A stretch of DNA of 64,000 nt from assembly GCF_964204645.1 (NCBI RefSeq), contig NC_134035.1, forward strand, positions 12,990,451 through 13,054,450. Direction: 5' to 3'. The position numbers and the translations under genes were made by a program. Position 1 is the stretch's first letter, and each line of letters starts with the position of its first letter. The notes beneath the pieces were generated by a model, which was not told where the DNA came from, did not search any database, and saw only the letters and a program-made list of their open reading frames with translations. Shown here in pieces: positions 1 to 64,000 of this stretch. The stretch comes from Tubulanus polymorphus (lineage: Eukaryota; Animalia; Nemertea).

Positions 1-724
1 TTCATTAAACAACTTAAAATTTAAAGATTTAGTGGACTTACTGTTTAACCAGGGCAGGGATTTCTCGCAACCGTACATGATATATACATACACTAGCAGT
101 AAATACAATGTACTTCTAACCCTTATAAAACTTAAACTATTATTAGTTATTTTACAATTATTGAACGGCAACGTTGAAATGCGATGTGCGCTCAGAGCGG
201 CCGTAGTGATTTTGGCGTATTGTGGGATTCGAACCGCTCGGAATTTGTACTAGTGACGTCACTCGCCATCGACCAAAACAGGCTTTCAACCTTTTGCCTC
301 GGGTGGGCGAATACAAGATGGCGCACGCTACGTGGGTCTAACTAATTATTGAATGGAACCGATTCAATTTCAATAGCGGGCGGCTCCAAGATTATCCAAA
401 TGAGCTTGGGGAAGCTCCGTGTATGTGCAAATCAGGGTATCCAGAAAGCTATATAGACTGGTTGCCTGTCCCATAGACCGGTAACCAGTCTACTAAGCCA
501 TAAAAAGACCAGCGGTCAAACCGACCTACCATGCAACAACCAAAAACTTGACCGACATGAAATGATATTGAACTGAATGAATTTGGGGATGTAAGGCTGA
601 TTATGATGTCACGACGGACTCGTCTCAAAGATCATCAGAGACATAACCAAAACCGCCCCCCGCGGCCGCAGGTGACCCGAAACGGCGGGTCTGATAAACT
701 TTTTCCTTCCAACATTAATATGTT

Positions 725-830
725 TTGAACCCGTGACACCCTGTACATCCTCTATTCAGCATCATGATCACTCTGAATCAGTATCAGTAATTACTGGGTT
801 CGAACCGGGGACACCCCTGTACTACATAAT
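725..830. repeat. Partial copies (about 1.5 units) of the 68-bp repeat found at 2945-3415
   Basis: ctctgaatcagtatcagtaattactgggttcgaaccggggacacccctgtactacat matches the downstream array unit. Confidence 0.85.
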
Positions 831-1781
831 CAGTAGTTTGAGTCTCAATTTGTATATCTAATTCAATTTACTATGCGTAAAGTTATCATTTGGATAAGTC
901 TCTAGATTAAACTTTTTTTCTGCTCGTTTTTTCACTGAATTTGTTCCACAGGCGGGAATGAAAATTTAAAAAATATTTTTTCTTTATTCGACTTTTCTTC
1001 AAATTTCGGGAGGCGGATCCCGTAAACCAAGCTATCAAACAGGCCTTATTCATTGTGTATTTGAATGACAAGACGCGTGCAGATTTCGATAAAAACATCA
1101 GATTTCAGTTCTTTACAATTAATAGGAAGTCACTGATGATTGGGATTTTTCGTTCGTTTCTAAAGTATCGAACACCATAGAATTTATCGTCAGAAGTTCA
1201 TTTTTAGCGAGTAACATTTTTTTCGTCGAGTTTGATGTGACCCAGATGTGAAAAAAGCATATTCTATAAAACGTCACGTCATTACCACAAGCTAAAAACC
1301 AGTAGCGTGACGAAATCAAATCAAATCAAAAGTATCAGGTCGAACTTAGCAAGGCGAACTATTCTAACTGTAGTCATGCGTCATCCAAATATTGCTGGTC
1401 AGTTCTTGAATTAACAATCTGATACGAATTTTTTCGACTGGGAAACCAAATAAAGTCGACTAAATGGTTCACCATATACGAGATAGCTCACGGCCAGAAT
1501 TTTATAGTTTTTGGCATAAAAAGGAAATAGAAACAAACAAGAGAGATGAAAGTTGTTTGCAAGTTGCCGTTGAAAGGTTTGAGCTATTCGTGGTAGCGCC
1601 ATTCCATCAGAGTAACTCTGCTCAAGGACACTTCGTATCAGATACTGATTCAGATTTACAGGTTGCAGCTAGCGAGCGGAGCGCACATTTCCATTCAGAA
1701 AATTACACACTATTATTCTACATCGTGAAAGGGGCGTTACATGACGAGAGAAGGATATTCCACGTCTCTGCCGAGCATTGA

Positions 1782-2855
1782 ATGATGAGTTCTTCAAACG
1801 TTACCACTGTTCTGTTGCCTACTGTAAGAACCTACGCGGGAGCATGCGATTATGTACGGAGTAACTTGGCAATACGCTGGGAATATCAGTTCAGCGTTTA
1901 TATGTACATCTTCTTTTACGGACCAGTCACAATACTCGGTATCATTTTGAATATCATAACGCTTCTAGTTTTGAGGAAGATGAACAATAATGCGTATTAT
2001 TTAATTAAAGTTCTCGCTATTTTCGACATTTCCTATTCAACAAGCGTATTCGTAATGTACCCTCTACGCGCAATACATCTCTATATACATATAGGTGACG
2101 TCATTTTGCGCCAAGATGATTGGTTTTTTGGTTGGGAATTCATCCTGCCGGCATTAGCGCCTTATTATGCGTTTCAATTAATACGAAACTGGTGCGTCAT
2201 TCTCGTCAGTTTGGAAAGACTCGTTATTACAGTTTTCCCGCTAAAATCTAGATTGTTTTGGACTCGAAAAGTTGTGGATTTCATAATAGGTGTGTTATGT
2301 TTGTTTAGTTTCTGTTTCTTTTTTCCGCTATTTCTACCGGATCGAACCTATAATCCATTGCCCTGTATTCACGACCCCCCAACAATTAGTCAAAACGGTT
2401 TTATGGGTTACCCGGCATTCATTAATAGGTGGAAAAGTCTAAACCATGGCTGGATACCTGTAGTGACCAGCGTTATGGCCCCAATGGTCTCACTGGGTGT
2501 TATAAATATATCTTTAATCGTAGTTTTAATCGTCGTTAAAGTTTCTGGTGCCGGTAAAACTCGTTCTAAAAGCCGCGCCACTAACACATTAGAATTGCGT
2601 GTTTTACGAATGTCATTTGCATTAGTGGCCGTGTACATCGCCTGCGAATCAGTGCTATTTCTAGAAAAGCTACAGTATTTCGGTTTTCTTGGAATAGTTT
2701 GGGTTTATTATGGAAATGTGACAAGTGTAGAAACATCAATGATTCGGCGTAAAATCGGTATCGGAATGACCGTCGTAGATTCATGTATGAACTTTATCGT
2801 TTATTGCTTATCAAATAATAAATTCAGAATCGCTGTTAAACAGTTAAAAATGTAA
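1782..2855 (+). CDS. Intronless class A (rhodopsin-like) GPCR, FMRFamide/peptide-receptor-like or chemoreceptor-like
   Basis: 357-aa ORF with seven hydrophobic segments: TM1 GIILNIITLLVL, TM2 LAIFD, TM3 end NWCVILVSLERL (E/DRY variant), TM7 DSCMNFIVYC (NPxxY variant), helix 8 NKFR. Confidence 0.9.
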   Translation: MMSSSNVTTVLLPTVRTYAGACDYVRSNLAIRWEYQFSVYMYIFFYGPVTILGIILNIITLLVLRKMNNNAYYLIKVLAIFDISYSTSVFVMYPLRAIHLYIHIGDVILRQDDWFFGWEFILPALAPYYAFQLIRNWCVILVSLERLVITVFPLKSRLFWTRKVVDFIIGVLCLFSFCFFFPLFLPDRTYNPLPCIHDPPTISQNGFMGYPAFINRWKSLNHGWIPVVTSVMAPMVSLGVINISLIVVLIVVKVSGAGKTRSKSRATNTLELRVLRMSFALVAVYIACESVLFLEKLQYFGFLGIVWVYYGNVTSVETSMIRRKIGIGMTVVDSCMNFIVYCLSNNKFRIAVKQLKM

Positions 2856-2944
2856 CAAACCGGCCTGCCGCGGTCTAACTTTAAAATCTGCTAACTGATG
2901 ATACATGATATATAGTGCTTCATTCGGGATCAGGATCAGTTATT

Positions 2945-3415
2945 CCTGGGTTTGAACCAGGGACACCCCTGTACATCCTCTATCCAGCATCCAGGAATCA
3001 GTATCAGTAATTATTGGGTTCGATTCCGGGAAACCCCTGTACTACATCCTCAGCACCACTCTGAATCAGTATCAGTAATTACTAGGTTCGAACCCGGGAC
3101 ACCCCTGTACTACATCCTCAGCACCACTCTGAATCAGTATCACTAATTACTGGGTTCGAACCCGGGACACCCCTGTACTACATCCTCAGCACCACTCTGA
3201 ATCAGTATCAGTAATTACTGGGTTCAAACCCGGGACACCCCTGTACTATATCCTCAGCACCACTCTGAATCAGTATCAGTAATTACTGGGTTCGAACCCG
3301 GGACACCCCTGTACTACATCCTCAGCACCACTGAATCAGTATCAGTAATTACTGGGTTCGAACCCGGGACACCCCTGTACTACATCCTCAGCACCACTCT
3401 GAATCAGTATCAGTT
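2945..3415. repeat. 68-bp tandem repeat, about 7 copies
   Basis: Unit ctgaatcagtatcagtaattactgggttcgaacccgggacacccctgtactacatcctcagcaccact starts at 3061, 3129, 3197; contains palindromic B-box-like GGGTTCGAACCC. Confidence 0.95.
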
Positions 3416-4710
3416 GTAACTGACGCGGTGAAGATGGTGCTCCAGTAAAACACCTGCCTCTTCGCATAAACTTAAAGACACAAAATGACGATCACGTTGA
3501 ATTATGAATTTTGTTTATTTTCATATAAGAATATAGAAATCTGTTTTTGACATTGAAATAATATCTGATAAATGCATCATACGTTTTGCACGGAGCAACA
3601 ACTACAAACACAAACACACGTCTCATACAGACAACATTTCATACAAAACTATCTTATAATCAGCAAAACTCGTTTAATTATCATCATCAAATAAAGTCAT
3701 CACATTATTGAAGTCATCTTTATTTTTGAGTCCCGATTTGTATCTTTCCAATTCAATTTACACTAAGTGCAAGTCATCAACTATTATGATCAGCCCGATT
3801 TCGTCAACTTAAGGCAGTGTTAAGAGTTCGATAGTTGATTTCGAACTCTTATTCTTTCAAAGATTGGGAAATTAGTAAAATCTTCAAATATTTACTAAAC
3901 AGATTTCAACGAACAACTGATGAACTGGATTCAGAGCAACAAATATTCGATTATCCGAATTCAAGTGAATTTCTGAGTGAATTGCGGTATTTTTTCCATA
4001 ATTTTTTGCTCGAGTTTAAACTGCTCACATTCATCAACACGCTCTCTATCATCACACGCAAGCGCTACAAAAATTTGATCATATTTCTCACTACTACAAA
4101 TAAATTATGCCATCAGCGCCATCTACGAGATGAAACGTCTCGATTATTTACAAATAAACGTTATGTTTACGGAAATCGAACGGCGACGACGTCTGCCAAC
4201 GGCCAAGAAAACGAAGTTCCGACATATTTTCTATCGGAGAGAGATAATGAAATGAACTTAAAATGTCGGAGGAAAAGTATGAAATCTAAATTAGACGAGT
4301 AAACTAACTTCACAATCATCCCTCAGACAATCTGCAGCCTGGGCCAACTTCGGTTATCGTTGATAGTCAACTATAGTCGGACTAAGTGAAACCGAATATC
4401 AGTTAGTCGGAACTGTAGTCCGGAAATAGTGCGAAAATTAAGCACCATTCGGTTATTAAATCCGACCATTAGTCGACTAGATACGAGAACGGAATTTAGC
4501 CCTAGCTGTACTTTATCAGCGCGCAGTATGCACCATTTCAGATTATCTCTTGCCTATAGTCGTTATTGCAGCAAATAAACATACATATAAGTTAGTCACC
4601 GAGTCCGGAGAGACTGCTGTAAATATGAGACTCGAGTCGAGAGTCTCCGGAGAGTCCGTGCTGCCAACGAAACTAAGTAGAATCGAAATGAAAATAAAAC
4701 CGTCGAAAAA

Positions 4711-7700
4711 TCACAAAATGCTTTGAATAGCGGCACAAGTTTCATCGCCCTCGTCCCCTTCCTCGTCTCCCTCCTCCTCACCGCTGATATCCTCGTACTG
4801 CGGCGTACTCGCGTATAGTTGTTTAATAGTTTGTAAAGACGTGGCCCGCGTACCGGCCCGCGAGCCCGCTGGGCCGATCTCACCCTGCTGTAAACTCACT
4901 ATACTATCGATGGCGCTTTGCATTTGTTCGTTTAAAGAATCGCCGAATAAATCGTAATTAATATCGTTATAAAGAGACGCGGTGGTCGCCGTGACGACTG
5001 AGGGTAGGTCGCGATCGTCTCGTTCTATTAACGGGGGCGGAGTATCCACGGGAGATACACCGAGCGTATCCACCGGCGGAGATACTCCTAGATTAACCGG
5101 ACTAGGAGTATCTACTGTGTTCGTATTGTTGAAATCTGTTAATGCGAGTTCGTCGTCGTTGTCGTTGCTAGGCGACGGCGACACGTCCGCTCGGTAACTC
5201 TCCATTCGATAATCGGTATTGTTGTCGGTCGCCATGACAACGACGTCGTCGTAGTCGAAGTTATCGGTAGAGTTTTGACGGCGACACGTCGTCGAGAGTA
5301 ACCCTTCGATCGCCGCGTTCGCTTCCGACTGTAAATCGTCGGTCGAGAACTCGTCGAGATCTATCGACGGCTCGGTGGCGCCCTCGACCGCGAGCGGAGA
5401 CTGAGAATCGAAGAGACTCGCGATCGAATCGTGAGCCTCTTGCACGGACAGCGTCACCGACGACCGATTGTTGGAATGTGATGAATCGTTATTTCGAGGT
5501 ATTTGACGATGATGATAACAGTTGTTGCGTAATTTCGACGCCGATGATAAAACCTCCTCGTTCTCCTCCTCAGTTCGCTCGCATTTAATCAATTTTGGTA
5601 ACGGTTCATCGTCATTAAACGTCACTTCGTCGTCAGAATCGTTTTTAAGAACATGTTTGACGCCGGCTGCTGCTGCTCCTTGGTCACTATTCGTAGTAAA
5701 TACTTTCACGTTTTTGATGATTGCAGTTTTAGCGGGTATTGAGGTAGAAACTGGAACCGGTATCGAGCTTATCGTTGTCACTGACGACGATTGTTCTTGT
5801 TTTATGTTAACAGCGTTCGCAGTAACGGACGTGAATTCATCTACAAAAATTAAACATCATATATCATCAAATCATTCTTTATTTGTGAGGCTGGTTTTAA
5901 AAAATTGGTTCATTATTGGTTCCCTTTCAGACATTCAATAGTGTTAAGTGTGGACGATCAGTTTTTGAAAGTTTGCTGATAAATGTTTAATATCTGGTGT
6001 TTGTAGTTCATAATCAATTCATGTCTCGGGTAAAGCACTGAACACATGTGAAGTTTGGACGATCAGTTTTTGAAAGTTTGCTGATAAATGTTTAATATCT
6101 GATGTTAGTAGTTCATTTTCAATTAAAAATGTCTCAGGTGAAGCACTGAACACATGTGAAGTGTGGACGATCAGTTTTTGAAAGTGTGCTGATAAATGTC
6201 TAATATCAGGTGTTAGTAGTTCATTTTCATACAAAAACATGAAGTTCTGAACACATGTGAAGTGTGGACGATCAGTTTGTCTGGTGTTTGTACGGTAGTT
6301 CATTTTCAATTAGAAATGTCTCGGCCTAAAATGTCTAATGTTCGGTGTTTGTAGTTCATTATCAATTAGAAATGTCTCCGCTTAAAATGTCTAATGTCTG
6401 GTGTTTGTAGTTCATTATCAATTCATGTCTCAGGTGAAGCACTGAACACATGTGAAGTGTGGACGATGAAAATAAATTGAAGAATTGCGGTAAAGTATTG
6501 AATGCATGAGAGGTTGCAGGTTCACAAGCGACAAATTGAAAGATTCTTTTTACCTCTTTTTTCGAGCAGTAATTTTTTATCTTCGAGTAACTCAACTTTT
6601 TCGGCAGCGATGAACATTTTCTCCATCATCGTTAATTCTGAGGTCGGCGCCGGACGCTACAACAGACAATACGAACAACGCTACAACAACAACAACTTTA
6701 TGTCGCAACACATCTCAATACTGTTGATACTTTTTAGACCCGCGATCCAGCTCCAAAGTTACGAAATAGTTAAAATCAGTTCATCTTCATTCTAGTCAAT
6801 TCTAATTTCATGGTTCCCACAGTTCCATGAATCAAAAATTCCCAGGTTTTTCCCCAAGTATTTCATGGGTGATTTTTCAAGTTTCCCAAATGAAAATAAA
6901 CAGATAACATCCTGCTTCAATAAACATTTTAGTGGCGACTGGTCGAGGGAAATTGCTGAAGAAAGTTGCACTTGGCAAATGCTTTCGTGTAATGTAAATT
7001 AATTTCCCAAATATTTCCCTGATTTGAGGAAAACTTTTTAAATTCCTAAATATTTCCAAACTGGGAATTCTTATTTCAAAATTGCCAAGTTTTTCCCAAA
7101 TTCCCTCTTCCGTGGGAACCATGTAAATTTTCAACTGTGGAACCGGGTTTACGGTTAAGTGAAGTAAGTTCACTTTCAATGTTTAACTGATGGAGTCAAA
7201 CTGAACTATCTGTTGGTTTCTTAGTTTTACAGTTACACACGCGTAATTGCCATCAATGACTATCAACACTTACCACTGAATCGACCATTAAAAGATGCTG
7301 ATATTTCTGTTTTAAAAGATGAGCTTTATCCAACAATGATTGAGCATATTCTTCGAAACTGTCGTCGGCTAGAAAAAAATAACAATCAAATAATCACCGA
7401 TATTCAATTCTAGTTTAGCGATCCACCACCAGGTGGCGTGACAAATAGTTTAATTTTCAAACGAGCCCTTCCAAAGATATAAAATTCGGTCTTCTAATTC
7501 AGAAGAGAAAACTTCATCTTATCATCATTGAAATATCAAAGAAATTGAAGCGTTACTACAACTAGCGACACCTGGTGGTTCCTCACACGCCACAGTAGCC
7601 TTAAACGAACCCGATTATTCGGTTCATACCTTTTTTCAACACTTTCGGATGCGGTTCTTTGACGTGGTAAACATGATACGACAATAATCGACCCATCGCG

Positions 7701-9381
7701 TCTTTCACGTTCCGGAACGGATTCTTACAATCGGGATGAACTACTTTACTCTGATCACGCCAGATTTGTTGAGCAATGCTACAATACAAATACATACAGA
7801 CGAGGGTCACAAATTAATGAACTTTCTAATTTTCACATTTTTTTTCAGATCTTTACAATTGACTTCTTTCGTATCTTGTTTCGCAATGAAATACCAGGGG
7901 TAAGTTGCTCAAAAGTTGGTTAAAGATAACCGGCCGTTAAATACCATAGTTACAATGAAATTTCAATTGTCACCATATCAACTATCCACTGGTTAACTCT
8001 AACCAACCTTTGAGCAACTGACCCCAGGATTTTTCACGTTATTTCACATGCGTCAAGATACAATAGCATGAGCAGTTACTGATCACATTCGGATTAATGA
8101 AATTTCCTAAACATAGTTCGTGCACAAATTGTGTAAACTACAAAACAGATGCGGCATAGAAAGGGGATTGATCGCGACTGTCCGATGTAATTCAATAAAA
8201 TATCTATATTCTGTAGGGAGAAGCGCAGCGCGACTGGGGCAGATACGATACTTACAGACCCTCTTTAGTAAGTTGACCGGTTATAGTACGTTTCAACCGA
8301 GGTAGTGGCAGTAGATTCGTAGTAGCCGCAGTTGTCGTCGACGACGTCGTTTCTCGAGTCGCAGTTTGCGGTTCTATTTTAATACCGACAGTCTATAAAT
8401 ATAATACATTTAAACGGATAACATCGTAATCATATTTCTGTACAAATTAATCAGTGATCAACAGTAAGACCCTCAGTAACATCGTAATCATATTTCTGTA
8501 CGCATAAAACAAATCGAATCTTTATTTCTCAGCAGAAGAAAGAAACAAAAATACTGAAAATCAGGACCAGTTTGCAGCTGTACTAACCTGTACAGTGTTA
8601 AGAGCAGTAACGTTACTTGCCGTTGTTGTCGTTATTTTTGGAGCGATCACCGGTGGTTTTACCCGTAGTATCTGTTGATTTGAATTACTCGTTTGGTTGA
8701 TTTTCAATTGTTGCCGTTTCAACACCAGTTGCTGTTGTTGTTGCCGTAGAAACGACTGTCGTTGTTCCGGAGTCATCGAGCTGAAATGATGTTCGAGTTT
8801 CTGTTTTTGTTCCGGCGTCAAATTCAAATTGACAACTTGATTCCCGACCTAAAAATGAAGAAACAACAGTTCGACATTAAAACGCATTTTTGCAGCCAAA
8901 ACCTTTTCACGTCCCATTGTTGTTGTTGCCGTAGAAACTCCCTAATATTTCAAGAGGTAACTCCCATTTGTCAACAGAAAGAACAACAAGACACCAAAAA
9001 TTCTGTGATATAGAAAAAGAGTCAGAATTCTCTGATTTCAAGATGGGAAAATAAATCAGGAATTCCATGATTTACCCCGATCAGTAAGAACCGTGTAAAC
9101 CACAGAACTGCGGTAACTGGAGGCAGAATTGGAACTGAGGTAACTCGATGCAGAATTGGAACTGAGGTAACTCGATGCAGAATTGGAACTGAGGTAACTC
9201 GATGCAGAATTGGAACTGAGGTAACTCGATGCAGAATTGGAACTGAGGTAACTCGATGCAGAATTGGAACTTACTTTGATTTGAGTTTGTATTTTATTAG
9301 ATGACGGTGACGACACAACAGCACGACCAACAGAATGATGCATATTTAACACTGAATCACTGACCGCTTTCATATCACTTG

Positions 9382-9464
<83 letters not shown>

Positions 9465-12400
9465 AACGTTGATTTCATGATAATCGGTTTTAAACTGCTC
9501 AGTTTAGAATCGGACTGCGTTACCGTGACGTTCGGCACATTCAAAGCGTTCAAATTTAAATTCGGAATTGCGGTTGCTAGACGAGCGATATCACGAGAAG
9601 GTGGCGGTGGTTGTTGAGGGGTTGATTGTTGTGCGGTGAGATGTAGCTGCTGCTGCGATTGGTGGGTCGATGTGAGTGTAACGCATGACGACGACATGGG
9701 TGTCTGCAACAATCAAAACCAGTGTTACCACGACAACATCGGAACGACATTGAATAATAAATACAATAACAAGGGTATAAGCAGTATTCACCTGTATTTG
9801 ATTGGCCTGATGCTGAGCCATCACCTGAACCTGTTGAGCGGCCTGCTGAGCCGCTTGCGTCTGCTGCTCCTGCTGCGTCTGTTTCTTTATCACGGCTTTC
9901 GACGCCATCTGGCGGCCGTGATCGAGTATTTTACGTTGCACCTCGCCGAGTTGGTGCAGCAGGTGTTTCTGTTGCGGGGTCGGGTTCTTCAAGCCGAGCA
10001 GGTGTTTCATTTGAGTGTTTATCTTTTGCAGAGCGAGCTGAGCTTGTGAACTGAGTTGAACGGTTTGAGTCTGCTGCTGCTGCTGCTGCTGGACGCTAGT
10101 CGATTGCGTCGTCGAACTAGTCCGCACCATCGTCGTCGCCGATGACGATACTCCTATATTATTATCGGCGACACTAGTCCGGAAATCGTGTTGATTTAAT
10201 CCCGGATTATTCACCGTTTGAGTATTATTCCCGGTGGTATTCATAACGATATTTCCGTTTTGAGCCGCGATCGATTTGTGTCCCGCGCCGCCCCCGACGA
10301 TATTAATATTCCGTTGCGGTTGATTTAACTGAATCGATTGTTGTAGAATATTCTGTTGCGCGGCAGCGCTAGCGCCGCCTAGTATCAACGTTTTATTAGC
10401 AGACGGCACCATCTGTAATCCGATATTAGACGTGGGTATCGTACGCAGGATTATATTTTGCGCCTGTTGCTGGGTAACCGGCTGAGCGCCTTGAATGAGA
10501 ATCTGCGAATTCGCCGGCTGCGTCGAGAAATTCAAGAAATTCAAATTCGGCGTTGAGTTCAAATTAACGCCCATCGTTTGAACGGGTCCGTTGTGAAGGT
10601 GTACGGCACCGTTATTCAAGATGGCCGCCGCCGCCGCGTTATTTTGCGTTGTCATGGCGACCTGACCGGCTGATTGGTTTTGTTGTATGAGATATTTATT
10701 TCCGCCGGATGTTTGTATGATCGTTCCCTGTATATTGATAGGGCTTCCACCTGCTGTCGGTTGCATTGTTACCGTTCCTGAAGAATTCGCCATCTGAAAA
10801 TCAACGAAATATTCAAATTATTCTTTGTTTACGCTGTAAAGGATGGTCCATATTTTACTGTTTCTGTTTTCAATTTTACGTTTTGTTGAACCACTGTTAG
10901 GGTGGCAATTTTTATTAGATTCACTTTTCCCCTCTGTCTATTCCCTGATATGTTGTTTCCCTGATTTGATCTGCTAAGAATCCAATCAATTAACACAGTC
11001 AAACAAGCAAGTAACTTTTTGATTTTATGCGCGATCTCACAATCTCAACAAATTTCCCTGTTTTTTTTCTTCCTCTTTTACAAAATTCGACTTTTCCGTG
11101 AATCGTTTTAAAGAAAAGATAATTGCCTGACTTTTTCCCTGATTTTGAGGAAAGTGGCGCCACCATGATCGTTTTTATCTCTATTTTACGATGCGTTTCG
11201 AGGTGACTAGTAACAACTGACCTGATTTAAATTAATAATCTGTCCGTTAGGAAGTCGTAACGCGGTCGCGTTCGTTTGTAAATGTCCCGCGTTATAAATA
11301 TTGTTAGGCGTCACGCCGGTGGTCGTCGTGGTAACCACATTACCGATCGGTTTCGGCAGTATTTGAGGCTGCGCGAGTTTCTGATTGATGAGAACCATCG
11401 GCGAACCAGATCTGAAACAAGAGCATAACCGGATTAATCATCCTCACTTGCCACAAACAGAATCCTCCATTACCAGAGTTATAATATATAGCCAGCCACT
11501 TTCATTCAACTTTTTTCCCCGGACTTTTCCGAGACATGCGCCTCGTGATTTTCCCTGACTTGATCTGCTAAGAATCCAATCAATTAACACAGTCAAATAC
11601 GTACATGGTTCCCACAGTTATATGAATTTAAAATTCCCAAGTATTTCATGGGTGATTTTTCCAAATGGAAATGAACACATATCGTCATTCAACAGTCAAT
11701 ATTTTAGTGGTGACTGGTTGATAGAAATGATTGTGACGTGAAACTGCTGAAGGAAGTTGCCCTCGGCAAATGCAATATGTGAAATGTAATGAATTTCCCA
11801 AATATTTCCCTGATTTGAGGATAATTCTTCGAATTCCCAATTATTTCCAAACTGGGAATTATTATTTCAAAATTCCCAAATTTTTCCCAATTTCCCTGTT
11901 CTGTGGGAACCATGTACATAAGACATAGACAGAAACTGTTTGATTTTATGCACGATCTTACAAGCTCAACATATTTCCATATTTTCCTTAAGCTTTTTTG
12001 ACAAATTCCCTGACTGTTCCTCGACATTTTTTAAGAAAAGTAAAATACGCAGACTTTCTGATATCCAAGTAAGTGTTAACATTTCGAGGCAGGTTGTTAG
12101 TGACTGGTACGAACCTGATAGCATTAGTTGAGATGTTTGCCTGAGTCGCGGGAACATGTTGTAGTATCTGTTGTTGCGCCGGTGAAACGCACGGAGACGG
12201 CATCAACGGAGACCCGATCATCGGACTCCCGATACCGTGCGTCATCGGACTCCCCGTACTACGAGACATCGGCGCCATCTGGTGGCCAGCGCTATGCGTA
12301 GGTGGCATGATTGTAATACAATTGTTAGTATTGTTGTAATGCGTGTTACCATGGTTTGTATTTGCTCGTTGTTGCTGCTGCAGCTGCTGGAAACAAAATC

Positions 12401-13355
12401 AACGTCCATGTTGCATTAACTCGAAAACCATTTTTTCATCTCAAAGATTCATCGGTTCGAAATTGACTTCAAAAAGGTGTCCATTTTAAGAAAAGACCCA
12501 AGTAGACTCCTCTTGTTGAAAATGGCACAAATAAAATTCAGGGAGTTTGTTTAAGATATTCAGTGGATAAACACCATAGACAAACAATGCCATTTCAATT
12601 CTACTAAGGCTAAACAAAAATGATACCTTGTTTCTCCGCAGCGGCCGGGTCATTTTTCTAAATTATGATAAAATTTATAAACAGTTCATTTCTACAGCGG
12701 CCGGGTCTGTTATGGTAAAATTGATCACGATTTTAAAAAAAAGTAATGTATAGGGTAGATAGGCGGCCGGCCGGGTCAACATTTAAGCTCAGCAGAGCGG
12801 AGAAACAAGGTATCAATTTTTTTAGCCTAATCTTCCCTCTATTTGTAATTCTGTATTCTATCTAATTGATGTTTGATAAATATCATTATCATTATCATTA
12901 ATTGTCACTTCATCAACTATCCACTGGTTAACTCTCAAACTACTTTTTAGCAACTGATTTAGCAGCTGTTTTTTTTTTTTTAATAAAAAGCTAGGAAATT
13001 CACTTTTCCCCCATTTTTCTTGTCCGGTGCAAAATTACAATTTTGGGTGGGTTTAGATGAGCTCTTAAAAATCCTGGCTACAGATTGCCGGTCAAAATTT
13101 ATAAAAAGTTTTGACAACTGACTTACTTTATCATCAGGCAGGAAGAAATCACTCAATGCATCTGGATCACCACTGAAAAAATTACGAATAAATTCACATT
13201 ATTTTTCCCCGGGGCTAAGTTTCACGATAGGTAATACAAAATTGCTTGTTGACTTCAAAACTACGGAACTCGGTCCAAGGATTTGGTTTTTGATTTTAAG
13301 AAATAGTTTACTAGACCTACCTGATTACATCAATTAAACATCTTCCATCCTCCAT
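4711..13355 (-). CDS. BICRA: BICRA/GLTSCR1-family subunit of ncBAF (GBAF), about 1282 aa. Exons: 13355-13321, 13172-13127, 12386-12115, 11411-11222, 10793-9792, 9703-9275, 8848-8588, 8392-8256, 7778-7630, 7368-7274, 6656-6554, 5840-4711
   Basis: Spliced N-terminus MEDGRCLIDVISGDPDALSDFF resembles vertebrate BICRA MDDEDGRCLLDVICDPQALNDFL. GLTSCR1 domain DQSKVVHPDCKNPFRNVKDAMGRLLSYHVY...KYQHLLMVDSVRPAPTSELTMMEKMFI. C-terminal LNEQMQSAIDSI motif. All introns GT-AG with consistent phases. Confidence 0.92.
5945..6466. repeat. About 107-bp tandem/dispersed repeat family; further copies at about 13480-13775 and 42450-42660 in the opposite orientation
   Basis: Recurring gtggacgatcagtttttgaaagt...gataaatgtctaatatctggtgtttgtagttcattttcaatt...gtgaagcactgaacacatgtgaa. 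Confidence 0.85.
6809..7124. mobile_element. MITE with TIR CATGGTTCCCAC; second copy at 11604-11914
   Basis: catggttcccacag ... cgtgggaaccatg termini; internal sequence shared with the 11604 copy. Confidence 0.75.
7898..8024. mobile_element. Short foldback MITE with CAG flanks (Harbinger/Tourist-like); relatives near 23125, 25122, 28683, 48230
   Basis: cag|gggtaagttgctcaaaagttggttaaagataacc ... ggttaactctaaccaacctttgagcaactgaccc|cag. Confidence 0.7.
9112..9270. repeat. 27-bp intronic minisatellite, about 6 copies, abutting a BICRA donor
   Basis: gcagaattggaactgaggtaactcgat repeated. Confidence 0.95.
9383..9463 (-). repeat. Pure (CAG)27 coding microsatellite (polyQ in BICRA)
   Basis: 81 nt of uninterrupted ctg on the + strand inside exon 9703-9275. 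Confidence 0.97.
11604..11914. mobile_element. MITE with 14-bp TIR and TA flanks
   Basis: ta|catggttcccacag ... ctgtgggaaccatg|ta. Confidence 0.8.
12607..12829. mobile_element. MITE with long TIR and TAA flanks (Tourist/PIF-like); decayed relative at about 18925-19090
   Basis: ggctaaacaaaaatgataccttgtttctccgc ... gcggagaaacaaggtatcaattttttagcc. Confidence 0.75.
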
Positions 13356-14949
13356 TGCACATCATGAATAACCATTCACATTTTGTCTGGAAAATTCAAA
13401 TCACACCAAAATTTTAAGATTCTTCACTCAATATTTCATTCTTTACTCAGACTACAAGTGCCGCACATAAATTTTAACAGCACACTTTCAATAACTGATC
13501 ATCCACACTTCACATGTGTTCAGAACTTCACCAGAGACCTTTTCAATTGAAAATGAACTACAAACACCAGATATCAGACATTTTATCAGGACACTTTCAA
13601 AAACTGATCGGCCACACTTCACATGTGTTCAGAACTTCACCTGAGACCTTTTCAATTGAAAATGAACTACAAACACCAGATATCAGACATTTTATCAGCA
13701 AACTTTTCAAAAACTGATCGTCCACACTTCAAAACCTGAGAATATTTTGAATTGAAAGTGAACTAAGGACATTTAATCGGCACTGAACCAGAATTTATAT
13801 GAAAATGATGAATTTCCGAAAAAAAGGGTAAGGTTTGGATCCAGTTAAGGGGGGGGGGATTCCAGATCATACATCTATACACAATATCAAATCAGTAATA
13901 GTAAGTGATACAGATATGAAATTACATCCATTTTTAAACAGACTGCACTCTAAGTGAGCTAGTAATCTATTTCACCCGGAGATTTGTGACACACACACAC
14001 ACACTGAAAGTGAAGCTATTCACTGGTATTTACCCTACAGTATAGACCAGTATGACATACTTATTATGCAGTTATAAGCTATTTATAAACAGACAATAGT
14101 TCACACACTCACACTCACACACAGAGCCAGCCTGTAATCACTTTCTATTGATTCTTTTCTAGACAGCTGCTACGAAGCTGCCAACCACTAACCTATTATA
14201 ATCTGTCTATAAATAAGACAGCAATTAGATATATATATATACAAATAGATTTCAATATTATTGTTTGACAGCAGTAGTAGTTGTAGTTTTCATCTGAATG
14301 GATGACAGCTAAAGCGGAGCTCCCGCGTTCGACTTAGAGCCAAACAAAATGGCCACCCCCGTACATAAACTGCACAGAAACACAACGCCTATTCACCCAG
14401 AAATCTGAATCAACTCAGATTCATATTGAATCATTCAGATTCATATATAACGAAATGAGGTTAAGCGTACTTTAAATCTGAGTGTTTCGTATCCATATCT
14501 TCGAACAAAGCTCACAGAGCAGTGTTTCACAGTCATCCGCCAGTGGACTGGAGAAAGAAAGGTCTCAACAAGAAAATACACTAACTACAACAATTTGCTT
14601 TATTTTCTTATCATGACTGAAATAACGCCCCACTTGCCAGGGCAATCAGAAGGGATAATTCTAAACGCTTCGTTTTGACTGTTGCAATTTTATCTAACCG
14701 TTCAAATATCAAATGCATCAGGGTGTTGTTACAGGATCCAGGCCAGAGAGAGAGGACGGGTCGCGAATTGGACGCGATTAATTCAACTGCGTAATACATT
14801 TAAACTGAACGGCGTCGAACAAAGTGAGTGACGGGAGAAGAGGCACAGGAACGCCAGCTTTCAGACGCTGTACGCCACGTCCTGATCGGTGCGGTAATTC
14901 CCGCAAAATCGCGCCGTTTAATACTGACACCGAGAGAGCTGCACGACAG

Positions 14950-15780
14950 CTGAACCCTGCTCTACTAAAATTTATCAGCAAAATAATATTCACATACAGA
15001 AACACTCACCGTCATGAAACCTGCGCCAATACAGGACAGCGGGGTTTACAAACACATATTCACAACTACTCATTAACCTATTCACCCCTATTGACGTCAT
15101 TGTCAGTCAAATCGGCTAAATTTCATTAATTCATCGATTCTGAGGGTCATTTTAGTAACAGTCGAGTTGATTTCGATGTTACAGTATTGTACATGATGGG
15201 TATTAAGTGTTACAAGTCGATGAATAGGGTTTAAAATGAAGGTTTATGATGTATAATAAGCCGCATACATAATGATGTACGCACTGACGCGCGGTTCTGA
15301 TTGGCTGATAGACGCGCGTGTACAGCGCCCATAGAAATACACCGAATATCAGCTTCTATTCCTAAACTGCTGCACTGACTTGAAATATCTAGAAGCGAAT
15401 TTATATCTAAGCGAATTAGACAAGACCAAGATCCGTGAAAGCTAAACATTTGTAAATAAAACGACGACCGACGTTCCGGCCTTATTGATGAAGGACTAAT
15501 TTCGGGTCCTGCCCTGAATTACGTTTAATTTCGATTATTTTAATGATGAAATTAATAGCGATATTTTCGTATTCTTTAATTCGAAGAATCATGAATTTTG
15601 GGTTGTATAACATATTTTCTAATGTTTTCGCGGTTTCAGAATGATGAGTTTTACTGTTAGCAGTGTGGGCTGAGACAAGCCTGATTACGCGCACCTGCTA
15701 CTGCTCGATGCGACGCTCAGTCTCAGCTCGCCGCGGGAGCTGAAACTCGCCGCGCCTACTACTAAACTAACTATAGAAAC
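14950..15780. promoter_or_regulatory. Divergent promoter region between BICRA (-) and NUP50 (+)
   Basis: CpG-rich patches, TGACGTCA near 15092, ATTGG near 15300, minus-strand donor (ctcac) near 15009, plus-strand UTR acceptor near 16038; TSSs are not observable. Confidence 0.5.
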
Positions 15781-16093
15781 TTTCATTGCGTGAGACCTGC
15801 GCTTTCAATAACGCGATGTAAGTCGAATTCCAACGTAAATTCAAATTACCAGCAGCGAATATCAGAATAAATCTTTTAATATTTAAATGTTTTATATTTA
15901 ACGCAGTTTTTGAATTCGATTTAACGAAGAATAAACTCATTTTAACCACTTTTAAAGTGACGGTAGTCTGGGTGTAATCCGTTCATTTTCACAATCATGT
16001 CAATCTAACTTTAGTCTTTAATTATTTTTTTGTTTCAGCTGGTGATAGAATCGAGGATTTATTCTAATAAGATCAATAATTACAACAGCAATT

Positions 16094-19000
16094 ATGTCGA
16101 AGCGAAGACCTGGTACTCAACTTACCCAGGATAATTGGGACCAAGAGGACGAAACTGAAAGGGACGAGGTAAAAAACCTCTTCAAATTTTAACATCCTTG
16201 AAAAATTCATTTTTCATACAATAAATGGTTATATTGGTCAACTAAGCACTAAAGGAGCCCTGGATAACAATGATTTTTTCCAAAATTTTCGAATTATTTT
16301 TAGTTTAACAAGTTAAATTAACCCAAAGTAGGGTAAGGAGTCTCTCATTCTTTGTACTACACAATACCTAGTCAGTAACCTGACTGTGGTTTAGTTTCAC
16401 GATCGGATATTTTCACAAACCACAGTCAGGAATGGGAAGGTCATTTTTGTATGAAATCTTCGTCAGCCAATTTGACTGACGAGTAATTTGCCTGGCATTT
16501 CATTGTCTCTTAAGATATCTGTCTCATTTTTGTTGTAATCGACGCACAACAGATTCGTAGTTTGTCTGATACCTATAACACCTCACCTGACGATCTTAAT
16601 CCATGTGCAAATCGGCCGTAAAGTGAGAGTAAATTTCCGTCCAGTCAACAGCTGCCATTTTGAAAATTACTGGAGGTGCTGGCACCTGTGGACTAAGGCC
16701 AGGACAACAGCACAAACTAACAAAGCGAAACAACGAAATTTAAAAAAATTAAAAAATCAACACTTATTCACATTTTTCTTTTACCAGAAATTTATTATTT
16801 TATTATTTATTATGGAAAACACGAAGACTTGAAATAAAAGTTGGAAAACCATCAAAAATAAAAATTGTCGTTTCGTCTTGGAAGTTTTATATAAATCCTT
16901 GTAGGTCCCCTTGTCTTATCATGCCACATGTGCAATACAGAGAAATGGCGGCCAATGGCGAAATTTGTGGAGAAATTAATTAATTTCTCAAAATAATGTT
17001 GATTAATCACTCGAAACATACATAAAATTGGATTATTTCGAAAGGTACCTGTGTTAGTTTGTGAATTAAGCCATTAATTGTGGACTGAAGTGAATAGAAA
17101 GTATATTTTTGAAGTGTTACTTTTTTCAACCGTGTTTTGGTCCTTGTCATCCCTAACGTTGGTATAAGCCCATCCGATTATAAAAAGCTTACCACCAACG
17201 ATTAGGTAACTAACTACACAATACCTACCTTGTCCTAGGGAAACATCTCAATGACGATAACTATACCATGATCCTGCATAATTGATGATATCGCACTCCT
17301 CTCCAGAAAATGAAATGGTTTACGTTTTAGAATTTACAAAATCTTGGTATTTGAAATAGAATGATAGAATGATTTTATTTCAGGGTGGAGTTTTTCAAAC
17401 TGCGTCGGATGAAGTTTTGAAAAAACGTGAAATCAAAGTAGCAAAACGCCGCACAACGACAAACACTAGCGAGGTAGCGAATACTTTTAATTCAGACCTT
17501 AATGAATATTTGCTCTTTGTACCCTGCAACCCTTCAACGTTTTGATTAGATGGATAGTTGATTAGATCATCTAAAATATCCCAATTCACCCCCTCCCCCA
17601 AACTATTCAAAATCTATTGATGTCCCTGAAACAATTTTCCATTCTGTCTCTCTAAAGATTGTGCCAATATTGCATTTTTCTTTACCTGGTGTCCTTGAAA
17701 ATTTTATATTTTTTTCCCTGATCTGGTAATTGATCGGTTGTCAGGTCCGTGATTAGTAATCAATTTATAATGATTTACAGGGAGGCGAAAAGAAAGCATT
17801 TAAAGGTTTTTCCGGATTTGGTCTGAAGCCGAGCGGAGGAGGAGGAGGTCTGGGAATGTTCGCCGGCTTCGGGAGCGATAATAAATTTCCATCATTTTCA
17901 TCATCGAACGGCGTCGAAACATCATCATCGTCATCCTTCTCTAAACCGGCGTCGGAGACGAAATTCACGAACTTCGCTACCTCGAAATCGCCTCCTCGAG
18001 CGGTCGCCGCGGAGGACAGCGACAAGAAATCGGAAAAAGCGAAATATTTGCAAAAGTTACGCGCGTTGAACGAGTGCGTGAGTACGTGGATTAAACAACA
18101 CGTCGATAAGAACCCGTACTGTATACTGACGCCTATATTCAAAGACTACGAAAAACATTTAGCGCAAGTCGAATTATCGAATCCCGAACACGGAAATAAA
18201 AACGGAGAAACAGCTTCGAACGCTATGCCAGGTACGTCATCGCTTCAGTTCACGGTTACTTCAAATTAGATTTCTCCGAGACCCTGAAATTCAGAAAATC
18301 TAAATTCAAACGGGTGAAATACCCTAAAATTTTGAATTACCCCGCAAACCCTCATAATCCCCCTTAGATTCTGAAAATTTTCTCTGTAAAAAGTTTTTCT
18401 GCTAAATTTCTGTATGCAATTCCGTGCTTTTGCACATAGTCAATTTACCAGACACAGTAACCACACTCAAACGTGGTGAACGGATAATAAGATAAAAACC
18501 AACTATCTACAAATTAAAAGAATTTAAAAACAAGAATTTATTTATTCAATCTTAAATATATAGAATACACGACGTTATGATCTCAACCTAGAGATCATCG
18601 TCAGAACCAGACACGTCCTTACAACTTACAATTAACTAGACATAATAGTGTCATAGGTACCACTGCCACTGGAAACATGTATATAAAAGGATGTGTCTCT
18701 ATGTTAGTTTTGAATCAGTGTGTCTCGTTTTTTATAGATCCATCTGAAAATTAATTAGTGAGATGTTATCATTTCAGGAGAGGCTTCAAAATCCGGGTTT
18801 CAGTTTACCGTAACATCAAATATGACATCGAGACCGTCTTTATCCAGTAACGGCGCTTCGAATGCCAACAACTCAGAAACTAAATCAGGTATTTAGGAAA
18901 TTATCTCCCGTTTCTGGTGAAATTCGGCTAAAAAGATGAAACCTTGTTTCTCCAAATCGGCTGGGTCACTTTTATAAATTGCCGTGTCTGTTGTTGATAC

Positions 19001-20922
19001 TGTTAGCTTAATCGTGATTAAGAAAATATATGGGGTAAATTGTCAACTTTTAAGGTCAGCAGGAACGACACGGTATCGATTATTTTGCCTTTGATGAGAT
19101 TTGTTTTAAATTCGCTGATATTTATATTTCTCGTTCGCAGATCTGAAAGAGAAAGACGTTTCGAGACCGTTTTCGTTCTCTTCGTCGTCAACTGCTGATT
19201 TATCCGGGAGTAAATTCAGTTTCACCGGTGCCTCGAGTTCTACCGATACGGACAAACCTAAATTCAGCTTCACATCTTCTAAGGCGAATAACGACGACTC
19301 GACAGCAGCAGCCGTTAAACCGTTCAGTTTCGGTCCGAGCAGTTCATCGTCCGACGGCAACCATAAACCTAAATTCAGTTTCACCGCGACTAGCTCCGCG
19401 TCGGATTCGCAGAATAACGACAAACCGAAGTTCGGTTTCGCCGCCTCCAGTTCGTCTGATAGCGATAAACCGAAGTTCGGTTTCGGTTCATCAGTTACTA
19501 CGACGACGGCGACCGATTCGACTGCCGTGAAACCGTTTTCATTTGCGGTGAATTCTGTCTCTTCTACAGCAGAATCTACAGCTGCCAATACAACAGGTTC
19601 GTTCACATTAATCTGTGTTATACCCGATATCCCGATTTATGTTGACATTGATATTTTAGTTTAGGGAAGCCACGGATTTGGGAAAACCTGATTCATTAAG
19701 AAATTGAATAAAATGTAACATTCTAAACCAAGAAATTCCTCGGATTTACCGAGGGATTTTTGTATGATCATAGCATGAGAAAAATCTGGGAAAACCGAGA
19801 ATTTGTAAATGGGGTAAAGTGGCGCCATCGTGTGGTGATTATTGACGACGTGTTGTATTTCTATTTACAGAAGAGGAGTACGTTCCTCCCGAACCGGAAA
19901 CTGTTGAAATTAAAGAAGACGGTGCTGTTTATACTAAAAGGTAAATTCCTTCCTTCCTATACTGGTCACAGTCGGGGAAATTTGTCGTAACATCAAACAA
20001 TTTCTGTTCATGTCTTACGTATTCGATTGTGCTAAATGATCGGATTCTTTGCAGATCAAGTCGGGGAAAACAATTGAATTGTCGAGGAAAATTCAGGGGG
20101 GAAAGTATGTCACAAAGTGTCAATCCTAGTAATATAATATCTTGGATATATTATTATAATTTAGATGTAAGTTGTACTATAAAAGTGAAGAAGCCTGGAA
20201 AGAGAAAGGTGTTGGAAATGTATTCTTGAAGGTTTTAGAAGACGGTAGAACTCAATTTCTCATTAGAGCTGAAACAACATTAGGTAAGTTGAGATTTCCA
20301 CGTACGAACGGTTACTGACCCTACGACTCCTTGATTCCTCAAAAACTGCTTCTAAAAAGATGATGATTTTATAGGTGCATAAACTCCATTTTGGGAAATT
20401 TGAATTTTTGGCTATTTGGTAGTTATACAGTAGAATAGCCATATCGGATTTTGTTTTACCTCATTAGGCAGTTAAAATTAGAAACCGCCAAATAAATGGT
20501 TTACCCAGATAAAGATTACCGATTTAGGAGTCTACAGTGATTGGGATATGAAAGTGTTGCAGACGCATCCAATTCTAAATTTCCTCCTTTAAAACCGCCT
20601 TGAACAATCCAGGAATGACTGACCTGGGACCCTGTGCGTTATCATCACAGTGGGGATAGATCGTAACCGACTTCTAACAGTTCGTTGAATCGAAATATTC
20701 ATTATTATCCGTTTGTTTCTAGGTAACGTGCTATTGAATATAATGTTGTCGAAGTCGATACCGTTTAATCGTCAGGGAAAGAACAGCGTAACGTTTATGT
20801 GTATCCCGTCACCGGCTATAGATCCGAAACAAGCCGATAAACCGTACATGATGTTACTACGCGTAAAAACAGCCGAAGAAGCTGACGAACTTATAGACAA
20901 AATCAACGAACATAAAAAATGA
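16094..20922 (+). CDS. NUP50: Nucleoporin Nup50. Exons: 16094-16168, 17384-17473, 17781-18231, 18778-18888, 19141-19596, 19871-19940, 20165-20283, 20723-20922
   Basis: MSKRRPGTQLTQDNWDQEDE...GVFQTASDEVLKKREIKVAKRR; LRALNECVSTWIKQHVDKNPYCILTPIFKDYEKHL; KPKFSF/KPKFGF repeats; Ran-binding domain RCKLYY..WKEKGVG..LIRAETTLGNVLLN..LLRVKT. Confidence 0.95.
16369..17216. mobile_element. Non-autonomous DNA transposon, TAGT...ACTA termini, 9-bp TSD cacaatacc
   Basis: cacaatacc|tagtcagtaacctga ... ttaggtaactaacta|cacaatacc in NUP50 intron 1. Confidence 0.85.
18455..18615 (-). mobile_element. Penelope-like terminal fragment with degenerate hammerhead motif
   Basis: Reverse complement of the 45440-45590 sequence; reads ctgacgatgatctctaggttgagatcATAAcgtc (GAAA mutated). 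Confidence 0.6.
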
Positions 20923-21789
20923 TGATTGTGATATTTGTAATTAGTAACTCCTGTCGTTAATTGATAAATTAACACTTTGTTGTGTTTGTATAGGATTGAT
21001 TAACACTTGGTGGATATTATTACGTTTCCTGTATACGTCAAACTCTTAAGTCGTCGTTGATGCGCGATCATTTAGTATTGATCACAAACACGCGATAGAT
21101 AATTGAATTGTAAATACGAATCGGGACTCAGAAATCTAGACGACTTATTTGTAGAGAGTTTGATCGCTCGATACTATCAAATAAAGAGATTGTTAGTATG
21201 AAAATAGTGAAACCGCAGAGCTGCCAACCTAATTCAGTATTTTGTACCGAAAAATACTGATTTGATTTGTTCAATGCGTACTGAAATATGAAAGATGTAA
21301 CTGAGGGTCTTACTGTTGATAACTGATTAATATGAACATTTCTTTCATATTTCAATGAAATGTTCCTGAAAAAAAAATACAACAACTTGTTATTTATAGG
21401 TAACTGCACTTTTCAGAGGTTGGCAGCCGTGTAAACTTGAACTGCGGGAAGATTTCAGTCTTGTTACATCCATATTTTTTCATTGTTAACTCATTACAAA
21501 GGTTCACCGAACCGGGAATGCAATATCCATATTCATATGTATTACCCGCTGGTATATTTAAGAATGATCATGTATGAAAACTCTTGTTGGAGTTTAATGT
21601 GTAAATGAAAAATGTGATGGATATAAAAAACATTTATAAAATAAATTGTATAAGATGTCGATGTTGATGATGAAATAAAATTGCCTTTCATACGAGATAT
21701 TTGTTATGGGTTTTTAAATCGATGTAGATCCTCTCCAGATGGTTAATCAGCACGATAGCTCAGAACAATTGGAATCTTGGGTTCGGGTA

Positions 21790-22016
21790 AAACATGTGGA
21801 AAATTTGCATACCCCATTACCAGGTGACCAGCTCAGACCAATTAGAGGCTAGGGTTAGGGTTAAACATGTGGAAAATTTGCATACCCCATTACCAGGTGA
21901 CCAGCTCTGACCAATTAGAGGCTAGGGTTAGGGTTAAACATGTGGAAAATTTGCATACCCCATTACCAGGTGACCAGCTCATTACCAGGTGACCAACTCT
22001 GACCAATTAGAGGCTA
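21790..22016. repeat. 73-bp tandem repeat (about 3 copies) ending in TTAGGG-like units
   Basis: aacatgtggaaaatttgcataccccattaccaggtgaccagctc.gaccaattagaggctagggttagggtta. Confidence 0.9.
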
Positions 22017-22738
22017 GAATTAATTATAGTTTGCCATGTGGCCTGTTTATTTATATTGGAAAACTTTTGTGAGGTTCAAATATGAGGATCACTGATTAAT
22101 TAGAGGAAACAGCAGCCACCACTGAGGATATCTTGAAATTCAATTTTCTGTCAAGGGTCGGGGAAATCTGGATTTTCTGATCTGTAAGAAACATCCTTGT
22201 TCTAAGAGAAATGACTAAAATCAACTACAAAAACAGCTCCTACAGAAGATATCTTGTAATTTAATCAGGGAATTATTGGTCAAGGGTCAGAGAAATTTTC
22301 AGGGAAGTTTAGATTCCTGATATGTAAGAACTGTGTTCTAAGTGAAAGTGACAAAAACAACTCGAGTTCATAATATAAATAACTATAAATGTATTCAACA
22401 GTCAATATTTACAACCTATCAGAGTTCAATAAACATAACATTTACACATTGTATCCCATCATAGAACTGGATAATACAATTGAGAAATTGAAGTGAAGTT
22501 CAACTGTACTTAACAAACATTGTCCACAACAACTAGAAATCGACAACACAACAACTTGAATCTAGAAAACTGAATCTCTGTAAACAACATGTAAAACAGA
22601 TTTAGTATCCAGTTCCGCTAGAGATTCATTCAAAATGTTTTACCCTTGAGTCAATTATGAACTGGAACTGTCGGATCAAAGGTGGAAGAGGATGGACGGA
22701 TAAGGATACGTGTATCAGTGAATGAATGTATCAGACCA

Positions 22739-25700
22739 TCAAGTGTTAGAGTCAGTATCGGATGTATCGGTATCAGAAGATGAAGTATCCGTACTGGATA
22801 CCGCTGTCGTCTGTTTGTTCACGGTTCGTTGATTTCGAACGATTCGTTTTTTGATTTTCGTTTTACGTCGCTCCGTTTTATCGACGCTATGCGTGCTGGA
22901 TGCGGTCGTTACGGCGACGGTTTGATTGTTGACGGCTCCGGCGGCTGCGGTATCCGATGAGGAATTACGCGCTGTCGAAGGACGGCTTTGAGTCATCGGC
23001 AATCTGAAATATAGAATAGAAAATATATCTACATTTATCAAAATTTAGACCTGATTAATAGAGTAGACCCTTCCTTACTCTAATTCAGTCAATTTTACAC
23101 AGATTCATTTCTTTTTGGTCTTCAGGGGCTGCTCAAAAATTGGTTTAAATAAACTGGAGGATAAAAGCTATAGCGCAAATTGAAATTGTATAGTTTTGTC
23201 ATCATTAAAGTGTATTCATCAACCAGTAAAAACTCTAACCAACTTTTGAGCTTAGTCCCTGAATCCTTACTCCACTTGAGACCAATTTAACGAATAACTC
23301 TTGAGTCCTTATTCCTGTTGATGTTTTTTACATATCAATGCTCCAAATTGAAAATCAGGAACCAGATATTTTGAAATCGTCACTTTTCAGAAGTAGACTA
23401 TATGATAAACCAACGGAATTGAAAGGAAGACTATTACAGAATGACTGCTTTTAAATGTATACTACTGGAAAATTAGCCGATATCGTTAATTACTCGTTGT
23501 TCTGAAGTTGCTACTGAAGTAGATGCTCGAGCTCATTAATGGGATAGACGACGTGTTCTTCCAATCAGCCATGTTCTCAAAATTTCTATAGTAGTAATAA
23601 TAGTAGTTCTGACTGCGCTGATTGCCTCCTCCTTGGATAAACGCGTTTCCTGCACAACAACATATTTTGAATTGCATTCTCTCGATTCCACGCCGGAGAA
23701 TTTGAGCAAGTGGAGTTTACTGTATATGATCGTGATTTAAAAACACAAAAGTTCATGCAGTGATCTAAAGATAAATACTGATACCGTACTGCGCAGAGGT
23801 TTCAGCCACAATTAGCTTTAAATACGAAAGCGAAGCAGGATTTTTCTTACAGTTAAAGTAGCATTCATTCACTTGGAGGAAAGGGAATTCTAACCATGCA
23901 TAACAAACACTAATCATTGATATACATAGAGGGTTTTAAAGCATCAAACTGAAGCAAGACCGGTAGAGACTGATATTAATCTCAGTATTCACAGTTCAAT
24001 GAGCAAAACCCACAATTCATAATATAGGCCTTACAATTTCGAAGTTCTACCTTAGTTAAATCTATATTTTTTAAATTCCAGGATCCAGTTCCACAGTTGT
24101 GAGTTAACATTTGACTTAGATTTAACTCATTCTAACTCAGAGCTAACTCTGACAATTTCGAAGTTCTACCTTAGTTAAATCTATATTTCAGGATCCAGTT
24201 CCACAGTTGTGAGTTAACATTTGACTTAGAGTTAACTCATTCTAACTCAGAGCTAACTCTAAACACACAACTGTGGAATTGAAATATTAGTCAAAACTTG
24301 GAAACTGTCAGAAAATAAATCATCAAAGCAGCAACTTTGGGTTTCGCTCATTAAGCAAGTTTAAACCTTCAAAATATACAATATGCATCAGACTTCAGGA
24401 TCCAGTTCTACATTTCTCCTTTCAATCAGAGTTAAAACACTGGAAAAAAATGAACTTGACCAAAATGACCGGATCCTGATGACGAGTCTGGATTAAATAG
24501 ATATTTCTCTCAAAATCAAAGGTTTTTTCTATGATTAAAAACACCTTTGCGGTCTTGAATAAAGATTGTTAAACTAATATGAATGCTACTGTACACTATC
24601 ACCTACTGATCGACTGACTATATTTTATAACAGTAATCGTCATTTTTTGATTTCTTGCGTCTGCGCGGAGTTAGTTTAGATCTGAAAATAATAACGTTCA
24701 CTGCAAACCTACACAAAACGACTTTGATTCACCTACCGCTTTTTTAGGATGGAAATACAAAACACTAATAGGATGACTCCACAATAACTACATACACCGT
24801 ATTAACCCCAATCTAATCCGAAAAACCTTTGAGAAATCGATAAGAATTTATTTTGCAGAAAATATACATAAAAATTTTACGAAAACTCTCCGAAGTTTTT
24901 AGATTTTTTCTAAAGCACGGTAGACATCACAACAAACCCTCATAATTTAAAACGTTTAGGGACCATTTCATACAGCAAAATCATTGAATATCAACAGAAT
25001 GATGTGTATGGATTTGATAAATGGCCCCCTTGGATTTCGTTAAGATTGTTTCCCCAAACATCACAACAACTTGAATGAAACAAACTGTTACATTTAACCA
25101 GACAAACAGGGCATCAATACTAGGGATCAGTTGCTCAAAATTTGGTAAAAGATAATCAGAACAGTGGATAAATACCATTGTAACAATTGAAATTGCATCA
25201 TTACCATGGTATTCGTCCACCAGTCTAACCAACTTTTGAGCAACCGGCCCTTGGGGCATCAATACCAGACGTAGAGTGAAAAGAGTACGGTTACTTACGG
25301 GATATTATCATCTTCCATTCCGGCATAGATATCTTCTTTAGGAGGTAAAACTCCTACGAATAGAAGAAACAAAGTCAATTTAACATCGTTAATTTAACAT
25401 GTTTTGTGAATGACAGTCGACTATGAGGTTTTTCAGTTCAACAGTTGTGAATTTAAACCATCGTAGAATTACTGGTATTATCAACTTCAAGAGTCGAACT
25501 CCGGCAGAAAGTCCGAATATCAAGCAATAAAATACAGCGAAAACGATGATGGCGCTTTGTTGTTTGTTTTGGGGCATTTTTGAGTCAGACTTGATTTGAC
25601 TACAGCGCTAGTGGAACTACTCACCAACTGATTGACTGAGGATTTTATTTTTCGATAAAGCCATCAGAAATCCATAAAATGAAACCCGATGATTCGTGTG

Positions 25701-28700
25701 TAAGATCGATTTTAATGCAGCAGACGGAGGACAACTAGATTGAAGAGAAAAAGAACATGAAACTTTGTACATCATTTTATGAAAGGAGATTTCAAGATTT
25801 GTTAACCATTTCATTGCATCTACACCGGTGCATGAATCGGTGATGAAATTCATTAGTACATCGCATCGCAGTGTATTGATGTTATCAGTAATTAGTTTTG
25901 AAAGATGGTAGCACCTGTTCTTTTCAAAATTACCATTTAAAAAAATTTCATTTCGGGTGCAAGTTTCAATGTACACGTTTGAATACGATTTCTAACAAAC
26001 CTGAATTCATGTTTATCACAGATCGGTAATAGGGCTCTGTAGAATTGCATCGAGTCCACGCCGTCGTGTAGGTCGCCAGCGATTGCCGCGGCGGCCGCAG
26101 GTGGTTTCTCTTCGGAGCGTACGATTGGCTGATCTTGTGTCGGTACGATGACAGTATCGCGAGGAGTTGAACTCATCAGAGCTTTATATAAATCAGCACA
26201 TTTACTGAGAAATTCTATAAAATAGAACATATTCAACTAGAGAATTTACTCAACGAGTTACAGTAAACTTTGTATAAACTCATGAGTTTTGATCTTAATG
26301 AGTAAGTTGAGACCGGTAAAATTCTACCCCGAGTTGGTGTTAAATACTGAGTAAGAGTTCGTGAAATACAGTAGACTCTATCTCTTACTGCGGTAAAGTC
26401 AAGACTGGTAAAATTCTACCCCGAGTTGGTGTCAAATACTGAGTAAGAGTTTGTGAAATACAGTAGACTCTGTCTCTTACTGCGGTAAAGTTGAGACTGG
26501 TAAAATTCTACCCCGAGTTTGTGTCAAATACTGAGTAAGAGTTTGTGAAATACAGTAGACTCTGTCTCTTACTGCGGTAAAGTTGAGACCGGTAAAATTC
26601 TACCCCGAGTTGGTGTCAAATACTGAGTAAGAGTTTGTGAAATACAGTAGACTCTATATCTTACTGCGGTAAAGTTGAAACTGGTAAAATTCTACCCAGA
26701 GTTGGTGTAAAAAACTGAGTAAGAGTTTGTGAAATACAGTAGACTCTGTCTCTTACTGCGGTAAAGTTGAGACTGGTTAAATTCTATCCCCAGTTGGCGT
26801 CAAATGCCAAGAACTCTATCTCTTGCTGTGATTAGGTCAGAGTTCGGGTATTTGTTCAATTCTTACCTTCGTAATAGAATTGTACTTGAAACGCGTAGAG
26901 GAAATCCGAGAATGAAATGAGACAATCGATAGCGTCATCGATCAGAATTATACGAGCCGTTTTCTGTACGAGATCAAACGGAAAATCTTGACACAATAAA
27001 CAAATATGAGAATGATATTCCTTCATTGTTAGTAAATCTGAAATACAATAATACATTAAAAGATACTTAATTTCTGTTGTTGATCTTACATTCATAATGG
27101 TTATAGAGCCAAACTTGGTTAAGGTGATGACGCCCATCGTGTTGACGACTTATCATCAAAATGATGACTTACACTTAGTGAATTGAAAATACAAATTCCG
27201 ACTCAAAAATTAGAGATGACTTCAGTCATGTGATGACTTATCAGATGGAGACTAGATTTATTCGGGGCCCAGTTCCACAAAAAGGTTAACTCTTAAATCG
27301 ATTTAATTTCTTCATTAATTCAGTTTATCTTAAATCAATTTAGGCCTTAATCCCTTTTGTGAAACTGGGCCCAGATGAGAGGTGGATCTCAAGCAGTATT
27401 TGAACATCTACTACAGATGCACCAAATAATCCAATCTGACAGGTTGTAAGGGGTCTTTTTTGCCAGTTTAAAGAGAGAATTCTCAGTGCTGTAGAAAAGT
27501 TGCAGCCCAAAAATCTTTTATTCGTGAAATTTTAAAAAGCACCAAAAATTCAGAATATGGAATATTTTATGTTCTTGAATGATACCGACCTCCTTTCTTG
27601 CCGATTTGTCGGAAACATTTCCAGATTAAACCGATGAATGAAGCTCGATTGTGAGGAGTGCTCTTAATGAAACTAAACTCTCGGTATACAACATGATTTC
27701 CATCTCTCACCGAACTGAAACTAAAAACAATTCAAACATCGTCATCATTTTTATAACGATGACGATAATAATTCAGCCTGAAATCCATGCACATTGTATA
27801 TTAGTCAGTAACCTGTCTGTGGTTTGGTTTCATGATCGGATATTTTCACAAACCACAAAAGCCAATCCGATTATAAAAAGCTTACCACCAACGATTAGGT
27901 AACTAACTAATTGTATATGAAAAGAGAGAACAGAGACAACTAAAACGGTTTCATTTAAACAGCTTTGATGAACAAATGGGTTTTAAGCTTAGATTGAAAA
28001 ACATGACACCAATTCCACAGTTGTTAAAATTAGTTCATTTTCGATTAGTTAACTCTTGACACAGAACTGCCGAACTGGGCCATGGATTGAGGGACTAGAT
28101 TTGATTAGACTAGGTGACATATTCCAGAGTACTGGGGCAGAATACAAAAAGTCAATTATGATGAGACACTCAAAGAGTCTCAATCTTGCTTCAGGAAAAC
28201 TTTCCCACACATTTTTGTAATGTAGGATTTTATTTAAACTTCAGATTTAATTTTTAGAAGTTAGGATACCGATAGCCCCCTCGTCCCCGGAATGTGGTAC
28301 TTACTAATCTGAAAAGAATTTTGTTGTATTCACTTTAGGATTTTCATCTTTATATTCCAGTAATTGAGCGACAACATCTTCTAGGTAAACTAACACATGA
28401 TTAGTAGCTGTAAAATAGATCAATACCGTAAGGTTTTAACAGTGTCCTGACCCAAATCTGAATATCAGCTGACGTATGACCGCTAAATCTTGACTCTGAC
28501 CTAATTAATCGATTTTACTGGATTTCTCACTACAAATATTGGAATAGCCCTCAACTGGGCGGTGCAGAGTCGCTAGTAGTAGCTTAGGACCAGAGGGAAC
28601 CCATACGCGCGCGAAGATCAGTAATGCTGTTATTCAAACTGCCCTAAAGGTAGTCTAACAACATCAGAGTTGGGATAAGAGTGACCAGTTGCTCAAAAGA

Positions 28701-29154
28701 TGGTCAGAGTTAATCAGTGGATAGTTGATCAAGTGCCATTTGAAACATAGTTGTCACTATCTATCCGCTGATGGTTATCTTAACCAACATTTGGGCAACT
28801 GCAGCCCCTGATCTGGTAAGCCAATATACTGCCCTAAGTACCCTGAGGCCCTAATTGGAAATGCTGCTTCTCATATCGTGCTAAAAATCTATAAAGATTT
28901 TTAGTGGTGGTGGGACTGGGGTTGTACTTGTTTGTACTCCTGTGTGTAGCGAAACTTCGCAAATTTGAAAAAAGAAAAGAAAAATCGTTGATTTCTCAAT
29001 CAACTATACAAAATCGATTATTTTGACTTTGTGCGAGTATTGTTCCTCCCTTGAACTAGAACTAGAATCCATAATATCGAAAAATACTTGGCATAAATTG
29101 CTGCTTACATAGATATTTTTCGGCTTGAAGAGAAAAACGATCCAGTTTTGCCAT
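22739..29154 (-). CDS. CSTPP1: Centriolar satellite-associated tubulin polyglutamylase complex regulator 1 (C11orf49 homologue). Exons: 29154-29109, 28407-28305, 27720-27590, 27037-26867, 26214-26001, 25734-25625, 25353-25299, 23003-22739
   Basis: HVLVYLEDVVAQLLE, YREFSFIKSTPHNRASF, DLLTMKEYHSHICLLCQDFPFDLVQKTARIILIDDAIDCLISFSDFLYAFQVQFYY and FYGFLMALSK match the C11orf49 family as I recall it; phases are consistent; the last exon is less certain. Confidence 0.9.
26305..26825. repeat. 92-bp tandem repeat, about 5.5 copies, in a CSTPP1 intron
   Basis: ggtaaaattctaccccgagttggtgtcaaatactgagtaagagtttgtgaaatacagtagactctgtctcttactgcggtaaagttgagac. Confidence 0.95.
27802..27909. mobile_element. 108-bp internally deleted copy of the TAGT...ACTA element, 9-bp TSD attgtatat
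   Basis: attgtatat|tagtcagtaacctg ... aggtaactaacta|attgtatat; both ends match the 16369-17216 element. Confidence 0.85.
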
Positions 29155-29303
29155 TTTGTATTACCAGGATTCGAACCTATAACCCCGGAAATAAAAATCG
29201 AAAGAGCCTAAAAACCGGATTGGGATTAAATCGACCCGGTGTTCATTTATGAGTCCGATTACGAGTTTTATCTACATTTCCGGATTCGGGAAAACCCAAC
29301 AAC
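29155..29303. promoter_or_regulatory. Very compact bidirectional promoter between CSTPP1 and the P3H gene
   Basis: Divergent ATGs at 29154 (-) and 29304 (+). Confidence 0.7.
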
Positions 29304-32300
29304 ATGGCGTTAAAACCAGTAAGTGATACGTATTTTTGGAGTTATTTATCGAGAATCTGCCTTTTAATGCTGGTGACAAGTTTTAAAAGTGTTTTGATAA
29401 ACGGTGCCGAACAGTCAGGGGAACGTTACGATGATCTGTACGTGTCCGGGGTTGACGCGTATAACGAGGAAAGATGGTTCGAATGCGTGACTCTGATGGT
29501 TCAAGCTCTGGATTCGTATCGCGAATATAAACGCGATTTAACGCGTTGTCGAGTGACCTGTAAGCGTAGACATGCCGTTCAGAAATTACCGTCGAACTCC
29601 GATCATGACAATCGTGATAGATATTTAGATTTGATATTTTATGAGAGCGTCACGCGTAATGCGGATTGTCTGCGGAGGTGTAAACGCCAGATGTTCGGCG
29701 AGGAGGCAGAACTGGTCACCACTGATCCTGAAATAACCGAGGCGTTTAACAATCTAGAACCGTATAATTATATTCAACTTTGTTTTCACAAGGTAAATTC
29801 TTTACAGTTTATTCTCTCCTAATAACCTAATCATTAATTGGATGGGCTTGTGAAAATATCCGAGTGTGAAACTAAACCACTGCGACTTATTCTCCCAAAG
29901 TTTGATTTTATTTTTGAATTTTTTTCTATTGCTGGAATAAGGACCATGGTATTCCAGGGAATTATGAATTATCTTTAGCATGGTAGCAACTCAGGACCGG
30001 AGAGAAGGGTAAAATAGCTAAAATGGTCTTAAATCTTAAGATGTAAGACCGCTTTTAGACATAAAAAGTTCAAGGCCATAGGGTTGAATTATATATATTT
30101 AATTCAATATTCTTTATGTTTGTCCAGTTTTCACATAAAGTATCGCTGATGTACGTAGAGAATCCCTAACTAATAAAATCATGGAGAAGAAGTCTGAAAA
30201 GTTTCTTTAGAATTCGACTATAACCTGATATATCAGGTTATAGATAGGCCTAATGTCTATTTCAACCTGACTTGAGAGCATTCCAGGTGGCCTAGCTCAG
30301 TCAGTTTTGGTAGTACATACCTGATTAAGGTCTTAGTAGAACCAGAAAGCACAGGCAGTCAACCTAAATCATCATTTTTTAATCCATTTGAAACTGTATT
30401 GAAGGATATCCAAAAAGTCTTCACTGAAATGGGTTAAATGAAGAGAAGTGACTCCATGATTTGAAAGTTTAACAATATGTTTCCATGCCTTCGTACCAAA
30501 CTTCAGTTGGTAGGCATGGAGACATATTGTTAATGCTCTCAAGTCAGGTTGAAATAGACATTAGTCATCTTCAGTCTAGCTTTAAGGAAACTTTTCGGAC
30601 TTCATCTTTCTCATTTTATTAGAATGAGATTCTCTATAAATCGTCATAAGATGGATTAGTGTTGAATATTGCTGATGTTTTGTTTTTAACAGTTAGGTGA
30701 GAATCGACATGCCGCAGCTGCTGCTTATACTTACTTCCTCGGCAATCCTAAACATCAAACAATGATACGCAATATTCATCAGTATCGAGAAATGTCGGAT
30801 GTGAGCGATTCTGATTTCATCAATATGGAGGCTTATAAACATCAGGTGATCATATTCATTTATTCATTCATATCTTAAAACTTGTATTCATGTTAGATTT
30901 ATGTGTTTACATGAAATTTTCAAAGTAAGAAGTTAAGAAGTAGAAGTTTAGTTAGGCCTACGCTGCTGGATGTTTAGTATTTCATCATGTTCTTGTACTC
31001 GATCAGATTCTTTGAAAACTCTTTCTAAATGATAAAAGCTTTTCAAGGTGCTCGAAACACCTTTGATTTGAACAAAATGCCTGATATGTTTTAAAACTCC
31101 TTCAATTTTGAGAGTAGACAATAAGAAATGTTTTGTCTAGTTTATAGTTGTACAGTATGTAATTATGCCTAAATTGATACAGTTGGAACTTTTATACCCA
31201 ATTAGACAGTTACAAAATTAGAAACCGAGTATAGGTAGTGTCTAAGATTGAAAAAAATGGTACAGTCAAACAATTGGTAAAGATAGATATTACGGTTATT
31301 ATTGGGATTTGAAAGTGATTGTGGACATTTCTCCTTAAAAACTCCTTATATCCAGGAATACATGGACTCTGTCTATTGTTTCTATTCTGGATTACGTTTC
31401 ATGCAAAGAAGAAACTCTCTGAGTTTCTGTCGTCGCTGCCCCTGATGTTGATCTCGTCCTAGTTCTAGTTCTACCTATTACTGGTCAACTTCAACATGCT
31501 GAAGATATTTGCCAGGTACTGACTTATGTTGTTAAATCAGTGAGTCCACGAGCACTGATATGTGTCCTACCTGAATAACATGGTTTCACAAGGATTCGAA
31601 CCCACAACCTCTCGGTTGAGAGTCAAACACCTTATCCACCATGCCACAGGACAGGACAGTTTCCTGAGCATAATCTCGTCCGTTTCAACGATCGCGTATT
31701 TTACGAAGGTTGTACAATCTGATGAAACTGTTTTTGCGTTTGTAAATATTCGCGATCAACGTTTCGCCGAATATCGAAATCTGATAAACGTCTTCTCCGT
31801 GGACGTCGATGAGGACGGTCGGTTTATCGAACCCGGCGTCCTCCGTCCAACGAACGTGTAACAATATCGCGCGATATCCTCTCTCGAAATCTATCGATAT
31901 TATCAGATTATTATCGTCGATTATCGCTAATCCGGGACTGTACGGTTTATTACGATTACCACCGGTGGTAATCTCGTAATCATTCAGGAATAGTTCGATA
32001 TCTGCGACGTCCGATAGTTCCCCGTGTTCCGACAGTTTGAACAGTTTCAAATCGGAACTCGAAATCGCGAACTTGTTCCGTCTGAATACGACGAGACCGG
32101 GCCACGTCGCTAGGTAACCGACGGGCAGACGGAATCTCACGACCGACGGGGAGCGACGATCGATTATTTGAATCTCATCGAGATTGAACCTCGTCGCGAA
32201 ACGATCGTCGAGTAAATAGAGATAATCTCCGTAAATCGATATCGTCGATTTGAGATTGTTGCAAATATCGGAGATATCGATCATTCGATAGCTGATCAGA

Positions 32301-35300
32301 TTTGGATGATCGTAACGTCTCAGGAGACATCTCGAATTCTGGGCCGTAAGAATTATCAATCGGAACTTTTTGGATTTCCGATCGTCGAAAGCGACGCCTA
32401 GTATTTTATCGTCACGGAAATCGTAGTCGTTCGCCGGGAATGTATTGTTGTCATCGTCGCCGCGAGATACGACCTTGAGAATCGAACGTTTCCATTCGGC
32501 AACGGCGACGTACGACGCGTCGCGATTCGCGGCGATCAACTGCGGGAAAAACCCGACCGAGTATCGAGCGATCGGATCGAGTTGAACACGATAGAACGAA
32601 CCCGGCGCCGCGAGTCGGGTTTTCCTGTATCGTAGATACCCGATACCGTCACGCCAGTCCGGTAAACTTCCCGCTATAAACTCAATTCGATTTCGTTCTT
32701 CATACTCCGCGTTCACATTCTCGTTCATCATTTCGTTCATCATTTCGGTTATAACGATATCTCCGATATTTATCTCGTTCAATCTCGCGATATCTCGATA
32801 GATTTTCTCGATTCTCGTTCTGCGTTCGTTCAGTATCGTGCGTCTGCTTTCTCTCCATCGCTTTAAACTCGATATTAAAGCGTTTTTATTCACCTCCAAC
32901 GATATCGATATCTCATCGACTTGATTCCTGATATCGGCGAGCGTTTTATTATAGCTTTCATCGATTCCTCGTATGATATCGTCCATCTGTGAAATATACT
33001 CCGGTATCTGGTGGTTCCTGCCCTCACCCTCAGCAGCAGCAGCAGCTGCTAGTAAAATTACCAACCATTTTACTGTAGCCATGATCAGATGATAGTATTG
33101 TGTCTAGTATCATAACCGGGTCAGTTATTTATCAAGTCCAAGATGTATGTCTATGGTATTTTCCGTGTCACATTCTTTTCCTGCCCATTGACTCTGATGT
33201 TTACATGTAGTTTTATCTTAAAATCTTCCAGGGTCCGCTGAAAAATGTTATATGCTAAGATTTTTAAATATCAGAAACTCCTTTAATTTGAGCAAACTCC
33301 TTTAAAACTCTTTCAATTTTGAGAAAAAGGCGAATAGAGATGTTCATCTAGTTTTTCGTTGTACAATAAACTACACCTCGATTGGTACAGTTGGGATTTG
33401 TGCTCATCCAATTAGGCAGTTGCTGAATTAGACAAAAATTTGACAGTAAACAGTTCCAACTTTGGAGGAGTCTACTGTAATTGAGATATGAAAGTGATGC
33501 AGACACTTCCTCGAAATATGAAATTGTCTCCTTAATAACTCCTCGAAATCTCTTTTTATCGAGGATTACCTGATCTACAGGTCAACCCTGAATGTTATGT
33601 TGATTGTCAACCGTGATTGTCAACGTCAACCCTGAATGTTATGTTGATCGTAGTGTAATATATTTTCAGCAATTGTATTCAAAAGGAAGTCGCGATTACT
33701 TAGAAGAGAAATGGTTAGACGTTATAGATCGAATGGAAGGAGCGATCGCTGGATTCATGGAACAATTAGAATCTTGCGAAGCAATGTGCGAAGAAACAAT
33801 AAATCATCGCAATAGAAATACTGACTTCGTCGTAGCCTTAGCAGGTATAACCGTTAGTCCAGTTGCACAGTCATGACTTACGTTTAAAAGTACATCTCAA
33901 TTTCTAAGACCAGTCTTAAGTTGTTTGATTGGTTGAAGAACTGGGTTGGTCTTAGACTGGTCTTAAGTCTCAGCCATGACTATGTGACTGGGCCATCGGT
34001 CTAGTTCATTAGTTCTTGGTTAAAACCTGATTCTTCAGGACCCAGTTCCACTGAGTTAGAGTCAACTCTGAGTTAAAAACAGTACATTTTCAATGAGTTA
34101 ACTCAGAGTTCAATCTTAATTTGGAACTGTGGAACTGGACCCAGAGTAAAAACAATATTGTACCGGTTTATTTTTCAGATCATTACAGCGATGTGATTAA
34201 ATGCTCGTCTAAATGTTCAAACAAACTATCAACGGTTCACGGAAAGTTTGTATTTGATTATATCCCTGATCATTATAACTACCTTCAATACGCTTATTAT
34301 AAACGTAAGTTCAAGTTTTATCCCAATGATAACTGATAACTGATGCTTACTATAAACTATTATCTCATGTCTGAAATGTGTTGTGTTTCAGTGAATGATT
34401 TCCGTAATGCCGCTCGATGCGTTCAGTCATATCTATTGTTTAAACCGACCGATGAGAATTTACTGCACAACAAAAAAATTTATCTCAGCATGCCGGGAGT
34501 GAGAGAAACTGATTTCAAACCGAGACCGGTAAGTAGTTGTAATGATGCTCTACTGATCATTGCTGCTGAATGAGACCACTGTTTTCTGTAGGGTTAAATG
34601 CAGCTTTTAAAAACCTTCAGAACTGAGCGCTTCACAATAAAGCCTCATTGAAGAGGAAACCACAATAAAGCCTCATTGAAGAGGAAATGTTTAAGTTGCC
34701 CCCTGATGATCTCCAGAGATGTTATAGTCCAGAGCAGGCCATCATTCTGCCTTTTTGGACAAGGAAAACCTCACAGACCTCAAAAAATCTTCTTTGAGAC
34801 TGGTCTGTTTTATCAATAGTAGGCCCTACTTGTTGAAGGATGTCTTGAGAGGTGTCTGATGATATGAAAGTGGTTTTTTGAGAAGTACATAATGTACTCG
34901 TGGAGAGTTGGTTTCCATGGACAAATGACTGCCGAATTCAATTTTAGAAAAAACCCACAATAAAACAAAGCAAAACTAATAGAGCAATTGTCAATTTGAT
35001 TCAAATGTAATGAGCCATTTTCACAACAGATTCATTTCTCAAGTACAGTTTTTACAACTGTCCATTTCTTTCTATGTACATAATGCTTAAAGTTTAGTAG
35101 ATTTGGGCTGAAAGTCAACACAATTCTTCATACAGACCGCCCTATAATTCAGTTTTATGAAACGATATTTTTCTCCTAATTTTAATGTTAACTGCTGTAT
35201 TTATATTTCAGGAGGCAGTTAGACTACACAATAGACACGCGGATGAGTCAGCTTTATTGAAATACTTAGAAACGCTGTATACAACATCTGAGTCGCGATA

Positions 35301-38300
35301 CTACAAACCAGTTAATGTAAGAAGCCTTCCTCTCAATATCCCTGAACTTTTAACTTTATGTTTTTACAGGCATAGAAATGTCTTATTCAATAGTCATTAA
35401 CCTCATACCTCAAATATGTAGTGCTTAAAACATGAACAATTCTCACATCTGTATCTGACACTGTGTCATTCAACCTGGTTTCACAAAGCTGTTACCACAA
35501 AGTTTAGATAGTGGAAATCCTATGTTCCCTATGAATGGGAGGTGGCTATGAAAATATTTCCATGAATTCTGAAAGTGTTTATTCATCGCCAAAAAAAATC
35601 ATTCACTTAAAAAATCTGAACGTGTAGTGTCCGGGTTATATAGGGAATTCTGACTGTTTTCTTGAAAATCAGTGAATTCGTATTTCCTATGTCTTGGTTA
35701 TTCTTGCTGGTGATGAGTGGCACAAGGAACCTCTTAAGAATGAACAGCCCTCAGGATATCTTAAGATTTAATCAGGGAATTTTCGGTCAAGAGTCTGGGA
35801 AATATTGGGAAATTTTAGATTCCTTGATTTGTAAGGCCCCCTGAAATTTGACTGTAAAGTCTAATTTCACTCACACCTGCGGAGCTGGGTCCGGACCAGA
35901 CCCTGATGTCCAATCGAAAAATTCTCTATGAATTAAATGTTTTTCAGATCCTAAAGAAGCCCGTTGACCTTGATGACCCGATTAAAATGTATTTATCATA
36001 TCTACGAACCCGCTATACGCAAAACGACAACAATGAAGAAGAATCGCTACGGAAACCGAATGTTCCGAACGTCGTATTCGAAACGAAAGAAGAAGATAAT
36101 TTTCTGTTTAAACATCAAATGAAAACGTTTGAACGTCGAGGGATCGAAACCGTGCGTAGAGACGCGGAACTCGGCGGAGATAAAAGAGTCGTCGTTAATG
36201 GATTATTATCTAGATATCAGTGCAAACAACTCATTCAAATAGCGCAGGTATGTATCAATGAAAATGTATCACTACCAAGCTACATGAAAAAAAGAGAATC
36301 TTAAGCCTGAAACTGATAGGTTTTGAACTGTTAACGAATATTGATATAAAAATACCAGCCCCGGGTAGTTGCTGTGTAGGTTAGCTGATTTCATAAGAAA
36401 TCACAAGTTTTTGCTTCTAGTGCATAGGTAAATCAGTGAACAAGTAGTTCTTTGTAGGTTAACTGATTTCATTTAGAAATCATATGCTTTCACTGCTGAT
36501 GCTTCATCAGGTATATTAGGTAGTACTGCATAGGTAAAATCTACTTGTTTTCCTACTAATAGAGCAGAAAGTTTTACTTTTCATGAAACTGTACGTTGAC
36601 CAAGTTTCACAGTTGTGAGGTAGTTTTGAGTTTAAGTAAATGTTTTCTGTTTTCAGTTGGGAGGAGTCAATAGTTTTGGACGTACGGATATACCGACTAA
36701 AGTAAACGATTTGCTGAAACTCGGAGTTGAATTGATACGAGATTTAAAACTAGATAAAGCTACTGAGGTATGGCGTTCAGTTCAACAATCCTCATAGAGT
36801 AGAATATGAGAAATTCACTCTTAATTCATTCATTTCATTTCTTGTTTCTCAAAGCTGGCAAATTTAGGCACGTTGAAATGGGACGCGACCGAAGCCTATA
36901 TGGAAATGGTTGAATTAGTTCGCAGTTACTTACAAACATATTACAACCGCACTGTGTTACACTTTCAAGATATACAACTCGTTTGTAGACAAGTCAAAAC
37001 CGGTAAAATCATCTTCTGAACTTTGATTCCAGGATCCAGTTCCACAGTTGTTCCAGGATCCAGTTCCACAGTTGTTCCAGGATCCAGTTCCACAGTTGTG
37101 AGTTAACCTTTGACTTGTTAGAACAGTTAGAATATTGAATATGAACCTCTGAGTTAACTCTAACTCTAACTCACAACTGTGAAACTGGAACCAGGGTTTG
37201 AAATACAGGAAAAGAAGTTCACCTGTAGAGTTAATCTTAACCCCAAACTGCGGAACTGTGTCCTCGATTTTCTGGTGGTTTCCAATGGATTTTAAAGAAC
37301 TCAGTATTATGTGTTTTAGATGTCAAAGTGCCGGAGTTAGTTAAACAGAAAACGTGCGTGCCACAAGAAGATGGAAGCTGCCGGAAATTAGACAATTCTC
37401 AATCGTCCCCGTTCAGGTTCGTTTGTTACTATAGTAAGATGAGAGACTACAACAATACAATCAGTTCAACAAGTGTCTCCAGATTATTTGAATTTTAAAT
37501 TCAAATCTTCTCGTTCTTGATTTAATGCAGGGCTGTTGTTTTTCTGAATAACGACTTCGAAGGAGATGGAAAGTTTTATTTCGACGATTCAAATCGTAAA
37601 GCCTCGGAACAGGTAAAAACCACGCGACATTCATTTAACAACTCGTCTTGGAAACGTATATTCGGGTATCTGAATTTTTGGGTCATTTTTGTAGGTATCA
37701 GTGGCTCCCTCTTGTGGAACTATGGTCGCGTATCGTGGTACTGATCAACATAGAATAGGAACGATTTCTTCGAATGATCGCTGCGTTTTATCGGTCGGTT
37801 TAACATCCGATCAAAACGATCGTAACACCGATTTTCTGACCGCAAAGCGCCACCTAGCAGTAGCTCGCATGAACGGATATGTTTTTTCGGAAGAGAAAAT
37901 TTTAGGCGATAAAATGGCGGAATTTAAACGAGAAGGTGTTTCCATATCTATGGATGAAACAGAACTGAAAGGTGAGATTCAAAATGTGATCGCTGTGTTT
38001 AAGAATCCAACGTTCAGCTGAACTACATGTAATAGTTAAATCCCAGTCACTAAATGGTTCAGGTTTTACTAATATGCTACATTTGCCGCAGATGACAAAA
38101 TGTCTGAATGTCTCTAATTTATAAAATTGCAACCTATTGTGGCTCCAACTGCCCCACCAAAATTCACCTGCTGCTTTAGTGAAGGTTTATTCATCCCGTC
38201 AGATCCGATGCAACCATGCAGTCAACTGTAGTTCAGATGTAACATGAATGTAATGATTTCAGGTGCCGAAAGAGTTGCTGCTGATGGTGTTATAACTGAT

Positions 38301-41300
38301 GAACAATGTAATAGTCTTGTTCAACTTGCTAAGGTATGTGTGTAACCTTAGTACATGTAGTAGACTCAAAGCAGAGTCTGTGTTACATGCCTTCCGATGA
38401 TAATTTTTAACTATGACTGTTTACTGGGTACTACTGCCCCCTGCCGCCAACTGGGCATCACTCAGCGCATTATTAAGAGGTTTGAAATTTGATTGGGAAT
38501 AACTTCGAAGAGGCTTGATCAATGGTTCTTACTGATTCAAAGGAAATCAGGGAATTCAGGCTCTTTTCCTGCAAATCTGGTAAATTTGAGTTTTTGGTAT
38601 CTTGTTGTTCTCGCTGGTGATGAGTGGCACAAGGAACCTCTTGATAAGAAACGGCCCTCACTGAGGATATCTTATAATTTAATCAGGGAATTTGAGTTTT
38701 TGGTGTCTTGTTGTTCTTGCTGGTGACGAGTGACACAAGGAACCTCTTGATAAGAAACAGCCCTCACTGAAGATATCATATAATTTAATTATTTAATCGG
38801 GAATTTGAATTATTGGAGTCTTGTTCTTGCTGTTGACAAATGGTAAAGGGAACTTCTTGATAAAAGACAGCCCTCACTGAGGATATCAAGGAAGGAGGAA
38901 TTTTAGATTCCCTGATCTGTAAGAACCATGATCTCAAGTTGTTGCCCCTGATAATTTATCTATAACTGTTTTATGATGTATATGTATTGAATTGTATTAT
39001 CAGATGGGAGGATTGACGAACGACGGCTACGACGATAAAACATCCGACAAAAAACATGTTTTATCTCCTCATTCGGCTTACGAACATTTCATCGGTGTAA
39101 ATATACGCCGAGCGTCACAGGTAGCGACAACACAAATCATCACTGAACTTTCTGTCGTTCCCAATGTTAACATTTTTATCACTTTTCTTTTGATTCCAAT
39201 ACAGAGCTGCCAATTGGTCGTGATTTTCAGCATCCGTTACTGTTTTTATAACTACAAATACTGATTTGATTTGTTTAACGCATTTACAGAAATATGAAAG
39301 ATGTTACTGTAGGTCTTACTGTTGATAACTGATTAATTTGAACATAAATATGAAAGATGTTACTGAGGGTCTTACTGTTGATTACTGATTAATTTGAACA
39401 GAAATATGAAAGATGTTACTGAGGGTCTTACTGTTGATTACTGATTAATTCGAACAGAAATATGAAAGATGTTACTGAGGGTCTTACTGTTGATTACTGA
39501 TTAATTCGAACAGAAATATGAAAGATGTTACTGAGGGTCTTACTGTTGATTATTGATTAATTCGAACATTTTCTTTCATATTTCAATGAAATGTTACTGA
39601 AAAAGATTATATTTGTTACTGATAGCAATCATCAGACGTTGGCAGCCCTGTAAATATGATAAAGGTGGTTGGAGAGAGATTGTGTTTAAATGAATTTAAA
39701 GCTCCCCACATAAAATGATATTACTCTTTTGAAATGCAGTTTTATGCGGTAATGAATTTTCCAGTGCTCTATAGTAGAGCAATAGTAGTCTATAAAAGCT
39801 CGTCATTATGAACACAGTCTGTCTATGAATAACCCTGCCATCATTTAACATTTTATTCTTCCTCTTGCTTATTTACGGGGAACCTTTGATTCAAATCCGG
39901 CAAAACTAAAGCTTTCAGAATCATAATGTAAGGGATCATTCATTTATTACGTACGCATAAAATTTGAATTTTTCAACCCCCCTCCCCCTCTGTATGCAAA
40001 ATCGGCCATTTTTTCATATACGTTAAGCATTACAGTACGCATTGCGCTGAAATCCTCCCCCTCCCCTAATGCGTACGTAATAAATGAATGACCCCTAATC
40101 AAAAAGCTAATTGAGATATATCTTGATGCTGATGGGCTTTGTGTTGACAGTTCCATAGGTCTGAGTAAGACGAAAATTATTTCATAGTTCACCAAATTTT
40201 TTCTCAGAACTGTGGAACCGAATTTTAACTTTTGGTTTCTATTTCAGCTTTTGATGTTGTAGTAACTTGTATCGGGAATTTGTGCACTTCTATCATTACA
40301 GTTGTTTTACTTGACCCAGTTCCACTGTTATAACGTTAGTCTTCTGGTTGAATCATTGATGAAACACTCCTTGAGTACATGTTGTAACAGAAATGTAAAA
40401 TCCTCCCACAGTCTGAGAATGAAAAGTCTGAGCTAGTAGTTTGATATTCATCTTCTGGGGCCACTTTTGGTCTTAAGTTTTGACTATGGAACCGGCTCCT
40501 GGGGCCAGTTGCACAGTCGTGACTTAGGTCCAAAAATGGCCCAATCTTAAGACAGGTCTTAAGTTGTTAGATTGGCTATAGAACTAAGTTGGTCTTAGAT
40601 TGGACTTAAGTCTTTAGCCCTGACTATGCCACCGGCCCCAGGAACTGGATAACAGTATTCCGAAGATGACGTTTAAACGTTGAATAAACTAATAGCTCAA
40701 TCAAACATTTCGGAAAATTTTTCCTCCTTATACAGAGTGGAATTTCATATTATGGTTGAAAATGATATAAACTGATAACCCTGGAACCGGGTTCGTGTTG
40801 TTAATTATTTCATGCAGTTCAGTTTGAGATTGTTTACTTTCATATTATTTTCGTTTGAATATTTTGTGCGTATTTTGTTTAATCAGAATGAAGCGCAGCT
40901 CGGTGACGGATACTTGCGCTCGTTGCTCGGTAATTTCGCCGATATTTCTCCGCATACGAACAATGAAATGTTTCAAGGTTTAACGATTGACGATGCCGGA
41001 GAGGTTCGTTGTTGACGGTTTCAGTTATTTGGCACGAATTTGAACGTTGTTCTTACGCATGTCACGCATGTCTTACGCATTACTGAAAATGTGAAATATA
41101 GTGAATTGTCAAAAAATCGCGGCAAATCATTGTGAATAGATAATTTGTACGTATCTGAAAATATCCGTCAAGGCTCAATTTATACGATTCTTGAGATACA
41201 AGATCCTCAATTGTCAGTATCCCGCCTCATAGTTTTACCTTATAGTGGTATCCCAGTTGCCTTTGATTTTTAAGTTTCTACTCGAGACAACATAGCAAGC

Positions 41301-43480
41301 AATGAACTCAAACGCTATCTAATTGAGATGTCAGAAATTACTGTCCCGTCGCGATAGTTTCATTTCAATTATTAGTATCCCTACGAAAAATTTAGTACGC
41401 CCCATATACGGGGATTCTACGTAAAATTGAGCCCTGTCAGTTATTAACTTTGCATTTGCATACTTAAACCGATACCACTTTCATTGATTCGATAGTAAAA
41501 TCTCAGTAGAGCTACAAATAATACAGTAGACTGTTCCTTACTTGCATCTCATTTGGTGCCCATTTTTGCTGTGAGGTGATACTCACAGATATTCTATTAC
41601 AACGATAGTTCTGAAATATGTATTTGAATTACCAGACAAGAGAGGAAGGAGTCTACTGAATGTATATTATATAGATTTACACAGCTTCATAGAATATTCT
41701 GTAGATGTTTCTTAGTAGATCATGCTTATTTACTATCTGTCTCAAGCATAATCAGCTTTTACTGTATATTGCACTCAGTGAGGTGGCCCGACCACCTCCT
41801 CGATGTAAATGTAAGTCACCGAAACAGTTTATATCTTAATGTAGACATCATTCTTCACAGATTACTATCGATCCATTAAAATTTTAATTTTTTCAAATTT
41901 TTCTTTGAACAGCTGGCGTCGAAAGGCGACGTCAAACCGGCGGACGTGAAATTATATTTGGACGCGAGTGAAAAAGCGAAAAACGTCGTGGAAACGTATT
42001 TTCAACTGAAGAGACCGTTATATTTTGATTTTACTCATTTAGTTTGTCGCACAGCCCTGAACGGTACGTTACGGAATTAGATCGAGGTATTCATCGATTG
42101 TTTGATTTCAATTTTGAGATAATTATCTGCATTTTCTTCTTGTGTTTGTATCATCCAGAAACGAATAAAGATCGCGATGATTTAAGTCACCCGATACATT
42201 CAGATAATTGTATCATACAAGAAGATTTCACTTGTCGTAAAGAATTACCAGCTTATACGCAACGTGATTACAGGTATTATAACTCACCACACCCGTGCAG
42301 GGCTGGGCCGGGCAGGGGGCGGTGGGGTGAATTACTGGCTCAAACACAACGAGATTACAGGTATTATAACTCACCACACCCGTGCAGGGCCGGGCCGGGT
42401 TTGGGGGGAGAATTACTGGCTCATACACATTACTCTTATTAAGAGAAAATGAATTACTAACACCAGACATTAGACATTTTATCAGCATACTTTCAAAAAC
42501 TGATCGTCCACACTTCACATGTGTTCAGTGCTTCACCTGAGACGCTTTTAATCGTAAATGAACTACAAACACCAGACATAAGACATTTGATCGTCCATAC
42601 TTCATTGTTGTGTTCAGTTCTTCACCTGAGATATCAGACATATTATCAACACATTTTCAACAACTAGTGGTGAATGCCTGAAGGGGGGTACAGCTACAAG
42701 GCTGAACTAGGGGTCTATCTAAGATTTGTGTATTCTATTTTTCAGTGCCTTGTTATACCTGAACGAGGATTTTGAGGGTGGAGAATTTATATTCGCTCAC
42801 AGAAATCTATCCACACAGGTAAATAATATAATAGTTAAACAATTTGTACTACAGGATGGCGCCACTTTCCACCCGTTTACACAAATCCCCTGAGTTTTCC
42901 CTGATTTTTCCATGTGATTTCACAAAATTCCTTGAGTCAATCTGAGAAATTTCTAGGATTGAAAATTAAGTCATTTTTCATCGAATCGCATATTGACAAT
43001 AAAATGCGTGGTCAATATCATACCAGAATTCCATAAGTCTTCGAGGTTTTTGGTAAGATTTGTCAAATTCCCTGAGTTCTGATTTTTCTAGATATTTCTG
43101 ATTCCTTGAGTTTTCCAGGTCAGTGGCCACCCTGTACTACTACAAAGTTATTATTTGGCTCAGTTTGTAATCTATCAGTTATATTCATCATTTGACAAAT
43201 TGTTGTGATTAAAAAAATCAAGGATTTATACTTTTCGTTGAAATATTTGTAGGTTCTGGTTAAACCGAAATGCGGACGTTTAGTCGGTTTTAACGCGGGG
43301 GTCTACCACGGAGTGAAGGCCGTATTGAAAGGTCAGAGATGCGCGATAGCGATGTGGTACACATTGGATCCGTATTACAAAGAACAAGCTCATTCAACCG
43401 CCAGAGAAAAACTCATCTCGATCGGTAAAACTAGCGGTACTGGCGACACCGGAGTTAACATCATTAAAGATGAACTTTAA
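29304..43480 (+). CDS. P3H1: Leprecan/prolyl 3-hydroxylase family protein with two dioxygenase domains, about 984 aa. Exons: 29304-29792, 30693-30845, 33670-33844, 34179-34304, 34392-34528, 35212-35316, 35948-36247, 36657-36767, 36855-37002, 37320-37416, 37531-37612, 37695-37971, 38263-38333, [39004-39120 or 40887-41003], 41913-42063, 42159-42273, 42746-42818, 43253-43480
   Basis: Signal peptide; CxxxC/TPR region (CRVTC, CLRRC, PYNYIQLCFHK, CEAMC, HYNYLQYAYYK); catalytic motifs FTHLVCRTA, SHPIHSDNC, RDYSALLYLNEDFEGGEF, KPKCGRLVGF, YHGVKAV..GQRCAIAMW; ends KDEL*. Symbol is family-level only (P3H1/2/3 co-orthologue). Confidence 0.92.
30150..30640. mobile_element. Foldback element in P3H intron 1
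   Basis: taatgtctatttcaacctgacttgagagcatt (about 30251) is inverted at about 30532-30563, with weaker complementarity further out. Confidence 0.6.
31581..31652 (-). mobile_element. tRNA-derived SINE head or tRNA pseudogene (CTC anticodon-like loop)
   Basis: Reverse strand GTCCTGTGGCATGGTGGATAAGG...CTCTCAA...GGGTTCGAATCC has A and B boxes; stems imperfect. Confidence 0.65.
31685..33082 (-). CDS. Nested intronless gene in P3H intron 2: signal peptide + coiled coil + probable beta-propeller (TRIM/NHL-like tail), 465 aa
   Basis: 1398-nt uninterrupted ORF with the host-like CpG-rich codon style; MATVKWLVILLAAAAAAEG signal; helical residues about 28-130; IEF...GIGYL linker; short beta strands with turns (YVAVAEW, ILGVAFD, ISIYGDYLYLLD, GLAIIDDNNLIIS). 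Confidence 0.85.
   Translation of the reverse strand: MATVKWLVILLAAAAAAEGEGRNHQIPEYISQMDDIIRGIDESYNKTLADIRNQVDEISISLEVNKNALISSLKRWRESRRTILNERRTRIEKIYRDIARLNEINIGDIVITEMMNEMMNENVNAEYEERNRIEFIAGSLPDWRDGIGYLRYRKTRLAAPGSFYRVQLDPIARYSVGFFPQLIAANRDASYVAVAEWKRSILKVVSRGDDDNNTFPANDYDFRDDKILGVAFDDRKSKKFRLIILTAQNSRCLLRRYDHPNLISYRMIDISDICNNLKSTISIYGDYLYLLDDRFATRFNLDEIQIIDRRSPSVVRFRLPVGYLATWPGLVVFRRNKFAISSSDLKLFKLSEHGELSDVADIELFLNDYEITTGGNRNKPYSPGLAIIDDNNLIISIDFERGYRAILLHVRWTEDAGFDKPTVLIDVHGEDVYQISIFGETLIANIYKRKNSFIRLYNLRKIRDR
37028..37194. mobile_element. CCAGTTCCACAGTTGTGAGTTA MITE with triplicated left end; relatives at about 24080-24280, 34035-34142, 63177-63250
   Basis: gatccagttccacagttgtgagttaa ... 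taactcacaactgtgaaactggaac; three tandem 24-bp copies of the left end. Confidence 0.75.
39202..39650. mobile_element. MITE (CAG[A/G]GCTGCCAA TIR, TA flanks) carrying an expanded 56-bp array (about 5 copies); single-unit copy at about 21216-21431
   Basis: cagagctgccaa ... ttggcagccctg termini; unit gaaatatgaaagatgttactgagggtcttactgttgattactgattaattcgaaca. Confidence 0.75.
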
Positions 43481-44689
43481 GACGTCATTGATTTGATGAA
43501 TGGACGATGCATGATTCAGATTAGAAATTATAAATTGGGTTGGATTCGTCCAACGATCGTGTGCATGGGTTTAATGATGATTGTGAAATGCAGTGGAATC
43601 TTGTTCAATTCTCGTCTAGTTTTCATAAAAGACCGACGAACGTTTTACTTCTTGTCTAATTCGAGTCGAGATGATAGAATTGTTTAAAAACATATTAAAC
43701 CGAGTAAGAGCTTAATAATTCAAAATCTGCCTTACTTGATGAACTTTTCTTTCGCTCAATAAGTAAAAGCTGGAATAAGAAGGTGTAGAATTCTGAAGAA
43801 AGATTTGAACAATAAAAGAGAAAGGCAGATGTGTAAGAGTTCTGTTGATAAGAGTAAAATGCCAACGTTTTATTCATAGGAAAGATCGTTTCTATCGAGA
43901 CAAATAAAAGAATGACATGTACTGTACTTAATACAAACATGGAGATAGTAGCAATGCAAGACTATATACACTATATCACCGCTTACTGAGTAGGAATCAG
44001 TCGCCCGTTTCACAGAACGGATCCACTTAAACATTTCATCGAGGTTTCAGCAGTATTGTGTTATCAAAATAATCTAAGTAACTGTGTTAAGTGGGCCACA
44101 GGTAGCTGTGTTTCAGAAAACAAGTTAAAGAAGCTTTATAAGACCTTGAAGTAATCATTTCAAATGATTACTCCAAGATAAGACTATTGTGTTGACGTTC
44201 TGAAACGGGCAACTGGTCTGTATTTTATAATATACATTTATACGATAATCATTTCAACTTAATCGAGAATATTTGAAGATTTAAACAACTGCTGAATCTC
44301 TTTAAAAATATATCGTTATTTGGTGCTGAATTAATGCATGCATGGATATATAGATATCAGATATAAAACTGCCTCAATGTACTTTGTACGTTACCAATGA
44401 GATTTTGTAAAACTAAACATATATACAGATTTTTTTACAGATGTTTTGTTGATTTTGAATATAATAAAGTATCGTATCATAATTCATATTTAGAAGGAAT
44501 TTATGATTGGTTTTGATTTTGGATGAATTTGATTGAGGCTAGTAGTTATACGCGTGACATGTGTTACCCCGCGGTACAATGACAGCCACGGGGTACTGAC
44601 AGATGTTTTTGGTCGTGCGAATTCAGTCGTATCCAAGTACATTAGAGAACGGGATTTCGATAATTCTTATGAAAAGTTAAACGGATAAA

Positions 44690-47600
44690 ATGATATCACT
44701 AAGAAGAGTTTGTTTAGATATGAGATTGTGGTCGTTTTTTGTCGGTATTTTGATGGTGATGATGCTGAGGTATTCCGATGGACAAGAAGCCCCGGCTGGC
44801 GCTGGAGACAGGAAACACTGGAGTGAATTACCAGTCATCGGTACGTGGTTTACATTTTCATTTGTGCATTTATTTTGCGCAACAATTCGATCATTTCTAG
44901 AAGTCTACTTTCGTCTGACATCATATTTCGCTTAGTCTTTTTTTCAAGTTCACGTTTATTTCGCGGAAATCAACTAAATTGAAAACTAAAGTTACTAATT
45001 ACTATCCGATCTTTAGTTCACTTGTGACGGCAAGAAATGATTCGAAATTAAGTTGCACACGTAAATGTGTGAAGAATTCTGAAAAATGATGACACATTAA
45101 ATCTGGTTTAGGTTGTAGAGCGGAACTATGCCACACAATTACACCGTATCCGCCGAGTCCAAACGAGTATTTCTGAATCCTTGAAATTGCTTGAATATTT
45201 CTAAATAGTCATAATTTTTGAAATACGAGCTTGACAGTGGCGTTTTCTGGAGCCTTCAAGGCAAAATATTCAAATTCGGAACTAAAAAAATGCGGAACTT
45301 GGATTGAAAAAGTGGTGTCGTCTGCCCCTCCTCTCCCAGACCGCCCTCTGGTGACGCCCATGGGTTGAGACGATACACATTTTCGATATAAGATGAACTT
45401 AAAAAGATTAAAACCCACTATCTACAGATTAAAAGAACACCTGACGATGATCTCTAGGGTGAGATCGAAACGTTGTGTTTATCATAAATTTTAGATTGTT
45501 GGAATAAATAAATTCTTGATTTTAAATTCTTTTAATCTGTAGATAGTGGGTTTTAATCTTTTTATCCGTTCACCACGTTTTAGTGTGGTTATCGTACTAA
45601 TAAGATGAACTTGTAGAATCGCCTACAATAAATCCAGCAAAAAAACCACGATAAATATGCTACATATGAATGGATAAAATACATTTTTTTTAATTTTCAT
45701 TAATTTATCAAACCTGGTATTTTGTATAAAGGTATAATGGCCCAGGAAACTCAAAAAGAGGATCTGAAGAAACAAGGGAATTCGATAATAAACGGGATGC
45801 CGGTGAAATTCTTACAAATGGGAGCTATGAGAGTTGTACCGATCAGGTGCGTGCCAATAACACACATCCCTATACGCAGGACTCACAACCGTGCAATTTG
45901 ATCTTGAGTCACAGTTTACTCTAACTCACAACTGTGGATCTGAATCCTTAGTTCAGAAATAACTCTTACCCACAGCTGTGGAACTGGATCCTTAGTTCAG
46001 AGTTAACTCTAACCCACAGCTGTGGATCTGAATCCTTAGTTCACAGTTAACTCTAACCCACAGCTGTGGATCTGAATCCTTAGTTCAGAGTTAACTCTAA
46101 CCCACAGCGGTGGATCTGGATCCTTAGTTCAGAGTTAACTCTAACTCACAGCTGTAGAACTGGATCCTGAGTTCAGAGTTAAATCTAAATTCACAACTGC
46201 GGAACTGGATCCTGAGTTCACAGTTAACTTTAACTCACAACTGTGGAACTGGATCCTGAGTTCCGAGTTAACTTTAACTCACAACTGTGGAACTGGATTC
46301 AGGAGGATAAGCTGAAATATCACACTTGCCGAAATGACATAATTAAAAAACTACATGTATAACGTTTTTCATTTATTGCTTATAAATCCCGTGAAAAGCG
46401 ATTTCGCCGGTGAAACGTGTGACCAATTCTAAAACAATTAATTCTAATGATATTTGATTAAATATTTAATCGGTTAATCACATCTGGCTCCGGTCGATTT
46501 CATGGATACATAAAAAACTTATTTATTTAGATTTAATTGGATTTTCGAATTTTTTTTTGGTGTAATTACAGACTGCACAAAACAGAAGCCTATTATAAAC
46601 AACTGTTTGGATATCTAAACGGGTAAGCGACCCTTGAGCTTTACCTGAAGGTGACGTGATTCACAAATTACAAATCATAAAGGATCCCAATTTTGCTAAA
46701 TACCACGAGTCAAACTTGTCAACCAGCTGCAACCATATTCTAAAACTCCGGGATTCGTCCATGACTTTCAGTATATTGCAGCATATGTTCTTCACCATGA
46801 AGCAATAGTTCAAGGGTGTTAGCGGTAGAAATACAAAACAGTAACATATTGCGTCAAATCGTACACAGCCTATATACTTGAATGGTGTTATGCAGTTTTC
46901 ATAAAAATTGAAGTGATCATGAAAATTACAGTGAATTTCTGGTTATATTACAAGTAACAGCAGCTCCTAGAAGCTTAGTTTTACATGATATATACATTTT
47001 ATAGCGTATGATTAATTCATCATCAAAGTTTCATCATGAAGCGTAAAACAACGCCCCGGCTAGAATCCAGCGCAACACCGCCCCGGCTAGAATCCAGCGC
47101 AACACCGCCTCGGCTAGAATCCAGCGCAACAACGCCTCGGCTAGAATCCAGCGCAACAACGCCCCGGCTAGAATACAGCGCAACACCGCCCCGGCTAGAA
47201 TACAGCGCAACACCGCCCCGGCTAAATCCAGAAATCAGTTGATTTTCAGAGTCAAATTCAACTCAGAACTGTTGAACTGGATTATGTTCATTTTCGTCTT
47301 GTTATAAAGCACTACGCGGTTCAAGTAGTGGATGTTTTTAATGCATTTTTAGATTGTTATTACCGGGTGGATCTATCAATGTAACTGGTAATGAATATTG
47401 GAGAGTTGGTAATTATTTCTTCAACTGGGCGAAACAGGTAAAACATGAGTCAAACTCGCTTAAAGTCGTTTTGTCTGGTACCAGTCATAATCATGAAAAC
47501 TTATCCAAATAACGACTTACAATATTATTTGTAAATTGAATTGCAACTGAGACACAACTGTAGAGACTTATCCAAATGATGACTTACACTTAGTAGATTG

Positions 47601-50278
47601 AATTAGAAATACCAATTGAGACTAGAGACTAGAAGCGTATTCAGTATTGTGACGATTTATTCAGATGTTGACTTACACCAATCATAGATTGATTTGCAAA
47701 TACAAATTGGGCATGAAAAATATAGATGAATAAGGTATCAAGTAAAAATCCCCCCGGTAAAAATCTCACAAGGTAAAAGTCCGCTCCCCATCCCCCCCCC
47801 ACTGGTCAATTACCTACATTCCTTCAGTAATGTTACGTGGTGAGTTTGATTGTAATTATGTCAGTTTATAGTTTATCCCCAACAGTCTATAATCTGTTGT
47901 ATCAAAACTATATTAAACATTATGTATTTTTGGTTGTATTCATATTTCAGGCGTTTGATAAAGGCGATTATTTCCCGATTTTTGGTATTTGTCTCGGATT
48001 TGAATTTTTGAACACAGTTGTCGCCGAGAAGGATCCTCTTTCTGCTTGTGATTCAGTGAAATTCTTGGATCCGTTTCGTCCGATAAAAGGTTTGTTAAAA
48101 CGCGTTTTATTGTCCATGGTTTTATCTTCATCCAACGTTCTCGTATGATTATACTATCAGATATATAACAGATTATACTATCTTTTCATAAGATTACAAT
48201 GCATTGAATTACAAAATCTGCAAATGAAGACAGCTGCTAAAAGGGTTGTTAAAGATAACCGGTGGATGAATACCATAGTAGTAACAATGTCGTCAACTAT
48301 CCACTGGTTAGCTTTAACCAATTTTTAAGCAACTGGCCCCTGCACACTTGAATGGTCACAGCTCGCTGGTCACCTAACAGCTGGGTTATCACAATGGTCA
48401 CCTCACTGACCAGACAAACCTTCAAGCCCCTACAATCACGAGATCTCAATGGCCTAGTGGTTACAATGCTAGCCTGGCTCGGTGCATGTCTGAGGTTCGA
48501 GTCCTGCTAGGGTTAGGGTTAATATAGTTACACTTTTGCTGGTGTGAGGATTGGCGGTAAGAAATTCGTCGGTATCTGTTTCGTATAGATTTCCAGGCTT
48601 CATTTTTGCCTCCCCTGCACCTGCTGGTAACATTCTTTTGAATTTATAGATTTCAGGGAGTCGCGAATATTTGAAAATATGCCGCGAAGTGTGATCAGTA
48701 CATTAGTGAAACGAAACGCTACAGCACATTATCACCACGATTGTGTGGCCACAGATGTAAGGACATGAAATCATCAATTCTAATACGAGCAAAAATCCAC
48801 CAATCAGAAGATTATTACGGTTGTAAATAGTTGAAACTATACATTCGCAACGAAATTTTCAAATAAACTCTGAAGATTGATGGTCGGAATCTGCCCAAAA
48901 CATTAGAAAAAAACAATAACGGTTGCTTAAATCGATATCATTGTGGGTTTTTCTTAACGATATTATTATTGTTATTATGGTTCTGAAGTTTTTGTTCTAA
49001 TGATCGTGGATTTTTACTTGTATTACCAGCAAGACTGCGCTATTGAAATATGTCGTTGCAATTCTTACAACGACCTTTAAAAATCGTTCTCGTCGTTGTT
49101 ACGAATCGTCATTAATTTTAATTGTCTTAATAGGATTTTATAAAGGATAAAAAACTCATGGATTTCTATCGAGTGGTTTCCACGAATCAAGACAGAAACG
49201 GAAAATCATTCATATCGACCATCGAGGGTAAGACACCTTCCAGAAAAATATTTTTCTCTCGGCATTAAGTAATATTAATAGTTTTGATATATTTCTAGCT
49301 TATGACTACCCGTTCTACGGGTTCCAGTGGCATCCGGAGAAATACGGCTATCACCTGAACATCCACTCGCTTGTACCGCACGATCACGCCGCTCTCGAAG
49401 TAGGAATGAAATTTGCCAATTTCTTTTTCAACGAAAGTACGTTTACAATTTCACATTACCCACGAAGTTTTTAGCGCGTTCCGAGTTTTCGTACGGGTTG
49501 GATTTGAGTTGACTCAATAACTAGAGTCTGAAATGAACTACAGTCAACCCCCGATATACCGCGGGCCCACATCGGTGCAGAACGATTTTGGCGGTATAGA
49601 GAGTATGGCGGTATATCGGGGTGTTTTACTATGTATTTGTATAGAGATGTACATCGACATAACCTGGCGGTAGGCGGGGTGCGGTATGTGAGATGGCGAT
49701 CGGGGGTTGACTGTAATCTAATTCTTCGCCCCTTACCTTGAGTTTGAGTGTCTTTGGGAGGAGGGCCAGAGAAACCCGAAAAAAGGTATTTCTGTTAAAT
49801 ACATGTATGATGACAATACAATAGTCGGGCACCATCCAGAGTCTAACCTCTACCACCGAGTCCTCAATCAGGGTCTGGTGACAGTCTCACGAAAATTGAT
49901 TTTTTTTTCATCAGAAAGAAACGTTGTAGATCAGTAATGGATGACAATATCTACGATATAGCGATAAGAGCAAAAATCCCACAATAGATCAATCAATAGC
50001 TGAAAAGATTAAAACGTTTGAAATATTTTGGATGGTTGCATATCACCCTCAGTCAGAAAGGAACATGTTTTAGTGTGGATTTAATGTTCTCTCTCGAACA
50101 AAACTCTAATTGTTTTTCAGCAATGAAAAGTGGACACCGGTTTCCGATGCCCGATGTTTTGTCAGCTTTGATGATTGATCGAATAAATCCAGTATATTTC
50201 GGGTCGCCGTCATTTCGTTCTGCGTGGCTGTTCAATGATTATCCAGACGTTAAAAACAATGCTAACAACAGACTTTAA
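44690..50278 (+). CDS. GGH: Gamma-glutamyl hydrolase (peptidase C26). Exons: 44690-44840, 45732-45846, 46572-46622, 47353-47437, 47951-48089, 48650-48756, 49134-49227, 49299-49436, 50121-50278
   Basis: Signal peptide, PVIGIMAQE, RVVPI, LNGLLLPGG, GDYFPIFGICLGFE (nucleophile Cys), FISTIEAYDYPFYGFQWHPEK (catalytic His), FANFF.E..KSGHRF; start could be 44690 or 44720. Confidence 0.93.
45436..45479 (+). ncRNA. Minimal type I hammerhead ribozyme motif in a Penelope-like terminal fragment (45404-45590)
   Basis: AACAC-CUGACGA-U-GAUCUC(uagggu)GAGAUC-GAAA-C-GUU-GUGUU: stem I, core, stem II, GAAA, palindromic ACGU in place of stem III, NUH site. Confidence 0.7.
45915..46302. repeat. 44-bp tandem array (about 8 copies) built from a MITE terminal sequence
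   Basis: gagttaactctaactcacaactgtggaactggatcctgagttca repeated; matches the right TIR of the 37028 family. Confidence 0.9.
47048..47230. repeat. 27-bp GC-rich minisatellite, about 6.5 copies, in GGH intron 3
   Basis: gccccggctagaatccagcgcaacacc repeated. Confidence 0.95.
48442..48521 (+). mobile_element. tRNA-like Pol III head followed by TTAGGG-like tail
   Basis: A box TGGCCTAGTGG, B box GGTTCGAGTCC, then ctagggttagggtt. Confidence 0.55.
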
Positions 50279-51575
50279 AAAAACGGATAAACCTTACATA
50301 TACATGTTTGACAAGATCCCGGCGCTACTTAGCTAAACTCGATATTCTAATTTTGTTCATACAAAAGTCCGAATAAACTTTTGAATTTTTGAATTTTTAG
50401 TCTTATATTCTGCTTTTATAATTTTTGGAATTGCCTCGGTTTTTCTATTGAGATTATAATACATTCAAAGTCTGTAATAACGCTGTCATCCTTTCCACTG
50501 CTTACATATATCAACATTTTTCAGAGAAGAGATTTAATTGGCCGATCTAATACAAATTCAATGAAAATAGTATTATGACGCCAGTTTCGTTTTAACGCCG
50601 GATGTTTTTCAATGGTTCGAACAGTGGCATCATAACCGGCCTTTAACTGTATTTCATTTGGATTTTTGCGGGGTCCGGCCCGGTGTTAAATCCGCTCGAA
50701 TCCTCCGTGTAAAACCATCAGCTGATTACATGCAATTTCTTTAAGAGGTAGAATTAAGATCTCGACCAAAACTCGAAACTATTTTTGTTCTATAATTTGA
50801 GAACAAGAATGAAGAGTAATGGAAAATGAACAGCATTCAACAGCAGTGCCGTTCAAAAGGACTGGGCTCCGCGCGTAACCGGCTCACAGGCCGCGAAACA
50901 GGTATCCTCGGTAACGTAGGTATCGCAGGGGGTAACCTGAAGGCTCGCAGGTCGTGAGCAGGTGACGTATTAAGACCGAATTCGGCGAGGGCAATTTCAA
51001 TAGATTATGCGAGATATCTAAAAAAAATTGATCCCAGACGAAAAATAGACATTCTAAATCATTATCATCACCGAGCTTAGTAAAACGTAGAACATATATT
51101 ACTCAATAGGTTAACTAGTTAACAACAGTATTTAACTAATACGTAGGACACTAACTAGAGAAAACTGCAGTAGTGAGAGCAGGTATCTGCAGCCTAAAAA
51201 TCAAGGAAATTATGTGGATCAATGACCTAGGCTTCATCGAGAAAGAGTGAAAAAACTGCTGGTTAAAAGTCACGCTTTTGAATAGTGTTGTCATTTAGTT
51301 TTGATCAAACTTTTTAAAGTTTTTAAAAGTTTTAACCTTAAGAGTACCAACTCGGCATATACCTTACAATAAATACGAATACTTATTGGTTGGCTGCCGA
51401 AGATACGAAGAAAGATTAGAAAGAAAGAAAGGGCGTCACTCCGCACTTTTGGAATGCACCATGGATACAGTCCTGTAGAATGTCCAGTCCTTATTTTCTA
51501 GCCATCCTGAAGCCATCTCCGCAATACAATCTGAAACATTAAAAAGAATAAAATACATGGCCAAACCAGAATGAT

Positions 51576-51647
51576 TGATCTCAGCCGGGTTCGACACTGC
51601 GACCGGTAAGTCTTCAGACGAGCACTCTAACCACTGGACCATAGACC
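51576..51647 (-). pseudogene. tRNA-like pseudogene or SINE head (CTGAAGA, Phe-like loop)
   Basis: Reverse strand GGTCTATGGTCCAGTGGTTAGAGTG...CTGAAGA...GTGTCGAACCCGG; stems poorly paired. Confidence 0.55.
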
Positions 51648-51885
51648 CGTGGTAGTCGCAGGGGATTTGAAGTTTGGTTTTCAGTACGCAACTTTGTATG
51701 TGTTTGCGATTTTCAGAATACATCGCCAACAGTTTTTCAAACCGATGAAAACATACAGCTAGTGGGGTTAACTGAGGACACATCATGATGATAATTAATT
51801 GTATTTAATTCGTCGATTTGGTCGAAATAATTTGGGTGGCGTTAATCGGGTTCGAATCCCATCAGAACATTTTGATTTTCTACAC

Positions 51886-51991
51886 TTGGCGGGAATATCA
51901 GCACTTTTCATTGGTCAGGATAATGACGTCACGCTGTCGGTATAAAAACCCAGGTCAGCTGATCCCTCCTTCCAGTTCGGCCATTTTGCAG
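51886..51991 (+). promoter_or_regulatory. TATA promoter and short non-coding first exon of the orphan gene
   Basis: TTGGCGGGAA (E2F-like) about 51886, ATTGG 51910, TGACGTCA 51924, TATAAAA 51941, Inr-like CCAGTT about 51972, donor CAG|GTAAGC at 51991/51992. Confidence 0.65.
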
Positions 51992-52710
51992 GTAAGCAAA
52001 GATTCATTTTTTCTATCAGGTTTTAAAAGTAAATTTATATAACTATACCTAAAATATTTCTTGTACCATTTACGTTAGGTAATTTCCGAAAATAAGTTCC
52101 GAAAGGACAAATTATAAAATAGGTGCGAAATGTGTGTAAATTTGGTTATTTTACTAATTAAAAGCACTTTCCGTGTTACTCTTAAAATTTTTGAAGAATT
52201 CGCAATTTCCATGACATTGATTTTCAATATAGATAGCCATAATTAAGAAATTATATGCAATTTCATTGTTTAAAGCATCTGTAAAAGTTAAGTAAATTTT
52301 CTGCTGTTCATTTACTCTACGCGGTAAAGCGGCTCGTTGACATGCCTAGGTGTAATACACAGACAGCTCAGTCTATTCAACCATGACTCGAATCTATAGA
52401 AACCTTTCATTCGAAGCGTCGTTCAACTTAATCCTGCTGGCTTCTATATCTATTATTAAGAAAATAATGATAAAATAATTTAATGTTAATTATTATTATT
52501 ACTTAATAGAAACTCGATTTAGCTATTTCTTAGAATCAATAATTTTCGATTTTCTTGATTTTTATAAGATTGTTTTTACATTGCAGTAGCAGCAGCAGCA
52601 TCAACAGCAGCAGTTAAAAAAGCAACAGTTATAAAAGTAACAGCAGCAGTACAACGACAACTACAACAATTACAAGTTCAACAATTAAAACTTGAACTTC
52701 AACTTTGAAT

Positions 52711-55700
52711 ATGTCTACAAAATATGACCTTTTTTCGGGACTGTTAAAGCTGGTACGCGCCGAGGTGCTGACGCTCGACCCTGAAACCCTCGGCGCGTTT
52801 TTTGATTTGAGTAAGTACAAAGTCTACTTCATCAATCTCAATCTGGGGTATCTCAAATTCTCGATTATTTTTGATGAACATCTCAAATTATTTGATTTCC
52901 AACATCCGAAATTATTTGATCTCAAATTCACAATCACAATTATTTTATCTAAATCTCCTTTTTATCTAAATATCCTAAATCTCAAATTGTCTAAATCTCA
53001 ATTATTTCGAATATCATCAATTAAAAAATCTAATATCATCTAATTTCAATTTCTTTCAATTCTCTTTTTAATTTTGGAAAACTCAATTTATGTCACACTG
53101 ATAAAATTAGGAAATCTATTTTGAACATATCATTTTATGTTTCTAGTCTCTTATTCTATTTCAAATTACTCAATATTGTTCGAGTATAATTTTTTCATTT
53201 TGACGAATGATGCAATTCTGTCACCACCCTTAAACTCGATTGAATTTGGTAACAAATCTAATGGTGAATAAATTTTGAATTGAATTGAATAGTGAGTAGA
53301 GGCTCTGGTGGATGAGAATTAACTTGAGGAAGTAACCTCATTTCCTGGTTCCTGGTTTCGGTTTCAAATATCGTCGAAATTGTGATATATTCCTCATGTT
53401 ATTCATGTGAATGCTGTATCCAGTCAATAGAGATAAGTTACAACATAAATAGATAAAACTGTCTAGGCCTCCAGACCAATGCACTTCATAGAAAATCCTG
53501 ATTTACGTTCGATAAATCAAGTAATTGGACTGCGCAGTTCAGTCCATTTACTATTTAGTCAGTAAGCAGACTTCAGTTTAGTCCATATTTTAATCAGTAA
53601 CTGGACTGGCCAGGTTTAGTCCATAGTGTATTTAGTCAATAACTGGACTGCGATGTAGTCCATAGTTAAGTCAATAACTGGACTGCGGTTAGGTCCATAT
53701 TTTAGTCGATACCTGGACTGCGGTTTAGTCCATAGTTTAGTCAATAACTGAACTGCAGTTTAGTCCATAGTTAAGTCAATAACTGGACTGCGGTTTAGTC
53801 CATAGTTTAGTCAATAACTGGACTGCGGTTTAGTCCATAGTTTAGTCAATAACTGGACTGCGGTTTAGTCCATAGTTTAGTCAATAACTGGACTGCGGTT
53901 TAGTCCATAGTTTAGTCAATAACTGGACTGCAGTTTAGTTGATAGTTAAGTCAGGAACCGGATAGCTGTTTTGTCCGTATCCAGATACCCATCACATTAT
54001 GGGACCAACATTTTAGAAACCGCTGAAAAGTAGCACTAGTATTTACGGTACTTTTGTTTTTCTCTGCGACTCCAGGATCCGAAAACATGTGATTTTCTTT
54101 TTTATTAATCATTCGTCAATCGTCAGGAAATTCAGGATCACTATTTTTGATTTATTGGTTAAACTTTGTTCTTTGTATCTCTAGGTAGTTTCTCACGACA
54201 GTTTGAGATCCCGAGATTATGGCGGGAAGGAGGTACCTCGCAACTGCTATCATTTCGGCTAACTATTCTAAAGCCACACCCACTCAATGTTTATACTAGA
54301 TCTAAACTACAGATATGATGTTTGATACGAATGTCGTACTATAGCTCGGCTCATAGTCCGAATCTTCATCGTCTAATTGTTGGCAAATCCTAGATATTGT
54401 GGCCTTGCGGCAAATACAGTTTACACACGATTTATTTCTAACGGATTCATTATTACGGTCAATGGTTGGTGCCTCGTTAGGTACTGAGTCTTATACAGTG
54501 AGTTTACTCAGTATCGGGACCACAGTTTACTCAGTATCGGGACCACAGTTTACTCAGTATCGGGACCACAGTTTACTCAGTATCGGGACCACAGTTTACT
54601 CAGTATCGGGACCACAGTTTACTCAGTATCGGGATCACAGTTTACTCAGTATCGGGGTCACAGTTTAGTCAGTATCGGGACCGCAGTTTATTCAGTATTG
54701 GGATCACAGTTTACTCAGAATCGGGATCACAGTTTACTCAGTATCGGGATCACAGTTTAGTCAGTATCGGGACCACAGTTTAGTCAGTATCGGTACCACA
54801 GTTTAGTCAGAATCGGGACCACAGTTTAGTTAGTATCGGTACCACTGTTTAGTTAGTATCAGTACCACAGTTTACTCAGTATCGGGACCACAGTTTAGTC
54901 AGTATCCGGACCACAGTTTAGTCAGTATCGGGACCACAGTTTAGTCAGTATCAGGACCACAGTTTAGTCAGTATCCGGACCACAGTTTAGTCAGTATCAG
55001 GACCATAGTTTAGTCAGTATCGGGACCACAGTTTAGTCAGCATCGGAACTGTGATTCATTTCGTTCTGAGACCAGATTTTATCAAATTTCCGATAGGCCG
55101 ATAATTCAGATAGGCCTACCCTTTGACTTCATGTTTTTTTTCAGAATTCTTTTATTTTCTTAAAGCCATGAAATGTATTTCCTCTACCGTTATCCAGGCC
55201 TGACATTTATCTAGGTCTATCCTGTTTTACACCTTAAAAGTTCGACGGCAACATTTCATATTGTTTTTTCTGTAAATGGCTGCAGCTGTATTCATAGTGA
55301 ATTATTCCACTGAATAATTCTATACTTGAAGGGTAAGTAGTGATTATTTGAAATACTTAATGAATGCATGTGATATAATAGGCCTAAATTCTAAATATCG
55401 TTTATTGTTCGCTGTTAAATGATGTTTGATTTTTATAGATAAAAATCTTATTGTAATTTGTAGTGAATGGATTTGATTGTATGAAGTTGCAGCAGCAGAC
55501 AGTGTTGTGTGAAATGGTTTTTACCCCTGATGGTTGTTTCTGAAGGTACAGTAGTGGACAGCGTCGAGTGAAATGGATCTTACCCCGACGGTTGTTTCTG
55601 AAAATAAAAGTTGAAGATTTTTGATTGATGAGAATACAGAAAATACAGAAGAAATTTGAATGCAATTTTTTGTGTCCTTTTTCTGTTTGTCATGAAATAA

Positions 55701-58700
55701 AAATGAACTAGACTTACTTAGCAAAAACCATATAGGGAAATGTGCAGTACTCGAAGGATATATTGCAATTTTTTCGAACTAAAATTCGGTGAAAATTCAT
55801 TTTACAAAAACATATTTTCAAATGTATCGAATTTTATTGGATTTTTTGCCCTTAATGATACTGTAGACTTCACTTAAACTGGTAGACGGTCTATATCTAG
55901 TATAATCTGTTCAATTCGATGAAATAAAGATGAAATGTTGTTTTTCAATACATATGTTTTGCCTTTTCTGGTATTGCTCTGTTCGATGATAATAATGATA
56001 ATAATAGTATATGTCTAATATAGCCCTAAAACCAGCAGCTGCTCAGAGCGCTTCACATTTTCTGTTTTATTGCCCCAGCCATTTAATAGTCTCCTGGGGT
56101 GAGGTAACATTCGAACAGCTGCTAGGCGCTCGGGGGTCATCTATCGGGCCAGGTACCCATTTACTCCTGGGTGAAGAGACGAATGAGGATAAGTGTCTTG
56201 GCGGGGACACAATGGTAATGTACGGGGTTCAAATCCACGATGACCTGGTTTCCCAGAATGCTTCCCGTATCCCGTAAATGTTCACTTCATTTCCGTTTAT
56301 TCTCTGCCTGAACCGGTAAACTGTAATGGCTGTTCGCCTATATTATAGGATACATGTATGTACTATCAACCTTCTATCTCTGTTAGCAAAAATACATAAA
56401 AACATTAGAACATCTTTATGTATTTTTGCTGTTAGTGATTAGGCCTTATGTTCTATGTGTAATTAGAGAAAAACCCTCAGAGTGCCCATCATTGTTATCT
56501 AGAAAGTAGGAAAATCAGTAGAAACTTTGGAGTTCCGTAGAGTGAAAACTGAAAGAGATAGAGCGTTATGGTAATTGAAAAGTTTGTAGGGTATATGATC
56601 CTTGGAAAATTTTGGTGGTAATTTTTCTTACTGAAAGTGACGTCCTATGCAAAAGAGCTAATTTGCATGAATTATAATCGGTGACCTATTTATTTGATAA
56701 GCCCCTAAATTTCAGGTATCAAAATGAACAAATCAGGTATCTAGCCTCAGCTAACAGCTGACAATGGAATATTCTATGTCTACGGTCAGAAATATATATT
56801 TTATGGGTAATTCTAATTAGTAAATGAGCTAATAATTAAATCACGTGACCTCCGGATAAGTACCCGCTACTTTCAAACGCAAAAAACTCAAATATTTTGA
56901 ATAGCATCACCACAAAAACGCGGCATAAAAACAAACTAACGGGCGCTGCCATTTAATCAAGCCATCTAGCGGCAGATTTCTCTGCTGAATTCTATGTGAC
57001 TAAACTGCTATATGAAATGTCGATGAAAGTCGACAGGGCTCTGTACGACCTGAAATGATCTGTAGACAAAAGTCGACTGGGCTCTGAAAGAGTTATAGAA
57101 GAAATTTGGGGATTCACTACATGGTCAGATTGTATAAAATACAAAGAACTTGATAATTTTGACCGCTATTAGGCTCAATAAATCTTTTCATCAATTGATT
57201 TTTGCAATTCTTAAAAGCCGGTGCCTAATAAGGTAGAAAATTGAAGGTGCCAAACTGTAGCAGTTTAGGCGGAGGCTACTGTATGATGAATATCAGCTGA
57301 AATGGCTGTGCATGGAATTTTGTTGATCTGAATAAATGAATGGCTGCTGTACGATGAATTATACATTCTAGGTGAGTTATATAATGAATATGTGGAGTAC
57401 CGATAGGCCTATTGCTGACAATGAATATTCTATTGGGAAAATTGAATTACAGCCATTTATGTTGATAGTGAAATATTGTTCTTCAAAATGAATGTTTTTT
57501 ATTTGTAGTGAGTGTTGTTTCTGAAGGTGCAGTAGTGGGCAGTGTTGTGTGAAATGGCTTTTACTGGTTTTAGATTCAGCGAAGTGAAATTATTTGTGTC
57601 GTTTTTCTGTTTTAATTCATGCTGTAAATAGTTTAAACAATAAAATATTTAAAAAAAACAATCATATTTTTATCTTCATTTTTGAGAAAATTCAGTAGAA
57701 AATATACAAATTCTCCCACTTACCGTGGATGGAGTGTGGCACTGTATGCAATGAAAAAGTTTTCTACAAAATAATTGAATACATTTCTGAAGTGTGGACA
57801 CATTTTTCACTCATCCATTTGAAAAGTAATTACTGAATAAAAGGAATTATCGATTAATTTTTTGTTGATACAGCGCGACATTTGTTTTAAATTAGATCTT
57901 TTATCATTTCAAAGTTTCCATTTCAATTGGTTGATAAATGAAAAGTTATCATGCGTGTTATTCCAAAGAGGTTCCCAGATTTTGAAACCAGGGTCATGGG
58001 TAACAATTCCATTGATTATTCATTATAATGTATAGTTTTTGTCACCTGGAACCTGGTACGTCATCACCCCAGAAAAAAAATCAAGTGTATTTTTGATTCA
58101 TGATTATCTACCAAAATTGATTGTCAAGGTAATGGTAGGATGTAATTTATTACAATCAGTATTTCCATTAATGAATTAACAAAAGTGTACCCTTCCACGT
58201 ACAGGGTTGGTTCTGAAATATATCAAGTATATAAGACATGAAAATACCATTATAAAATGTGTATTGGAAGATTCAATTATCAGCCTCACTGATGATATAC
58301 TGTCAACTCATCGTTATTATGTAATGGATGATGCAAATCATGAGAGCAGTTAAAAGTGTAGTTACAACAGCGTTAGTCTACAACCAGTGACATGATCACT
58401 TCTCACAAAATAAGCTTACGATCCCTTCCAAACGTTCAAATGACCCTTCTCACCCCATCACGTCACATTCACCTATTGGATAACTGCATTATTTTATAGG
58501 TTACTATATACAAATATGATAATTATATTCGAACATGTCATTATGTCATTTATGTGTAATATGCATGATCCTTAACGTTTTTTTTTTTCATTTCAGATAT
58601 AGACATCATTGAAAACATCCAACATGACCAGTCTGAAGCAGCCCGCAGAGCACTTCCAGCATTAAAAGATACTTATACAAGGTGTGTATCTCTCTGCGGG

Positions 58701-59480
58701 CCTAAGGAACCAACTCTTCCTGAAATTGTTCCACCTTTTGAGTTGGTTCCTTTGCAGGAGGTGGACCCTGCTTCTCCCGTAAATGTGGAGCAGGAGGTCG
58801 CCCCTGCAGTGGTGACCCCGACAGAGGCGCCACAGCTTCAGACGCCTTCACTGCGTCGGTCGCCCCGTCGAAAGACTAAAGATATAGATTACGCAATAGG
58901 TTCGGGGCGTCCGAAAACAAAAAAAAAAGGCAAACGTGCAGCTCGTCCTCCTCCACCTCCGCAACCAAATTTTGAGGAGGAGAGCAGTGATGAGGAGGAA
59001 TTCGCCACTCCTGGAGCGACACCACCAGGGCCCGCAACTCCACCACCACCACCACCACCACGTACCAGACCACCACCACGTACCAGACCACCAACATCTA
59101 AGTCAACACCAGCATCTACGTCAACACCAGCATCTACGTCAACACCAGCATCTACGTCAACACCAGCATCTACGTCAACACCAGCATCTACGTCAACACC
59201 AGCATCTGCCGGACCACCACCATCAACCGGACCACCACCATCAACATCGACATCGACTGGAAAAAATAGAAATAAGAAGAGAAAATATAATGATAACGAT
59301 AATGCTTCAACATCAGGCGCTCCAGTGGGGGCACCACCTTCCCCCGCTGTCGAGCTGGTGGCGCGCGGCCCTGGGTGGTCAAGAAACATCAACTACCACG
59401 ATCCAATCAAAATGCTCCGCGATGTTGAAGGGGCCTTTAAAGGAAAATACGAATTAGTTAAACGTAGGCGAACAAATTAA
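52711..59480 (+). CDS. Orphan protein, about 327 aa, coding exons 52711-52810 and 58597-59480: helical N-terminus, basic NLS-like patches, Pro/Thr/Ser repeats
   Basis: Phase-1 donor ttga|gtaagt joins acceptor ttttcatttcag|at in frame with ORF 58743-59480, giving MSTKYDLFSGLLKLVRAEVLTLDPETLGAFFDLNIDIIENIQHDQSEAARRALPALKD...; no homologue recognised. Confidence 0.6.
53525..53960. repeat. 35-bp tandem repeat, about 11 copies, decaying at the edges
   Basis: gactgcggtttagtccatagtttagtcaataactg. Confidence 0.95.
54500..55048. repeat. 23-bp tandem repeat, about 23 copies
   Basis: cagtttactcagtatcgggacca / cagtttagtcagtatcgggacca. Confidence 0.97.
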
Positions 59481-59984
59481 AATAACATCAGCCCCTTCAC
59501 TCGCCATCACCCGGGCAACAACATCAGCCCATGCACGTCTGCAGATCGGCACTTCTTGAAACTCAGTTTTCCCTTCCACCTTCGTCGATCTGCAGGTTGC
59601 GCAGTGTTAAATATCTGTCAACACTCCTTGAACCAGTGGGCGTGCAGTCCTCCTTGCTTTTATAAAAAAAATATGAAAATAAAAAACCAGACATCATTGC
59701 ATATAATCATTGCTTTTATGGAGGTTTTACGGTTTCTCCAAAAAAATTTAAAAAATTGAAAAATGATAAAAAAAATTCATTATCATTTCATCCCTTTATT
59801 TACTTTTTGGACAAAAAGAAATATTTGTCCATCATCCCATTCATTTACTTTTTAAATCATTTATTAATTTTTTTTGACTGTACGACCCACTGTGTTCCAC
59901 TCCATTTTAACCCCCATTTTTGCATTAACTCTTACCTTATTAACTAAGGTTCATTGTGCTTCTCACAATGCTGAAGCATTAACC

Positions 59985-60225
59985 CTTCTTGGCGCTACTT
60001 TGCAGCAGTAGCCATCTATACCACCTAATTGTGGCAGTAGCCTTCTTATGAGTCATCAATTCTAATACCATGGTCGACCTTTTCAAATATCTTTCGGGAT
60101 ATAAACCATCCTTGCCACTACTTTGCAGCAATAACCATCCATACCACCTGATTGTGGCAGTAGCCTTCTTAGGAGTCATCTATTCTAATTCTATGGTCAG
60201 CCGTTGTAAATCTCTTTCGAGATAT
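59985..60225. repeat. Tandem duplication of about 123 bp
   Basis: ctactttgcagca.tagccatc.ataccacct.attgtggcagtagccttctta.gagtcatc.attctaat occurs twice. Confidence 0.85.
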
Positions 60226-61093
60226 GCAGGGAATCAATTCCTACAATAACTCCTATGGAGTTTGAAAAAAAGTGGATTTTTCAAATCAAAAGGAACTGTT
60301 ATGTGATTCTTTATCGAACTTTATCGAAACATGGAGAAGGAATAGCTATGTTTCACACATAATGCGTTTCCTTATGAAGCTGAAAATAACGTGGAGAAGG
60401 AACAGCTATGTTTCACATAATGCGATTCCTTAGGAAATTTCATTGAAACAGATTTTTCAATGTTCCATGTTGCCCCCTCCCCCAAATACTATGACGTCTA
60501 TACGTCAAGTGCTAAACCATTATATCGTTATTAACATATTTGTTTTTCTAATTACAGAATTAAAGATTAATTTAATATGACATGAAAACTTGAATGATTG
60601 AAATGTTAATATCTAATGCTCAACAACGGAGGGAAATCCTTCACATGTGATCGGAGGGATTTAAAATGTTTACTCATAAGGAAAAGGGATATATATTTAT
60701 ATACGTGAGATTGCCCGGATTAAAAATTGCGCAAGAAAGGAAACCACAGCAAAGACTACGGTAATCAATTTCATTACATTTCTAAGGTGTGAAACCATCA
60801 CCATCTGGATCGGTGATCAATGCATGAATGCATGAGTTCATAATTGAACATAGGTTATAATAGAAAAAAAGCTAAGATCTGCAAAAATGCAATGATTAAG
60901 AATCTCTGATAAAGAAAGTATAAAATAAAGATCTTGGATTGGAAAATTCGTTGTTATCACATCAGTGATCGGGTTTTATTGATTGATATTGATCTCTACT
61001 GATTCTAACGATCACCAGGATCAAGGGTTGAGTTCAAAATTCTTGTTAATAATTAGTCTTAATTAATCTCTTGTTGAAATCAATAAGGCATAT

Positions 61094-61312
61094 AAGAGAG
61101 GAGGTTCAGGGAGGTATGAGAGAGGAGGTTCAGGGAATATGAGAGAGGAGGTTCAGGGAGGTATGAGAGAGGAGGTTCAGGGAATATGAGAGAGGAGGTT
61201 CAGGGAGGTATGAGAGAGGAGGTTCAGGGAATATGAGAGAGGAGGTTCAGGGAATATGAGAGAGGAGTTTATGGAGATATGATAGAGGAGTTTAGAGAGA
61301 TATGATAGAGGA
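61094..61312. repeat. 23-bp purine-rich minisatellite
   Basis: gagagaggaggttcaggga(at/gg)tat repeated about 8-9 times. Confidence 0.95.
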
Positions 61313-62194
61313 GATGGTCTAAAAGGAAAATTTTTAAGTTCATAACAATCGATCAACTCAGTAATAGACACCGCTCTGATAAAGTAACTCCTGGTCCTTG
61401 ATTGGGGTCTAAATTGCAGGAATTGCGTTTAGCAATTGAAATATGGTTGATAGAGCGTGGAATTGTTTCCATGTAGGCGAGCAATGCATAAAACACACGT
61501 CAGATTAAGGCTGTTGAGAGTGAATTATCAATAGATTTAAGAAATCGAGGATGAAGTTGTTTTCAAGAGGTCGATCATTCATATGGTTGTTAATCAGATC
61601 AGGTTCTCAGGTGCTTCCTTCGTCCCCAAAAACGGCATAAGTTGTATCAAAGTATGTGATATAACCTACTAATTGATTATATGAAAAGAGGCTATTTGTA
61701 GTTTCTCAGCCATTTTGCAATTATTGTTGTGAAGAGGTCACAAAATCCAAACTAAAACCAGCATCATCAATAGATTTCTACTGACTGAGACCCGGTCATA
61801 CTGCACATGTTGAACAGTTTGTTGTATTTTTGTGGTTCCAGTTTCTCTCGTTCCAAGATAGAACAAAGTTCCTAAATTTTGAGTCCTTCAGTGCTGAAAT
61901 TCCAATTTACTACAAATTTCCTAATTCCAATTTCAATTGAAATTCCAATTTACTACGAGTTTCCTAATCTTAACTTTCCAAAAGTTTGAATTTTTCCTAA
62001 TATGTCCTATATTTCCCAAAATCATATTTTATGTGAATTATTATCGCTATTATTGGATTCTTTCAATGATGTTTTGGTTCGATATTATGATTGATCAAGG
62101 TGATCCATCTAAATCTATTTCATTGGTATAAATTATGAAATATTCATATCTGCAAACATTTCATTGATACTTCTAAACTAGTAATTCTAAAAAC

Positions 62195-62625
62195 ACTCTA
62201 AAAACTATTTTACCCGTATTTTTAAGACAATTGTAGAAAGTATTTTAAATTATCTCAATTTTAAAGTATCTATAATATTTAAAACTATTTTATCTGAATT
62301 TTAAAAAGATTGAAGAAACTATTTTATATCTGAATTTTAAAACACCTGTGATATCTCAAAACTATTTTATGTGAATTTTAATCTATTAAAGAAACTATTT
62401 TATATCTGAATTTTAAAATACCTATGATATCTAAAAACTATTTTATCTGAATTTTATACTATTTCATTTGTATGTATTTTATCTCAAAGTATCTTTTTAA
62501 ACTATTTTATTTGTATATATCTAAAAAACTATTTTTTGTTGTTTATATTTGAAAACTATTTTATTTTTTATACTTAAAAACTATTTTATTTGTATATATT
62601 CCTTTTAGAACAATGATTTATTTGT
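62195..62625. repeat. Degenerate AT-rich repeat built on aaaactattttat
   Basis: Motif recurs about ten times at irregular spacing. Confidence 0.7.
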
Positions 62626-62995
62626 ATTTCAATACGAACTAAAAGATCAATTTAATGAAATATTTTATATATGACTATCACTGTGTATATTCGAACCCCA
62701 GTGATTTCATGAGAATGGAATAACTGAAGGTCCAGGTTTTATCACCGAATACTCTTTGACACAATTACGTGGTCCACAACACAGATATGAATAGTGGTTA
62801 TATAAAAGGCCCATGCTGTATATAGTGCACGCATAAAGAGCTTTTACTCATAGTTGATATAGGCTTAGTAAATATGAAATGTGATTGAGAACGTTTTCTC
62901 ATACTTTCTTTACCTTTTTTCTTGTAGTTTTTTTTTCAATTTTTATTAAAGTAATTCAGTGAATTATCTACTCATTTTCAGTTGGTGTTTCACTA

Positions 62996-63168
62996 TCATG
63001 GAATGCGATGAATAAAAAACAGTCGGAGTGTATTTTTCATATGATATTTTCAGCGTCCCGTCGTATGAAATTTTTAATTTTTAATTTGATGTCATCTCAA
63101 GAAAATGTATGACTGAAAACATCATATGAAAAATACAGTCAGATTGTTTTTCATTTATCTCGTTCCAT
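62996..63168. mobile_element. Foldback/MITE-like inverted repeat
   Basis: aaaaaacagtcggagtgtatttttcatatgatattttcag pairs with ctgaaaacatcatatgaaaaatacagtcagattgttttt. Confidence 0.7.
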
Positions 63169-63639
63169 ACAATACAGGACTCAGTTCCACAGTTTGATTT
63201 GGATACAAGAATTTAGATACATATTTGTTGCATAACTGTGGAACTGGGTCTTGTTAAATTGTGAGCATGATGTTTATGATTAATCACTAGTGCGTTTGAA
63301 ACTAGATATTAAAACTTTGGTTTCAAGTTAACCTTAGTTTAGATTAGTTGGTTTTTGTTTAGTTATTTTAGTAATTTTCGCTGTTTATGAATTTGATTCG
63401 TTCCAGTTGATTTAAGTCTAATTTAGTTAAAGTTTTAGTTCATTTAGGTCAAGTTGATTAAGTTTTAACTATAGCTGTTAACTTAAATAAAGTGTAAACC
63501 TCTGATAAACTGAGGGTCAATTTATCTTATGATAAGTTACACTCGGGTATATTAATCAATAATGTCGTTTAAGATCTCCTTTTTTTATGTGGTTCGGAGA
63601 TTTTCACTGAATAAAATAGTAACATCTTCTTAGAATGTG

Positions 63640-64000
63640 ATGAACTGAGGGTAAATTCATCATTGTTGAAATTACTCTCAGGATCATCATTAAAACAATG
63701 AATGAACTGAGGGTATATTTCATCATTGTTGAAATTACTCTCAGGATCATCATTAAAACAATGAATGAACTGAGGGTAAATTCATCATTGTTGAAATAAG
63801 TCTCAGGATCATCATTAAAACAATGAATGAACTGAGGGTAAATTCATCATTGTTGAAATCACTCTCAGGATCATCATTAAAACAATGAATGAACTGAGGG
63901 TAAATTCATCATTGTTGAAATCACTCTCAGGATCATCATTAAAACAATGAATGAACTGAGGGTAAATTCATCATTGTTGAAATTACTCTCAGTTCATTGA
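63640..64000. repeat. About 62-bp tandem repeat running to the window end, each unit a hairpin
   Basis: gaactgagggtaaattcatcattgttgaaattactctcaggatcatcattaaaacaatgaat. Confidence 0.95.

What the first reader, a model, noticed from the sequence alone, without database searches (positions are those of the whole stretch)
35948..43480. Prolyl 3-hydroxylase with two tandem dioxygenase domains, the first apparently a pseudo-enzyme
Seen: the dioxygenase module occurs twice. Copy 1 runs ELGGDKRVVVNGLLSRYQCKQL...LHFQDIQLVCR...KQKTCVPQEDGSCRK...AVVFLNNDFEGDGKF...VAPSCGTMVAY..DQHRI..DRCVLSV. Copy 2 runs ELKGAERVAADGVITDEQCNSL...LYFDFTHLVCR...HSDNCIIQEDFTCRK...ALLYLNEDFEGGEF...VKPKCGRLVGF..YHGV..QRCAIAM. 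Five introns fall at equivalent positions with the same phases (0,0,1,2,0), which indicates an intragenic genomic duplication. Copy 1 has KQKT where copy 2 has HSDN, so it lacks two Fe ligands but keeps the Cys pairs, distal His and the RC motif. Known: vertebrate P3H1-3 have one such domain and P3H1 works with the non-catalytic CRTAP and cyclophilin B. Inference: a built-in inactive domain acting as a collagen-binding, chaperone or regulatory module.
Basis: partly seen in the sequence, partly recalled or inferred. Interest (0 to 1): 0.85.

Follow-up and report, generated by a model that had tools for sequence, protein, structure and literature searches.

The report
Ribbon-worm collagen hydroxylase with dead extra domain
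This ribbon-worm gene for a collagen prolyl 3-hydroxylase really does carry two copies of its enzyme domain, the first lacking its iron-binding residues, and the same layout is old and widespread in molluscs and ribbon worms, sits unremarked in public gene predictions, and I found no paper describing it.

Summary
The window holds one 19-exon leprecan/P3H gene (29304-43480, + strand). My hand-built model is 100% identical to RefSeq predictions for Tubulanus polymorphus (XP_074659758-60).

The protein has a leprecan TPR region, then dioxygenase domain D1, a linker, catalytic domain D2 and a KDEL end. D1 and D2 align at 28% identity (E 1e-31). They share five intron positions and phases.

D1 has Lys-x-Lys where D2 has the iron-binding His-x-Asp. 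It keeps the distal His, both 2OG-binding Arg and the Cys. It is predicted to fold like the human P3H1 catalytic domain.

The architecture is not specific to this lineage. Every mollusc protein fetched (gastropods, bivalves, cephalopods) and the nemertean Lineus has an HxD-less first domain plus an intact second one. The Lingula protein has two intact-looking domains. The one annelid, one bryozoan and the deuterostome proteins fetched have a single domain.

Between close species D1 is about as conserved as the TPR region, so it is a maintained non-catalytic domain. Its role (binding or scaffold, as proposed for the OGFOD1/Tpa1 dead domain) is inferred only.

No paper describing the layout was found. 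Verdict: a real, ancient, undescribed variant of a known enzyme family, of moderate interest. Another note of this scan (s1-496628) covers the exon pair inside the gene.

The parts
29304..29792 (+). Exon 1: start codon, hydrophobic signal-like N-terminus and the start of the leprecan TPR region. RefSeq starts at the in-frame ATG at 29367.
   Evidence: ORF and donor GT. The RefSeq protein P0043 matches from 29367. PF23557 covers residues 22-324 of P0043.
30693..30845 (+). Exon 2, TPR region (AAAAAYTYF motif)
33670..33844 (+). Exon 3, TPR region
34179..34304 (+). Exon 4, TPR region (HYNYLQYAYYK)
34392..34528 (+). Exon 5, end of the TPR region
35212..35316 (+). Exon 6, helix after the TPR region
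   Evidence: The model is identical to RefSeq only when this exon is included.
35948..36247 (+). Exon 7: low-complexity spacer, then the start of D1 (ELGGDKRVVVNG...IAQ); ends in phase 0
36657..36767 (+). Exon 8, D1. Counterpart of the H exons of D2. The GDGY..SPH motif is lost here.
   Evidence: Low pLDDT at residues 482-497 of the full-length model.
36855..37002 (+). Exon 9, D1 (..LHFQDIQLVCRQ; keeps the Arg equivalent to human P3H1 R569); ends in phase 1
   Evidence: An X2 contig covers exactly this exon (record 9). R569 is taken from PMC11381544.
37320..37416 (+). Exon 10, D1. K-Q-K-T-C (37343-37357) stands in place of H-x-D-N-C, so the two iron ligands are replaced by Lys. The CxxQEDGSC Cys pair is kept. 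Ends in phase 2.
37531..37612 (+). Exon 11, D1 (AVVFLNNDFEGDGKFYF); ends in phase 0
37695..37971 (+). Exon 12: end of D1 (CG; distal His at 37749; Arg-Cys at 37779), then the about 50-residue linker that repeats the pre-D1 segment (FKREGVSISMDETELKG); ends in phase 1
   Evidence: X2 contig record 10 stops 2 bases short of this exon's donor (37969 against 37971).
38263..38333 (+). Exon 13: start of D2 (AERVAADGVITDEQCNSLVQLAK)
39004..39120 (+). Exon 14a (H1), 117 nt, phase 0-0, D2 segment with GY..SPH; used in RefSeq isoform X2
40887..41003 (+). Exon 14b (H2), 117 nt, phase 0-0, homologous alternative to H1; used in RefSeq isoform X3 (X1 has both)
41913..42063 (+). Exon 15, D2 (..LYFDFTHLVCRTALN); ends in phase 1
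   Evidence: X2 contig record 16 stops at 42063.
42159..42273 (+). Exon 16, D2: LSHPIHSDNC with iron ligands His 42197 and Asp 42203; ends in phase 2
42746..42818 (+). Exon 17, D2 (ALLYLNEDFEGGEFIF); ends in phase 0
43253..43480 (+). Exon 18: end of D2 (KCGR; distal His 43307; 2OG-binding Arg 43337), C-terminal tail, KDEL at 43466-43477, stop TAA at 43478-43480
   Evidence: (PF13640, E 8e-4 on the exon alone)

Best explanation
This is the only detectable leprecan/P3H gene of the nemertean Tubulanus polymorphus.

It encodes an ER-retained (KDEL) collagen prolyl 3-hydroxylase built as TPR region - D1 - linker - D2. D2 has every catalytic residue known from human P3H1 and is the enzyme. D1 arose by tandem duplication of the block of exons that encodes the dioxygenase domain. 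It lost the His-x-Asp iron ligands but has been kept as a folded, disulfide-bearing double-stranded beta-helix for a very long time.

Shown: the architecture, the duplication, the loss of the ligands, the predicted fold, the conservation and the taxonomic spread.

Inferred: D1 cannot hydroxylate. It most likely acts as a built-in non-catalytic module that binds the collagen chain or a partner, or positions D2. This parallels what is proposed for the metal-free second domain of the ribosomal prolyl 3-hydroxylase OGFOD1/Tpa1. It may take over part of what the separate non-catalytic partners do in vertebrates, since no CRTAP-like gene was found in this genome.
For: - Gene model: the hand-built model equals RefSeq XP_074659759 and XP_074659760 over all 963 residues.
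- Domains: PF23557 TPR at E 3e-74 and PF13640 in D2. D1 against D2 gives E 1e-31.
- Introns: positions and phases are shared between the copies.
- Active site: D1 has K-Q-K for H-x-D and keeps the distal His, both Arg and the Cys. The residue roles come from PMC11381544.
- Fold: the D1 model has pLDDT 85.9 and pTM 0.86. Its best PDB match is human P3H1 8k0m_A, E 2e-14, TMq 0.71.
- Spread: an HxD-less first domain plus an intact second domain in every mollusc protein fetched and in Lineus.
- Transcripts: mRNA-sized contigs in other organisms encode both domains, for example 894 aa on 3413 nt and 984 aa on 3506 nt.
- Constraint: D1 identity is about that of the TPR region and well above the spacer and linker in eight close species pairs.
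- Splicing in this animal: X2 contigs stop within 0-2 bases of exon ends, and their lengths fit the chains exon 9-10-11-12 and exon 12-13.
- Partners: only one leprecan locus was found in the 268-Mb genome.
- Precedent: OGFOD1/Tpa1 is a tandem beta-helix protein whose second domain lacks a metal site (PMC4396695).
Against: - No experiment or binding data exists for any D1.
- The full-length AF2 model has pTM 0.45, so nothing can be said about how D1 packs against D2 or the TPR region.
- D1 keeps the distal His and both 2OG-contacting Arg in Tubulanus, so some ligand binding is not excluded.
- The transcript evidence in Tubulanus is indirect: gene predictions, plus contig-length arithmetic on a run whose type is not on record. 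The splice-joint rows were crowded out of the read-laying table by repeats.
- The absence of CRTAP rests on exon-wise searches of limited sensitivity.
Confidence: 0.7

Rival explanations
1. D1 is a functionless relic of a duplication, on its way to being lost or spliced out.
For: D1 diverges faster than D2 at deep levels, 23-34% against 47-60% identity. Pfam no longer detects D1 in Tubulanus. The HxD loop is degenerate and of variable length.
Against: D1 is kept in frame in every mollusc protein fetched and in two nemerteans. Its Cys, Gly and Arg-Cys positions are invariant. Between close species it is as conserved as the TPR region and more than the spacer and linker. It is confidently predicted to fold.
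Confidence: 0.07
2. D1 is still a ligand-binding or even catalytic domain with a non-canonical site, for example a 2OG or succinate sensor.
For: Tubulanus D1 keeps the distal His and both Arg that hold the 2OG 5-carboxylate in human P3H1. The Arg-Cys Arg is nearly invariant in all D1. The Lingula first domain is fully intact.
Against: No substitute metal ligands are conserved at the HxD position: K/K, L/E, P/D, F/E, deletions and others. The distal His is itself lost in cephalopods, Solemya and some mussels. The LVCR Arg is not conserved in mollusc D1. In human P3H1, H587A or D589A strongly reduces activity (PMC11381544).
Confidence: 0.1
3. The two domains are not normally in one protein. Either the D1 exons are skipped, or the locus is two genes or two transcripts.
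For: Splicing exon 7 to exon 14a or 14b would be in frame and give a canonical one-domain P3H. X2 contigs also cover introns between 40615 and 41913. No run on record as RNA was available.
Against: All three RefSeq isoforms contain D1 and D2. There is no stop, start or signal peptide between the domains, and only one KDEL, at the end. An X2 contig of 1990 nt contains exon 9, and the length of its downstream part equals 1+97+82+68 nt, ending just before a SNP at 37763. A 250-nt contig equals the end of exon 12 plus all of exon 13. Transcript-sized contigs of other species encode both domains.
Confidence: 0.03
4. The nemertean two-domain layout arose independently of the mollusc one (convergent duplications), so there was no single ancient event.
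For: The AU test does not reject a tree with nemertean D1 and D2 together (p 0.20). Lingula (p 0.47) and the unknown organism of P0029 (its two domains are sisters) show that such duplications can recur. Lineus D1 scores no better on the D1 profile than on the D2 profile.
Against: The best tree puts all first domains except those of P0029 on one side of a branch (SH-aLRT 92). The boundaries of the duplicated unit, the linker and the same loss of the LSHPxHxDN segment are shared. So is the D1-only CxPQEDGSC motif, in Tubulanus and many molluscs.
Confidence: 0.25

Closest known systems
Vertebrate collagen prolyl 3-hydroxylases P3H1-3 (leprecan family; human P3H1 in PDB 8k0e/8k0m)
   Same: Leprecan TPR N-terminal region. 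C-terminal 2OG/Fe(II) dioxygenase with His-x-Asp...His plus two Arg. Conserved Cys. KDEL-type ER retention. phmmer to 8k0e_A gives E 2e-120.
   Different: Vertebrate, amphioxus, hemichordate, echinoderm, tunicate, Owenia and Watersipora proteins have one dioxygenase domain. This protein has an extra, iron-ligand-less copy plus a linker inserted between the TPR region and the catalytic domain.
OGFOD1 / Tpa1p / Ofd1 (ribosomal protein uS12 prolyl 3-hydroxylases)
   Same: One chain with two double-stranded beta-helix domains, one catalytic and one without a metal site. The dead domain is thought to have come from a duplication and to serve in partner or substrate binding (PMC4396695).
   Different: Not the same family: the Pfam scan of P0043 at E up to 0.01 listed only PF23557, PF13640 and PF23558, and no OGFOD1-family model. 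The order is reversed, with the dead domain first. The two domains here are still 28% identical, against 12% in OGFOD1. The substrate is presumably collagen in the ER, not the ribosome.
CRTAP and SC65/P3H4 (non-catalytic leprecans of vertebrates)
   Same: Non-catalytic members of the same system that partner a P3H. CRTAP pairs with the P3H1 TPR region and leaves room for cyclophilin B facing the active site (PMC11381544).
   Different: They are separate proteins that lack any dioxygenase domain. Here the non-catalytic element is a dead dioxygenase domain in the same chain, and no CRTAP-like locus was found in the genome.
Predicted two-domain 'prolyl 3-hydroxylase 1/2-like' proteins of molluscs and Lineus (e.g. 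XP_071116185 Haliotis, XP_060578762 Ruditapes, XP_029636108 Octopus, XP_064634488 Lineus)
   Same: Same TPR-D1-linker-D2 order. D1 lacks HxD. Cys, Gly and Arg-Cys are conserved. They also have paired alternative H exons.
   Different: D1 is only 23-28% identical to the Tubulanus D1. Mollusc D1 lacks about 18 residues that Tubulanus keeps in exon 8.

Membership tests
Leprecan / collagen prolyl 3-hydroxylase (P3H) family | N-terminal leprecan TPR-like region | tested here: met
   PF23557 at E 3.1e-74, residues 22-324 of P0043, which equals the window's protein
Leprecan / collagen prolyl 3-hydroxylase (P3H) family | C-terminal 2OG/Fe(II) dioxygenase domain with His-x-Asp...His and the 2OG-binding Arg residues | tested here: met
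   D2 has PF13640 at E 7.6e-14. It has LSHPIHSDNC, YHGV, QRC and LVCR. The residue roles are from PMC11381544.
Leprecan / collagen prolyl 3-hydroxylase (P3H) family | ER residence: signal peptide and C-terminal KDEL-type signal | tested here: inconclusive
   KDEL is present at 43466-43477. The N-terminus is hydrophobic, but no signal-peptide predictor was available and the start codon is ambiguous (29304 or 29367).
Leprecan / collagen prolyl 3-hydroxylase (P3H) family | Prolyl 3-hydroxylation of collagen X-position prolines | not testable with these tools
   Needs an enzyme assay.
Active 2OG/Fe(II) oxygenase (asked of D1 alone) | His-x-Asp/Glu...His facial triad | tested here: not met
   D1 has Lys 37343 and Lys 37349 at the His and Asp positions. 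Only the distal His (37749) remains.
Active 2OG/Fe(II) oxygenase (asked of D1 alone) | Double-stranded beta-helix fold | tested here: met
   AF2 model with pLDDT 85.9 and pTM 0.86. The best Foldseek match is P3H1 8k0m_A, E 2.4e-14, followed by other 2OG oxygenases.
OGFOD1/Tpa1-type tandem beta-helix prolyl hydroxylases | Two beta-helix domains in one chain, one of them without a metal site | tested here: met
   definition from PMC4396695
OGFOD1/Tpa1-type tandem beta-helix prolyl hydroxylases | Sequence membership, and catalytic domain first with the dead domain second | tested here: not met
   No OGFOD1-family Pfam hit was listed for P0043. The order is dead domain first, catalytic second. This is analogous, not homologous as a tandem.
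CRTAP/P3H4 non-catalytic leprecans | TPR region only, no dioxygenase domain | tested here: not met
   Two dioxygenase-type domains are present.

The most novel reading that the evidence does not exclude
In animals that have one leprecan gene and no CRTAP, the dead domain D1 is the cis-encoded counterpart of the vertebrate non-catalytic partners. In the full-length enzyme it would sit opposite the active site of D2, in a place like that of cyclophilin B or CRTAP in the human complex, and hold the collagen chain. In addition, conserved truncated isoforms that stop right after the H exon (TPR + D1, no catalytic core) would act as a CRTAP-like non-catalytic subunit. Such isoforms are predicted in Haliotis, Patella and Lingula, and read-through after exon 14b is possible in Tubulanus. 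That would make this an independent, lophotrochozoan solution to the 'active subunit plus inactive paralogue' design of the P3H complex.
Probability: 0.15. Interest if true: 0.65.

Novelty: new variant of a known kind. Interest (0 to 1): 0.45.

Why it matters
Collagen prolyl 3-hydroxylation is essential in vertebrates; defects in P3H1, CRTAP or PPIB cause recessive osteogenesis imperfecta. It depends on a catalytic subunit working with non-catalytic relatives.

A 2025 review states that flies and worms lack P3H and that the enzyme's evolutionary origin still needs study (PMC7619536). The data here show that a large part of the Lophotrochozoa uses a P3H with a conserved, catalytically dead second dioxygenase domain in the same chain.

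This gives a natural system for asking what a non-catalytic module contributes to collagen P3H function. It is also a dated example of pseudo-enzyme domain birth by exon-block duplication. It is not a new kind of system, and it is already present, unremarked, in public gene predictions.

Tried and rejected
**Exon-by-exon Pfam scan.** Only the last D2 exon gave a weak 2OG hit. The exons are too short, so this says nothing about D1.

**RNA evidence.**
- No run on record as RNA holds the locus.
- X4, the guessed RNA run, has nothing on the gene.
- The single read-laying run listed repeat-derived joints instead of splice joints. Splicing was inferred only from where contigs stop and from their lengths.

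**Protein searches.**
- phmmer with exon 12 found only 3 cluster representatives.
- The word-index search with the Haliotis D1 found only Haliotis. Both show that D1 diverges too fast for simple searches.
- The taxonomic survey therefore rests on the 120 best of 1022 D2 hits. The annelid and bryozoan 'single-domain' states each rest on one protein.

**Origin of the duplication.** AU tests could not settle one against several origins (p 0.20 and 0.47).

**Domain packing.** The full-length AF2 model has pTM 0.45 and no coordinates were available, so no statement on packing is made.

**CRTAP.** Searches of the genome with PF23557 and with a sea-urchin 'cartilage-associated protein' sequence hit only this gene.

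**Literature.** Four searches found no description of two-domain P3Hs, but the tool ranks loosely and covers open-access papers only.

The joined model was built only inside local scripts from window.fa. Whole-protein steps used the identical database protein P0043.
Full report
**What is there**

The finding lies in the 3' half of one + strand gene. I worked out the exons by hand from open frames and AG/GT borders. There are 19 exons from ATG 29304 (or 29367) to TAA 43478-43480, counting the two alternative 117-nt exons separately.

Exon-by-exon searches by reference came first. Pfam on ten exon translations gave only a weak 2OG hit on the last exon. phmmer with exon 12 (window:37695-37970) against 1.84 billion representatives gave three hits. 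All three were 846-919 residues long with two matched stretches. They are predicted P3H-like proteins of Ruditapes, Solemya and Haliotis.

A later search returned 'prolyl 3-hydroxylase 2-like' isoforms of Tubulanus polymorphus. My two models are identical over all 963 residues to XP_074659759 (uses exon 14a) and XP_074659760 (uses exon 14b). XP_074659758 has both exons. This fixes the organism, in agreement with an earlier scan note. It also gave a database id (P0043) for all whole-protein steps.

The joined spliced model was made only inside local scripts from window.fa.

**Check of the observation**

- All quoted motifs are present.
- D1 (P0043 448-660) and D2 (710-932) align at 28% identity over 255 residues, E 1e-31.
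- The five introns inside each copy have phases 0,0,1,2,0 and fall on the same aligned residues. For the third intron this holds if the arbitrary BLAST gap is moved: both lie 5 codons after the LVCR Arg.
- The homologous last exons even carry the distal His and the Arg-Cys at the same offsets, residues 19 and 29-30.
- The duplicated unit starts before the ELxG..R..DG motif. The linker after D1 repeats the segment that precedes D1.
- The one intron without a counterpart (37972-38262, phase 1) lies near the start of the second copy.

**Active sites**

In human P3H1 the iron ligands are H587, D589 and H659. R569 and R669 hold the 5-carboxylate of 2OG, and alanine mutants at H587, D589, H659 and R669 show strongly reduced activity (PMC11381544).

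D2 has all five residues. D1 has Lys and Lys for H587 and D589, and keeps the other three as well as the Cys.

Pfam no longer sees D1 in Tubulanus. However, an AF2 model of D1 built on 47 D1 sequences is confident (pLDDT 85.9, pTM 0.86). Its best PDB match is the human P3H1 catalytic domain (8k0m_A, E 2.4e-14, TMq 0.71), followed by other 2OG oxygenases.

**One transcript?**

- All three RefSeq isoforms hold both domains.
- There is no stop, start or second signal between the domains, and only one KDEL.
- No run on record as RNA was offered.
- Run X2 (type not on record) has contigs that stop within 0-2 bases of exon borders, which genomic DNA contigs would not do.
 - Record 9 (1990 nt) covers exon 9 at its positions 249-397. 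The 248 nt beyond equal 1+97+82+68, that is exons 10 and 11 and exon 12 up to 37762, just before a SNP at 37763 seen in the same sample.
 - Record 10 (250 nt) is 37793-37969 plus 73 nt, which equals the last 2 nt of exon 12 plus the 71 nt of exon 13.
 - Record 16 stops at 42063, the exon 15 donor, and runs on for 277 nt.
- This is arithmetic inference. The joint rows themselves were crowded out by repeats.
- In other organisms, mRNA-sized contigs encode both domains: 894 aa on 3413 nt, 974 on 2999, 984 on 3506, 928 on 4732, 857 on 2886.

**Spread**

Local D1 and D2 profiles run over the 157 fetched proteins, together with motif extraction, show the following.

| Group | Domains |
|---|---|
| Every gastropod, bivalve and cephalopod protein fetched; nemerteans Tubulanus and Lineus | First domain without the LSHPxHxDN segment, plus an intact second domain |
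| Lingula (brachiopod) | Two domains, both with HxD |
| Unknown metagenomic protein P0029 | Two intact domains that are sisters in the tree |
| Owenia (annelid), Watersipora (bryozoan), amphioxus, hemichordates, echinoderms, tunicates, vertebrates | One domain |

The long echinoderm proteins have inserts, not a second domain.

Across D1 the Cys, the CG Gly and the Arg-Cys are invariant or nearly so. The distal His is mostly kept, but is lost in cephalopods, Solemya and some mussels. No replacement metal ligands are conserved.

**Origin**

A maximum-likelihood tree of 73 domains gives:
- mollusc D1 as one clade (SH-aLRT 99);
- the two nemertean D1 as a pair (91);
- all first domains except those of P0029 on one side of a branch (92), attached among protostome sequences and not among the deuterostomes.

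This fits one duplication before molluscs and nemerteans split. But D1 branches are long. AU tests do not reject an independent duplication in nemerteans (p 0.20) or in Lingula (p 0.47). The question of one origin or several is therefore open.

**Constraint**

In eight close species pairs, D1 identity tracks that of the TPR region. Examples for D1 against TPR are 88/88, 91/93, 80/65, 73/74, 72/70 and 62/58 %. D1 identity exceeds that of the spacer in all eight pairs and that of the linker in six of them. D2 is the most conserved region. D1 is therefore maintained, not decaying. Coding sequences for dN/dS were not available.

**Context**

Searches of the 268-Mb genome with PF23557, with a sea-urchin 'cartilage-associated protein' sequence and with D2 hit only this locus. 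So this appears to be the only leprecan gene, and no CRTAP-like gene is detectable, within the limits of exon-wise search.

In the human complex the P3H1 TPR region and CRTAP form a pseudo-symmetric base. Cyclophilin B occupies the place left free by CRTAP's missing catalytic domain and faces the P3H1 active site. How D1 fits into such an assembly cannot be said. The full-length AF2 model has good domains (mean pLDDT 80.8) but pTM 0.45.

**Mechanism proposed**

D2 is the hydroxylase. D1 is a non-catalytic beta-helix kept for binding or scaffolding. The closest precedent is OGFOD1/Tpa1, a prolyl 3-hydroxylase with a second, metal-free beta-helix domain. That domain is thought to come from a duplication and to bind partners (PMC4396695). 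The resemblance is analogous only: the order is reversed, no OGFOD1-family Pfam hit was listed for P0043, and the substrate differs.

**Novelty**

The gene and its relatives are already in RefSeq under generic names. I found no paper that notes the second domain. A 2025 review treats invertebrate P3H as essentially uncharacterised.

Noticed in passing
39004-39120 and 40887-41003: Two homologous 117-nt, phase 0-0 exons encode the GY..SPH segment of D2. RefSeq isoforms X2 and X3 use one each, and X1 uses both. Isoform sets with the same split D2 match exist in Haliotis, Lineus, Octopus, Ruditapes, Ostrea, Mytilus and the one-domain bryozoan Watersipora, so the exon pair looks old. The scan's note s1-496628 covers the same pair.
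   Followed up: partly
41004-41912 (intron after exon 14b); P0007, P0026, P0138, P0142: Predicted isoforms of Haliotis (X4), Patella vulgata (X2) and Lingula (X7, X8) all end a few residues after the H exon, giving TPR + first domain without the catalytic core of the second domain. (In Lingula the first domain is itself intact.) In Tubulanus, read-through after exon 14b would add VRC and stop. An X2 contig covers 40615-41646 without a break. This may be a conserved non-catalytic isoform, or only unspliced RNA.
   Followed up: partly
29304-29369: An in-frame ATG lies 21 codons upstream of the RefSeq start (29367). It would give a longer N-terminus that looks more like a signal peptide. Which start is used is unknown.
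   Followed up: no
G000, whole genome (window = C11:12990451-13054450): Only one leprecan-family locus was found in the 268-Mb assembly. No CRTAP-like gene and no second P3H gene were found at the sensitivity of exon-wise searches.
   Followed up: partly
P0030/P0140 (Lingula anatina), P0029 (unknown, JGI metagenome contig of 2036 nt): These are two-domain P3H-like proteins in which both domains keep HxD...H. In P0029 the two domains are each other's closest relatives, which points to a separate, younger duplication.
   Followed up: partly
36900-37300, 38500-38900, 39300-39700, 39900-40100, 40500-40700: Intron stretches with summed contig depth in the thousands to hundreds of thousands in run X1, against about 32 for unique sequence. 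These are high-copy repeats. Around 37020-37103 the translation shows a short tandem repeat with an 8-codon unit.
   Followed up: no
run X2: The run's type is not on record. Its contigs stop within 0-2 bases of exon borders and vary 20-fold in depth, so it behaves like RNA with much unspliced material. SNPs seen in the same sample: 37763 is synonymous and 37792 changes Ser to Leu (both in the D1 part of exon 12); 41915 and 41930 in exon 15 are synonymous.
   Followed up: partly

What the first reader, a model, noticed from the sequence alone, without database searches (positions are those of the whole stretch)
39004..41003. Two homologous 117-nt exons: probable mutually exclusive splicing in the active P3H domain
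Seen: 39004-39120 (MGGLTNDGYDDKTSDKKHVLSPHSAYEHFIGVNIRRASQ) and 40887-41003 (NEAQLGDGYLRSLLGNFADISPHTNNEMFQGLTIDDAGE). Both are 39 codons, phase 0/0, AG...GT bounded, and align without gaps at DGY, SPH, E.F.G. Known: P3H1 has a single GDGY...SPHT.NE.F.G segment. The DGY-SPH loop is charged in one exon and hydrophobic in the other. Inference: an exon switch that changes substrate or partner specificity. Deep divergence with conserved motifs and length suggests long-term selection on both.
Basis: partly seen in the sequence, partly recalled or inferred. Interest (0 to 1): 0.85.

Follow-up and report, generated by a model that had tools for sequence, protein, structure and literature searches.

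The report
Alternative paralogous exons in P3H
A ribbon-worm collagen prolyl 3-hydroxylase gene has two old, related 117-base exons coding for alternative versions of one flexible loop beside the active site; public RefSeq models already list the isoforms, and the same exon pair occurs in molluscs, annelids, brachiopods and bryozoans.

Summary
Exons at 39004-39120 (A) and 40887-41003 (B) are each 39 codons, phase 0/0 and AG/GT-bounded. They match in register at 11/39 residues (shuffle p about 2e-5). A profile built only from other species' exons finds exactly these two stretches in the window.

NCBI RefSeq already models this Tubulanus polymorphus gene with three isoforms:
- X2 carries A only.
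- X3 carries B only.
- X1 carries A and B in tandem.

So alternative use is annotated, but strict mutual exclusion is not. All combinations stay in frame, and I found no mechanism that enforces exclusion.

New here:
- The exon pair sits at the same intron positions in a second nemertean, in more than 15 molluscs, and in annelids, a brachiopod and a bryozoan. A coral locus, a tunicate locus and human P3H1 have one copy.
- The exon corresponds to human P3H1 residues 492-523.
- AlphaFold models of both isoforms give the same strand, flexible loop, strand and helix start. By topology this is the PHD2 beta2/beta3 substrate-selectivity loop.
- Paired GCATG motifs lie just downstream of exon B in nemerteans and two annelids.

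This is an ordinary kind of feature, but old and undescribed in the papers I could search. Elsewhere in this genome the scan noted candidate exclusive exon pairs only in unrelated genes.

The parts
29367..43480 (+). Whole prolyl 3-hydroxylase (leprecan-like) gene. It has 19 coding blocks, two tandem 2OG-oxygenase-like domains and a C-terminal KDEL.
   Evidence: RefSeq isoform X1 (P0398, XP_074659758.1) maps exactly to the window in 19 blocks. TPR_leprecan Pfam hit on 33604-33873. The last exon matches human P3H1 641-688.
38265..38333 (+). Constitutive exon upstream of the pair. It ends the helix that precedes the alternative module. Donor is AAG|gtatgt.
   Evidence: The same exon end (Cys plus 8 residues) is found in Lineus, Helobdella, Lingula and Crassostrea.
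39004..39120 (+). Exon A. 39 codons, phase 0/0, with a charged DGY-to-SPH loop and a weak donor (gtagcg). It is the only one of the pair in RefSeq isoform X2.
39121..40886 (+). Intron between A and B (1766 nt). It holds a 56-bp tandem array (39286-39624) and a small inverted-repeat element (39931-40096). It is too long for steric exclusion.
40887..41003 (+). Exon B. 39 codons, phase 0/0, with a hydrophobic loop, the canonical ISPHT..E.F.GLT motif and a weak donor (gttcgt). It is the only one of the pair in RefSeq isoform X3.
41057..41070 (+). Two GCATG motifs 9 nt apart, 54 and 63 nt downstream of exon B. Candidate Rbfox-type intronic enhancer (a lead only).
   Evidence: These are the only two GCATG in the 3.6 kb between the flanking exons. 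Similar motifs lie downstream of exon B in Lineus, Helobdella and Capitella.
41913..42062 (+). Constitutive exon downstream of the pair. Its third residue aligns with human P3H1 Q526, a CRTAP contact. It ends in the ..THLVCR strand that carries the 2OG-binding Arg.
   Evidence: PMC11381544.

Best explanation
Exons A and B are tandem paralogues. They encode alternative versions of one structural module in the active (second) 2OG-oxygenase domain of a two-domain collagen prolyl 3-hydroxylase. The module is a short strand ending in DGY, a flexible loop of about 11 residues, the SPH..E.F.G strand and the first turn of the next helix.

The splicing machinery joins the upstream exon (ending at 38333) to A, to B, or to A followed by B, and then to the exon starting at 41913. 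This gives enzymes that differ only in that loop. The exon pair predates the split of nemerteans, molluscs, annelids, brachiopods and bryozoans.

Shown:
- the exons and their homology;
- the annotated isoforms;
- the conservation across phyla;
- the shared predicted fold.

Inferred:
- The loop is the counterpart of the PHD2 beta2/beta3 loop. Swapping it would therefore retune which peptide sequences (collagen sites) or partner the hydroxylase accepts.
- Exon choice is set by trans-acting splicing factors acting on weak splice sites, possibly Rbfox on exon B, rather than by a hard-wired exclusion mechanism.
For: Sequence checks.

RefSeq isoforms of this very gene: X1 has both exons, X2 has A only and X3 has B only, with peptides identical to the window.

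Isoforms in other species:
- The same A-only and B-only isoforms occur in Lineus longissimus, Haliotis (2 species), Littorina, Patella, Gigantopelta, Pomacea, Babylonia, Crassostrea, Saccostrea, Ruditapes, Dreissena, Mya, Mizuhopecten, Octopus and Watersipora.
- In Lingula, A occurs alone, while B occurs only together with a third cassette.

Genomic structure is conserved, phase 0/0 with the same flanking intron positions: Lineus 102/129 nt, Helobdella 93/108, Lingula 96/105, Crassostrea 96/117. Unannotated copies are present in Owenia and Capitella.

RNA-derived full-length contigs of relatives carry B only (P0167, P0168, P0183) or A only (P0185, P0187, P0328).

The loci of a coral and a tunicate have one copy, and so does human P3H1.

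Structure:
- The exon aligns to human P3H1 V492-K523.
- It lies directly before the CRTAP-contacting Q526/E527.
- AlphaFold2 models of the X3 and X2 catalytic domains (pLDDT 89 and 88) have matching helices and strands in and around the alternative module, and low confidence only in the DGY-SPH loop.
- The fold matches human P3H1 and then PHD2-substrate complexes.
- The order helix, hairpin loop, strand, long helix, DSBH strand I matches the PHD2 order alpha2, beta2/beta3 loop, beta4, alpha3, betaI. In PHD2 that loop sets substrate selectivity (PMC5007464).

Both alternative exons have donors further from consensus than the constitutive upstream donor.
Against: - I saw no RNA reads for this species. 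RefSeq XP models are computed, and I could not inspect their support.
- Isoform X1 contains both exons, so the pair is not strictly exclusive, and the relative abundances are unknown.
- The tree of the exon peptides (36 columns) is unresolved. Tubulanus A is no closer to Lineus A (8/34) than to Lineus B (13/39). A single ancient duplication is therefore parsimonious but not proven.
- The equivalence with the PHD2 loop rests on the order of secondary-structure elements, not on a residue-level superposition.
- No substrate data exist for any spiralian P3H.
Confidence: 0.75

Rival explanations
1. The exons are strictly mutually exclusive. Every functional mRNA carries exactly one of A or B, and the both-included and both-skipped models are annotation or splicing noise.
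For: - The two exons are homologous and of equal length and phase in this species.
- A-only and B-only isoforms recur in about 18 species.
- A tandem double copy of a strand-loop-strand module inside a compact domain looks structurally awkward.
- The sister enzymes P4HA1 and P4HA2 use mutually exclusive exons (PMC12525012).
Against: - RefSeq X1 of this gene and the X1 models of many relatives include both exons.
- Two RNA-derived full-length contigs (P0173, P0413) carry both.
- In Mytilus only A-only and A+B forms are annotated.
- None of the known enforcing mechanisms applies. The intron is 1766 nt, all combinations stay in frame, the splice sites are U2-type GT-AG, and no docking/selector pairing was found.
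Confidence: 0.3
2. The exons are two independent cassette exons with no coupling. All four combinations are made in appreciable amounts, and the double-inclusion form is a normal enzyme with an enlarged insert.
For: - All four combinations are annotated in Haliotis, Crassostrea, Ruditapes, Dreissena and Patella.
- Every combination is in frame.
- Lingula even has a third 72-nt cassette.
Against: - Skipping both exons removes the invariant DGY, E and G positions of the domain, so it probably gives an inactive protein.
- Several species have A-only and B-only forms but no both-included model (Gigantopelta, Mya, Pomacea, Mizuhopecten).
Confidence: 0.2
3. Exon A is a decaying or unused duplicate that is only occasionally spliced in, and exon B is the real exon.
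For: - B carries the canonical motif and is more conserved across phyla: mean identity 48.5% for B against 34.9% for A.
- Tubulanus A and Lineus A sit on long branches.
Against: - A keeps an open frame, both splice sites and the invariant D-G-Y, P-H, E, F and G positions, despite only 43% nucleotide identity to B.
- A 5' partner exon is retained in five phyla.
- An A-only isoform is annotated here.
- AlphaFold folds the A isoform as well as the B isoform.
Confidence: 0.05

Closest known systems
NCBI RefSeq models of this same gene: prolyl 3-hydroxylase 2-like isoforms X1-X3 of Tubulanus polymorphus (XP_074659758.1, XP_074659759.1, XP_074659760.1)
   Same: Identical exons. X2 has A only, X3 has B only and X1 has both.
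   Different: These are computed models with no description. They do not say that the two exons are paralogues, that the pair is conserved across phyla, or what part of the enzyme it encodes.
Mutually exclusive exons of vertebrate collagen prolyl 4-hydroxylase alpha subunits P4HA1 and P4HA2
   Same: A collagen prolyl hydroxylase of the same 2OG-oxygenase superfamily, resident in the ER, that makes isoforms through alternative homologous exons (PMC12525012).
   Different: A different enzyme family (4- versus 3-hydroxylase) and a different position in the protein. Those exons are reported as truly exclusive. Here a both-included isoform is annotated.
PHD2 (EGLN1) beta2/beta3 loop
   Same: A flexible hairpin loop between the N-terminal helices and the long helix that precedes the double-stranded beta-helix. 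In PHD2 it closes over the substrate, and its residues set NODD/CODD selectivity (PMC5007464). The alternative exon encodes the element at the same place in the fold.
   Different: PHD paralogues differ in this loop through gene duplication, not exon choice. The equivalence here rests on topology only.
Human P3H1 (PDB 8K0E and related entries)
   Same: The closest solved structure: TM-score 0.75 and 42% identity to the modelled domain. The alternative exon aligns to V492-K523, and the next exon begins with the CRTAP contact Q526/E527.
   Different: Human P3H1 has one dioxygenase domain and one copy of this segment, with a short 4-residue DGY-to-SPH loop.

Membership tests
Leprecan / collagen prolyl 3-hydroxylase family | N-terminal leprecan-type TPR region | tested here: met
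   Pfam TPR_leprecan scores 32.3 bits (cut-off 27) on the exon at 33604-33873. Precomputed PF23557 is recorded on the RefSeq protein P0314.
Leprecan / collagen prolyl 3-hydroxylase family | 2OG-Fe(II) oxygenase domain with the H-x-D...H iron triad and the 2OG-binding Arg residues | tested here: met
   Second domain: H146, D148, H214, R128 and R224 are invariant in alignment A1. They correspond to human H587, D589, H659, R569 and R669. The fold matches 8K0F at TM 0.75.
Leprecan / collagen prolyl 3-hydroxylase family | ER retention signal | tested here: met
   The protein ends in KDEL at 43466-43477.
Leprecan / collagen prolyl 3-hydroxylase family | Prolyl 3-hydroxylase activity on collagen | not testable with these tools
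   This needs an enzyme assay.
Tandem-duplicated alternative exons | Adjacent exons that are homologous to each other and encode the same structural element | tested here: met
   (homology). (same predicted secondary structure at the same positions).
Tandem-duplicated alternative exons | Each exon occurs alone in mature mRNA | tested here: inconclusive
   RefSeq X2 and X3 are annotated, and RNA-derived contigs of relatives carry one exon.
Strictly mutually exclusive exons | No mRNA contains both exons or neither | tested here: not met
   RefSeq X1 contains both. Both-included and both-skipped isoforms occur in many relatives. RNA contigs P0173 and P0413 contain both. All of this is annotation-level evidence for this species.
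Strictly mutually exclusive exons | An enforcing mechanism: steric hindrance, frame shift with NMD, U2/U12 incompatibility or competing RNA pairing | tested here: not met
   The intron is 1766 nt. Both exons are 117 nt, so every combination is in frame. All four splice sites are GT-AG without a U12 donor motif. No docking/selector arrangement appears among the repeats; the RNA-pairing test was shallow.

The most novel reading that the evidence does not exclude
The exon pair is a lophotrochozoan-wide switch that probably dates to the Cambrian or earlier. It swaps the substrate-lid loop of a collagen prolyl 3-hydroxylase, so one gene yields two enzymes with different collagen-site or partner specificity. 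In nemerteans and annelids the choice of exon B would be driven by Rbfox binding to the paired GCAUG elements just downstream of it.
Probability: 0.3. Interest if true: 0.6.

Novelty: new member of a known kind. Interest (0 to 1): 0.42.

Why it matters
Prolyl 3-hydroxylation of collagen is site-specific, and what makes a P3H choose its sites is poorly understood even in humans. This case offers a natural experiment kept by selection in at least five animal phyla: two enzymes that differ only in a loop of about 11 residues and its flanks, at the position that sets substrate choice in the related PHD2. Comparing the two isoforms could point to the specificity determinant of the P3H family. It is also a clean, deeply conserved example of tandem exon duplication for studies of how splicing evolves. 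The isoforms are already in RefSeq, so the discovery value of the window finding itself is modest.

Tried and rejected
- PDB searches with either 39-residue exon alone found nothing. A profile of the whole domain was needed.
- Own-genome searches with each exon found only the exon itself. A domain search found only this gene, so no paralogue was detected.
- The search for homologous proteins with the 95-residue open stretch around exon A found no candidate. No short transcript fragments of this species are in that collection.
- The maximum-likelihood tree of 56 exon peptides is unresolved. A and B labels cluster more than chance, but only within mollusc classes. Orthology of A exons between phyla cannot be shown.
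- Searches for direct and inverted repeats that could act as docking and selector sites found only transposon-like and AT-rich pairs. I rejected these as evidence.
- Steric, NMD and U12 explanations for exclusivity were rejected on the sequence.
- A search for the Rbfox C-terminal Pfam family in this genome gave nothing, and it gave nothing in the control genomes either, so it is uninformative.
- TGTGT motifs showed no consistent placement.
All full-length isoforms used are database proteins returned by the tools.

Full report
**Observation**

The two stretches are exactly as described. Window 39004-39120 (exon A) and 40887-41003 (exon B) each read 39 codons without a stop. Each follows an AG and precedes a GT. 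The exon before them ends at 38333 with a good donor (AAG|gtatgt). The exon after them starts at 41913 behind a long pyrimidine tract. All four boundaries are phase 0.

In register and without gaps, the two peptides share 11 of 39 residues, with a BLOSUM62 score of 31. Shuffling one peptide 200,000 times reaches that score with p about 2e-5. BLASTP gives E=1e-4. Nucleotide identity is 50/117, spread evenly over codon positions, so the duplication is old.

As an independent test I built a profile from the homologous exons of other species only. I scanned all 3,477 stop-free stretches in six frames of the 64-kb window. Only exon B (E 5.5e-12) and exon A (E 1.9e-9) match, and the next hit has E 0.6.

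**The gene**

The exons lie in a plus-strand gene that spans 29367-43480.
- It has a leprecan-type TPR region (Pfam).
- It has two tandem 2OG-oxygenase-like domains. The first has lost the motifs.
- It ends in KDEL.
- The nearest solved structure is human P3H1.
- A domain search of the whole assembly finds only this gene.
The database proteins below confirm that.

**The isoforms are already annotated**

A search with the last exon against protein representatives returned two-domain orthologues from molluscs and a leech. A region search with the Lineus orthologue then returned the RefSeq protein of this very gene. Its cluster holds three isoforms:
- X1 (XP_074659758.1, 1002 aa) carries A followed by B.
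- X2 (XP_074659759.1, 963 aa) carries A only.
- X3 (XP_074659760.1, 963 aa) carries B only.

The peptides are identical to the window translations, and X1 maps exactly onto the window. These are computed models and I could not inspect their read support. I never joined window exons into a model of my own. Every full-length protein I used came from a tool result.

**Conservation**

The same pattern recurs widely.
- Isoforms with only the 5' exon and isoforms with only the 3' exon are annotated in Lineus longissimus, two Haliotis species, Littorina, Patella, Gigantopelta, Pomacea, Babylonia, Crassostrea virginica, Saccostrea, Ruditapes, Dreissena, Mya, Mizuhopecten, Octopus and the bryozoan Watersipora.
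- In the brachiopod Lingula the 5' exon occurs alone. The 3' exon occurs only with a third 72-nt cassette.
- Both-included forms are annotated in most of these species. Both-skipped forms are annotated in about ten.

The leech Helobdella model holds both exons. In Lineus, Helobdella, Lingula and Crassostrea I located the exons in genomic DNA. All are phase 0/0, AG/GT-bounded and sit between the same two flanking exons. Their lengths are 102/129, 93/108, 96/105 and 96/117 nt.

The profile also finds an unannotated second copy in Owenia. In Capitella it finds an unannotated pair separated by only 68 nt.

One copy is present in the loci of a coral and a tunicate, in human P3H1, and in the proteins of horseshoe crabs and a centipede.

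Full-length RNA-derived contigs of relatives carry only the long type (P0167, P0168, P0183), only the short type (P0185, P0187, P0328), or both (P0173, P0413).

The pair is therefore at least as old as the common ancestor of these lophotrochozoan phyla, unless it arose repeatedly at the same spot. The exon tree cannot settle this. With 36 columns it is unresolved, and Tubulanus A is no nearer to Lineus A (8/34) than to Lineus B (13/39).

In molluscs, Helobdella, Lingula and Lineus the 5' exon has the shorter DGY-to-SPH loop and the 3' exon the longer one. In Tubulanus both loops have 11 residues and differ in charge. The 3' exon is the more conserved: 48.5% mean identity across phyla against 34.9%.

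**What the exon encodes**

A profile of the domain aligns the alternative exon to human P3H1 V492-K523. The next exon begins two residues before Q526/E527, which contact CRTAP in the cryo-EM complex (PMC11381544).

AlphaFold2 models of the catalytic domains of X3 (exon B; pLDDT 89) and X2 (exon A; pLDDT 88) show the same elements in and around the module:
- a helix;
- a two-residue strand at DGY;
- a loop of about 20 residues with low confidence;
- a seven-residue strand at E.F.G;
- the start of a helix.

The model matches human P3H1 (TM 0.75) and then PHD2-substrate complexes. The order of elements is helix, hairpin loop, strand, long helix, first strand of the beta-helix. This is the PHD2 order alpha2, beta2/beta3 loop, beta4, alpha3, betaI. 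In PHD2 that mobile loop folds over the substrate, and its residues set NODD versus CODD selectivity (PMC5007464).

I infer that the exon choice swaps the substrate lid of the hydroxylase, and perhaps tunes the neighbouring CRTAP-type interface. This step is inference from topology, not a residue-level superposition, and no activity data exist.

**How the choice is made**

None of the known hard-wired exclusion mechanisms fits.
- The A-B intron is 1766 nt.
- Inclusion of both exons or of neither keeps the frame.
- All splice sites are U2-type.
- The repeats in the introns are a 56-bp tandem array, a 106-110-bp array and small transposon-like inverted repeats, not docking and selector pairs.

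Both alternative donors (gtagcg, gttcgt) are further from consensus than the constitutive one, as expected for regulated exons.

One lead emerged. The only two GCATG motifs in the 3.6 kb between the flanking exons lie 54 and 63 nt downstream of exon B. Lineus has four within 300 nt downstream of its exon B, Helobdella two and Capitella one. Over eight species this flank holds 9 motifs against 2.3 expected (Poisson p about 7e-4), while the three other flanks are at expectation. Downstream GCAUG is the classic Rbfox enhancer position; that rests on general knowledge, not on a test here. The motif was examined post hoc and is absent in the molluscs, Lingula, Owenia and Watersipora, so it remains a lead.

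**Comparison and novelty**

The closest precedent in kind is the pair of mutually exclusive exons in the collagen prolyl 4-hydroxylase subunits P4HA1 and P4HA2 (PMC12525012). Full-text searches found no paper on alternative exons in any P3H.

The feature is a new member of a known kind, namely tandem-duplicated alternative exons. Its isoforms are already in RefSeq.

The scan has noted other candidate exclusive exon pairs in this genome, but only in unrelated genes.

**Verdict**

Interest is moderate.

Noticed in passing
window 35948-37973 (+): The first of the two dioxygenase-like domains has lost the DGY/SPH motifs and shows no H-x-D iron motif in the exons I read. Its counterpart of the alternative exon (36657-36767) is single and is not recognised by the exon profile. 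In Lingula and Capitella the first-domain counterpart still has the canonical motif.
   Followed up: partly
window 31685-33082 (-): A 465-residue open reading frame lies on the opposite strand inside an intron of the P3H gene. It is probably a nested gene.
   Followed up: no
window 39286-39624, 38583-38899 and 39931-40096: Intronic repeats. There are five to six copies of a 56-bp tandem unit just downstream of exon A, and three copies of a 106-110-bp unit upstream of exon A. There is also a 28-nt terminal inverted repeat pair 110 nt apart, which resembles a miniature transposon.
   Followed up: no
L008:22119-22220 (Owenia fusiformis) and L007:7590-7700, 7769-7864 (Capitella teleta): Homologous exons that the deposited gene models omit. 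In Capitella the two copies are only 68 nt apart, short enough for steric mutual exclusion, and the longer-loop copy comes first.
   Followed up: partly
L005:38288-38359 (Lingula anatina): A third, unrelated 72-nt phase-0 cassette exon follows the pair and is combined freely with it in eight RefSeq isoforms.
   Followed up: no
window 42272-42440 (+): Directly after the exon that ends in ..AYTQRDY, the intron repeats that exon end and its continuation twice in the same frame (RDYRYYNSPHPCRAGPG..). This is a local tandem duplication of the exon-intron junction.
   Followed up: no
P0287, P0428, P0430 (Littorina, Pomacea, Babylonia): In caenogastropods the 5' exon also has an alternative donor that adds four residues. 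This gives a further isoform.
   Followed up: no
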